From Convolutriloba macropyga (lineage: Eukaryota): DNA of 64,000 nt. The position numbers were made by a program, and so were the translations under genes. The DNA lies in the NCBI RefSeq assembly GCF_964194025.1, contig NC_134482.1:5642001-5706000 (forward strand). Reading direction: 5' to 3'. Position 1 is the first letter of the stretch, and every line of letters starts with the position of its first letter. The notes below the pieces were generated by a model that ran no database searches, was not told the origin of the DNA, and saw only the letters and a list, made by a program, of their open reading frames with translations. Shown piece by piece: positions 1 to 64,000 of the stretch.

Positions 1-1426
1 ACCCATTCTGCAATTCAAGAGCGTTCGGGTACATGGGGTTGCAATTAATCAGTGTGAAATTTCTATAGAATACTCTAGAAATGGGTTCCATGTATCTAAT
101 TACTTCTGAAGTGTTGTCAGAAAACACCCTAACTGGTACTTCCTCCGTACAAAACTGATTTTCGACAACATGTACGATTACTTTAGCGCACCTATGGACA
201 TATAGTATTCCTCCCGCTCTTTCTGCGTGTGTACCCAGAGCGTTTTGTTGACTTAAGAAAATTTGGTGTGAATTTCCGTTAATTGATGTCGTTAGAATCA
301 TAGCTCTGTGCAGTTTTTCTATGTGACAATTTAATAACTCTATTTCTTTCAGGTTTTCAAACATGCCTCGAAAATCCCACACAAAAAGTTGATCGAGTTT
401 TATGTCCCTGAGATCTGTCTCAGATATATCTGTTGTTGAAAAATTTTGTTCCGTGGCCGTCAACTTTTCCGTTGTATAAAACAAATTTCTGTGGTTTGTT
501 TCAAAAAGCAGAAAACTGTCTATATGTTTTGTCTTGTTTTTCAACTGGACAACTAATTTTCTTTTTCTGTCTAATTTGCTCGTCAAGTACTTTTTGTTTC
601 CAGCGCGGACTAGTTTTGCTGTTATCGAGTCTGAAAACTTAACGATCGTCAAGATGTTTGGTTTTTTGTCTTGGTCGAACAGATATTGTACTGAATCTAT
701 TTCAAATGTGTCTCCTTGATATAACAAGGTCTGCTCCTGTTTCAAAGGGTCTTTAAAATATAACCATGTTCCTTCATTTGCTTCCCTAGTTTCAATGAAC
801 AAAGTCCCCATGAAAATGTCTGCATTTATCATGATATTACCTTTCTGTGTTTCACCTTTTGGATTGATCCAATCCACGGGGTAGACATAATTCACTCCTT
901 TCTCATTTCCGCCTTTCATGAAAGTTTTTGATATCTTCTGAACAAATTCAGCGTCGGTTCGGTCAATATTCATCTCGTTGAGGACTTCTTTGGGAGCATT
1001 GAATTCAAAATCACCAAGACCCGGTAACCGCGTTTTGTGTCCCTGCCATAGATTTTGACAGACTGACTCTTTTATTGGGTAAAACGTTGGAATTATTTGT
1101 GATTTTTCGTTTAAGTAAGTTGCGTCGTCATACCAACTACTTTTTTTCAGCACAGTTACCGTATATGCAGCCCTGTACATGCAGTATTTTAGTTTACTCA
1201 TGCTGCTTTTGGCGTAGATCAGCCCTCCTTTGTTTACCTGCTCCTCATTTATATGTGACGTTTCACATTTTGTCGGTTCCGTCATTGCAAATTTTTGCGT
1301 CTGTAGAATGTTCTCAAAATCATAACCCACAATCTCCAGGGATTGTGAAAAACCTAATTTGCTAACCAACTGAAGAAGTTTCCAGTTCAACTGCACGATC
1401 CAATGTGGGTTCCACGCACTCTGCAT
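1..1426 (-). CDS. env: env-like class III viral fusion glycoprotein (chuvirus G / herpesvirus gB-like); runs off the window edge
   Basis: Manual translation: ATG at 1426 and 475 codons with no stop to position 2. Motifs LEIVGYD, ETNHRNL, LLNCHIEKLHRAMIL, AGGILYVHRCAKVIV...FCTEEVPV...YMEPISRVFYRNFTLINCNPMYP; sequons NKT, NFS, NTS, NFT. Confidence 0.8.
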   Translation of the reverse strand, partial: MQSAWNPHWIVQLNWKLLQLVSKLGFSQSLEIVGYDFENILQTQKFAMTEPTKCETSHINEEQVNKGGLIYAKSSMSKLKYCMYRAAYTVTVLKKSSWYDDATYLNEKSQIIPTFYPIKESVCQNLWQGHKTRLPGLGDFEFNAPKEVLNEMNIDRTDAEFVQKISKTFMKGGNEKGVNYVYPVDWINPKGETQKGNIMINADIFMGTLFIETREANEGTWLYFKDPLKQEQTLLYQGDTFEIDSVQYLFDQDKKPNILTIVKFSDSITAKLVRAGNKKYLTSKLDRKRKLVVQLKNKTKHIDSFLLFETNHRNLFYTTEKLTATEQNFSTTDISETDLRDIKLDQLFVWDFRGMFENLKEIELLNCHIEKLHRAMILTTSINGNSHQIFLSQQNALGTHAERAGGILYVHRCAKVIVHVVENQFCTEEVPVRVFSDNTSEVIRYMEPISRVFYRNFTLINCNPMYPNALELQNG

Positions 1427-1442
1427 TTTGTCGTATCACCTT

Positions 1443-2144
1443 TTAAAAAAATACATCATTATCAAATTTTTCATCTGAATCGTTATCCTTGAATAAAAAA
1501 TAGTCTTTCAGTTTCCGTGGTCTTGTTATTCCCGACGCACTTCTTGTCTGATATCGTCGTTCGGTGACATTTTGCGAAGTAGAAGCCGTGCTCCTATTTG
1601 GAAATTCTTCGCCTTCACTCCTTTCGGATGCTGACACCAGACTATCCCGCTTCTGCTGTGTGGCTACTTTGGGCGCAGGTATCTTTGTGCTTCTGCTCTT
1701 ATTGTTGGGGTTAGTATTTATTGATTCTCTTGTACTCCCACCCATAGGTGTTTGAAACGATTCGTCTTTGACTGTCTCATTGTGAGTTTCAGTATTAGGA
1801 TTAATTTGACTAATATTTCCTTCAGGTTGAACTTCTCTTCTTTCTGTGTCATTCTGTTTTGGGGTCACCACTTCAATTTCCACAAAATCATTGTCCTCCG
1901 TAAGGTTGTTTTGTGTTATTTTCGGTTCAATCTTTCCCTTCTTAGGTTCTTTTTTATCGGTGGTAGCACTTCTACTGTTAAAACGTTTGAGTCGATCGTA
2001 GTGGACCTTTTGTTGTTTTTTTGTTTTCACATCCTCAATAACAAAGTTCAGATCGTTTATTATTTCACGTATTACCTGCGGTCCGCTGTAAAAGGATTTA
2101 AATTTCTTTGTCTGGCCAGTTTTTATTGTGGGGTTGAACAACAT
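1443..2144 (-). pseudogene. Gypsy integrase C-terminus (GPY/F region) plus low-complexity tail; same frame as pol, separated by two TAA codons
   Basis: FYSGPQVIREIINDLNFVI...VHYDRLKRF; in frame with 2280..6149; stops at 2280-2282 and 2193-2195. Confidence 0.85.
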
Positions 2145-2279
2145 TACTAAATCACCTACTTCATATTGTGGTCCAAATGTGCTACGGTCATATTAGGTTT
2201 TTTGTCTTTGTTGCTCCACATCCATGCTTTCCCGTACCAGCTCATGGCACGTTTGTAGTTCATCTTTCAAGCAACGAAC

Positions 2280-5200
2280 TTAATCACTCAAAGTTGGGTA
2301 GATTTTGGTTTGTATTGTTTGATACATGCAATCAATCGGCAGCGCGCATGATCGTCCAAAAAGGAGGTAAAAGGGGCTGTACTTCGTAACAGAGTGAATT
2401 GATGATCTGTACGCCATCATTACTAGCGGAAGGTAGTCGCTCCAGGTGTTGTAATGTTCACCCACGTATTTTGCAAGACTCTCTTCGATTGTGCGATTGG
2501 TGCGCTCTATCATTGCGTTTCCTTGAGGGTGATAAGCTGTTGTTGAAGTCCTGTTAATTCCCAGCTCTTTACACATGTTCTTGAAAAGATTCGACATAAA
2601 ATTACTGCCCTTGTCGCTATGAAGATTTGCCGGACAACCAAACCTTGAAACCCATACATTTACAAAGGCCTTAGCGACCGTTGAAGCTTCTTGGTTGCTC
2701 ATGGGAATTGCTTCATACCATTTTGTAAATTGATCTCCAATTAACAGAATGTATTTGTTTCCGCTGGACTCGGGTAAAGGTCCCATAATGTCTAAGGCAA
2801 CTTGCCAGAACGGATGACTTGGTTTCCACGTTGTCAGACTGTGTATGTGTTTCTGGTGTGGAGATTTCTTTTGACAGCATTCTTCGCAAGAACTTACCCA
2901 CTCATGGACATCTTTTTTCATCCCGGGCCAGTAGAATCGTTCTCGAACCCGATCAAATGTCTTGGCCATACCAAAGTGTCCGCAATGTTCATGAAGGAAA
3001 GGTAGAATTTCTTTTAAAAGTGATCTCTGAATGACTATTTGTGTTAAGTTATTAATTTCGTCAATATGTTTCTGTCTCTTGATTAGATCATTTTCAATCC
3101 GTAAGTTTCTGAAATCAGTCCAAAGTTTCCACAGTGCCCTAGAGGCTCCTGCCATGTGTTTTCTTTGAGGGCGTTTCCCGTTCTCAATCCAGTTTCTCAG
3201 TATAATGAGGTCGGCTGCATTTTTCTGATGTTCAACTAGTTGTTCAACAGATTTCCCTAGTCCAATGGACCAGATATTTTTTTCTTCCGTATTTATTTGG
3301 TTCACTTGATTGCAGTCTTCGACTTGGTCTTCAGTCTGTGGAACTCTCGACAGACAGTCCGCGTGAGGGATCTTTTTTCCCGCTTCGTGTTTGATTTCAA
3401 AGTCAAACTGTCCGAGCTTTTCTATCCACCGGGCCAATAATCCGTCTGGTTCTTTAAAACTATATAACCACGTGAGGGCCCTATGGTCAGTAACAATTAA
3501 AAATTTTTGTCCAAGAAGATAATTTCTGAAGTGTTGAGTAAAATAAACTATTGCAAAAAGTTCTCGTTTTGTCGCAGAATAGTTTTGTTGACTTTTGCTG
3601 AGCGTTTTGCTTGCGTATGCAATAACTCTTTCACTCCATTGTTGTCTTTGGGAAATAATTGCGCCAATTCCAAACAAAGAGGCGTCGGTGGTTAACGTAT
3701 AGGGATCCGTGTCATTCGGATAACCCAAAATCGGTGCTTTCTGTAAAGCTTGTTTTAGTTGTTCAACTGCTGATTCGCATTCCTTGCTCCAAGTAAAACG
3801 TTCTTTTTTGTTTAATAGCTTATAAAGCGGCTCTGCTATTTTTCCGAAATCTTGTATGAATCTTCTGTAAAAGCCTACTAGTCCTAATATAGCTCTCAAT
3901 TCTTTTATTGTTCGTGGGCTTTTCATTTCACTGACTGCCGCTACTTTCTCCGGATCCACTTCTACGCCTTTATTTGATACAATGTGTCCCAGGAAATGAA
4001 TTTTTTCCTGAAAAAACCTGCATTTTGAGCCTTTTATTTTCAATCCAGCGTCTTTAAGTCGCCCAAGTACCAGATCTAGGCGCTTGAGATGCTCCTCAAA
4101 GGATCTACCGAAGATGATTATGTCATCCAGGTATACTAGAGCCACTTCATAGGAGAGTCCCGACATGATCAATTCCATTAAATTTTGAAAAGCTCCTGGC
4201 GCTGACGCCAAACCCATGGGTAGTCTCTTCCATTTGTAGAGTCCCATTGGAGTTACAAAGGCTGTCACGTTTTGTGACTCTTCATCGAGTGCCATTTGAA
4301 AATATCCCGATGTCAAATCGATATTGGAAAAGTAACAATTTCCATCTAGAGAATCAATAACGTCATTTATTCTTGGTAGCGGCCAACTGGTTTTCTTGAT
4401 TTGTTTATTCAAACCTCTGTAATCTACAACTAGTCTGTAGCTACCATCTTTCTTCTTCACCAATATTGATGGTGCTGCCCAATACGAATGGGTTGGTTCA
4501 ATTACTTTTGCATCCTCTAGATCTTCGACAATTTTTTTCATTGCTTTTCTTTTGTCAAAACTCATACTGCAATAACTTCTTCTGAACGGCTCTGCATCTT
4601 TGTTGAGTTTAATCTGGTGTTTAATTTTGTCACAATATCCTAAGTCATTTGAGTTTCGTGAGAAGACTTGTTGATGTCTCGTGAACAATTCTTGTACTTT
4701 CTCTTTCTGCTTGTCATTTAGTTTAGAACCTTCCAAGTTTGCGTGTTTTCCCATTTGAAAAATTTCTAATGTTTTTGGCTTATTTTGATTTGTGAAAATT
4801 CCATTCACAACTAAGTTCTGTTTGTTTTCAAAGTAAGTTCCCACTTTAGTGTTTTTATACACGGTTACTGGTGCGTCCGTTAGATTTAACACTTTTATCA
4901 AACTCCAACCATCTTCCATTGATATCATACAGGCGGCTAAAAACAAACCAGTCTTTACTTCAAAATCTCCAATTGCTTCCACTAATCCTTCCACTCCCGG
5001 AATTTCTTCTCCGTTTTCATCAGCTAATCTAATTTTGATTAGATTTTCGTTTTTACTCTGTATATAAGTGTTTTGTCCCGCAATTGCAAAAACTTGAACA
5101 CCTTGCGTTTTCTCTGTGGTGAGCGGTATTGAAACTTTAAAGTGACTGCTATATAGTTTCTCTTCGTGTAAGTTCAATACGCATTTATTGGTTTTCAGGA

Positions 5201-6149
5201 AATCAATTCCCAGTAGACATTCTATACCTTCGTCTGCCGTTATCACAAACTCTTGTTCGACCTCCGGTAGTCTTGGTTGCATCTGTACCAAAAGCGTTAC
5301 TCTGCCTATTATTTTGACAGCTGAGTTATTGGCTGTTAACACTCGTTTTGTGTATGTTTGTACAATTCCCGGTTTTCCCAGTTTTTCGTATGTGGACCAG
5401 CTCAAAAGCGATAAACTACTTCCACTGTCTATTAATCCAACGCATCTGTTCCCATGAAGTATGATTTCTGCGTTTAGACATTTAATTGTGTTTGTCGAAC
5501 AAACTCTAATGACATTGCAGTTCTCGGTGGTTTTCTTTTTAAAAGGGCAGTTTCTTTTCAAGTGTTGGGAACTTCCACATAGGAAACAATTTCGACAATT
5601 CCTCGAAAGGTGTCCTTCTTGTCCACAGGCTCTGCACTTGAAACCCTGCCTGTCGTTCCTCCTAGACGGTTCCTCTCTTCCAAAAGATCTGTCTCGGTGA
5701 CTAGGTCCTGGCGTTGGAAATCGCCGCCGATCTTTAAACCCACGATCTTGTTGCTGTCCTCTGTCACGTCTGTCGTCACCCCACCGTCCCCGGCAACCAC
5801 TTCGCTCCGTAGATTGGTTTCGACGGTTTTCTCGCTGTTTGTCATCTACTGACAATTGGTTCACAAGCTTGGTGACGGCCTCCACTAAATCTTTTGTTTC
5901 ATCTCGTCTAATTACCGCAACTTTTGGTGTTTGCTCTTCCTCCTCTATTCTTGTTACAGCTTCCAGATGCAATGCTCTTTCCAAAACTGTTTCAATTTTC
6001 ATATCCTTGTCGCCAATTTGCTTTCTTAGATCTGACCTCACCTGACTATGGTTGATTCCTTCTAGAAATCCTCTCAGAACGAGATGGTCTCTAATGTCTT
6101 GCGACTCCGTTGGGTAAGCTTTCAAAGCCAACTGCTTTAAATCTCCCAA
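2280..6149 (-). CDS. pol: Gypsy gag-pol polyprotein, main part: zinc knuckles, aspartic protease, RT, RNase H, integrase core
   Basis: CRACGQEGHLSRNC and CFLCGSSQHLKRNC; LIDSGS; YLDDII; TTDASLFGIGA / TDHRAL; HEHCGHFG...CEEC; DIMGP, SDKGSNF, ERTNRT. Confidence 0.97.
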   Translation of the reverse strand: MGDLKQLALKAYPTESQDIRDHLVLRGFLEGINHSQVRSDLRKQIGDKDMKIETVLERALHLEAVTRIEEEEQTPKVAVIRRDETKDLVEAVTKLVNQLSVDDKQRENRRNQSTERSGCRGRWGDDRRDRGQQQDRGFKDRRRFPTPGPSHRDRSFGREEPSRRNDRQGFKCRACGQEGHLSRNCRNCFLCGSSQHLKRNCPFKKKTTENCNVIRVCSTNTIKCLNAEIILHGNRCVGLIDSGSSLSLLSWSTYEKLGKPGIVQTYTKRVLTANNSAVKIIGRVTLLVQMQPRLPEVEQEFVITADEGIECLLGIDFLKTNKCVLNLHEEKLYSSHFKVSIPLTTEKTQGVQVFAIAGQNTYIQSKNENLIKIRLADENGEEIPGVEGLVEAIGDFEVKTGLFLAACMISMEDGWSLIKVLNLTDAPVTVYKNTKVGTYFENKQNLVVNGIFTNQNKPKTLEIFQMGKHANLEGSKLNDKQKEKVQELFTRHQQVFSRNSNDLGYCDKIKHQIKLNKDAEPFRRSYCSMSFDKRKAMKKIVEDLEDAKVIEPTHSYWAAPSILVKKKDGSYRLVVDYRGLNKQIKKTSWPLPRINDVIDSLDGNCYFSNIDLTSGYFQMALDEESQNVTAFVTPMGLYKWKRLPMGLASAPGAFQNLMELIMSGLSYEVALVYLDDIIIFGRSFEEHLKRLDLVLGRLKDAGLKIKGSKCRFFQEKIHFLGHIVSNKGVEVDPEKVAAVSEMKSPRTIKELRAILGLVGFYRRFIQDFGKIAEPLYKLLNKKERFTWSKECESAVEQLKQALQKAPILGYPNDTDPYTLTTDASLFGIGAIISQRQQWSERVIAYASKTLSKSQQNYSATKRELFAIVYFTQHFRNYLLGQKFLIVTDHRALTWLYSFKEPDGLLARWIEKLGQFDFEIKHEAGKKIPHADCLSRVPQTEDQVEDCNQVNQINTEEKNIWSIGLGKSVEQLVEHQKNAADLIILRNWIENGKRPQRKHMAGASRALWKLWTDFRNLRIENDLIKRQKHIDEINNLTQIVIQRSLLKEILPFLHEHCGHFGMAKTFDRVRERFYWPGMKKDVHEWVSSCEECCQKKSPHQKHIHSLTTWKPSHPFWQVALDIMGPLPESSGNKYILLIGDQFTKWYEAIPMSNQEASTVAKAFVNVWVSRFGCPANLHSDKGSNFMSNLFKNMCKELGINRTSTTAYHPQGNAMIERTNRTIEESLAKYVGEHYNTWSDYLPLVMMAYRSSIHSVTKYSPFYLLFGRSCALPIDCMYQTIQTKIYPTLSD

Positions 6150-6169
6150 AAAATCAGTCAGTTTTTCTC

Positions 6170-6478
6170 CTAGTCAGCTAGCCGTCCCCGGAAAACGACC
6201 GGTTTTTCGCTGTAGTGTTCTCGAAAAGCTTTAACGCATTCATCATAATTTTCTCGTGTAGCTTGCGGTAGAGTGCGATAGAACTCTATGGCAGATTTTT
6301 GTAGCCTAAGTGCAAAGTAATGCGGCCGTTCATCAACTTCGCGAGCCGGATCTCCTTCAGTTCTTTTCCACTTTTGTAGTTCCGCTAATAGCTCAAAATG
6401 CGTCACGTAACTTTCCAAGTCGTTTGAACCGGTAAATGCTTCCGGTAATAGCATTCTAGAGGTTGAGCCCGTTGCCAT
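6170..6478 (-). pseudogene. gag: Gypsy gag N-terminus, cut off from the rest of gag-pol by a small indel at ~6160-6180
   Basis: LPEAFTGSNDLESYVTHFE...VVFRGRLA; GEKLTDFLGDLKQLA then continues in the pol frame. Confidence 0.85.
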
Positions 6479-7515
6479 TTTATCGTTCCCCTACTTGTAT
6501 CGTGCCCTTTTAAAACTTTGTTAAGTTGTTGAAATTAATAGTTTCTATAAAAAAATTGTCAAGTAGATCGTCACCGGCAGGTGTTTTCTATTTTTAACGT
6601 CGAATTCTTGTAGCACTCTCTGTTTTTTTACTGTTTAAAAACTTTTCTCTATAAAAATCTAACGCTTATTTCAATACGGTATTTCTCTTTTTTTTATACT
6701 TATTTATTTATTCTACTTTATTTTTAAGGAAGTTTTAATTTACAGTTTTATAGACGACTGTCCCACCTGATTTCTGTTTTTTTTTAATATGATTTTGGCT
6801 GAACTTCGATTTTCCTTGTTTTATTGATGTTTTTAATATATTTTCTTTTCTATTTACGGCAAGGATGATATTAGGTGCTTTAGTTTTCTTTTAATTTCCC
6901 CTACTTATTGTTACCTGATCAACTTTTTTCGCTTTATATTCTCTTTTTTTTAATGGTAGTTTCAGAAAAAGTCAATATATAACTTTCAGCAACTGTTTCA
7001 ATTGATTCAACAAGGCGACTATCCCGCACTGTTTTTTTTGTTTTTTTTTCCAATGGTTATGCCGCTCGTTTTCTAGAACTCAACTTAGCAACTAAGGTCA
7101 AAAAAAATATTTCCTTGACTAATAGGAATTACGCAGTGGCGATCAGTTTCAATTACGAACGACAAAAACAAGAAAGAACCCTTTTTTTCTACTCACTTTG
7201 TATGATGCGGTCTTTCCTTTCAGAGAAGTTTCTGTCTCCACCAACGAGTAAAAGATAGCACCACGCGAGTAAATTCCCACTTGCTTTCCTGCGACTGATG
7301 TCCTGTGACTGATGTCCCCCGCTGTGGCTTCTGCAATTGACTCCCACACAAATTGGTGGAAATGGGTGGTAATTGAAGATTTGATATCCCAAATGTTTGT
7401 GTTAGTATTGAGAATAATTCGATTCTCGGAGTTTTTGGGGTTAAAGTGCTTTTTATTGGCGTCTCCCTACCGACAAATTTGTTAAAAATTTTAAAATGTT
7501 AACTTTCCTTTAAAT

Positions 7516-7526
7516 CTCTGTCGCCA
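7516..7526 (-). promoter_or_regulatory. Primer-binding site (TGGCGACAGAG), possibly for a tRNA-Ser
   Basis: Starts with TGG one nt after the LTR end CA; tRNA identity inferred from a 3' end of ...GUCGCCA. Confidence 0.75.
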
Positions 7527-7527
7527 G

Positions 7528-8129
7528 TGTAATATCCGTGCACTGTCAACGGTTACGGTTTGGGTTGGATGTTATTCCTAAGCACTTTAAACCTCGGAGT
7601 TACTGAGGAAAATTTTCCAAGTTTCAGACTTGAATTTAATGGAGCAAATGTAAAAGTTCAATCAGTTTAATGCAAAATTAGATCAATTGCTTGTAAATAT
7701 TAGAAGATTTGTGAAGATGAGAGATGTAGAGCAATTAAAGAGAGGCAGCTCGATTGTGTAAGGTTTAGGTTTGAATATGTTCTTTGGTTTCAGTCCTATC
7801 AATGGTTAATTATTCTTAGGTTATTTTTACCCATTTTCGTTAATCTCCGTGGGATTTTCTCATAGTTATTTTCTACCGCATGGGTCCCTGTTAGTTAAAC
7901 TAACAGATAACAGGTTTACCTGCTTTGACGAATCCCGTCATGAACCAACATTCCTTGACGTGTCCCGTCAAGGTTAAATTCTATGATGATTCCCATCATT
8001 ATTTATGATGCTTTCTCTATATTGTTAAAATCCGGTTTACTATTAGTAACCATCTCTTTTTGTTCTCCTTTTTGTTTATGAAAATTTCGCATTATGCGCT
8101 TAATATGTAATTTATGAGCATGTCATACA
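7528..8129 (-). repeat. 5' LTR of the Gypsy element (~600 bp)
   Basis: Minus strand reads TGTATGAC...GGATATTACA (TG..CA termini) next to the PBS. The outer edge is blurred by a 12-mer array and the partner LTR is not in the window. Confidence 0.7.
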
Positions 8130-8226
8130 TTATGGTTCACTATATGTCATACATTATGTCATACATTATGTCATACATTATGTCATACATTATGTCATAC
8201 TATGTCATACATTATGGTTCACTATA
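8120..8226. repeat. 12-bp tandem repeat (ATGTCATACATT)n at the LTR/flank junction
   Basis: Directly visible; bracketed by two copies of TGTCATACATTATGGTTCACTATA. Confidence 0.9.
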
Positions 8227-9240
8227 GACTGATACCGGCAAAATCTTAAATTTCCGTAGGTGTTCACCGTTACAACATAAGACAAAAATGTGATTCAAGG
8301 TACTGTAATCGGGAGATCTGGAGCAAAAATCAGTATCCAACTGAGTGGTCTTCCAGTATTGTTAATGAGACGTTGCATAAATTAGTCATGAAGGATAAGG
8401 TTACGGCAAAGCCCCCCAAAAATGAAAACATGTCAATTAAAAGGCTCAACAAAAAAACTTAAAACGATTTTTATTGTTCGGAACACAAAAAAAATCACTC
8501 AAACTTTTGCAAAGAGACTGAAAAAACTGTGTGATATGCAAATCATGTTCACAACGAAAAAATTAAAAACTTGCTTGCCCACCATGAAATCCTCTTTCGA
8601 TAAAAATCTGAAATTGCACATGGTATATAAAATTACATATAAAGGATCCAGTTCTATCTATGTAGCCCAAACCAGCCGACATGTTACCAATAGATTTTCG
8701 GAGCATCATAAGAAAGATTCTTCTGTGGGACAACAGCTCGTGGAATGTTGTGGTACAGCGCATAATTTTGAATCGGACATTCTAGATGCATGTTTCGGGG
8801 CTAAAGACCTAACAAAAATTGAAACGACCTACATCAAAAAGCCGAAACTGCAGCTAAATACGCGCGACGAGTAACGGGTATGGGAGTTGACATTGAAGGA
8901 ATAACTCAAATGCAAAAATCTGATTTTAACATTCAAAAATTATTCTGGTACATGTTAATCTGAAAATTGTCAACCCAAACAAACAGAGGATATTAACAGA
9001 TGGGAGTGAAAGTAAAAACTCTTTTTCAGGAATAGTTCGTTGAGTTCGTTGTTATTCAAACTCAACTCTTAGAGTTCAATAGATAGAGTCAAGACAAGTT
9101 TATATACTTTGTAAACACTTTTATTCAATAGTTCAACCTGAGGACGAAGGCAATGTTCGAAAACCTATTTTTAAAGAATCTTTTCGATTTTTAATGGACA
9201 ATTCTTTTCTCTGCGGTTAGTACTGAAATATGCAAACTTG
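8212..9240 (+). mobile_element. Penelope-like element remnant: RT C-terminus, GIY-YIG endonuclease, 3' region
   Basis: TDTGKILNFRRCSPLQHK at ~8228-8282; ORF 8422..8874 VYKITYKGSSSIYVAQTSRHVTNRFSEH...LQLNTRDE. Confidence 0.85.
9125..9175 (+). ncRNA. Degenerate minimal hammerhead ribozyme motif in the PLE 3' region
   Basis: CTGAGGA-C-GAA-ggcaatg-TTC-GAAA-ACCT; helix III palindrome and UH site are mutated relative to the 48.1-kb motif. Confidence 0.45.
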
Positions 9241-10399
9241 AAGGTACTGAAATGTGCAGTTTTGATCTCTATAGCCAAAAGCAACTGCTTTGCCGAACAG
9301 ATTTTTATGTGTAAATGATATGCAATGCACAGTGAAAAGCAACCCTCAAAAAATGCTCACCAATTTAAGATGTTGCACAAAAAACTGACCCTCACTGAAT
9401 GCCCCTAATAAGAAATGCCCCTCCTTGACGCTGGGTGAGTATTGTCTGGTTCGGTGGCTTCCCAGCAGTACGCCCTCGTAGAGTTTTTCGTTTTTTTTTC
9501 CGAATATTCTTTGGCTCTAGACTACTCATTGATTGATGAACTTATTAAATATATCAACTGCAGCAAGGAACAACTGGAAGATTTCTTAGTCCAATAGTGC
9601 CCAATTGAATTCTACGTGAAAAATCCCAAACTTACGAGTCCCGTCTGCTACAAGCTTCGAAGGGTGAATGCCGATAGGGTTCAACACACTAAAAACATCA
9701 GTACAAATGGTTTTTTAAATAGCAGCCTCTTAATTTAAAAAATCTTAGTGTTCCTAAACTTCAAAATTTTTTGCCCCAGACGCGCGAATACGACACACGT
9801 CCCATTATTTTCCTCAAAAAGCACATACCAAAATTCAGTATCATTCATCCGTTGTAACGACAATTTTTAAGGCAACAAACTTCCTTTACAAGAACTAATC
9901 GAAGTTTCAAAAGAACTCGACAACCTTGCAACCAAATTAATTTTAGTGAATTTTTTGTCAGTGGGATAACACCACGAAGCAAGTCTAATCAGATTTCCAG
10001 TGCTACAAACAACTTGATTCAACGGTTGAGTCGAATTGCGAAGTGGCGATACTGTGGAAAATAGCACGAAATCCACAGCAAAATGCACCATATTGGTTCA
10101 CATGAAGGAGCACGGCTTCAGCGTATTAAACACAAATTAATACAAATTTTTCTCTATCGAAAAAGACAGCGCCGACCCATAGAACATAAAGTGTTCATTA
10201 TTGCGCAACTGCACAAGCTTCAGGCCATGACCCATGAGTGCCTATTTGGTTCTAGCGGCGACCTGTCTGAAAATCCCAATAATGTAGTTTATCATTTTGA
10301 TATGATTAGTGTTCGAGAGTGTGCCTTTGGGTTCTACAGTTCAACACTTTTTTAAATCTAATTTCAAATGTAAAATAGCAAATTAAATGGTCAGCCCGT

Positions 10400-13300
10400 T
10401 GTCTGAATAACCAGGAAACCGCAACCAAAATGCTCAGCATTGAATGCAAAACATAAGCTTTTAAACAAAAACTCAGCCGTCTTTAGTTGCATATCTTGTG
10501 AAAAGGCCCTGCACATGACAACTAAATGGATCCAAATCAGCAAAGTGGTCATAGCTGCAATGGATGAAGTAAATGTTAACTTCCTTTTCTCTGCAATCAT
10601 TGCCGGCTGTCAAAAAATAGATATGGCTAATGTTGCAGTTAATCATCATCAAAGAAAAAAACAAGCCTGAACAGCCAAGAAGTTTGAGTACTGATTGAAA
10701 ATTTTGAAAAAAATATTGAAGAAAGTGGCGTTGGAAATGGGAAGATCAAATGCGCATCCATTCAAAAATAACAAGCGATTACCTGATGACAACAACGTGA
10801 GAGTCAGAATAGTCAAAGTAAAAAATGAGACCCGAGGAAAAGAAGGGAGTCAGACAGATCGGAAGTAAACTCACTGACAATGCTCTGATTAATGACTGTC
10901 GGAGAATTGATACCTATAAAAACAAATCTTGACCAATCCTAAAAACAACTCATCATCAGCTCGGAGAGACGGTTTTTGTCATTCTATCAAGTTTTTTCGA
11001 ACTATCACAAAAAGTGTACATAAGGGAATACAACACTACAAGAAAACCAATTAATCAAAATTTACTAAAAATGAGACTTGAATTGCTCCGAGCGGACAAC
11101 AGAAGCAGGAATGAAATCAAATTCAAAACGTTCAGGCTCTTCTGAAATTCAAAAACGGACCGTGTTCATGACTGAGAGCACACATTAAAAGGCATGAGCA
11201 AGCGTTATAGCAGAGTTTTTACTTCTAAGCTCCAAAGTATTTTAGAATTCTCGCGAAGATTCTCCGTGGCAGAATCCGTCCCTCTCAAAACTAACAGAAG
11301 TGTGATTTATATAGAGAGTCCAACATGAAGCTCTACTTCTAAAAGATTATAAAAAATGTTCGGCAAGAGAAAATCTTGACAATTTGTGTCTCAATTACTG
11401 TTAAAAACTTATGGCACAGGCCCTAAATATTAGACATTATTGTAAATAACATATACTCAAATATCAATACAACTGTTAATGATTATGTTCATAAACCACC
11501 AAAAAGCAGCCTTACAGATGGAATCTTGAAACATTCTATCACTCGCTGAATTAGCATCAAGTTGATTTAAATTTCTGGAAAGCAACGTAATCAGTGTTAG
11601 CGTTTTTATTGGTTTCACTTAATGAGCACTGACTGGAAAGCATTATACCTTGGAGATAACAACAAAAACTTTTGCCCAAATCTTCTAACTGAACAGAATT
11701 TCGAACAACTGTTTGATTGCAGAGTGCAAATTGGTAACACCAAACAAAAACCGTCTTTCTGCTTAGGTAACCCCAACCCTGATTAAAGTCCGCCGTTTAC
11801 AAGAAAGTTAAGCAATCAATACAAATATGGCCCAGAACAATCTCCATTTTAGGCAACCTTTTCTCGCTGTCGATAGAGTGTAAACCAATGAGCCGACAAA
11901 ATTTGCACTTAAAAAACTCAATTGGCAAATATGGATACAGTAATGTTGACGAGCTTTTAAGTCAGTGGTTTCAATGATTTTACCAAATTCTGAAGAAAAA
12001 TTTCTCCGAAGGTAAAAAGCAGAGAACAAACTTGCCGCCCTGGATAACGAAGGAAACATAAAGCTTCATTAGAAAGTTAGAAACAATAGAACGGAAAAAG
12101 AGAAAAAGAATATCAAGCAACTTATGCCAATATCATTAAGCTTCAAAATAAATAAAATACATAGCTTTAATGACCACTAACTGACCAAAATTTAGCAGTT
12201 GTCTACATAGGTTTACACCACGATAAATTTTTTGTTAATTTATCACTTAGCTTACGACGAATTAGCATCACGAATTATTAGACATCATCGCTAAACCTGG
12301 TACTAATAGAAAAAACGAGTCGAAATCAATAAAGTTTTTTTCTAGTGTTTGAATGTAACCAGCGGAGTCTGGCAAGGGTAACTAATTGGGCCACTACTTT
12401 TTGCTTATGTGAACGATCTACCAGAATTAATAGATCAAATTTTAACATTTTGTTGCGCCGACTACTAAGAATTGAACCTTTACAATTAAACCTGAATCTC
12501 CTAACTGAACATAATTTTGAACAACAACTCATCAATTTCAGAGAGCAAATGGGAAACAATAAACAAGTAGACGTATTTATCTTTATGGAACCCCAGTTCT
12601 GGATAGATTCTACTAATGACAGAAAGTTAAGCAAACAATTCAAAATGGCCAACTTTAGTCGCGATACAAAATATGTGCAGAAAAAAATTTTTGTCCATAA
12701 AATGTTAACCAATAAGGCTAAAAAATCGCATTCAATAAGACCGATTGAAAAAAGTAAAATGTTACATTAGTCGAAAAACCAATTCTACCATGTTGCTAGA
12801 AAAATGTAGACAGTCTTCACAGTCAGTGGTATCAATGTTATTACCAAATTCTTAACTAAAATGTTTCCAAATTTAAAAGGCTAAAACAAACTCGCCCCCT
12901 GGATAACAAAGTAAACATATAATTTTATTAGAAAGTTGGACACAAGACAACGGGAAACAAAAAAGAAAATTTGTCCAATATCATTCAGTTGTATGAATAA
13001 ATAACTAAAAAAAACAATAGAAGATCAGACTACATAGGAAAATGAAATGTTCCGCGCAAATAGGTTCAGTGAAGTCCAGAGGTTTTTAAGAAAAGTGAAG
13101 AAATTTGTAGATCATATTTTAACATTTCGTTGCGCCGACTACTAAGAATTGAACCTTTACAATTAAAGTTTTCTCAAAAATTATTTAAATAAATTGAGTA
13201 ATCGGTGCCTACAAAACCAGAAGTTTCTCTACGAATACAGACGTAGGATTGTTTATCTCAAGAAAAAAGAAAATATTGTAAACCCTTAAAAAATCCCAAA

Positions 13301-13560
13301 AAATTTTGATGCGATAGTCACAAAAACCTCACCTGAAGAGCAATTGAACATAGACGTTTCTTCAAGGCAATTGGAGCACTCTAATTATTGACAAAAAATA
13401 AAGCAACTAATACTTCTTTTGCTAACAAACAAACGCATAAAAATGCCATTTTGCACACCATATGTTGCATCATATGTCAAAAAAGTTTGCCAAATAAAAT
13501 TCGAAGTTAAAGGTCATCGAAAATTTTGATACAGACTGGGTTTGAGACTGGGAAGACTGA
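10400..13560 (+). mobile_element. Highly decayed CR1-like LINE fragments (ORF1-like, endonuclease and RT remnants)
   Basis: Paralogous to the better-preserved copy at 13620-16575: endonuclease tract YKPPK..Y.W, APWIT, GPLLF..YVNDLP, many stops and frameshifts. Confidence 0.55.
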
Positions 13561-13619
13561 TTAAAAGCCATGGAGAAATCTTAATTCTTAACTTTATTTT
13601 TGTTGTTCTTAGTATTTCG

Positions 13620-16575
13620 GAACTCACGTGAAGATACTCCCTTGCAAAATCTGTCCCAGATAAAACTACTTTGTTCTGCCTAAAAGAAGCTCGGCTTACA
13701 CTTTCTGTCCCGAACGAAGCTCTTCCTTTAAGTGGTCATAGAGTCTTTCGGCGAGACAAAATCTTTGTCAACAGGAGTCCAATGCATGGAGGCGTCTCAA
13801 TTGCTGTCAGTGAAACCATAAAGTCAAACAGCTCTTGCCCTTGTCCAAAACCTTAGACCCTATTGTAACTGACATATCCTCAACTATCACGTCAATTTTA
13901 ATTGCTTGCATTTAAAATCAACCAAAAAACATCCCTTACAGATGGAACCTGGACACATTCCATCACCCGCTAAATTAGCTTTCAAGCCGACTAACAATCA
14001 GAAAGTAACGCAACAGTCCTGACCAGTGACATTAGTGTCATGAGCACTGACTGGAATAAAATATAACCGCAAGTGAAATATAAAAAAGTTTTCCTGAATC
14101 TCCTAACTGAACATAATTTTGAACAACAACTCATCAATTTCAGAGAGCAAATGGGAAACAATAAACAAGTAGACGTATTTATCTTTATGGAACCCCAGTT
14201 CTGGATAGAGTATACTAATGACAGAAAGTTAAGCAAACAATTCAAAATGGCCAACTTTAGTCGCGATACAAAATATGTGCAGAAAAAAATTTTTGTCGAT
14301 AAAATGTTAACCAATAAGGCTAAAAAATCGCATTCAATAAGACCGATTGAAAAAAGTAAAATGTTACATTAGTCGAAAAACCAATTCTACCATGTTGCTA
14401 GAAAAATGTAGACAGTCATCACAGTCAGTGGTATCAATGTTATTACCAAATTCTTAACTAAAATGTTTCCAAATTTAAAAGGCTAAAACAAACTCGCCCC
14501 CTGGATAACAAAGTAAACATATAATTTTATTAGAAAGTTGGACACAAGACAACGGGAAACAAAAAAGAAAATTTGTCCAATATCACTCAGTTATATGAAT
14601 AAGAAACTAAAAAAATCAATAGAAGATCAGACTACATAGGAAACTGAAATGTTCCGCGCAAATAGGTTCAGTGAAGTGCAGAGGTTTTTAAGAAAAGTGA
14701 AGAAAGCGCCACCGAATTATAGTGAAATGTTTCGGGGGTCAAAACACAGCTTTGGACTGCTCAAACAAGCTCAGCTTTTCATCTATTTTTTTCAGAATGT
14801 ATCCCAAAAATTCTAATCGACGCCAATATAAACAATCCTAAAAACTATAAAACTAAATAATATATTATTCTGTTCGGGTGAACATACTAGCTTAGTTTTA
14901 CAAAAATTGGACATTATTAAAAGTGAATGTCTTGACAGAATGAGTTAATTGAGTAAATTGGTCTTGAATCAGCTATCCAACACGTCCAACATCTCACTGA
15001 GTTCAAGTTTTAAAACAAGCCTCAATAGAAGCAATTTTCTTGAGCATTGGAAAGTAAGCACTATCACACCAGCATGTAAAAATGAGAACAAGACCGCAAT
15101 CAAAAACTACCGGCCAACAATCTGCCCCTAATATCCATCTAAATCTCTGAAAATGTTATTTTCGACGGTCTCTTTTACTTTGTCCCAAAACAAATGCATG
15201 ATCCAAAGATCGGTTTCGGACCAAGCGATCGATATTACCCATTGTTTCTTTAAAAAATCTATAGTTCCAATGACCACTAACTGACCAAAAAACTAGAAGC
15301 TGTATACATAGACTTTCAGAGAGCCATAGACATAGTACACCACGATAATCTTATCATTAAATTGTCAACTCTTTGATTTGGTGAAAAAGTGTTAGAAAAC
15401 ATTAGACTATTGTACAAAAGAAAATGAGCACTCCCGAAATTACATTTTTTTCTTGTTTCTTGAAAGTAACATTTGGAATCCCAAAAGATCACTACTTGGG
15501 CAACTATTGTTTTTTGTTTATATGAATGATCTAACAGTATCAACAGAGCACTGTTTTACATATGGTTACGCCGCCTACTAGAAAATGATCATTAACAGAT
15601 ACAATAAGCTTTAGAATGACTTAAATAATTCAAACAGTTGGTTTCTACAAAATGACAAGTTCGATTACGCATACAAACGTAGGCTTCTACATCTCAAGAA
15701 AAAGGCGGCTATTGTAAACCAGTGATTAATCCAAAAAATATTGGTGCGATAGTCAAAGAACACATTACTTGAAGGGACAATGCACAATGTCTCTTAAAGG
15801 CAATTGAAACACTCTGGTATCTTCTTCAAGGCAATTCAAGTGGTATCTGAAAAAAATAAAGCAAGTTACACCTCAGTTCCTAATTAACTAAATGTCTAGA
15901 ATTGCCATGTTCTACAGCTTGTAACATAAGCAGATGGAGCTGGTACTCCAAAAAGGGCATTTTAGTCACCATAAAGAGATAACTAAAAACTCTCTGGTAA
16001 CCCTTGGTAACCCTATCTTTGGTAACCCTATCGACTACAAAAAATTAATTTTAGCCACTCAAATTTTATCTCGTGCTTTTTAATTAGAAATGCACAGTCT
16101 CCAAATTTGCTGTAATATGGGCGCCGCAGATTACGATATAGACGCAAAAAAGATCCTTCATATCATACACAAAACAAAACAAGGAATTAGACATGTCACA
16201 AGTGCCCATGTCACAAGTCACGATTATCGTAGCAAAAATTAATTTTTGTAAAAGCGATGAAAGGAACTGCATTGTAAGAACAAAAACCTTGTACAGCATT
16301 TTCGCCAGAACAACAGATTTGAAGACTAAGTCAAAAAATGAACGAATTAATAACCGCAACTTCAAAATTGTTATTGGACGACCCACACGCGTGGACAGAT
16401 TGCTGCCTCTGTAGTATCTGTAACACATTCCTAGCTCATTTAGCTGACAAAGGAGGTCGCGGAACACCCATGGATGTGTTTAAGAAGTCTTCCCTCTAAC
16501 TACTACTACTACTATTACTTCTACTGCTTCTACTACTACCACCAACACTACTACTATGAATTTACTACTACTTCT
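13620..16575 (+). mobile_element. Decayed CR1-like non-LTR retrotransposon ORF2 (APE + RT) with (ACT)n tail
   Basis: HRVFRRDK...HGGVSIAV (endonuclease); WKVSTITPACKNENKTAIKNYRP, Y.DF...H..L..KL (RT); TAC-repeat tail at 16498-16573. Confidence 0.75.
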
Positions 16576-19500
16576 GCTAAAATGAATATGTTTCACACGA
16601 AAATCAGTTACGCCTCTAACATTTGTTTTCCTCTGTGTAGCATTTGCAAAACTAATGCCAAAAAATTGCGCCATTGTATTTATCCATAAAAATTTTTTTT
16701 CATTGTTTTTATACATTTAGGAACTAAGAGGTAACCATTTTTTCTTCTTGATAGATTAGAAGAAGTTATAGAAAGACAGAAATCAGAGGCTCCTCGAATG
16801 TATAATAATTTTAAAACTCTTTGAAAAGTTAAGCAAGAAGTTCAATTTCAAAGCACTTTCCGTATAATTGAGCAAAAACGTCCGACAATAGGTTGAAATC
16901 AGCCTTTTCACTAAAAGAACATCCAGAGCACTGTCATGATGCACTCAACAACACAGATTGAATTCAAAGCCCTGAAACACCAACCACCTGTGTGAGTAAT
17001 TGACCGCAATTAATTTCTCTTTTTGAGCAATCACATAGTTCAAGAGGGAAAATACGCTTATTACAGTCAAAAATTTCTTGTCTACTGGAATTCTTCTCCT
17101 CGAGATGACGAAGCAGATAACCTGTACAATTAACCAGAATCCTGTGGAAGAATTAAAAAAGAAACAAAATTGGATAAGAATCAACGTAACCAAGTCAAAA
17201 GCGTTTTTGAACGAAGAAAGCTTGTTTCTTATGGACGTAGTTTATACGGACTTCTTATAATGGTGCTCAAGTTCGGCATTTTTCTACTGCAAAACCTGTT
17301 CATTAACACGTTGAGTTAATGTAATGTTGAAAAAAAACTGATCAACTGATTATGAAACATGTCAATAATATAGAACAATGTGAGATTGAGAAATCAAGAG
17401 TTCAATCCGTAGAGAATTGTGAAGAAAATGATTGAATACCCGACCTTCTGAAATTTCGATTTCCGGGTGTTTGCATTTTATTTAAGCAAGAGGTAAAAAA
17501 AATTTCAGTTTAAATTTAAAGTTTTAAAACAAGCCTCAATAGAAGCAATTTTCTTGAGCATTGGAAAGTAAGCACTATCACACCAGCATGTAAAAATGAG
17601 AACAAGACCGCAATCAAAAACTACCGGCCAACAATCTGCCCCTTATATCCAACTAAATTCTAAATCTCTGAAACTGTTATTTTCGACGGTCTCTTTTACT
17701 TTTTCCCAAAACAAATGCATGATCCACAGATCGGTTTCGTACCAAGCGATCAATATTACCCATTGTTCCTTAAAAAATCTATAGCTCCAGTGACCACTAA
17801 CTGACCAAAAAACTAGAAGTTGTCTACATAGGATTTCAGAGACCTATAGACATAGTACACCACAATAATCTTATCATTAAATTGTCAACTCTTGGATTTG
17901 GTGAAAAAGTGTTAGAAAAAATTAGACTATTGTACTAAAGAAAATCAGCATTCCCGAAATTATTGTTTTTGTTGTTTCTTGAAAGTAACAATTGGAATCC
18001 CAAAAAATCACTACTTGGGCAACTATTATTTGTTGTTTATATGAATGATCTAACAGTATCAACAGATCACTGTTTTACATATGGTTACGCCGCCTACTAG
18101 AAAATGATCATTAACAGATACAATAAGCTTTAGAATGACTTAAATAATTCAAACAGTTGGTTTCTACAAAATGACAAGTTCGATTACGCATACAAACGTA
18201 GGCTTCTACATCTCAAGAAAAAGGCGGCTATTGTAAACCGGTGAATAATCCAAAAAATATTGGTGCGATAGTCAAAGAACACATTACTTGAAGGGACAAT
18301 GCACAATGTCTCTTAAAGGCAATTGAAACACTCTGCTATCTTCTTCAAGGCAATTCAGGTGGTATCTGAAAAAAATAAAGCAAGTTACACCTCAGTTCCT
18401 AATTAACTAAATGCCTAGGATTGCCATGTTCTACACCTTGTAACATAAGCAGATGGAGCTGGTACTCCAAAAAGGGCATTTTAGTCACCATAAAGAGATA
18501 ACTAAAAACTCTCTGGTAACCCTTGGTAACCCTATCTTTGGTAACCCTATCGACTACAAAAAATCAATTTTAGCCCCTCAAATTTTATCTCGTGCTTTTT
18601 AATTAGAAATGCACAGTCTCCAAATTTGTTGTAATATGGGCGCCGCAGATTACGATATAGACGCAAAAAAGATCCTTCATATCATACACAAAACAAAACA
18701 AGGAATTAGACATGTCACAAGTGCGCATGTCACAAGTCACGATTATCGTAGCAAAAATTAATTTTTGTAAAAGCGATGAAAGGAACTGCATTGTAAGAAC
18801 AAAAACCTTGTACAGCATTTTCGCCAGAACAACAGATTTGAAGACTAAGTCAAAAAATGAACGAATTAGTAACCGCAACTTCAAAATTGTTATTGGACGA
18901 CCCACACGGGTGGACAGATTGCTGCCTCTGTACTATCTGTAACACATTCCTAGCTCATTTAGCTGACAAAGGAGGTCGCGGAACACCCATGGATGTGTTT
19001 AAGAAGTCTTCCCTCTTACTACTACTACTACTATTACTTCTTTTGCTGCTACTACTACCACCAACACTACTACTATAAATTTACTACTACTTCTGCTAAA
19101 TTGAATATGTTTCACACGAAAATCAGTTACGCCTCTAACATTTGTTTTCCTCTGTGTAGCATTTGCAAAAGTAATGCCAAAAAATTGCGCCACTGTATTT
19201 ATCCATAAAAAGATTTTGTAGTTTTTATACATTTAAGAACTAAGTGGTAACCAATTTTTCTTCTTGATAGATTAGAAGAAGTTATAGAAAGACAGAAATC
19301 AGAGGCTCCTCGAATGTATAATAATTTTAAAACTCTTTGAAAAGTTAAGCAAGAAGTTCAATTTCAAAGCACTTTCCGTATAATTGAGCAAAAACGTCCG
19401 ACAATAAGTTGAAATCAGCCTTTTCACTAAAAGAACATCCAGAGCACTGTCATGATGCACTCAACAACACAGATTGAATTCAAAGCCCTGAAACACCAAC

Positions 19501-20027
19501 CACCTGTGTGAGTAATTGACCGCAATTAATTTCTCTTTTTGAGCAATCACATAGTTCAAGAGGGAAAATACGCTTATTACAGTCAAAAATTTCCTGTCTA
19601 CTGGAATTCTTCTCCTCGAGATGACGAAGCAGATAACCTGTACAATTAACCAGAATCCTGCGGAAGAATTAAAAAAGAAACAAAATTGGATAAGAATCAA
19701 CGTAACCAAGTCAAAAGCGTTTTTGAACGAAGAAAGCTTGTTTCTTATGGACGTAGTTTATACGGACCTTCTTATAATGGTGCTCAAGTTCGGCATTTTT
19801 GTACTGCAAAACCTGTTCATTACCACGTTGAGTTAATGTAATGTTGAAAAAACTGATCAACTGATTATGAAACGTGTCAATAATATAGAACAATGTGAGA
19901 TTGAGAAATCAAGAGTTCAATCCGTAGAGAATTGTGAAGAAAATGATTGAATACCCGACCTTCTGAAATTTCGATTTCCGGGTGTTTGCATTTTATTTAA
20001 GCAAGAGGTAAAAAAAATTTCAGTTTA
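15005..20027. repeat. ~2.5-kb tandem duplication inside copy 1 (15005-17511 / 17519-20027)
   Basis: Near-identical repeat of the CR1 3' half, its tail and the downstream flank. Confidence 0.92.
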
Positions 20028-23000
20028 GATAACTAAATTCTTGTTATAACAGGTTTGACAATTTTGTCAGACAATGTTTGGTTTTGGCGAAAAGTTTTGG
20101 ATTGTCACAACTGCAGCATTAAATAGACATTTTAAATTTTAACGACTAGTACAGTTAAATTACTGCCGCATTGATAGCAGTTGGACCCCATCCATTACAA
20201 CAACAATAGCATTAACAACAACAACGTCATAACTAAAAGACGAATTAGGAAAAACTGAAACTTTGTTAGTTGACCCGAGAGAAGAAAGCAAGAATAGTAG
20301 ACCAGAAAAAATGAATCCTGTTTAGAATACAAATTTAGCCTCAAAATTCTCTTTTTACGCAATTAAATCCACTCATTGGTAGAAAACAATTCAAAAAAAC
20401 TAAATCAAAAGCTAGAAAAATGTTGTACCGGCCAGGTAGAACTCTAAAAAAACGAAAACCTAATCAAAGCTTTAGGCAGAGAGGAACTAACAGCATTCGT
20501 TATTTTATTTCCCAGGACACCAAATAAACGAGAGATTTAAGTATATTTCTTTGTAGCAGACATTAACAAATTAGTTAGTACGCATGAATTTGAAGCTAAG
20601 GCAGACTTGGTAAGGCAGAGGTATCAGCCAAGATAAACTACGCCTTGCCTATTTAAGAAAAAACGCCAGCTCATAGAAGATTACCAAAGGTTGCAAAATT
20701 GTTTAAAGTGGAAAAAAAGAATTAAAGATTTTTTTTAAAAAATGACGAATGTTCTGTTATGAAGAAAACAACAAATCAACCAAAAATGAACGAAATAATG
20801 GATTGCCCCCTTTTTTCCTGATATGTATTTTTGAGTTTGAGGTGGTCCATAAAGTGGAGAAATTATGAATGCAACTTAGCTTGAATTGAAAAAAGAACTT
20901 ATTTTATCTTATACGAGATAATCAATTAAATAATCTAAGAAAAATTTATCAAAATTAATTAAGAACAATAGCCTGGAGCTAATATAGAGACCTTGGGTTT
21001 GATAGCATGACGAAACCTTGAAGCTATTGAGTTTGAGGCCAATGAGAAAAATTGATCACTAGGTTCTAAAGTTCATACTCCAAATTTCACGTCCCGGAAG
21101 CCATCACAGTTGCCCTGCAATGCTTTTATTCCAATGGCATCCCTACCATTATTGAAAAATCATCCTCTAAGATCCTAATGAAGTTAGAAAGGTATGTTTA
21201 CAAAATTTGGCTTCAATAGTAATGTCAATTATTCTTGTCAAAAAGAGGGTTTAGCAAGCGAGGTCTCCAGAGTGTCATTGTGGTCATTATTGGGAAGAAG
21301 TTTTTGAAGATGCTATAGTTTACATGAGCTCTGGAGAAACAAAACTTTCAAAGCAAAATTTCCTTGACTGTTATAAATGTTGTTTGAAATTGAGGGGCGT
21401 TTGACTAGAAGAATGGTGAGATATGGTTACGAGTAAAATTTCAAACTATAGGAAAGGAGCAATGCAAAACATGAAGGAAGTTGCTTTGAAATGCCCTCAA
21501 AGAGAAAATACATTGAATGATAACAGGGGGCATTATTTGGAGTGTAAAATACAACCCTAATATTTTGCTTCAACCAGGAAGTAGTTTGCATGAAAATTTT
21601 GAGTTGGCATTGAAAAAATGGAAAGAATGTGGATAAGTTTTTTTGGTTAGGGCAGTCTAAGCTTTTTTGGGTAGGGCTTCTCTTATATATGATATGAAAA
21701 GCTAACAGGGACAGGATAAATCTTGAATTTCCGTCGCTGCGCACAACTCCAGCATAAAAATCGTGTTGCGGGTACTACCCACAGACTTTTGACTTAAAAT
21801 TAACCGGTAGCACATTAATGAGGCCTTAGAAAAAACCAACCAATATGAGGAAAAACTCAACAACAGCATATTTTAAATCAGGCTTTAAAAATCAGACTGT
21901 GGTATTTATCTTATTTACATCCGTTTTTCCGGTGCGAGATGACCACTTAATTTCTAGAATGGATTTTGCTAAGCGAAAAACTTTTTTAGGTATTAGTCTA
22001 ACCTTTTCGGCGCGAAATCAAAAGAAAAGCTTAATGTCTGAATTTGAACTGTTTATAGCAGAAAAATGAAAAGTGAAACACTTGCCAAACAAAGGTATTG
22101 GTGAACCAAAACATTTGATCACGATTCGGGAAGCAAAGCAGGAGTGAACCGACACAAACTGAGACAGCGGGAAATAACAAAATAAAATGAATGGTGTACT
22201 TGTATGACATACCTTCCAACGTCTCAATTAAAATTGCACAATGATGAAATTTTAATACTGATAAAACATTTAGAATATTGATAATTTGTCCCCGGCTAAA
22301 TGTGTAATAACAAAATATTTGCTGGTTATAATAACTAGTGATTGGTAATAAAAAACAAATTGAACAGTTTTTCATACCAGTTTTTTTCAGAATTGTTGTT
22401 TAATTCAGCTTCATACGCTGTCTTTAAAGAACTGCGTCGTGTGTTGGACTCTCGTCATTGTCGAAATTATGCACTCTCTGACCGGGAGGCGAGATCAATT
22501 CAATGACCACCAAGGTACTCAATTTTTTTGGAGCCTGTTCCGATGCTGCTTCTACTGTTTCAGTATCGGATGTGGAAGTTGGCTGGACGTTTTCAACGTC
22601 TCCAGTTCAGCGTTTTTGTCTTAGTGGAGCGCTGATTAACAAATCTGATGCCTTGTTGAGAATTCCAATACAATTTGGACACACTTCTGAACACTTCTGG
22701 TTTGTCCGTTTGTTTGTTTTTCCGCATTACTATCATCGGCATGGTCGAGAGGAACTTGTTGCAATCCAGAGGGAGGTGCTGTCGAAGTTGCCGGTAGTAG
22801 TAATGCGCCAGCCGTTTTTTAATTTGAGGTGAACGTCGTTCTGTGATGGCTGCGAATTTAGCGATTTTTGATAAACGACCTTGCATTGAGCAAGCTATGT
22901 ACAATTTTAAATATGATACTCAGCTGCCCTTTTCTCGTCGTTTTTATTTGAATTTCATATCTCCTCTGATCTTCCACCTTAACTCCTTAACATGACTCTG

Positions 23001-23999
23001 GATCTTTTCTTCCACCGTTTTTCTTTGGTAAGAGTTCCGACTCTGTGCGATAAGCTTTTTAATGGTAATTTAATGGTAATTAGCGTTCAAGTTGGTTGCC
23101 AAGATTGGCGATTTCGCTATTGCGTACCGTCACAATTGGTTTACCGGGATCTCTCGTCTTGAGGGGATCACTTTCAGAATATTCTAGCCCTGGACAAGGA
23201 CCTTGTAAAGGCCTTCCGTTTTTTTTTACCTCTTTCTGGTGTATTTTCCGAGCCGGTTTGTGTTGGTCGGTGCGATCAGTTAGGGGAATTGGGCGACAAA
23301 AATTTGAAAGGAGAAACCATGATTTGCAATTACCGCTGCTTCTCTCGTTTGTTTGCGTCGTGTGTAGCTTTCGTTAGTCCCTTCTCAACTTCATTATCGC
23401 TACAATAACCTTGACCCGTTTGTCGCCTGGAAAAATGGCCTCGGGGGGAACTGTTTCTTCATCTAATTAGTACTTTATTTTGACTTCAAATAAAAATTTG
23501 GGCACAATGCAAACAAATGAATGGGTGGCAACTGTGTTAATTATATTTACTGAATTTTGACCGGGATCATTTAATGTGTTAAATTGTTGTGCTGGAACGT
23601 GTGTTTTAATTAATAAGTCTATTTGGGATGACGATTGTTTTACTTTAAATCTAGTGACTTTGCTGATGCAGAAACAAGTTTGACTGGTTGACCAGAAATT
23701 CCTCGTCTTAAATAGATACTTTTTTAAACTTTTTTGGGTTCGGGTGTTGAGAAAAATAACCCCCAATAATCGTTTTTGAAACTGGCATATGTTGAATTGA
23801 AAATTGCTACGGCCATTCAAAAAATATTCTGGTACATGTTAATCTGAAAATTGTCAACCCAAACAAACAGAGGATATTAACAGATGGGAGTGAAAATAAA
23901 AACTCCTTTTCAGGAATAGTTCGTTGTTATTCAAACTCAATTCTTAGAATTCAATAGATAGAGTCAAGACAAATTTATATACTTTGTAAACACTTTTAT

Positions 24000-24050
24000 T
24001 CAATAGTTCAACCTGAGGACGAAGGCAATGTTCGAAAACCTATTTTTAAA
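24000..24050 (+). ncRNA. Duplicated degenerate hammerhead motif (PLE 3' region)
   Basis: Same core sequence as 9138-9166. Confidence 0.4.
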
Positions 24051-25917
24051 GAATCTTTTCGATTTTTAATTGACAATTCTTTTCTCTGCGGTTAGTAATG
24101 AAATATGCAAACTTGAAGGTACTGAAATGTGCAGTTTTGATCTCTATAGCCAAAAGCAACTGTTTTGCCGAAACATATTTTTATGTGTAAATGATATACA
24201 ATGCACAGTGAAAAGCAACCCTCAAATAATGCTCAGCAATTTAAGATATTGCACACAAAACTGACCCTCACTGAAAGCCCCTAATAAGAAATGCCCCTCC
24301 TTGACGCTGGGTGAGTATTGTCTGGTTCGGTGCCTTCCCAGCAGTACGCCCTCGTAGAGTTTTTCGTTTTTTTTCCGAATATTATTTGGCTCTAGACTAC
24401 TCATTGATTGATGAACTTATTAAATATATCAACTGCAGCAAGGAACAACTAGAAGATTTCTCAGTCCAATAGTGCCCAATTGAATTTTACGTGAAAAATC
24501 CCGAACTTACGAGTCCCGTCTGCTACAAGCTTCGAAGGGTGAATGCCGATAGGATTCAACACACTAAAAACATCAGTACAAATGGTTTTTTTAATAGCAG
24601 CCTCTTAATTTAAAAAATCTTAGTGTTCCTAAACTTCAAAATTTTTTGCCCCCGACGCATGAATACGACTCACGTCCCATTATTTTCCTCAAAAAGCACA
24701 TACCAAAGTTTAGTATCATTCATCCGTTGTAACGACAATTTTTAAGGCAACAAACTTCCTTTACAAGAACTAATCGACGTTTCAAAAGAACTCGACAACC
24801 TTGCAACCAAATGAATTTTAGTAGAATTTTTTGTCAGTGGGATAACACACGAAGCAAGTCTAATCAGATTTCCAGTTCTACAAACAACTGGATTCAACGG
24901 TTGAGTCGAATTGCGAAGTGGCGATACTGTAGAAAATAGCACGAAATCCATAGCAAAATGCACCAAATTGGTTCACATGAAGGAGCACGGCTTCAGCGTA
25001 TTAAACACAAATTAATACCAATTTTTCTCCATCAAAAAAGACAGCGCCGACCCATAGAACATAAAGTGTTCATTATTGCGCAACTGCACAAGCTTCAGGC
25101 AATGACCCATGAGTGCCTATTTGGTTCTAGCGGCGACCTGTCTGAAAATCCCAATAATGTAGTTTATCATTTTGATATGATTAGTGTTCGAGAGTGTGCC
25201 TTTGGGTTCTACAGTTCAACACTTTTTTAAATCTAATTTCAAATGTAAAATTACGAATTAAATGGTCAGCACGTTGTCTGAAGAACCAAGAAACCGCAAC
25301 CAAAATGCTCAGCAATAAATGCGAAACATAAGCTTTTAAACAAAAACTCAGCCGTCTTTAGATGCATATCTTGTGAAAAGGACATGCACATGACAAGTGA
25401 ATGGATCCAAATGAGCAAAGTGGTCATAGCTGCAACGAATGAAGTAAATAATAACTTCCTTTTCTCTGCAATCATTGCCGTTTGTCAAAAAAAATAGATA
25501 TGGCTAATAATGCAGTTAATCATCATCAAAGAAAAAAACAAGCCTGAACAGCCAAGAAGTTTGAGTACTGATCGAAACTATTGAAAAAAGATCGACGAAA
25601 ATGGCGGTGGAAATGGGAAGATCAAATGCGCATCCATTCAAAAATAACAAGCGATTACCTGATGACAACAATGTGAGAGTCAGAATAGTCAAAGTAAAAA
25701 ATGAGACCCGAGGAAAAGAAGGGAGTCAGACAGATCGGAAGTAAACTCACTGACAACGCTCTGATTAATGACTGTCGGAGAATTGATACTTATAAAAACA
25801 AATCTTGACCAATCCTAATAAAACTAATCATCAGCTCGGAGAAACGGTTTTCGTTATTTTATCAAGTTTTTTCGAACTATCAAAAAAAGTGTACATAAGG
25901 GAATAAAACACCACAAG

Positions 25918-27068
25918 TGTTGCGGTCAAAACTAATATTTTAAATTTTTTATATCAAATTATTAGATCTTTTTATGATGAGTATATAGCTATGCCCTCTA
26001 CCAGCAATTCTCATCTATTAGGGCGACGGAATTGGGTCAAGTTCGATCAATGTTGCATTTTTTTATTAGAAATAATGTAAAAACATACTAAAATGTTGGA
26101 AAAAATAATATTTAACCGTGGTGCAAGACCTTCAAGGTCACTGGTGTATATTTCTCATATGTACTATCATTCCCCTATGCGTTGCTTTCATTTTCAACAG
26201 TTTTAATCTCAAGGTCACAACTTTTGTTTCCGATAGTCGGGTGACCTTGAAAAATTGCTGTACTTTTGAAGTGCTCCAGCTCCTAGGGACTTGAATTTAG
26301 GACCCTGAAAGGGGGGGGGGGTTGGGCATACTTTTCACTTGATACTCTAACCGTTGGTGCTAGTCTCGATGCTCATTTCGTTCATCGACTTTGCAACTTT
26401 ACCCTGAACGGCAGATTTTCTCTTTTTCAAATTCCATCTAGTTTTTGCCATATAATTATATGATCAATTAGTTGCGTTGTGTCAATACGCTTTCTAAATG
26501 ACAAAGCCAAAATTATGACAGCTTTTGATATGTGACCGAATTCATTTCTTCCATTTCAGTTATGAACAAACTTTATGTAATATTTGAATAATACATTAAG
26601 TTTTCCTGTTTTAAAGATTGTTTAGATGTCAAATGTTGTGTCAGAAATGTTTTATGTTAGTTTTTGATGAACCTTCAATTATCACGCCATTTTGCTATGT
26701 TTAACGTTTCAACTTCTCTACATAATCATTGTCTTAAATTGGTTAATTTCAAATTTACTTAATAATTTGCTATGTAAACAGATTAAATTCCTGAACAGAA
26801 TACTCCCTTTAACTGTAAATGTCAGTTATGCAATGTTTTATTACCACTCGTAAATGTCATCTGGTGAACATATTTCTAACAGAACAAGCATTAGTGTAAT
26901 TGGAGTCAAGTTGTATGACTTTTGGGTTACGATATTCAAGTTATTTTCCTACATTTTGGCAGAAAATCCTAAGGAGATTACAGTCAAGAAAAGTTTCCAA
27001 AGCTTTAACTGAACCAGAACGTGCGTAAAGATATTTTTAGTTTTTCAGTAATAATATCAGCCGTAACA
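25918..27068 (+). repeat. BEL/Pao 5' LTR
   Basis: TGTTGCG...CCGTAACA; matches 32729-33853 with scattered substitutions and indels. Confidence 0.95.
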
Positions 27069-27131
27069 TTAATGGTCCATGTTCTCCCCGGACATTTAAA
27101 TGGATAATATTTGTTGTTATTTATTATCAAA

Positions 27132-28993
27132 ATGTTCAAGAAGTCGACAAAATCTCAGAAGGTTGACAAGAAGTCGATGCCTTCTTCATCAGAACAACAA
27201 GCATCTTCCCAGCAAAAAACATCCTTCCATTCAGCCGTGGCCGACAAGAGCACTCTTTGGACTTGGTTAATTTGAATCAGAAGTATGACCTACTCAGAAG
27301 AAAAAGAGAAGAATTCATACGATTGTTGAAAGGAAACTATGGTCTTGCTCGAGTTAGATCTGAAGTTGACGCATACTTCGAAGAAGAAGACAAGTTACTC
27401 AATCAGCTGAGTAAAGTAGGGGTCAAACACGGTGGGACTGGTTGCTCTGAGGTAACAGAGAAATGTAATGACTACAGAAGTCGTCTAACGGATCACAAAT
27501 GCTACATTTTGAATCTTTTCCATCTAAAAGCAGCAGCATCAGAAAACAGAATGTTTCCATTTGGAGAAGTTTCAGTCTCCACATTCAGCACCTTGCCAGA
27601 AGATTCTCCAAATGCAGCAGTTCTAACGGACAGTACTCCTCAGGACAATGGCGTAAACCTTGTGAGCAGTGGCTCACAGAAAGAGAAAAGCGACAGTCCG
27701 ACTCAAAACACAAGTCAAGTGGGTAAATCTGGTATCTTCTCATCGGAGAACAAGCTTGCAAGAATGGATGAGAAGAGGTTGCTAAAGCTCCAGAAAGTTG
27801 AAGAAAGACAGGAGAAGGCCAAAAAGAAGGCCAACATTGAGTCCAAAAAGCTTCAAATGGAGTTTGAAAGAAAGCAGAGAGAGCACGAAGAACAGATGAG
27901 ACAAGTTGAGGAAAAACTTCAACTTCGCTTGATGGAAGCCGAATTAGGAAGGTCTTCTGGAGAGACTTCTGACAAATCTAAACAATCAAGTGAAACAGAG
28001 TCTGATGACAAACTTTCCCCGAAAGAACATCACGAGGAATACGATGAGTACGCAGAAAACCTCAAAGTTCAACTGCCTGAAGTGGAGCGTCCATCAAGTT
28101 TTTTTTTAAAGACAGATAGTTATTCGAGTCGTTTAGCAAAGTATCGACAGCAGTACAGTTCAGGAGAAGATATCGAAAATCCATTTGAGCAGCAAACAAG
28201 AATTCAAAGTACACCACTGGGAAGCAGAGATAGACGATTTTCACCGGATAGATACGCCTATTCAAATTCATTCTTGTCTCCATGGGACAACGGTAATGAT
28301 ATATTTTTAACACCAACCAACAATAGTAACAGAAGTCTGCCAAAATTAAAACTGCGCGAATTTGATGGTAATCCATTGGATTGGCCTGAATGGAGTGGAA
28401 TGTTTCTGTCTACAATACACAGCAGCAGTATTAGTCGAGTCGAGAAAATGAGCCATTTGAAGACACTGCTTGTTGAAAAAGCAAAACGAGCTGTCAATGG
28501 GATGGGTTACTCTGGAACAAGGTACGATCAGGCTTGGAACACACCGCAAAGAAAGTTTGGCCCGCCTCATCACATTGTCTCCTCACAACTTGCCAAAATT
28601 CAGAACTTCCCACAGGTTAGATTTAGCGACCTATCATCCTTGATAGAGTTTGCTGATACGGTATCAACGTTTGTGAACATTCTACAGCAATTTGGGTACT
28701 CGAACGACTTGTTTGCTTCTAGTAATCTTGATATTGCGGTCAGTAAGTTGCCGTTAGATAAAAAGCGTCGATGGTTTGCCTTTATAGAGGCCCCAAACAA
28801 AGCAAGACGAATACCAAACCCGGTCAAGTTTAATAATTGGTTGCAAGAAGAAGCGCAAGTACATGAGCGATTAGTTCATTGTGCGCCTACATCGTCAAAA
28901 TTCGAAACACAAACGATAAAGTTCGGTAAGAAACCTGATTTCAAGAAAGGTCCAAAGCCCAGCGAGTCAGCCTTCAGTTCAAAAGAGGTTTAA
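27132..28993 (+). pseudogene. gag: BEL/Pao gag (coiled coil plus DUF1759-type domain); zinc knuckles apparently deleted
   Basis: LPKLKLREFDGNPLDWPEWSGMF...KMSHLKTLL; probable original ATG at 27132 is frameshifted relative to ORF 27257..28993. Confidence 0.85.
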
Positions 28994-31900
28994 TGCAAAT
29001 AGCACGTGCCAGAATCTTCGGAGATGATGGACAATTCGAAGATACTCTTGCTGTTTGTGACACGGGGTCCACTCAGACGTGGATGGATGAAGACTTCTTA
29101 GAAAAGCTTGAATTACGTGGAGAACCAGTCTCGTTAAATGTTACTGGAATTCACGGCACACAAATTACAACATGCAGAGCAGTTCAGGCTACAAATGGGC
29201 CGACTAACTGTATGCAGGACAAAGGCAAGCTACTCACAATTCACAGTCAAAAGAACTTGGAAATTGGAACAAGCAGTTACAATGTCCAGGAGATGAAAGA
29301 AAAGTATCCCTACTTGAAGTGTGTGGGTTTCACGCAGATCGATTTGAAGAAATTTGCAATCTTTCTAGGCCAGAATGCTTATGAACTGATTCGACCCGTC
29401 GAATACAAATATGGCGGTGAGAACAAACCGTGGGCTATTAAGTTACCACTTGGATGGACAGTCACTGGTCCAGTTCCAATTAATCAGCTAAAACTCAGCG
29501 CAGCGTGTCATGTAGCCAACGATGACGACATGAAACTAGCTGAAGTTGTCAGGAAGTGGTGGGATATGGAGTCCTACGGAACATTTACAGTTGCCGACAA
29601 GAGAATAAAAGAAGACAAACTAGCCAGCGAGATTCTAAATTTAACGATCAAGTTCAACGGCGAACGATATGAAGTTGGTTTATTATGGAACGGTGAACAA
29701 GCAGCTTTATCCAACAACTTTTCATCTGCATTGGGACAACTTCGAGGGTTGCAGCGTCGATTACAGACAAACGAATTACTTAAAGTGAAATATACAGAAA
29801 CAATTAACTCGGATCTTAGTAAAGGATATATCTCAATTCTTTCTAGCAGCGACTTGGCAGCAACAATCAATCAACAAGTCTGGTATGTACCACATCACCC
29901 AGTTTTTAATCCTCACAAACCCGACAAAGTGAGAAGAGTAGGTAACGCAGCCAGCAAATTTCGCGGGACAAGTTTCAACGACATGCTTCTAGCAGGTCCG
30001 GATTTGCTAGCCAGTCTGATGGGAATCTTGGCACGATTCCGAGAGAACCGATATGCTCTGAGTGCTGACATTGAAGAAATGTTCCTAAGAAGAAATGTGC
30101 TGACGCTAAATCGTCTCCACATTGAAGAAATGTGCTGACGCTAAATCGTCTCCAACTTGTGCAGACTTTGCGCTACAAAGATGTGCAGCGGACAATGCTG
30201 AAAATTCAGATCGAGATAGTTACATAGCATGCCATAACTTCTATATGGATGATCTACTTGTCTCGCTGCAGAGTCGGGAAGAAGCTGCTGACGTCAAAGC
30301 AGAAATAATTGCTCCTTTAGCAAAAGATGGTTTCAAATTAAAGTGGTCTACTAATTTTGATGAAGATGAAGTACATGACAAGGCCCTGACGATTCTTGGA
30401 TTAGAATGAAACAACAAAACCGACACGCTGAGGAGTATGCAGAGGTATACGGTTTAAGCCTGAAAACTATTGGACCCAGCGAAAAGTGCTATCAATTGTA
30501 TCTAGCGTTTTTGATCCTTTGGGATTTCTAGCTCCATTTGTTATCCGTGGAAGAATAATCCTGAAAGGCATGTGGCAGGACAACAATGGGACTCAGTAAT
30601 CGACAAGAACCTCGGTGATCAATTCACGGATTGGGTCGGAGAATTGAATGCCGGTGAAGTGTTTGAAGTCAGCAGATGGTATGAAACGTCGAGCGAAAAC
30701 ATTCGAAATGAGTTGCACGTTTTCGGTGATGCTTCAGAGGACGCATTTTGTGCGGTAGCATATCTTGTAACAGAAAACAATCAATCAGAGCGTAAAGTTG
30801 CCTTTATCATAGGAAAAGCCAGAGTTGCACCTGTAAAGCATCATACAATTCCAAAACTTGATCTCATGGCAGCATTAACCGGGAATCGACTGAAAGACAC
30901 AATCATGAAGGAACACTCAATTCATTTCCATAAAGTTTTTATGTGGTCTGATTCTACAACAACTATACAGTGGATAAGATCAAGCAACGAAAAACAGCCT
31001 ACTTTTGTTGCAAACAGAGTAGCAGAAATACTCGACACTTCAACTGTGGACGAATGGCACCACGTGGAATGTGCTAAGAATCCAGCCGACCTTGGAACAA
31101 GAGGTCTCAGCTTCGATGACATAGCCAACAGTAATTGGATCAAGGGTCCAGATTGGCTGCTACAAGCGATCTTGTTAAACGAAGATAATCAGCATCCAGT
31201 AGAGCAGGATATGAATGTTCAAGTTTACTTGGCAAACGAAGTAATTGGTGTAGTCGATTAGAAACGATACAGCCTATACAACCGACTGAGGCGAACAATT
31301 GCTTGGATTTTATCGCTTGCCAGAAAGAACTCTGGAGTGCATTCACAACTAGAAGAAACTGCACAATTGATTTGGAAATTAGTTCAGCTGGAAGTCTATT
31401 CTAAAGAAATTGATGACTTGAAATCCAAGAAAACAGTTTCTTCAAACAGCAAAATTTCCTTATCTCCATTCATTGATTCTAACGCTGTCCTGAGAGCAAA
31501 AGGACGACTGAGGAGAACTAATTTAACATTCGTGACAAAACGCCCAGTTATTTTGCCTAGCAAACATAGAGCAGTCGAATTGTTTCTGAGCTATCAGCAC
31601 AAAATTTTTCATCACAAAGGGGTGGAGTATATTCGGAACGAAGTACAGATGGAATTTTGGGTATTTGGATTAAGAAGCGCGCTGAGAGCAGTGAAACAAA
31701 ATTGTGCAACATGTCGACTGTTTACTAACGGTAAAACTCCACAGATGGGTGATTTACCGACAGACCGAGTGACGAAGAGAGTCCGACCATTCACAAATAC
31801 CGGTGTCCATTATTTCCGACCGTTTGAAGTAGAGATGTTCAGACGTACAATGAAGAAATGGGTGTGTCTATTTACCCGCTTGAGTGTTAGAGCTGTTCAT

Positions 31901-32689
31901 TTGGAACTGGTTGACAGCTTGGACACTGAAGCTTGCATTGGCGCTGTTCATAGGTTCATTGCAAGAAGAGGTCAACCTCAGTCAATAATCTCTGACAATG
32001 GAACAAATTTTGTCGGAGCGGCTAGAGAGTTCAAGGAAGCCTTCCAGAAGCTCAAGAAAGACAAAATAGCAAGTAGACTGGCAGAAGAGAGCATCAAGTG
32101 GACCTTCAACCCACCTGCAGCTCCTCACTTTGGAGGTGTACTGGAACGTCTTGTGAAATCTTGCAGGAAAGCTTTGTGTAATGGTCTCGGCAAACAGAGC
32201 TTAACTGAAGACAGAACTCGCGCAGTACTCTGTGTAGTTGAGCAGTTAATGAACAACCGACCACTTACGGATGTTAGTGGAGATGTCACCGATTTACAGC
32301 CACTGACACCAAACCACTTTCTGATAGGTCAAATTAGCATTAATTGGCCAAATGCGTTGTTTTCTGGAACTACTGCGAGTTACAGAAAGCTGATAAGAGA
32401 TCAACATAGCATCCTGGTTGCCGTATGGAACCGTTGGATGTCTGAGTATTTGCCAAGCCTACAGCAGAGAACGAAATGGGCCAAGGAAGAACTTATCGAG
32501 CCAAAATCTGGTGACATGGTTTGGATTGTCGATAAGGATGTGCATCCTTTCAACTTCCCGTTAGGAAGAATTCAAGAAGTTTATAAGAGTGACGACCAAA
32601 AAGTCAGATCAGCGATAGTACCAACTGCAACGGGTAGCTACAAAAGACCTATTGTGAAGATGATCCCGGTAAATAGTGACCGCAAGTGA
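28993..32689 (+). pseudogene. pol: BEL/Pao pol (protease, RT, RNase H, integrase), fragmented
   Basis: CDTGSTQTW; YVPHHPVFNPHKPDKVRRV; ADIEEMF; NFYMDD; LHVFGDASEDAFCAVAY; NPADLGTRG; SDNGTNFVGA; PLTPNHFLIG. Confidence 0.93.
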
Positions 32690-32728
32690 TGTTATTTTTG
32701 GATTTGTGACCAAATACTGGGCCGGCTA

Positions 32729-33853
32729 TGTTGCGTTCAAAACTAATATTTTAAATTTTTTATATCAAATTATTAGATCATTTTATGATGAGTATATAGC
32801 TATGCCCTCTAGCGGCAATTCTCAACTATTAGAGCGACGGAATTGGGTCAAGTTCGATCAATGTTGCATTTTTTATTAGAAATAATGTAAAAACATACTA
32901 AAATGTTGGAAAAAATAATATTTAACCTTGGTGCAAGACCTTCAAGGTCACTGGTGTATATTTCCCATATGTACTCTCATTCCCTTATGCGTTGCTTTCA
33001 TTTTCAACAGTTTTCATCTCAAGTTCACAACTTTTGTTTCCGATAGTCGGGTGACCTTGAAAAAGTGCTGTACTTTTGAAGTGCTCCAGCTCCTAGGGAC
33101 TTGAATTTAGGACCCTGAAAGGGGGGGGGGGGGGGGTTGGGCATAATTTTCACTTGATACTCTAACCGTTGGTGCTAGTCTCGATGCTCATTTCGTTCAT
33201 CGACTTTGCAACTTTACCCTGAACGGCAGATTTCCCCTTTTTCAAATTCCATCTAGTTTTTTCCATATAATTATATGATCAATTAGTTGCGTTGTGTCAA
33301 TACGCTTTCTAAATGTCACGAGCAGTGCCAAAATTATGACAGCTTTTGATATGTGAGCGAATTCATTGAATAATACATTACGTTTTCCTGTTTTAAAGAT
33401 TGTTTAGATGTCAAATGTTGTTTCAGAAATGTTTTACGTTAGTTTTTGATGAACCTTCAATTATCACGCCATATTGCTATGTTTAACGTTTCAACTTCTC
33501 TGCATAATCATTGTCTTAAATTGGTTAATTTTATATTAACTTAATAACTTGCTATGTAAACATATTAAATTCCTGAACAGAATACTCCCTTTAACTGTAA
33601 ATGTCAGTGTAAATGTAATGTTTAATTACCACTTGTAAATGTCATCTGGTGAACATATTTCTAACAGAACAAGCATTAGTGTAATTGGAGTCAAATTGTA
33701 TGACTTTTGAGTTACGAAATTCAAATTATTTTCTTAAACATTTGCAGAAAATCCTAAAGAAATTACAGTCAAGAAAAGTTTCTAAAGCTTTAAACGAACC
33801 AGAACGTGCGTAAAGATATTTTCAGTTTTTCACTACTAATATCAGCCGTAACA
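32729..33853 (+). repeat. BEL/Pao 3' LTR
   Basis: TGTTGCG...CCGTAACA followed by the TSD. Confidence 0.95.
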
Positions 33854-35779
33854 ACAGGAAAACCAATTAATCAAAATTTACTAAAAATGAGACTTGAATT
33901 GCTCCAAGCGGACAACATAAGCAGGAATGAAATCGAATTCAAAACGTTTAGGCTCTTCTGAAATTCAAAAACGGACCGTGTTCACGACTGAGAGCACACA
34001 TTAAAAGGCATGAACAACGTTATATCAGAGATTTTACTTCTAAGCTCCAAAGTATTTTAGAATTCTCGCGAAGATTCTCCGTGGCAGAATCCGTCCCTCT
34101 CAAAACTAACAGAAGCGTGATTTACATATAGAGTCGAACATGAAGCTCTACTTCTAAAAGATTATAAAAAAATTTTCAGCAAGAGAAAATCTTGACGATT
34201 TGTGTCTCAATTACTGTTAAAAACTCATGGCACAGGCCCTAAAAATTAGACATTATTGTAACTAACATATACTCAAAAATCAATACAACTGTTAATGATT
34301 ATGTTTATAAACCACCAAAAATCAGCCCTTACAGATGGAATCTTGAAACATTCTATCACTCGCTGAATTAGCATCAGGTTGATTTAAATCGCTGGAAAAC
34401 AACGTAATTGGTTTTAGCGTTTTTATTGGTTTCATGTAATGAGCACTGACTGGAAAGCATTATACCTTGGAGATAACAACAAAAACTTTTGCCCAAATCT
34501 TCTAACTGAACAGAATTTCGAACAACTGTTTGATTGCAGAGTGCAAATTGGTAACACCAAACAAAAACCGTCTTTCTGCTTAGGTAACCCCAGCCCTGGA
34601 TAAAGTCTGCCGTTTACAAGAAAGTTAAGCAATCAATACAAATATGGCTCAGAACACTCTCCATTTCAGGCAAACTTTTCTCGCTGTCGATAGAGTGTAA
34701 ACCAATGAGCCGACAAAATTTGCACTTAATAAACTCAATTGGCAAAATTACAATCAGATAGTGGTCAAAACACAGTTTCTACCATATGGATACAGTAATG
34801 TTGACGAGCTTTTAAGTCAGTGGTTTCAATGATTTTACCAAATTCTGAAGAAAAATGTAAAAGCAGAGAACAAACTTGCCGCCCTGGATAACGAAGGAAA
34901 CATAAAGCTTCATTAGAAAATTAGACACAATAGAACGGAAAAAGAGAAAAAGAATATCAAGCGACTTATGCCAATATCATTAAATTTCAAAATAAATGAA
35001 ATCTATAGCTTTAATGACCACTAACTGACCAAAATTTAGCAGTTGTCTACATAGGTTTACACCACGATAAGTCTTTTGTTAATTTATCACTTAGCTTACA
35101 ACGAAATAGCATCACGAATTATTAGACAGCATCGCTAAACCTGGTACTAATAGAAAAAACGAGTCGAAATCAATAAAGTTTTTTCTAGTGTTTGAATGTA
35201 ACCAGCGGAGTCTGGCAAGGGTAACTAATGGGGCCACTACTTTTTTGCTTATGAGAACGATCTACCAGAATTAATGGATCATATTTTAACATATTGTTGC
35301 GCCGACTACTATGAATTGAACATTTACAATTACAGTTTTCTCAAAAATTATTTAAATAAATTGAGTAATCGGTGCCGACAAAACCAGAAGTTTCTCTACG
35401 AATACAGACGTAGGCTTGTTTATCTCAAGAAAAAAGAGGCTATTGTAAACCCTTAAAAAATCCAAAAAACTTTGATGCGATAGTCACAAAAACCTCACCT
35501 GAAGAGCAAATGCACGTAGACGTTTCTTCAAGGCAATTGGAGCACTCTGGTATTGACAAAAAAATAAAGCAACTAATACTTCTTTTGCTAACAAATAAAC
35601 GCATAAAAAAGGCCATTTTGCACACCATATGTTGCATCATATGTCAGAAAAGTTTGTCAAATAAAATTCGAAGTTAAGGGTCTTCGAAAATTTTGATACA
35701 GACTGGGTTTAAGACTGGGAAGACTGATTAAAATCCATGGAGAAATCTTAAATCTTAGCTTTTACTTTTATTGTTCTAA

Positions 35780-38715
35780 GTATTTCGGAACTCACGCGAA
35801 GATACTCCCTTGCAAAATCTGTCCCAGATAAAACTATTTTGTTTTTGCCTAACAGAAGCTCGGCTTACACTTTCAGTTCCGAACGAAGCTCTTCCTTTAA
35901 GAGGTCATAGAGTCTTTCGGCGAGACAAAATCTTTGGCAACAGGAGTCCAATGCATGGAGGCGTCTCAATTGCTGTCAGTGAAACCTTAAAGTCAAACAG
36001 CTCTTGCCCGTGTCCAAAATCTTAGACCCTATTGTAACTGACATATCCTCAACTATCACGTCAATTTTAATTGCTTGCATTTAAAATCAACCAAAAAAAC
36101 ATCCCCAACCAAAAAAAACAACCTGGACACATTCCATCACCCGCTAAATTAGCTTTCAAGTCGACTAACAATCCGAAAGTAACGCAACAGTCCTGACCAG
36201 TGACTTTAGTTTCATGAGCACTGACTGGAATAAAATATAACCGCAAATGAAATATAAAAAAGTCTTCCTGAAACTCCTAACTGGACATAATTTTGAACAA
36301 CAACTCATCAATTTCAGAGAGCAAATGGGAAACACTGAACAAGTAGTCGTATTTATTTTTAAGGAACCCCAGCTCTGGATAGAGTCCACTAATGACAGAA
36401 AGTTAAGCAGCAATTCAAAATGGCCAATTTTAGGCGCGATACAAAAAATGTGCAGAAACAAATTTTTGTCGATATAATGTTAACCAATAAGGCTAAAAAA
36501 TTGCATTCAATAAGACCGATTGAAAAAAGTAAAATGTTACATTAGTCGAAAAAACCATTTCTACCATGTTGCTAGAAAAATGTAGACAGTCCTCACAGTC
36601 AGTGGTATCAATGTTATTACCAAATTCTTAACTAAAATGCTTCCAAATTTAAAAGGCTAAAACAAACTTGCCCCTGGATAACAAAGTAAACAAATAAATT
36701 TATTAGAAAGTTGGACACAAGACAACGGGAAACAAAAAAGAAAATTTTCCAACAGAAGATCAGACTACATAGGAAACTGAAATGTTCCGCGCAAATAGGT
36801 TGAGTGAAGTTCAGAGGTTTTTAGGAAAAGTGAAGAAAGCGCCACCGAATCCTAGTGAAATGTTTCGGGGGTCAAAACACAGCTTTGGACTGCTCAAACA
36901 AGCTCAGCTTTTCATCTATTTTTTTTTCAGAATGTATCCCAAAAATTCTAATCAACGCCAATATAAACAACCCTAAAAACTATAAAACTATATAATATAT
37001 TATTCTGTTCGGGTGAACATATTAGCTTAGTTTTAGAAAAATTGGACATTATTAAAAGTGAATGTCTTGAAAGAATGAGTTAATTGAGTAAATTGGTCTT
37101 GAAACAGCTATCCAACACGTCCAACATCTCACTGAATTCAAGTTTTAAAACAAGCCTCAATAGAAGCAATTTTCTTGAGCATTGGAAAGTAAGCACTATC
37201 ACACCAGCATGTAAAAATGAGAACAAGACCGCAATCAAAACTACCGGCCAAGAATCTGCCCCTCATATCCATCTAAATCTCTGAAAATGTTACTTTCAAC
37301 GGTCTCGTTTACTTTGTCCCAAAACAAATGCATGATCCACAGATCGGTTTCTGACCAAGCGATCGATATAACCCATTGTTTCTTTAAAAAATCTATAGCT
37401 ACAATGACCACTAACTGACCAAAAAACTAGAAATTGTATACATAGACTTTCAGAGAGCTATAAACATAGTACACCACGATAATCTTATCATTAAATTGTC
37501 AGCACTTGGATTTGGCAAAAAAGTGTTAGAAAACATTAGACTATTGAACAAAAGAAAATGAGCACTCCCGAAATTACAATTTTTATTCTTGTTTCTTGAA
37601 AGTAACATTTGGAATCCCAAAAGATCACTACTTCGGCAACTATTATTTTTTGTTTATATGAATGATCTAACAGTATCAACAGATCACTGTTTTACATATG
37701 GTTACGCCGCCTACTAGAAAATGATCATTAACAGATACAATAAGCTTGAGAATGACTTAAATAATTCAAACAGTTGGTTTCTACAAAATGACAAGTTCGA
37801 TTACGCATACAAACCTAGGCTTCTACATCTCAAGAAAAAGGCGGCTATTGTAAACCGGTAAATAATCCAAAAAATGTTGGTGCGATAGTCAAAGAACACA
37901 TTACTTGAAGGGACAATGCACATTGTCTCTTAAAGGCAATTGAAACACTCTGGTATCTTCTTCAAGGCAATTCAAGTGGTATCTGAAAAAAATAAAGCAA
38001 GTTACACCTCAGTTCCAAATTAACTAAATGCCTACAATTGCCATGTTCTACACCTTGTAACATAAGCGGATGGAGCTGGTATCCCAAAAAGGGCATTTTA
38101 GTCACCATAAAGAGATAACAAAAAACTCTCTGGTAACCCTTGGTAACCCTATCTTTGGTAACCCTATCGGCTACAAAAAATCAATTTTTAGCCCCTCAAA
38201 TTTTATCTCGTGCTTTTTAATTAGAAATGCACAGTCTCCAAATTTGTTGTAATATGAGCGCCGGACATTACGATATAGACGCAAAAAAATATCCTTCTTA
38301 TCATACACAAAACAAACCAAGGAATTAGACATGTCACAAGTGCGCACGTCACAAGTCACGATCATCGTAGCAAAAATTAGTTTTTGTAAAAGCGATGAAA
38401 GGAACTGCTTTGTAAGAACAAAAACCTTATACAGCATTTTCGCCAGAGCAACAGATTTGAAGACTAAGTCAAAAAAGGAACGAATTAATAACGGAAACTT
38501 CATAATTGTTATTGGACGACCCACACTTGTGGACAGATTGCTGCCTCTGTACTATCTGTAACGCATTCCTAGCTCATTTAGCTGACAAAGGAGGTCACTG
38601 AACACCCATGGATGTGTTTAAGAAGTCTTCCCTCTAACTACTACTACTACTATTACTTCTACTGCTGCTACTACTACCACCAACACTACTACTAAAAATT
38701 TACTACTACTTCTGC
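35780..38715 (+). mobile_element. Decayed CR1-like LINE (copy-2 counterpart of 13620-16575)
   Basis: CLTEARL...HRVFRRDK...HGGVSIAV; RT remnants; TAC tail at 38637-38712. Confidence 0.72.
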
Positions 38716-41700
38716 TAAAATGAATATGTTTCACAAAAAGGTCAGTTGCGCCTCGTACATTTGTTTTCCTATGTGTAGCATTTGCAAAAGTAATGCCAAA
38801 AAAATTTGCCACTGTGTTTATCCATTAAATTTTTCGTAGTTTTTATACATTTAAGGACTAAGTGGTAACCATTTTTTATTCTTGATAGATTAGAAGAAGT
38901 TATAGAAGGACAAAAATCAGAGGCTCTTCGAATGTATAATAATTTTAAAACTCTTTGAAAAATTAAGCAAGAAGTTCAATTTCAAAGCACGTTCCGTATA
39001 ATTGAGCAAAGACGTCCGACAATAAATTGAAATCAGCCTTTTCACTGAAAGAAGATCCAGAACACTGGCATGATGCACTCAACAACACAGATTGAACTCA
39101 AAGCCCTGAAATACCACCCACATCTGTGAGTAATTGACCGCAATTAATTTCTCTTTTTGAGCGATCACATAGTTCCAGAGGGAAAATACACTTAATACAG
39201 TCAAGGATTTCTTCTCTACTGGAACTCATCTCCTCGGGATGACGAAGCACGTAATCTCCACAATTAATCAGAATTCTGTGGAAGAATAAAAAAGAAACAA
39301 AAATTGGAAAAGAATCAGCGTAACCAGGTTAAAAGCGTTTTTTGAACGAAGAAAGCTTGTTTCTTATGGACGTAGTTTATACGGACCTTCCTATAATGGT
39401 GCTAAAGTTCGGCATTGTTGTACTGCAAAAGCTGTTTAATAACAAGTTGAGTTAATGTATTGTTGAAAAAAACTGATTAACTGATTATGAAACGTTTCAA
39501 TAATATAAAAAAATGTGAGATTGAGAAATCAAGAGTTCAACCCGTAGAGAATTGTGTAGAAAATGATTAAATACCCGACCTTCTGAAAATTCGATATCCG
39601 GGTGTTTGCGTTTTATTTGAGCAAGAGGTAAAAAAATTTCATTTTAGATAACTAAATTCTTGAAAATCTTTTAAAAAATTTTGTCAGACAATGTTTGCTA
39701 TTGGCAAACAGTTTTGGATTGTCACAACTGCAGCATTAAATAGACATTTTAAATTTTAACGACTATTACAGTTAACTTACTGCCGCATTGATAGCAGTTG
39801 AACCCCATCCATTACAACAACAATAGCATTAACAACAACAACGTCATAACTAAAAGACGAAAAAAGAAAAGCTGAAAGTTGGTTAGTTGACTCGGGGAGA
39901 AGAAAGCCAGACTAGTAGACCAGAAACAATGAATCCTGTTTAGGATACAAATCTAACCTCAAAATACTCTTTTTACGCAATTAAATCCACTCATTGGTAG
40001 AAAACAGTTCAAAAAAACTAAATCAAAAACAATAGAAGATCAGACTACATAGGAAACTGAAATGTTCCGCGCAAATAGGTTCAGTGAAGTTCAGAGGTTT
40101 TTAAGAAAAGTGAAGAAAGCGCCACCAAATTTTAGTGAAAATTTTTTGGGGTCGAAACACAGCTTTGGACTGCTCAAACAAAGCTCAGCTTTTCATCTAT
40201 TTTTTTTTCAGAATGTATCCCAAAAATTCTAATCAACGCCAATATAAACAATCCTAAAAACTATAAAACTATATTATATATATTATTCTGTTCGGGTGAA
40301 CATATTAGCTTAGTTTTAGAAAAAGTGGACATTAATAAAGGTGAATGTAATGACAGAATGAGTTAATTGAGTAAATTGGTCTTGAAACAGCTATCCAACA
40401 CGTCCAATATCTCACTGAATTCAAGTTTTAAAACAAGCTTCAATAGAAGCAATTTTCATGAGCATTGGAAAGTAAGCACTGTCACACCAGCATTTAAAAA
40501 TGAGAAAAAGACCGCAGTCAAAAACTACCGACCAACAATCTGCCCCTCATATCCATCTAAATCTCTGAAAATGTTATTTTCCACGGTCTCTTTTAGTTTG
40601 TCCCAAAACAAATGCATGATCCACAGATCGGTTTCGGACCAAGCGATCAATATAACCCATTGTTTCTTTAAAAAATCTTTAACTCCAATGACCACTAACT
40701 GACCAAAAAACTAGAAGTTGTCTACATAGACTTTCAGAGAGCTATAGACATAGTACACCACGATAATCTTATCATTAAATTGTCAACTGTTGGATTTGGT
40801 GAAAAAGTGTTAGAAAACATTAGACTATTGTACAAAAGAAAATGAGCACTCCAGAAATTACATTTTTTTTCTTGTTTCTTGAAAGTAACATTTTGAATCC
40901 CAAAAGATCACTTCTTGGGCAACTATTATTTTTTGTTTATATGAATGATCTAACAGTATCAACAGATCACTGTTTTACATATGGTTACGCCGCCCACTAG
41001 AAAATGATCATTAACAGATACAATAAGCTTGAGAATGACTTAAAAAATTCAAACAGTTGGTTTCTACAAAATGACAAGTTTGTCTACGCATAAAAACGTA
41101 GGCTTTTACATCTCGAGAAAAAAGCGGCTATTATGAACCGGTAAATAATCCAAAAAATGTTGGTGCGATAGTCAAAGAACACATTACTTGAAGGGACAAT
41201 GCACATTGTCTCTTAAAGGCAATTGAAACACTCTGGTATCTTCTTCAAGGCAATTCAAGTGGTATCTGAAAAAAATAAAGCAAGTTACACCTCAGTTCCT
41301 AATTAACTAAATGCCTACAATTGCCATGTTCTACACCTTGTAACATAAGCGGATGGAGCTGGTATCCCAAAAATGGCATTTTAGTCACCATAAAAAGATA
41401 ACAAAAAACTCTCTGGTAACCCTTGGTAACCCTATCTTTGGTAACCCTATCGGCTACAAAAAATCAACTTTTAGCCCCTCAAATTTTATCTCGTGCTTTT
41501 TAATTAGAAATGCACAGTCTCCAAATTTATTGTAATATGAGCGCCGGACATTACGATATAGACGCAAAAAAGTATCCTTCTTATCATACACAAAACAAAC
41601 CAAGGAATTAGACATGTCACAACTGCGCACGTCACAAGTCACGATCATCGTAGCAAAAATTAGTTTTTGTAAAAGCGATGAAAGGAACTGCTTTGTAAGA

Positions 41701-41921
41701 ACAAAAACCTTATACAGCATTTTCGCCAGAGCAACAGATTTGAAGACTAAGTCAAAAAAGGAACGAATTAATAACCGCAACTTCAAAATTGTTATTGGAC
41801 GAACCACACGCGTGGACAGATTGCTGCCTCTGTACTATCTGTAACACATTCCTAGCTCATTTAGCTGACAAAGGAGGTCGCGGAACACCCATGGATGTGT
41901 TTAGGAAGATTTCCCTCCAAT

Positions 41922-41980
<59 letters not shown>

Positions 41981-43328
41981 TTACTTCTACTGCTGCTAAT
42001 ACTACCACCAACACTACTACTATAAAATTATTATTACTTCTGCTAAAATGAATATATTTCACACGAAGATCAGCTGCGCCTCGTACATTTGTTTTCCTCT
42101 GTGTAGCATTTGCAAAAGTAATGCCAAAAAATTTCGCCACTGTATTTATCCATAAAAAATTTTCGTAATTTTTATACATTTAAGAACTAAGTGGTAACCA
42201 ATTTTTCTTCTTGATAGATTGGAAAAGTTATAGAAACACAGAAATCCGAGGCTCCTCGAATGTATAATAATTTTAAAACTCGCTGAAAAGTTAAGCAAGA
42301 AGTTATGCAATTTCAAAGCACGTTCAGTATAATTGAGAAAAGACGTCCGACAATAAGTTGAAATCAGCTTTTTCACGAAAAGAAGATCCAGAGCACTGGC
42401 ATGATGCACTCAACAACACAGTTTGAACTCAAAGCCCTGAAACACCAACCACCTGTGTGAGTAATTGACCGCAATTAATTTCTCTTTTTGAGCGATCAAA
42501 TAGTTCCAGAGGGAAGATAAACTTAATACAGTCAAGAATTTCCTCTCTACTGGAACTCTTCTCCTTGAGATGACGAAGCACGTAATCTCCACAATTAACC
42601 AGAATTCTGTGGAAGAATAAAAAAGAAACCAAATTGGATAAGAATCAACGAAACCAAGTCAAAAGCGTAATTTATACGGACCTTCCTATAATGGTTCTCA
42701 AGTTCGGCATTGTTGTACTGCAAAAGCTGTTCAATAACAAGTTGAGTTAGTGTAATGTTGAAAAAAACTGATTAACTCATCATGAAACGTTTCAATAATA
42801 TAAAAAAATGTGAGATTGAGAAATCAAGAGTTCAACCCGTAGAGATATGTGTAGAAAATGATTAAATACCCGACCTTCTGAAATTTCGATATCCGGGTGT
42901 TTGCCTTTTATTTGAGCAAGAGGTAAAAAAATTTCAGTTTATATAACTAAATTCTTGAAAATCTTTTTTAAAAAATTTTGTCAGACAAAGTTTGCTATTG
43001 GCAAACATCTTTGGATTGTCACAACAGCAGCATTAAATAGACATTTTAAATATTAACGACTAGTACAATTAACTTACTGCCGCATTGATAGCAGTTGAAC
43101 CCCATCCATTACAACAATAATAGCGTTAACAACAACAGACTGAGAGACTGGAAGACTGGAATTAAGAAAAGCTGAAATTTCGTTTGTTGACCCGGGGAGA
43201 AGAAAGCAAGACTAGTAGACCAGAATTAATGAATCCTGTTTAGGATACAAATTTAGCCTCAAAATTCTCTTTTTACGCAATTAAATCCACTCATTGTTAG
43301 AAAACAATTTAAAAAAACTATATCAAAA
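36754..43328. repeat. ~3.3-kb tandem duplication inside copy 2 (36754-40028 / 40031-43328)
   Basis: agaagatcagactacatagg recurs at 36754 and 40034; paired ORFs 38070/41353 and 38331/41614. Confidence 0.92.
41922..42038. repeat. Expanded (TAC)n microsatellite, LINE tail
   Basis: About 19 pure units versus about 5 in the three paralogous tails. Confidence 0.9.
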
Positions 43329-46300
43329 GCTAGAAAAATGTTGTACCAGCAAGGTAGAACTCTAAAGAAACGACGACCTAATCAAAGCTTTAGACAGAGA
43401 GGAACTAACAGCTTTTGTTATTTTTTTCCAGGACACCAAATAAACGAGAGATTTAAGTATATTTCTTTGTAGCAGACATTAACAACTTAGTTAGTACGCA
43501 TGAAATTGATGCTGTGGCGGACTTGGTCAGGCAGAGGTATCAGCCAAGTCAAACTATGCTTTACCTATTTAAGAAAACACGCCAGCTTATAGAAGATTAC
43601 CAAAGGATGCAAAAATTATTTAAAGTGGAAAAAAAGAAATAAAGATTTTTTTTTAAAATGACGAATGTTGTGTTATGAAGAAAACAACAAATCAACCAAA
43701 AATGAACAAAATAATGGATTGTGCCATTTTTTTCCTGATATATATTTTTGAGTTTGAGGTGGTCCATAAAAAGAAGAAATTATGAATGCAACTTAGCATG
43801 AAATGAAGAAAGAAGTTATTTTTATCTTATACGAGATAATCCATTAAATAGTCTAAGAAAAATTTATCAAAATTAATTGAGAACAATGGCCTGGAGCTAA
43901 TAAAGAGACCTTGAGTGTGATAGCATGACAAAACCTTGAAGCTATTGAGTTTGAGGTCAATGAGAAAAATTTATCTCTAGGTGTTAAACGTTCATACTCC
44001 AAGTTTCACGTCCCTTAAGCCATCAAAGTTGCCCTGCAATGCTTTTATTCCAATGGCATCCCTACCATTATTGAAAAATCATCCTCTAAGATCCTAATGA
44101 AGTTAGAGAGGTATGTTTACAAAGGTTTGCTTCAACAGTAATGTCAATTATTCTTGTCAAAAAGAGGGTTTAGCAAGGGAGTTCTCTAGAGTGTTATTAT
44201 GGTCATTATTGGGATAAATTTTTTGAAGATGCTACAGTTTACATGAGCTCTGGAGAAACAAAACTTTCACAGCAAAATTTCATTGACTGTTATAAATGTT
44301 GTTTGAAATTGAGGAGCGTTTGACTAGAACAATGGTGAGATATGGTTACGAGTAAAATTTCAAACTATAAGAAAGGAGCAATGCAAAAAATGAAGGATGT
44401 TGCTTTGAAATGCCCTAAAAAAACACATTGAATGGTAACAGGGGGCATTATTTGGAGTGTAAAATACAACCCTAATCTTTACTCCCTAACCAGGAAGTAG
44501 TCGGCATGAAAATTTTGAGTTGGCATTGAAAAAATGGAAAGAATGTGGATAAGTTTTTTTTTGGGTAGGGCAATCTAAGCTTTTTTGGGTAGGACTTCTC
44601 TTATATATGATATGAAAAGCTAACAGGAACAGGATAAATCTTGAATCTCCGTTGCTGCGCACGACTTCAGCATAAAAATCGTGTTGCGAGTACTACCCAC
44701 AGAGTTTTGACTTAAAAGTAACCGGTAGCACATCAATGAGGCCTTAGAACTCAACAAACCAAAATGAGGAAAAACTCAATATCACCATATTTTAAATCAG
44801 TCTATAAAAATCAGACTTTGGTACTTATCTTATTTACGACCGTTTTTCCGGTGCGAGATGATCACTTAATTTCTAGAACGGATTTTGCTCAGCGAAAAAC
44901 TTGTTTAGGCAATAGCCTTACCTTTGCGGCGCGAAATCAAAAGAAAAGCTTAATGTCTGAATTTGAACGGTTTATAGCAGAGGAATGAAAAGTGAAACAC
45001 TTGCCAACCAAAGGTATTGGTGAACCAAAATATTTGATCACGATGCGGCAAGCAAAGCAGGAGTGAACCGACACAAACTGAGACAGCGGGAAATAACAAA
45101 ATGAAATAAATGGTGTACTTGTATGACAGACCGTCTATTGTCTCAATTAAAATTGCACAGTGATGAAATTTTATTACTGATAAAACATTTAGAATATTGA
45201 TAATTTGTCCCCGGTTAAACGTGTATTAAAAAATATTTGCTGGTTATGATAACTAGTGATTGGAAATAAAAAACAAAAGGAACAGTTTTTCATACCAGTT
45301 TTTTTTCAGAATTGTTGTTTGATTCAGCTTCATACGCTGTCTTTGAAAGAACTGCGTCGTGTTTTGGACTCTTGTCATTGTCAAAATCTTCACTCTCTGA
45401 CCTGGAGGCGAGATCTGTTCAAAGACCACCGAGGTACTCAATTTTTCTGGAGCCTGTTCCGCTGTTGCTTGTAATGTTTCAGTAACGGATGTAGAAGGTG
45501 GCTGGACGTTTTCAACGTCTCCAGTTCAGCGTTTTTGTTTTAGTGGGGTGCTGATTAACAAATCTGATGCCTTGTTGAAGATTCCAATACAATTTGAACA
45601 CACTCCTGAACCCATCTGGTTCCTCCGCTTGTTTGTTTTTCCGCATTAATATCATCTGCTTGGGTGGGAGGAACTTGTTGCAATCCAGAGGGAGGTGCTG
45701 TCGAAGTTGACGGTTGTAGTAATGCGCCAGCCGTTTTTTAATTTGAAATGAATGTCGTTCTCTGATGGCTGCGAAATTATCGATTTTTGATAAACGACCT
45801 CGCATTGCGCGTGATATGTACGATTTTAAATAGGATACTCCGCTGCCCTTTTCTCGTCATTTATAATTGAATTTCTTATCTCCTCTGATCTTCCAACTTA
45901 ACTCCTTAACATGACTCTGGATCTTTTCTTGCACCGTTCCTTTTTGGTAAGAGTTCCGCTCAGGTTGGTTGCCAAATTTGGCAATTTCGCTATTGCGTTC
46001 CATCACAATTGATTTACCGGGATCTCTCATCTTGAGGGGATCACTTTCAGAATATTCTAGCCCTGGACAAGGACCTCGTAAATGCCTTCCAGTTTTTTTG
46101 ACTTCTTTTCTCGTGTATTTTCCGAGCACAGTTGAGTTGGTCGTTGCGTTCAGTTAGGGGAATTGGGCGACAAACCATGATTTGCCATTCTCGCTGCTTC
46201 TCTATCGTTTGTTTGCTTCGTGTGTAGCTTTCGTCATTCCCTTCTCGACTTCAGTATCGCTACAATAACCTTGACCCGTTTTTCGCCTGTGAGAATGGCC

Positions 46301-46449
46301 TCTGGGGGAACTGTTTCTTCATCTAATTAGTACTTTATTTTGAATTCAAATGAAAATTTTGGCACAATGTAAACAAATGAATGGGTGGCAACTGTGTTAA
46401 TTATATTTACTGAGTTTTGACCGGGATCATTTAATGTGTTAAATTGCAG

Positions 46450-46860
46450 TGTTGGAACGTGTGTTTCAATTCATAAGTCTATTTGGGATGACGATTGTTT
46501 TACTTTAAATCTAGTGACTTTGCTGATGCAGAAACATGTTTGACTGGTTGACCAGAAATTCCACTTCTTAAACAGATCCTTTTTTTTTTACTTTTTTGGG
46601 TTCGGGTTTTGAGAAAAATAACCCACGATAACCATTTTTGAAAGTTGCATATGTTGAATTGAAATTTGCTACGGCAAAATTCTTTGAACCCAACGGTATA
46701 GACGGCTGTTATAAAAATGGTCGCAACAGCTCTTCTTGAATATAGGAAAAAAACTCTGTGATCCGTAATTACTTTAAACTGTTGTCCGTACAGGTAGGTC
46801 ATGAAATATTCAACATACCAAACTTCTTTTCGCAATTTTAATTAGTTTACGATGTATCCT
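46450..46860 (-). pseudogene. Fragment of another Gypsy pol (RNase H region)
   Basis: YVEYFMTYLYGQQFKVITDHR, then a frameshifted YNSRLYRWVQRILP. Confidence 0.75.
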
Positions 46861-47439
46861 TCTTGGCATGAACTTAGAAATCAAGACGTAAAGGCAACAG
46901 GTTTCCATCCCTTCTACTGGTAACTGTTATAGTGCTGCGCTGAGGCCGGCAAGTGAAGCTTTTTACACGCATTTCGAGTGGCGGGTTATAGTGACAGTTT
47001 TCTGTAGCGTTCGGAATGCGATTTTTTATTTCCCAGAAACAGTTGTCGTGAGTGTCGCTCAAGACAAACTTTACTGATTTGCGTAGCAGAGTGTGTGATG
47101 GATGAATAGTTTAGGCAAGATATTGAGTATTTTTTACAAATTAATGTAATGAAATTTGAATTGGTCAAATTTCTTTAAAGTTTTTGGTGCTTCAAAAGAC
47201 AAAAGGGCAGATTTTTTGCTTATGATTGGCAAAATTCTTGTTTGTGAAAACGATAGCCCCGCTAATCTATTTCTAGTTTTGCATTTAGTTAAATTTACCA
47301 TTTAGATAAACTGTTTCTAAAGTTTTCCTCAACTATTCAACGAAGACAATCAAAGATATACTTTGTGTGCTCGTTCTTTTGTACCCATGCTTACTATTGA
47401 TATGTCAGCTAAAAAACAGTAGGTATTATTTAATACCGG

Positions 47440-48200
47440 CAGTTTTGTAGTCCTTTGCTTATGAAGTCGTACCACTCGGAAACTTTAGAGCTGTTTATCT
47501 AGCCTTAAAGCTAGCTTTGATAAAAACCTCAAATCCCAAGTGGTTTATGAACTCACTTGTGAAGAATGCAAATCAAGCTATGTAGGGCAGATATGCCGAA
47601 TTATTACCACAAGGGTTGCAGAGCATGCCAAGGCGGACTCACCGGTGCAAATACATGCAATTGAGTGCAACAGTGATAAAACAGCTTTCAAGTGTAAGAT
47701 ATTAGACCAGTGCGGCAATCAATCTAAGTTAATAAGTAGCTAAAACAACGAGAGGCGCTTTTTATGAGAACACTGAAATCGGCTACGATTACCGAACATG
47801 AGCATTGAGACTGAAAGTTTAGTTCGGAGACAAAATCCCAACTTGAAAGAGAGACACGTTACAAAACGAAAACGTCAAATCTACAATTGAACAAAGCGAT
47901 GTAAATTCAAGGTAATTTAAGAATGGTGTTTTTATATAAAAACATGTCGAAATGCATCTGCTACATCAAATTGAAAGTTTTTTTATACTCAGATGTAAAA
48001 TTTTGTGGATACGGTTGTAGATATGTAAAAATTCTTTTTTAATTTTTTTGAAGGAGTGGATATTAGTGATTTGCATTTTATTTTCTGGCTTTTCATTTTA
48101 AAATTTTGTTTTCTTTATAACCTGACGATGAACTCAGAGTTCGAAAACGTTCGTAAGAAAATTTTCAATTGACGATCCTTTTTTAAATAATAATATTTTA
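47440..48200 (+). mobile_element. Penelope-like element 3' remnant (GIY-YIG)
   Basis: VVYELTCEECKSSYVGQICRIITTRVAEH...KILDQC; hammerhead motif downstream. Confidence 0.85.
48109..48161 (+). ncRNA. Minimal type I hammerhead ribozyme (PLE-associated)
   Basis: CTGACGA-T-GAACT(cag)AGTTC-GAAA-ACGT-TC; helix I from TTTTCTT..AC / GTAAGAAAA; palindromic ACGT helix III. Confidence 0.7.
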
Positions 48201-48879
48201 GAACTTGAAATTTAGTGTTTTCTTAAGAAATTGTTTGAGCGTTATAGATAATATTCTTTTCTGATTTTGATTTTCATCAGTTTTTCTTTCCTCAGTTTTC
48301 TCTTTGTGAAAGTGTAAGATTGCCTTTTATTTGGTATTAATTTGTTCCAATAGGCCTGTTTTCCTGTATTACAAAATTTTCTCACATTTTTTTGGGGTCG
48401 TAAATAAAAGGAAACATTTTCGGATGCTTTTTGAGTTTCTGTCAAATATTTTTCTCATGTAGATTTGTTTTCGTTTCAAAATATTTTTAATAATCAAACA
48501 GAAATGCTTGATTTCATTCAAGATGGTCAGTTTTCTACTGTGAGTGGCATCCGGAATTCGTCTGGTTGTATTTTAAATTGATTTTGTAACGCCGAAACAA
48601 GAAGTGGAGGGAAAACAAGTGGCCTAAGTTTTAATGTGGATTAACAAAATTGAAATTGAGTTTGAACAAAAATTCGTTTTCTCGCTGGTGGTGTTTTGTT
48701 TACAAAAGACGTTACGACATTGATTTTTAAGTTTTAGTATTTTTTTCGGATTTCTTCTGGTCTGATTATTTTCTAAATGGTTTTTTGCAATCCATTCATA
48801 GTCCATTGTGGATCAGGTTTTTTGTTTAGTGAATCAAAATTCTTTGAATTAACCCAATTGTTGTTTTAAACTTATTAAA

Positions 48880-51800
48880 TAGTCTGCACGTGCACCCGCG
48901 AGGCTATTTATTTCTGTTTCATCTCCTGATTGTCATTATTTTCTGTTATATCAGAGGCTGGACTTTATTTGGTTAGCCCCAGTTAGCAGGGATTTCAGAA
49001 ACTTATAAGCTTCATATTCAACTATGGCAAACGGTGTAGTATTTAACGAACACTTAAGACCTGACTTCCCACATCAAACTTTTGGCGCAATAATTCTTCA
49101 CAATTGTTTGAGCTTGAGTTACATTAGTTTATTTTCTCAGTCAGCATTTGTTTGACTGATTTAATTGTCTTATAGTTATTTATTTAGATAAAAGGACTTA
49201 GATTATTCGATTAATTAGGGCTTATTCAGCGCTTACTGCAGTCTTACACTCGGACTGTATTTATTTTTCCTTCACAATGACGGCTTTATCCCGGCCGCCT
49301 CCCTCATCTGATCCACCAAGCACTGTGTGCATAGGTTTATGTACAGAACAAGAACGCGTTATCTGCGTTCGATGTAAATCTAAATGTGTTTATGGATCGT
49401 ACCTTGGAATTGCTCAGACTACAAGTTGCGTTGGAATGATATTTTCGTCTTGTCCGATATGTTTGCCAACCTTTAAAACAGAGTTATCAGCCCTGATCAA
49501 ATATATGCTCTTGAAGTTAAATTAACTAAATTAGACTCCCTGATTTCTGAAATTCAATCACTCCAGCTGGAGATAAAAGCTCTGAAGGAACTGAATTACC
49601 CGTATCTTAGAGCTGTTTTCAGAAATCCGACTGACAGTACTGCTAGTGATCGTAATTCAAAGAAACAAAAAGCTGAAGGCAAAGAAAACTTAATTGCAGA
49701 CAAAGGGTCTCAAAACAGAAAACGAAAAATGTCAAGACGGACACAAATATTGATCATCAGACGGCTGTCAGTGCAATTAAAGGACCACCGAAAAGACGGC
49801 ATCTCTTCATTGGTCCTTTAAGCAACTCTGTCTCTACGGATGATATAGGAGAATATTGCGAGAAGAAGGGAGTTGATCTACTGTGCCTTCGTGAAATATC
49901 CAGAGACGAATCTCGTCTGAAACCTTTCTATTGTGTATTCAATTTCGACAATGATCAAGTTGAACCTCCTGATTTCTGGCACAAAAATGTTTCGTTTTTA
50001 CAATGTTATTTAAATCAGAGAGCGAGAGAGTGGATGACCACCTTTGATACAAGACTATCTAATTTCAAATCTGTCAATGACCGTGTAAAATTATGTTTAC
50101 ATAATGAAAGATAAGTTTGCAACAAGACCTCCCAAATAAGAAAGCTTATTCACGCTAATGATTTTAGCCTCATAATTCTAACTGAAACATGGATCAAGGA
50201 TAACGCAAAGGTTGAGTTTTATCTCCAGCAGCGTTGCACAAATGGCTTCTATTACTTAAGCGCAAACACAACAGAAAAAAATGGCGGAGGATTAGCGGTG
50301 TTCTATGGAACTTTATTGAACTTTGTTGAAACGCGGAAGTGGCTTTTCTTGAATTTGCTCTGTCAGTGTTTTTTTTTGGTTCGTATATACCGTCGACCAA
50401 ATAATTATGTACGTGTCATTTTAAGTGATTTAACATCGTTTATTGAGGAGAAAGCGCGGTTGTTCAAAAAATTACTTATTGTAGGCGATATCGAAATTTC
50501 AATGCTGCTATCAAATGATGCGTCAAGAAATACGATTTCCTTTTTGGATGAATTCGGTTTGCAACAGGAACTAAGGTGCCTACTCACAAAAGTGGTGGAA
50601 TTTTAGACCAGGTTATTACATCCGATGAGGTTTAAGTATCAGAACCTCTTGTAAGTTTCGTCACAAGCACTCATCATGGATTTGTGCACTTTGACCTTCT
50701 GCAAAAAGCACGAGAGTTTAGCTGTAAAGAAAGCTTCGTGCGAAATTTTGACGTGGTATCGTTTGCAGAAAATATTGTTGCTCCGATCAACAGAGATAAT
50801 CCTGAAAACGTTTCGAACGGTGTTTCAATGAACGAAATCAGCTATGTCGATAAAAACAATCCTCTGAAATTAAATATGTATCAAAAATCATAGGTGCCCT
50901 TTCTTTTACGGTGAGCTAAGAACAAAATTCTCATATCAAGCCGGTTTTTTAGTTCAGTTTTGGAGTAGTTTGAGCTGTTTACCAAAAAGAAAAATGAATA
51001 CCTTGACAAATGTGTCGGTAGTGAAAATAAGCGTGTTAGGTTTTCTATGCTGCAGCAACTCTTGGGAAAAAATAATGTTGTCCTGCCGCAGTCACTAGGG
51101 GCGCCTGAATGTCTAGCAAAGAACTTTAATGCTTTCTTTCTTAAGAAAATAGAAGCCGTATTAGTTTCAATACCTCTAACGAATGGTCTAGAATTGAATG
51201 ATTCTAGCACTGAGCGATTTGCAATTGCTTCTATCAAAAATTTTGAACAGTACGGCACCAAGTGATGTAATACCAACAAGGCAATGTAAAATTGTTTTCA
51301 CAAATTCTCCGGTCAACTTCATTGCGTTAATTAATTTAATTCTTCAGACCGGATGAGTTCAAACAAGGAGTTGTGAGGCCGCTCATAGGGAAGTCTAACC
51401 TTGATTTTGAGTTGTTGTCGAGTTTTTGCCCTGTGGCAAATCTACAATTCCTGTCAAAAATATTAAAAGAGTGGTTTTTGAACCAATTAATTTCTACCTG
51501 GAATCCAATATTCTCTTGAGCAAGTATCAGAGTGCTTTTCGTTGCTCGCATTCAGCGGAAACGGCTTTGTTTAAAGTCTTTAATGATCTTTTTTGCTAGC
51601 TAGACGAGTCGCGATCCGTGATGTACATTGGGTTAGACTTGTCGTTAGCGTTTTGTATTATTGATTGTCAATTTTTGCTTCAAATTTTAGTTAAGAGCAT
51701 TGGTTTGCAATCGGTGGTGTTACTGTTTATTACGAACTATCTTTTGAATCGTTCGCAGCAAAATATCAAAAAAAGATGTTTTTCTGGTGATGTTTTAATT

Positions 51801-52710
51801 AGGACGGGTGTGTTGCGTAAGGACCGGTTCTTGGTCCTTTACATTTTTCCTATTACATGCTGCCTTTAGAAGATCAGCTGAAAGAATTGGGAATAAAGAA
51901 CCATTTCTACGCCGATGATACCGTTATTTTTCGTATTCGGTTTGAACCTCATTCAAGGCATGTTTGATGATATTTTGACCTCAATTCAACGTTGGTCCAG
52001 CAATGCAAAATTGAAGTTTAATGCGGATAAGAGTGAGTATGTGATTATTCGGAAATGTAAAATTGTTAAACATGGTCTGTTACGTCTGCCGTGAGATGGT
52101 GACTACACTGAACAAGTAAAAGCTCTAGATTGTTATATTGGTTGTCAACTTACTCTGAAACGACGGGTCAATTTTGTTTGTTCGAATTCATTTTATGATC
52201 TCCGTAGAGTATGGTTAATTAGTAATCTAGTTAAAACATCAGTCCTAATTGAGTCTATTAGAATTTTAGTATTGCCACGTGTTGACTACTGTAATTCTCT
52301 TTATTGTGGTCTGCCACACTTTTTGTCAGCAAAACTTCAGGGACTAATGAACACTGCCACGCGTTTTATTTTTCGATTGTCGCCGTCAACACCAACTTCG
52401 TCGTACCTGAAGCAGCTTCAATGGTTGCCAATTAGGCAATGCATTGTGTTCAATATCCTTTTGTATGCGCATCGCTTCATACATCAGCCCTAACTCCCAC
52501 CATATTTTTCGGAACTATTGAAATGAAAAACGATGGTTACAAGGTCTCAATTTTTTACAGTTAATATGTTCCCATATTTCGCTCTTATTTTGGAAGGAAT
52601 TAGTTCTCGCTTGCTGTCGCTTTCGAGTGGAATAAACTCGCCTTTGATTTGAAACTTTTACCATCTGAAATTTCATTTAGGCGAAAACTCAAAACTTATC
52701 TGTTTTAATT
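48880..52710 (+). mobile_element. Decayed near-full-length L2/CR1-group LINE (ORF1 with PHD-like and RRM-like parts; ORF2 APE-RT)
   Basis: Cys-rich ORF 49277; RHLFIGPL...PDFW; LIILTETW; YQSAFR..HSAETAL; LDLSLAF; HFYADDT; RVDYCNSL..GLP...LQWLPI; FRRKLKTYLF. 5' boundary approximate. Confidence 0.85.
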
Positions 52711-53039
52711 TACCTGTTGAGATTTTAAATGGTGCTTAAACCAAAAATAATAATTACAATAATACTTGAATTTTGTCGACTTGTCCTGCTATATTCCGCT
52801 GTCAAGATTTTTTCACAACCATATGACGTTAAAAAGCACTTTTTGTTCATTCGGACTTGCAATTTTGACAAAACTTGACTCAGCCTCAATCTCCATAATG
52901 ACTTCCTCACACTCGAATTGATTTTCTGTATTCTTTCAAAGAGATGACGTCAATTGAGTGTCACTCTAATTGAGAGTTATTTAAGAGCTGCTAGTAGAAG
53001 CAGCAAAAAGCTAAACGGATTCTTAATCGGTTATGAAGA

Positions 53040-54266
53040 CTCTTAAGTGGTAATGAAGAAGAAGTTTTGGATGGTAATGAAGAAGAACTTTTGGTTCTGC
53101 AACTGGAATTTATAGAAAGCCTTCGATAGCGTTCCACATGGCATCTTGCTACAGAAAATTGAAATGTCAGGCATTGGAGGTAACTTCTTGAAAATTATTG
53201 CCAACTACTTAAGTTAAAGAAAACAATATGTAAAGGTTATTGATTGTAACTCTGAAACAGTGCAAGTTACAAGTGGTGTTCCACAAGGATCACTACTAGG
53301 TCCACTTGCAGTCATAGTTCTGTTAATTTCATAATTTCCTCTACAAATAACTTATTATGACGCCTTTGGTTATGCAGATGATTTCAAGCTCGTTGCAACG
53401 AATAGTGAAAACATGCAATACGAGATAAAACAAATAGAAGACTGGTGTTTAAACAATAAAATGACATTAAACGAAAATAAGTGTTATATCTTGCCAATCA
53501 AAAGTTAAGACAAACCCAAGTTAAGTTTAAACAACAATACTTTACTTTACCAGAGCGATTTAAAACATCCAGGCATTACAATGACGCCAAAGTTGAACTG
53601 GAAAACTAATGTCGAAAAAAGGTGCTCAAAGGCATTGAAAGCGTTCTACTTCTAAAAAAGAAACACTTCAACGTCCACGAAACTAACCTCAAAACTCAAT
53701 GCGTACGCAGGATATGTCATACCAATGGTTACATATGCAACTGAAGCCTGGGTCGCTAACAAAACGGAGACGAGAGATTGAGCGCGTTCAAAAGAAAGCT
53801 ACCAGTTGGATCCTAAACAACTGGGAAAGCTCAATTTACTTCCTCTCTCCTTATATATAGAACTTCACAAACTACTCTTAATTGCTTTTCTCTCAGGAAA
53901 TTTCAATGTTCCGATCACTAGAAACTGTGAAGATCAACCAAATACCAGACAATTTGAGCTAATAAACATAAATTGAACAAGAACGAGAAAGGCAGCCGAA
54001 AATTTCTGGAGGCGTTCTTGTCAACTCTTAAATATATGTAAAATCAAAAATCTAGCTATTGAAAGCTTAAACAAAAAACGATTAACCGAATTATTCTGGA
54101 ATTATTTCTCTAGACATTACTCTGAAGCCAATTCTTGTACGTAGACCTTTTTGCGCAACTGCAACAATTAACTGCAATCCAGTACAGAAGGTCAAATTAG
54201 CCAACCAATAAAGGGATGTCAACCCTAGTGCAACGACACTGAAGCCTAAACTACTACTACTACTAA
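53040..54266 (+). mobile_element. 5'-truncated CR1-like LINE (RT C-terminal half) with (ACT)n tail
   Basis: KAFDSVPHGILLQKI...RKQYVKV...VTSGVPQGSLLGPL...YADDFKL; tail ctactactactacta at 54251-54265. Confidence 0.88.
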
Positions 54267-54548
54267 TCAAAATATAACATCTCGGATCTTTTCCGTTGGT
54301 GCCCCCGCGAGTACGTTATGCTCCCCCCAATTTCAGAGCACGTGCCATTACATAGTAAATCACTATGTAAAAATATGACACGTGCGTCTGGGGGCGCAAA
54401 TAATATGCATCCACTAAGCGGGGGGGGGGGGAGTGGCGCAAACGGAAAGGATCCAACACTTGCGGCTATTTTCTGGCAATCTACCAGCTATGTTATGTAA
54501 TGGCAGAAGAGATCTTAAATTCAAATCAACTGATCTTCAGAAAAAAAA

Positions 54549-54774
54549 ATGTGGGGAAATAACTTTCCCAATTTCCACAGCGACCCATTTTTCCAACCAT
54601 TTGGTCCCGGTTTCAACCAACACCCATTCGGAATGTTGGGACAGCCAGGGATGCAGAACCAAAGTGGAGTTCAACAAAGGCATGCCCAGAATACTAGTCA
54701 AGCTATGGCCAGACCTGACATGTTCATGGATCCCTTTGCTCAGATGAACAGGATGATGCAAGAAATGTCAAGAG
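54549..54774 (+). CDS. Probable coding exon of a host gene, myeloid-leukemia-factor (MLF)-like N-terminus, copy 1
   Basis: MWGNNFPNFHSDPFFQPFG...MFMDPFAQMNRMMQEMSR; composition unlike the surrounding TE decay; AG|GTATGA donor at 54775 and CTTCAG acceptor-like site at 54540. MLF identity is by resemblance only. Confidence 0.55.
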
Positions 54775-54867
54775 GTATGACCTCATTCGGGTATTATTTA
54801 TCGCATTTTGCGAAATGTCCGCAAGTTTTGGGTTATGCGAGCCATTGGTAGAATCTTATATAAACCT

Positions 54868-57360
54868 TTTTATCTCCAGCAGCGTTGCACAAATGGCTTC
54901 TATTACTTAAGCGCAAACACAACAGAAAAAAATGGCGGAGGATTAGTGGTGTTCTATGGAACTTTATTGAACTTTGTTGAAACGCGGAAGTGGCTTTTCT
55001 TGAATTTGCTCTGTCAGTGTTTTTTTTTGGTTCGTATATACCGTCGACCAAATACTTATGTACGTGTCTTTTTAAGTGATATAACATCGTTTATTGAGGA
55101 GAAAGCGCTGTTGTTCAAAAAATTACTTATTGTAGGCGATATCGAAATTTCAATGCTGCTATCAAATGATGCGTCAAGAAATACGATTTCGTTTTTGGAT
55201 GAATTTGGTTTGCAACAGGAACTAAGGTGCCTACTCACAAAAGTGGTGGAATTTTAGACCAGGTTATTACATCCGATGAGGTTTAAGTATCAGAACCTCT
55301 GGTAAGTTTCGTCACAAGCACTCATCATGGATTTGTGCACTTTGACCTTCTGCAAAAAGCACGAGAATTTAGCTGTAAAGAAAGCTTCGTGCGAAATTTT
55401 GACGTGGTATCGTTTGCAGAAAATATTGTTGCTCCGATCAACAGAGATAATCCTGAAAACGTTTCGAACGGTGTTTCAATGAACGAAATCAGCTATGTCG
55501 ATAAAAACAATCCTCTGAAATTAAATATGTATCAAAAATCATAGGTGCCCTTTCTTTTACGGTGAGCTAAGAACAAAATTCTCATATCAAGCCGGTTTTT
55601 TAGTTCAGTTTTGGAGTAGTTTGAGCTGTTTACCAAAAAGAAAAATGAATACCTTGACAAATGTGTCGGTAGTGAAAATAAGCGTGTTAGGTTTTCTATG
55701 CTGCAGCAACTCTTGGGAAAAAATAATGTTGTCCTGCCGCAGTCACTAGGGGCGCCTGAATGTCTAGCAAAGAACTTTAATGCTTTCTTTCTTAAGAAAA
55801 TAGAAGCCGTATTAGTTTCAATACCTCTAACGAATGGTCTAGAATTGAATGATTCTAGCACTGAGCGATTTGCAATTGCTTCTATCAAAAATTTTGAACA
55901 GTACGGCACCAAGTGATGTAATACCAACAAGGCAATGTAAAATTGTTTTCACAAATTCTCCGGTCAACTTCATTGCGTTAATTAATTTAATTCTTCAGAC
56001 CGGATGAGTTCAAACAAGGAGTTGTGAGGCCGCTCATAGGGAAGTCTAACCTTGATTTTGAGTTGTTGTCGAGTTTTTGCCCTGTGGCAAATCTACAATT
56101 CCTGTCAAAAATATTAAAAGAGTGGTTTTTGAACCAATTAATTTCTACCTGGAATCCAATATTCTCTTGAGCAAGTATCAGAGTGCTTTTCGTTGCTCGC
56201 ATTCAGCGGAAACGGCTTTGTTTAAAGTCTTTAATGATCTTTTTTGCTAGCTAGACGAGTCGCGATCCGTGATGTACATTGGGTTAGACTTGTCGTTAGC
56301 GTTTTGTATTATTGATTGTCAATTTTTGCTTCAAATTTTAGTTAAGAGGATTGGTTTGCAATCGGTGGTGTTACTGTTTATTACGAATTATCTTTTGAAT
56401 CGTTCGCAGCAAAATATCAAAAAAAGATGTTTTTCTGGTGATGTTTTAATTAGGACGGGTGTGTTGCGTAAGGACCGGTTCCTGGTCCTTTACATTTTTC
56501 CTATTACATGCTGCCTTTAGAAGATCAGCTGAAAGAATTGGGAATAAAGAACCATTTCTACGCCGATGATACCGTTATTTTTCGTATTCGGTTTGAACCT
56601 CATTCAAGGCATGTTTGATGATATTTTGACCTCAATTCAACGTTGGTCCAGCAATGCAAAATTGAAGTTTAATGCGGATAAGAGTGAGTATGTGATTATT
56701 CGGAAATGTAAAATTGTTAAACATGGTCTGTTACGTCTGCCGTGAGATGCTGACTACACTGAACAGGTAAAAGCTCTAGATTGTTATATTGGTTGTCAAC
56801 TTACTCTGAAACGACGGGTCAATTTTGTTTGTTCGAATTCATTTTATGATCTCCGTAGAGTGTGGTTAATTAGTAATCTAGTTAAAACATCAGTCCTAAT
56901 TGAGTCTATTAGAATTTTAGTATTGTCACGTGTTGACTACTGTAATTCTCTTTATTATGGTCTGCCACACTTTTTGTCAGCAAAACTTCAGGGACTAATG
57001 AACACTGCCACGCGTTTTATTTTTCGATTGTCGCCGTCAACACCAACTTCGTCGTACCTGAAGCAGCTTCAATGGTTGCCAATTAGGCAATGCATTGTGT
57101 TCAATATCCTTTTGTATGCGCATCGCTTCATACATCAGCCCTAACTCCCACCATATTTTTCGGAACTATTGAAATGAAAAACGATGGTTACAAGGTCTCA
57201 ATTTTTTACAGTTAATATGTTCCCATATTTCGCTCTTATTTTGGAAGGAATTAGTTCTCGCTTGCTGTCGCTTTCGAGTGGAATAAACTCGCCTTTGATT
57301 TGAAACTTTTACCATCTGAAATTTCATTTAGGCGAAAACTCAAAACTTATCTGTTTTAAT
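54868..57360 (+). mobile_element. Duplicated L2-type ORF2 remnant
   Basis: Copy of 50217-52710. Confidence 0.85.
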
Positions 57361-57689
57361 TTACCTGTCGAGATTTTAAATGGTGCTTAAACCAAAAATA
57401 ATAATTACAATAATACTTGAATTTTGTCGACTTGTCCTGCTATATTCCGCTGTCAAGATTTTTTCACAACCATATGACGTTAAAAAGCACTTTTTGTTCA
57501 TTCGGACTTGCAATTTTGACAAAACTTGACTTAGCCTCAATCTCCATAATGACTTCCTCACACTCGAATTGATTTTCTGTATTCTTTCAAAGAGATGACG
57601 TCAATTGAGTGTCACTCTAATTGAGAGTTATTTAAGAGCTGCTAGTAGAAGCAGCAAAAAGCTAAACGGATTCTTAATCGGTTATGAAG

Positions 57690-58917
57690 ACTCTTAAGTG
57701 GTAATGAAGAAGAAGTTTTGGATGGTAATGAAGAAGAACTTTTGGTTCTGCAACTGGAATTTAAAGAAAGCCTTCGATAGCGTTCCACATGGCATCTTGC
57801 TACAGAAAATTGAAATGTCAGGCATTGGAGGTAACTTCTTGAAAATTATTGCCAACTACTTAAGTTAAAGAAAACAATATGTAAAGGTTATTGATTGTAA
57901 CTCTGAAACAGTGCAAGTTACAAGTGGTGTTCCACAAGGATCACTACTAGGTCCACTTCCAGTCATAGTTCTGTTAATTTCATAATTTCCTCTACAAATA
58001 ACTTATTATGACGCCTTTGGTTATGCAGATGATTTTAAGCTCGTTGCAACGAATAGTGAAAACATGCAATACGAGATAAAACAAATAGAAGACTGGTGTT
58101 TAAACAATAAAATGACATTAAACGAAAATAAGTGTTATATCTTGCCAATCAAAAGTTAAGACAAACCCAAGTTAAGTTTAAACAACAATACTTTACTTTA
58201 CCAGAGCGATTTAAAACATCCAGGCATTACAATGACGCCAAAGTTGAACTGGAAAACTAATGTCGAAAAAAGGTGCTCAAAGGCATTGAAAGCGTTCTAC
58301 TTCTAAAAAAGAAACACTTCAACGTCCACGAAACTAACCTCAAAACTCAATGCGTACGCAGGATATGTCATACCAATTGTTACATATGCAACTGAAGCCT
58401 GGGTCGCTAACAAAACGGAGACGAGAGATTGAGCGCGTTCAAAAGAAAGCTACCAGTTGGATCCTAAACAACTGGGAAAGCTCAATTTACTTCCTCTCTC
58501 CTTATATATAGAACTTCACAAACTACTCTTAATTGCTTTTCTCTCAGGAAATTTCAATGTTCCGATCACTAGAAACTGTGAAGATCAACCAAATACCAGA
58601 CAATTTGAGCTAATAAACATAAATTGAACAAGAACGAGAAAGGCAGCCGAAAATTTCTGGAGGCGTTCTTGTCAACTCTTAAATATATGTAAAATCAAAA
58701 ATCTAGCTATTGAAAGCTTAAACAAAAAACGATTAACCGAATTATTCTGGAATTATTTCTCTAGACATTACTCTGAAGCCAATTCTTGTACGTAGACCTT
58801 TTTGCGCAACTGCAACAATTAACTGCAATCCAGTACAGAAGGTCAAATTAGCCAACCAATAAAGGGATGTCAACCCTAGTGCAACGACACTGAAGCCTAA
58901 ACTACTACTACTACTAA
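57690..58917 (+). mobile_element. Duplicated CR1-like 3' fragment
   Basis: Copy of 53040-54266. Confidence 0.88.
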
Positions 58918-59203
58918 TCAAAATATAACATCTCGGATCTTTTCCGTTGGTGCCCCCGCGAGTACGTTATGCTCCCCCCAATTTCAGAGCACGTGCCATT
59001 ACATAGTAAATCACTATGTAAAAATATGACACGTGCGTCTGGGGGCGCAAATAATATGCATCCACTAAGCGGGGGGGGGGGGGGGGAGTGGCGCAAACGG
59101 AAAGGATCCAACACTTGCGGCTATTTTCTGGCAATCTACCAGCTATGTTATGTAATGGCAGAAGAGATCTTAAATTCAAATCAACTGATCTTCAGAAAAA
59201 AAA

Positions 59204-59429
59204 ATGTGGGGAAATAACTTTCCCAATTTCCACAGCGACCCATTTTTCCAACCATTTGGTCCCGGTTTCAACCAACACCCATTCGGAATGTTGGGACAGC
59301 CAGGGATGCAGAACCAAAGTGGAGTTCAACAAAGGCATGCCCAGAATACTAGTCAAGCTATGGCCAGACCTGACATGTTCATGGATCCCTTTGCTCAGAT
59401 GAACAGGATGATGCAAGAAATGTCAAGAG
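59204..59429 (+). CDS. Probable host coding exon (MLF-like), copy 2
   Basis: Same peptide as 54549-54774; GTATGA donor at 59430. Confidence 0.55.
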
Positions 59430-60578
59430 GTATGACCTCATTCGGGTATTATTTATCGCATTTTGCGAAATGTCCGCAAGTTTTGGGTTATGCGAGCCAT
59501 TGGTAGAATCTTATATAAACCTTTTGCTGGGGCTTGATGAACTGGGGTGCTCTCAATTCCTGAGCCCAGCGTAATAAGGCTGATAATTAAGGCCCACTAG
59601 TTAGAGAGCAATTCTTCCGGTTATGTTTGAGCTTCACACTTTTTTGACTTTTTCACGTCAGTGCCTCTAAAGTGGAGTGAGAAGTTGGCATTAGAACAAA
59701 TTTTTGTTTTGTGAAAGCGTATTTGTCACAAAATATTATGGAAATTTTAATTTTTGCCCCTTTCTTATTTTTGTTGCCTTAACACCAGTATTATTAATGA
59801 CAGTATCATTGATTGCTAATGAGGCATAATTGAAACTCGTTAAGTGATTGATTGTATGGCTATTGGTTATCGTGACTTTGACAATATTTGTTATCAAAAT
59901 ATTAAATGCTTTTTTGGAATTTGAAAGTATTTTTTTTGTACTTTTTGTTCTCTTTTCATTCAATATCATTAGGGACAGGCCTAGCGTTTTGCTAATATGA
60001 CCTCTTTTAATCGATTGAATTGTTTCAGTTGGAATTTGTTTTTTCTGACTTTGATTTTCATTGTTTTCAAGAAATATTGTCAACAAATTTTTGAGGTTTT
60101 ACGAGTTTTTTTTGCTCAATTTGTTGTCTTATCTCTTAGCATCTTTTAATGAAACGTCTCTCCGGTTGCTATTAATGACTAAATGATTAGCATTCGTTTC
60201 AGTTTCTGGCTGTTAAGGTTTTTGACTAATAAGTTTTTCGTTTTCAATAAAATTTACTGAATTTGGGTTCTGTTAGTATTAGTTGTATTTTTAGCAGCCG
60301 CAAAGCATTAGCTGGGGCTAGTATTGGCAGTAGTATAAGTAAATGACTAGTAGCACACCACGGGGGGGGGGGGGGGGTCACGCACGGTAAAAAAACGACC
60401 CCCTCTAAATCTTTACATTTGACCACTAAATTTCTTCAGAAAAGCCCTTGGGCGCGATGGGACAATATATGAAGACAAAATCAGAACATGAGTTTGGAAA
60501 AATTGTCTAACAAGATCATTTTTTCAAATTACAGTCACAGAAAACAGACGTTAAGTAAAAATCGATAAAACTGTTTCA

Positions 60579-60857
60579 ATGAGTACCCGAGTTACGAGAG
60601 ACGAAATTGATGGGGGTATTACAAACTTGGTTTTTGATGATGGAAACCGAGAGAGACCTCCATGGCGTTGCTGTTCCAATACCGTAGTCCCTCGATCAGA
60701 GATTATATTTTTCGTTCAAGTGATTATTATCGTGCTCATGATTAGTCTCTGTTTTGCCATGCTATTCTTGATATCGGAGAGTTGCGAAGAGAAATCAATT
60801 TGGATTGCACTGCTTTCGAGTCTAGTTGGTTATATCTTACCAAATCCTAAATTATGA
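60579..60857 (+). CDS. Polinton small protein with two hydrophobic segments
   Basis: IIFFVQVIIIVLMISLCFAMLFLI and IWIALLSSLVGYILPNP; ATGA overlap with the ATPase. Confidence 0.75.
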   Translation: MSTRVTRDEIDGGITNLVFDDGNRERPPWRCCSNTVVPRSEIIFFVQVIIIVLMISLCFAMLFLISESCEEKSIWIALLSSLVGYILPNPKL

Positions 60858-61543
60858 ATAAAGTCATTCTCACAAACGATAGGATCTTCATGGCGGTTGT
60901 AGGCCCAAGTGGTTCTGGGAAAACTGACCTCATATTCAGCATGCTGCAAGGTCGGTCCTTCTACCCAGCATTTCCCAAAATTTATTACTTCTACAAAGAG
61001 TTCCAGGACATATTTACAGCTATGCAACAAAAAATACCGCACATTGAGTTCATCAAGTATTCCGGATTGGATATAACGAAAAAGCTTTCGGACTGTCTGC
61101 TCGTTTATGATGACTCATGCGAGGAAATTTTTAACGACAAAGAGTTTGTGAAAATAGCAACGTCAGGAAGACACAGAAAACTTCATGTGATCTACATCAA
61201 ACACAACTTATTCCAACAGAGTAAATGGTCGCGGACAATTGATCTAAACACAACTCATATAGTTTTATTCAAATCATTGCGTGACATTCAGCAAATAGAA
61301 TACCTCGGAAAACAGTTAAACTGTCTCCAATTACTCAAGGACGCATACAAATTAGCAACAGCTCAACCCTATGGACATTTAATCATTGACCTGGATCCTA
61401 AAACAAGTCAAGGCTTACGATTTTCTTCTCAACTCATTGGTCCCGAACCATCAATATTCTATATTCCTTCGGAGGAAGCTGTTATTACACCAATTACGAA
61501 TGAAAAAGAGACATTTGCTTATGCTGAAGCGCTGGTGCGTTAA
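60854..61543 (+). CDS. A32/FtsK-like DNA packaging ATPase
   Basis: Walker A GPSGSGKT, Walker B LLVYDD, SGRHRKLHVIYIKHNLF, PYGHLIIDL. Confidence 0.95.
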   Translation: MNKVILTNDRIFMAVVGPSGSGKTDLIFSMLQGRSFYPAFPKIYYFYKEFQDIFTAMQQKIPHIEFIKYSGLDITKKLSDCLLVYDDSCEEIFNDKEFVKIATSGRHRKLHVIYIKHNLFQQSKWSRTIDLNTTHIVLFKSLRDIQQIEYLGKQLNCLQLLKDAYKLATAQPYGHLIIDLDPKTSQGLRFSSQLIGPEPSIFYIPSEEAVITPITNEKETFAYAEALVR

Positions 61544-61817
61544 CAGCAACCCCAAATCGAAAAGCAAGAGAATTTTTTTAGCCCAAGATATTGAATTCAT
61601 TTGGTTCCTAAGCGATTGTGTAATGAACGTGCTCTCTGGTGTTGTCCCAATCAACAAGAAAGAACTACAACAATTCGAACCTCAACTACGACAACTTTCT
61701 GAAAAGTATTTCAGTGCGCTGGAAAGAAGTAAATTATTCCAGACAACGAGAGGGCATTCTCTGATTCAACTAATTGCCAGACCTTGTCTAGAGTATCTAC
61801 AGAAAAATGCCAACTGA
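61521..61817 (+). CDS. Polinton small uncharacterised protein (~98 aa)
   Basis: ATG at 61521 in frame with ORF 61386..61817; FLSDCVMNVLSGVVPI..LRQL; fills the gap between neighbouring genes. Confidence 0.65.
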   Translation: MLKRWCVNSNPKSKSKRIFLAQDIEFIWFLSDCVMNVLSGVVPINKKELQQFEPQLRQLSEKYFSALERSKLFQTTRGHSLIQLIARPCLEYLQKNAN

Positions 61818-63261
61818 GGAATTTGTGCTCATTCCTCGCAACATGTTTACAACTGAACAACCTCAAGTTTCGCAAATATTAAACAATCCACTAACAAAAA
61901 ACAAGTCGAAACAACTATCGCTTCTACAGAGAACTTCAAAACAAGAGCCACCAGAAGCGGTAATACAGCAGAACACAGAGCAACAGACAGATGACGTCAT
62001 GGTTTCCGATGAAGAAGAAAAGCAACAAAGTATCCCAGACGACAATAAACGAACAGAGTTTGATGAAATCAGTCAGAGTGTGATCGATGATATAGATTTT
62101 CTCGAAAAAGACAAATCTGGAAAAGCAAAAAAAATTTTGAAGAAAATCAACGGATCACGCAACATTTCACTGGACGTTGAAGGTAAAATCTTAATTAATG
62201 GAAGGAACACCGACATTCCAGCATCAACTTTCCTCTACGTATTACAACAAACATCATCAAAACTGCTAGCTTTGATGAAGAAGGCTTCGCAGACGCTGAA
62301 GAAGAAATTAAAACGCCAACAAGCTGGAAAACTCCATTCAGCGGAAATCAAAAAACTAAATAAAGTTTACACGAAAGGAAAAGCAGCATTTGGAAGTGTT
62401 GCTAACATAAAAGAGGAAAGCGGCTTTTCCCACAAAAAAATTGAAAAATTCCTTCAATCGAAGAACTCATACACTAAATATCGTCAATTCCGGAAAAGTT
62501 TTCCACGATTGAAGGTAGTTGCTTACAGAATAAACGAAATCTGGTCCATGGATGTAGCCTATATGGAGAAAATAGCCAAGCACAACAATGGGGTCAAATA
62601 CCTATTGATTGCAGTTGACGTTTTATCACGCTATTTACGTGTTCAACCTCTCAGAACGATGTATTCGAAGGATTGCGTTGAAGCCTTCAAACAAATGATA
62701 AAGACCAAACAACCAGAGAAAGTGTGGACAGACAAAGGCACCGAATTCAAGGGCGCGTTCAAAACATTCTGTGAAAACAAAAAGATTCATTTGTATACAA
62801 CCGAAAACGAAACCAAATCTGCGTTTGCGGAAAGAAATATTCGGTCACTTAAAAACATTATATACAGATACTTGGAAGAAAAATGGACTTGGAACTATAT
62901 AAAGGAGCTTCCCAATTTCGTAAATATCATTAACAGTCGTGTTAACCGCGTTACAAAGTTAGCTCCAAATAAAGTATTCAAAAAACATGAACCATTTTTA
63001 ATTTCGATTGCTTTGGACAACAATAAATATAAACCACGATTTGAAGAGGGGGACCTGGTACGAATAGCGAAACCAGACGATACCTTCAGAAAAGGTTATA
63101 CTCAGAATTATACAGACGAAATTTTCACAGTACTAAGATTGGCTACAACAAGTCCACCTACCTACAATCTAGTTGACGCAAACAACGTTAAAATCCTTGG
63201 GAAGTTTTACGAACCGGAATTAGTACAAGTTGATGCGTTAAACACTGAAGAGGAGCAATGA
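61807..63261 (+). CDS. Retroviral-like (rve) DDE integrase with an N-terminal extension, possibly two fused genes
   Basis: WSMDVAYM, YLLIAVDVLSRY, VWTDKGTEF, AERNIRSLK, FRKGY, GKFYEPEL; no chromodomain. Confidence 0.93.
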   Translation: MPTEEFVLIPRNMFTTEQPQVSQILNNPLTKNKSKQLSLLQRTSKQEPPEAVIQQNTEQQTDDVMVSDEEEKQQSIPDDNKRTEFDEISQSVIDDIDFLEKDKSGKAKKILKKINGSRNISLDVEGKILINGRNTDIPASTFLYVLQQTSSKLLALMKKASQTLKKKLKRQQAGKLHSAEIKKLNKVYTKGKAAFGSVANIKEESGFSHKKIEKFLQSKNSYTKYRQFRKSFPRLKVVAYRINEIWSMDVAYMEKIAKHNNGVKYLLIAVDVLSRYLRVQPLRTMYSKDCVEAFKQMIKTKQPEKVWTDKGTEFKGAFKTFCENKKIHLYTTENETKSAFAERNIRSLKNIIYRYLEEKWTWNYIKELPNFVNIINSRVNRVTKLAPNKVFKKHEPFLISIALDNNKYKPRFEEGDLVRIAKPDDTFRKGYTQNYTDEIFTVLRLATTSPPTYNLVDANNVKILGKFYEPELVQVDALNTEEEQ

Positions 63262-64000
63262 TTTCTAACAGCAATGAGTTTACAATTGACTTGTTATCAA
63301 ATGCATCAATGGACGTTTTTAATGGAAATACTATGGCATCATTTCGGAACCAATTATCACAACCGATACACTTACAGGGAGAATGGCAAGTAGCATTGAC
63401 ATCTCTATCTTTTCCATCAAACATCAACAACGTGAACTCTGGAGAAATAGTTGTTTACAAGAATTCAATGACCAATCCAAATGAGTCGAGTAATCGATCA
63501 GGACAACTCAGAAAAATTCGGACTGGTATTTACAACAGCTGGGAAGATCTAGTCTCGGAGATTGTTCGCATTGCAAGACTGAAACAGTTTGATCGTAAGT
63601 TCGACAAGATAACGCAAAAGCTTGTGTTAACATTTGGGGAAAATGAAGGATTGTCATTTCAAGACAATGAAATTCCCAGCATTCTTGGTTTCAAGGGGAC
63701 CCCTGACCCTGCACACAATGGTTTTGTTCACATTGGTTACAAGACAAACTTGGAAAATGGGGCTCCGAACTCTCCTAACAGACATTTTCGTATTTTCCCC
63801 GTTGATATAACATGTGGGTCACAGCTTATTTTTGTGTACCTTGATATTATTGAGTATCAACATGTGGGTGACTCACGTGCACCCATTCTCAAAATCATTG
63901 AATCGGAGAGACGTCTGAGAAACGGTAGCCTCAACACAGTAGCACCTATTCACCATAAAACCTATACAAACTTGGACTACAAGCGTTTACTTTCAAACAA
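63258..64000 (+). CDS. Polinton minor capsid / penton protein; runs off the window edge
   Basis: Manual translation, open to the end: FTIDLLSNASMDVFNGNTMASFRNQLSQPIHLQGEWQVAL...IFVYLDIIEYQHVGDSRAPILKII. Confidence 0.85.
   Translation, partial: MISNSNEFTIDLLSNASMDVFNGNTMASFRNQLSQPIHLQGEWQVALTSLSFPSNINNVNSGEIVVYKNSMTNPNESSNRSGQLRKIRTGIYNSWEDLVSEIVRIARLKQFDRKFDKITQKLVLTFGENEGLSFQDNEIPSILGFKGTPDPAHNGFVHIGYKTNLENGAPNSPNRHFRIFPVDITCGSQLIFVYLDIIEYQHVGDSRAPILKIIESERRLRNGSLNTVAPIHHKTYTNLDYKRLLSN

Follow-up and report, generated by a model that had tools for sequence, protein, structure and literature searches.

A Ty3/gypsy retroelement of Convolutriloba macropyga with a predicted class III envelope gene followed by a J-domain gene

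A 64,000-nucleotide stretch of Convolutriloba macropyga DNA (NC_134482.1, positions 5,642,001 to 5,706,000; hereafter the window) harbors, on its minus strand, most of a 10.3 kb Ty3/gypsy element that runs on past its left edge and in which gag-pol, env and a fourth gene, ORF4, lie between two long terminal repeats (LTRs). The env gene is of an already published kind; the new part is the gag-pol-env-J layout, in which a gene for a DnaJ J-domain stands behind env. We think it probable that the predicted Env fuses membranes to move particles between cells and that ORF4, as a co-chaperone, directs Hsp70 to whatever complex its barrel binds. We also lean, by a smaller measure, towards the wider proposal that this enveloped Ty3/gypsy lineage may be a complex retrovirus-like agent whose spliced fourth gene supplies it with a functional Hsp70 co-chaperone; it would have reached the T-antigen strategy independently and would use it in assembling or stripping particles or in taking host silencing complexes apart. 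By itself, env extends to a further host a type of element first described in 2026. ORF4 is of greater weight: if it works, its one 70-residue domain would help to pin down the step at which retroelement replication or counter-defence depends on Hsp70. Accessory genes downstream of env, which characterise complex vertebrate retroviruses, would then also have arisen in invertebrate gypsy lineages.

The 5′ LTR was located at window positions 7528..8226 (minus strand), with a 617-bp core at 7528-8144 (TA...CA). Its first bases recur in tandem as far as 8226, and 12-bp tandem repeats made from them span 8120-8237. When these repeats are taken into account, a 4-bp target-site duplication at 8227-8230 has its counterpart beyond the 3′ LTR; amongst five sister loci, such a duplication was clear in three, likely in one and absent from one. 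The primer-binding site (7515..7526, minus strand) consists of 12 nt complementary to the 3′ end, with its added CCA, of a host tRNA-Ser(GCT). Genes for this tRNA, the predicted primer of the element, form tandem arrays on two other contigs (L213, L214). A preliminary description of the window had expected a polypurine tract and a 3′ LTR to the left of it, and both were found there (L013:5833-6471, minus strand, ~1530-2170 bases left of window base 1), placing env inside the LTRs. The two LTRs are 97.9% identical, with 10 mismatches and one gap.

The gag-pol region (1443..6478, minus strand) encodes CCHC zinc knuckles, protease, reverse transcriptase (RT), RNase H and integrase in the Ty3/gypsy order. 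Amongst solved structures, pol matched Ty3 Gag-Pol best (E=4e-112; third entry, 5e-51), and no BEL/Pao-type Pfam domains were listed for it. By domain order, closeness of pol to Ty3, LTRs, primer site, polypurine tract and target-site duplication, the element is assigned to Ty3/gypsy (Metaviridae), the backbone named in the preliminary description. In the window copy, gag-pol is broken: the frame shifts once within gag, and the integrase region contains two in-frame stops, so that this copy is not self-sufficient. Both this interruption and the presence of a fourth ORF after env escaped the preliminary description. One of the five sister copies examined carries gag-pol as one continuous 1682-codon frame.

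The env gene opens at an ATG at position 1426 and runs on the minus strand, free of stops, for 475 codons to the window edge (1..1426), as previously described. When the neighboring stretch to the left was read, the frame was found to continue for a further 635 bases, giving a complete gene of 686 amino acids (L013:7366-9426). The distance from the pol-frame stop to this ATG, earlier put at 17 nt, is correct if counted base to base, although 16 bases actually intervene. All of the motifs previously quoted (SQS-LEIVGYDF, NCHIEKL, AGGILYVHRC, CTEEVPV, MEPISRV and INCNPMYP) are in the frame, as are the four N-glycosylation sequons, which lie wholly within the window at residues 297, 328, 438 and 456 and number six over the entire ORF. 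The signal-like N-terminus is likewise present as a region, but in the window copy its hydrophobicity is mild (11-residue mean ≤1.16 at the positions computed). A membrane anchor had been predicted for the missing C-terminus, and the extended frame has a hydrophobic stretch near 587-611, with a peak 19-residue hydropathy of 2.18 at residue 587, followed by a tail of ~70 amino acids. Env was rightly called Cys-poor: it has nine Cys, seven of them in the ectodomain, compared with 15-21 in another env lineage of the same genome that matches PF24664. A search of env for a furin-type R-x-K/R-R site found none.

Env scored well over the cut-off of 27 against the Pfam profile PF24664, the Monjiviricetes fusion glycoprotein (E=1.4e-14, 53.5 bits), and it is because of this score that we do not regard the frame as a chance one. 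A monomer model was built from a 54-row alignment (mean pLDDT 63, pTM 0.45, with 258 residues below pLDDT 50 and the C-terminal ectodomain at low confidence). Its best match amongst PDB folds was herpes simplex virus gB (E=1.4e-7), and the matches listed were all herpesvirus gB, thogotovirus-type glycoproteins or baculovirus GP64. The superposition on gB (Z=8.3) covered 270 residues within 46-386 at an rmsd of 16.1; the alignment with gB extends over residues 45-393, with a central helix at 352-383. Query TM-scores against solved structures did not exceed 0.17; these low global values probably arise because the domains of the model are placed unlike those in either solved state. The best matches in BFVD, reaching E=2.7e-17, were chu-, xinmo- and qin-like glycoproteins. 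The env profile retrieved no PDB sequence at E≤10, and gB was reached by fold comparison alone. Searching for homologues of env by a word-based method gave 6 matches and an exhaustive search gave 416 at E≤0.001, amongst the best 150 of which the distant ones were 25-32% identical. The assignment of env to class III, as a gB/chuvirus-G-like fusion glycoprotein and predicted fusogen, rests on profile and local fold agreeing rather than on a full overlay, and agrees with what the preliminary description had proposed.

Genome-wide, the N-terminus of env gave at least 132 matches (131 of 1788 candidates scored), and six of the 12 best copies had a full open env frame. All five sister loci were collinear with the window element, env included, at 97.7-98.6% identity, and the four sister LTR pairs measured were 95.0-99.8% identical; the element has recently multiplied within this genome. 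ORF4 gave 138 matches, with 24 of the 30 best free of stops. Two further families, B and C, share 73-77% identity in RT with family A, to which the window element belongs, and 27-32% in ORF4; their env identity to family A is 38% and 31%, respectively. Amongst the loci listed, ORF4 lay behind env at all three further family B loci and all five further family C loci, and it was found within an LTR pair at one family B and three family C loci. One rearranged family C contig has its J part inverted. In family C, the gap between env and ORF4 (L131:610-880) holds tandem repeats of ~40 bp, each with a short palindrome, as seen in four copies of this family. At G000:C10:58952879-58969686 (L038, L039, L041, L044, L049), a tandem array has a period of 1832 bp, comprising the end of env, ORF4 and part of the LTR, and its ORF4 units are mostly open. 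In contig sets labelled as two other organisms, env, ORF4 and pol were covered in short pieces (30/30 and 29/30 bins).

An account of 1512 env-carrying gypsy elements in animals (Chary and Hayashi, eLife 2026, PMC13524379) states, in the sections drawn on here, that F-type and gB-type env genes are equally widespread in gypsy elements, and describes the gB type as ancient and similar to chuvirus glycoproteins. The preliminary description had treated a class III env on a gypsy backbone as unusual, a view not supported by those sections, in which gB-type env is reported in gypsy elements across many animal phyla. The present element resembles the gB-type "ancient errantiviruses", as characterized there, in its Ty3/gypsy pol, gag-pol-env order, multiple copies, LTRs and tRNA primer site, and also in having a signal region and an anchor; the furin site lacking here is not always kept there. 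On the basis of an env downstream of pol inside the LTRs, copy number, profile and fold, a weak signal region and an anchor, it can provisionally be classed with them. It differs from the elements described in those sections in its J-domain fourth gene and in having only seven ectodomain Cys. Within the parts of the report available, Xenacoelomorpha is absent from the genome groups and from the text and supplements; a J-domain, DnaJ or chaperone gene is not mentioned in the main text, nor do DnaJ, Hsp40, ORF4 or Tudor occur in the text supplements. A chuvirus-like glycoprotein in the env position is also found in Anakin of mosquitoes, which, in the part of that study used here, has a BEL/Pao backbone (Dezordi et al., 2020, PMC7642597), whereas the present pol is Ty3-like and lacks the domains expected of BEL/Pao.

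It had further been proposed that env was captured independently, and a fairly recent capture from a chuvirus-like RNA virus would fit both the chu-, xinmo- and qin-like identity of its best viral fold matches and the absence of any BLAST match at E<0.001 between family A env and the second env lineage of the genome. We nevertheless consider such a capture unlikely, given that env is just 12-16% identical to its ten best viral fold matches (BFVD), that env divergence tracks pol divergence within the genome, and that the sections of PMC13524379 drawn on argue for an ancient origin and vertical descent of gB-type env, leaving independent capture unsupported.

ORF4 encodes 280 amino acids and lies outside the window, ~660-1500 bases left of its first base (L013:6501-7343 = G000:C16:5640501-5641343, minus strand). 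It starts 22 bases past the env stop and ends 54 bases short of the 3′ LTR. Its layout comprises a Tudor/SH3-like barrel (residues 1-50), a coiled coil (~59-197) and a DnaJ J-domain with an HPD motif (205-263), here in the form HPDKGG, which is also the J-domain loop of T antigens. The match to PF00226 (DnaJ) was strong (E=2.9e-12), and the ORF4 proteins of families B and C also scored above the DnaJ cut-off. In family C, most copies lack an in-frame ATG upstream of the point where the conserved barrel begins. In a structural model (pLDDT 83), residues 1-50 form a small beta barrel and residues 84-197 one long helix, and the J part adopts a helical fold whose helices II and III flank the HPD motif; on these features, ORF4 is a predicted class C J-domain protein. 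Neither a signal peptide nor a membrane anchor was found in ORF4.

In a midpoint-rooted tree that also held 15 other J-domains from the assembly, five element J-domains grouped in a single clade (support 100/97); of the 18 best J matches outside the elements, three were left out as partial or duplicate. Since the element J-domains group in this way, one acquisition likely predates the family split. Two DnaJ genes on small contigs (L184, L185) do not resemble the rest of the animal's genes and may belong to an organism associated with it. Relatives of ORF4 outside families A-C were not recognised amongst 117 matches, nor amongst the best 120 of 201, and none were found in phage records or JGI metagenomes. 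An Atlas search with the barrel returned nothing, and one with the J-domain returned generic eukaryotic DnaJ clusters only.

The J-domains have evolved fast, with 34-39% identity between families, and by eye their helix II seems to have fewer basic residues than that of the host J-domains in the alignment. Both observations would suit a decoy that binds or titrates Hsp70 or host J proteins but does not drive a productive cycle, thereby damping chaperone-dependent defence. All three families, however, retain the HPD motif, which is present in 23 of 25 family A copies, and the modelled J-domain overlays those of Sis1 and ERdj5 at 2.0-2.7 Å; a decoy role appears distinctly improbable to us. We prefer the view that ORF4 is a working co-chaperone, which likely recruits host Hsp70, by analogy with the polyomavirus T antigens.

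The folds closest to the barrel amongst solved structures included Tudor domains (SMN, TDRD3, TDRD1), PWWP, KOW and SH3, all of them weak matches (Foldseek E≥0.017; Z of 7-8, the range of common folds), and none of the five ORF4 barrels tested matched Pfam Tudor. The T antigen uses Hsp70 to take Rb-E2F apart, and an anti-silencing factor might work similarly: with a Tudor-like barrel docked on chromatin proteins or on PIWI/Argonaute in methylated form, the J-domain would bring Hsp70 to dismantle the complex. As a target for ORF4, such a host silencing complex is the chief competitor, and the nearest folds, including Tudor and PWWP domains, point in this direction, as does published work, in the portions seen, linking Hsp90/Hsp70 to piRNA silencing. 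Against it, the Tudor matches are weak and shared with SH3 and KOW folds, and the barrel bears a likeness, itself weak, to the C-terminal SH3 domain of the element's own integrase (E=0.02, above 40 of 40 column shuffles; E=0.23 for ORF4 against the integrase tail of the window copy), which points instead to a duplicated DNA- or integrase-binding module. Anti-silencing is thus possible but rather doubtful. Our tentative choice of target, held with less than even confidence, is the element's own particle or integration complex, at assembly or uncoating.

Selection was examined by comparing nonsynonymous to synonymous (N:S) counts of variants common to at least three copies with those of variants private to one copy. 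Private variants, which arise after insertion, were close to neutrality: omega for whole genes ranged from 0.6-1.5 with the gene and with the weight given to transitions. Shared variants, which mostly date from replication, gave an omega of 0.15-0.41 in env and ORF4. For ORF4, the contrast was 9:16 shared against 133:53 private in family A (p=0.001; 25 copies, after five tandem duplicates of 30 loci were left out) and 13:16 against 227:60 in family B (p=0.00015; 15 copies). For env residues 201-686, it was 20:23 against 196:66 (p=0.0004; 21 of 25 loci). Three contrasts fell short of significance: full-length env in 14 copies (14:13 against 173:74, p=0.08), the J region taken by itself (2:5 against 31:17, p=0.10) and env of family C (p=0.2). 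The gag control, with eight shared variants (5:3, p=1), was too small to be informative. Recurrent mutation and segmental duplication may enlarge the shared class, and would be expected to weaken rather than create the contrast. These data argue for purifying selection on both env and ORF4.

The same data bear on the idea that ORF4 is a neutral host fragment and env the decaying relic of an element that is now intracellular only. The near-neutral private variants and the many copies with stops are what it would predict, but the low omega of shared variants largely refutes it, and ORF4 retains an open frame and the same three domains in three families despite their divergence, with the J-domains in one clade. 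We regard it as very improbable.

Expression of the downstream genes may involve splicing. A predicted donor, GTGAGTA, lies in the leader at 7190..7196 (minus strand); its GT is kept in 30/30 leader loci and GTGAG in 29/30, and the heptamer occurs once in the leader of each of families A, B and C (expected 0.03-0.07 each). A predicted acceptor, a T-run followed by AG, lies at the pol/env junction (1436..1450, minus strand), with the AG kept in all 14 family A copies. An AG after a T-rich run also precedes the ORF4 ATG and is kept in 26/26 family A copies, and the same arrangement was seen for env and ORF4 in families B and C. No spliced retro-copies were present at 30 leader loci, and none of the 15 joints listed of 316 (four contig sets) was a leader-to-env or leader-to-ORF4 joint. 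From the conserved sites, we infer that env and ORF4 would be made from spliced RNAs joining the leader donor to the acceptor before each gene.

Retroviruses and retrotransposons borrow host chaperones, and a J-domain with Hsp70 is a textbook pair. In the mechanism that we propose, Env would trimerise in the membrane and let particles pass between cells, most likely from soma to germ line as in fly errantiviruses. Because it has no signal peptide or membrane anchor, ORF4 would act in the cytosol or nucleus, where the barrel would bind the target, the coil would oligomerise and the HPD loop would trigger host Hsp70. Virus-encoded J-domain proteins include polyomavirus T antigens and those of molluscum contagiosum virus and phage RB43 (Rki), according to the portion of a review used here (PMC3486835). 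As in these, a mobile genome here encodes its own J-domain with HPD; the likeness was compared for the J-domain only, and the viral proteins covered in that portion occur in DNA viruses and phages, whereas ORF4 belongs to an LTR retroelement and has its J-domain C-terminal to a barrel and coiled coil. Bdelloid rotifer LTR elements similarly carry captured non-env genes downstream of pol, encoding GDSL esterase, DEDDy nuclease, coiled-coil and TM proteins that are described as typically expressed from spliced messages; the main text of that study does not mention DnaJ, and in the passages used here these ORFs stand at the ORF3 position and not behind env (PMC5408684). In the open literature, which the search covered, we found no published report of an LTR retroelement with a J-domain gene.

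The second gypsy lineage with a PF24664 env in this genome is distant (99 matches; 29-30% identical in RT). Its members (L095:3565-4527, L099:1116-2951, L240-L247) have an env of 769-898 amino acids and a large 3′ ORF of 320-611 amino acids, with other shorter ORFs, some Cys-rich, between the two. The large ORF (150 matches, 150 scored) combines a coiled coil with a beta-rich block that is conserved; it lacks a J-domain, and its Pfam matches were uninformative or absent. By eye, the ORF4 barrel could plausibly be a homologue of this accessory ORF; the likeness was not supported, 27 of 40 shuffles scoring as high.

In the neighborhood of the window element, a host gene with an RGS domain (PF00615, E=1e-24; L013:4079-5161, minus strand), which we take to be Axin-like, starts ~670 bases beyond the 3′ LTR and is read from the same strand, so that its expression could be influenced by the LTR. 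Within the window, a 160-amino-acid frame at 8392-8874 has what we take to be a GIY-YIG-like look and is perhaps a Penelope-type remnant. Larger direct repeats, with periods of ~1.6 and 2.5 kb and unrelated to the element, occupy positions 11600-20000.
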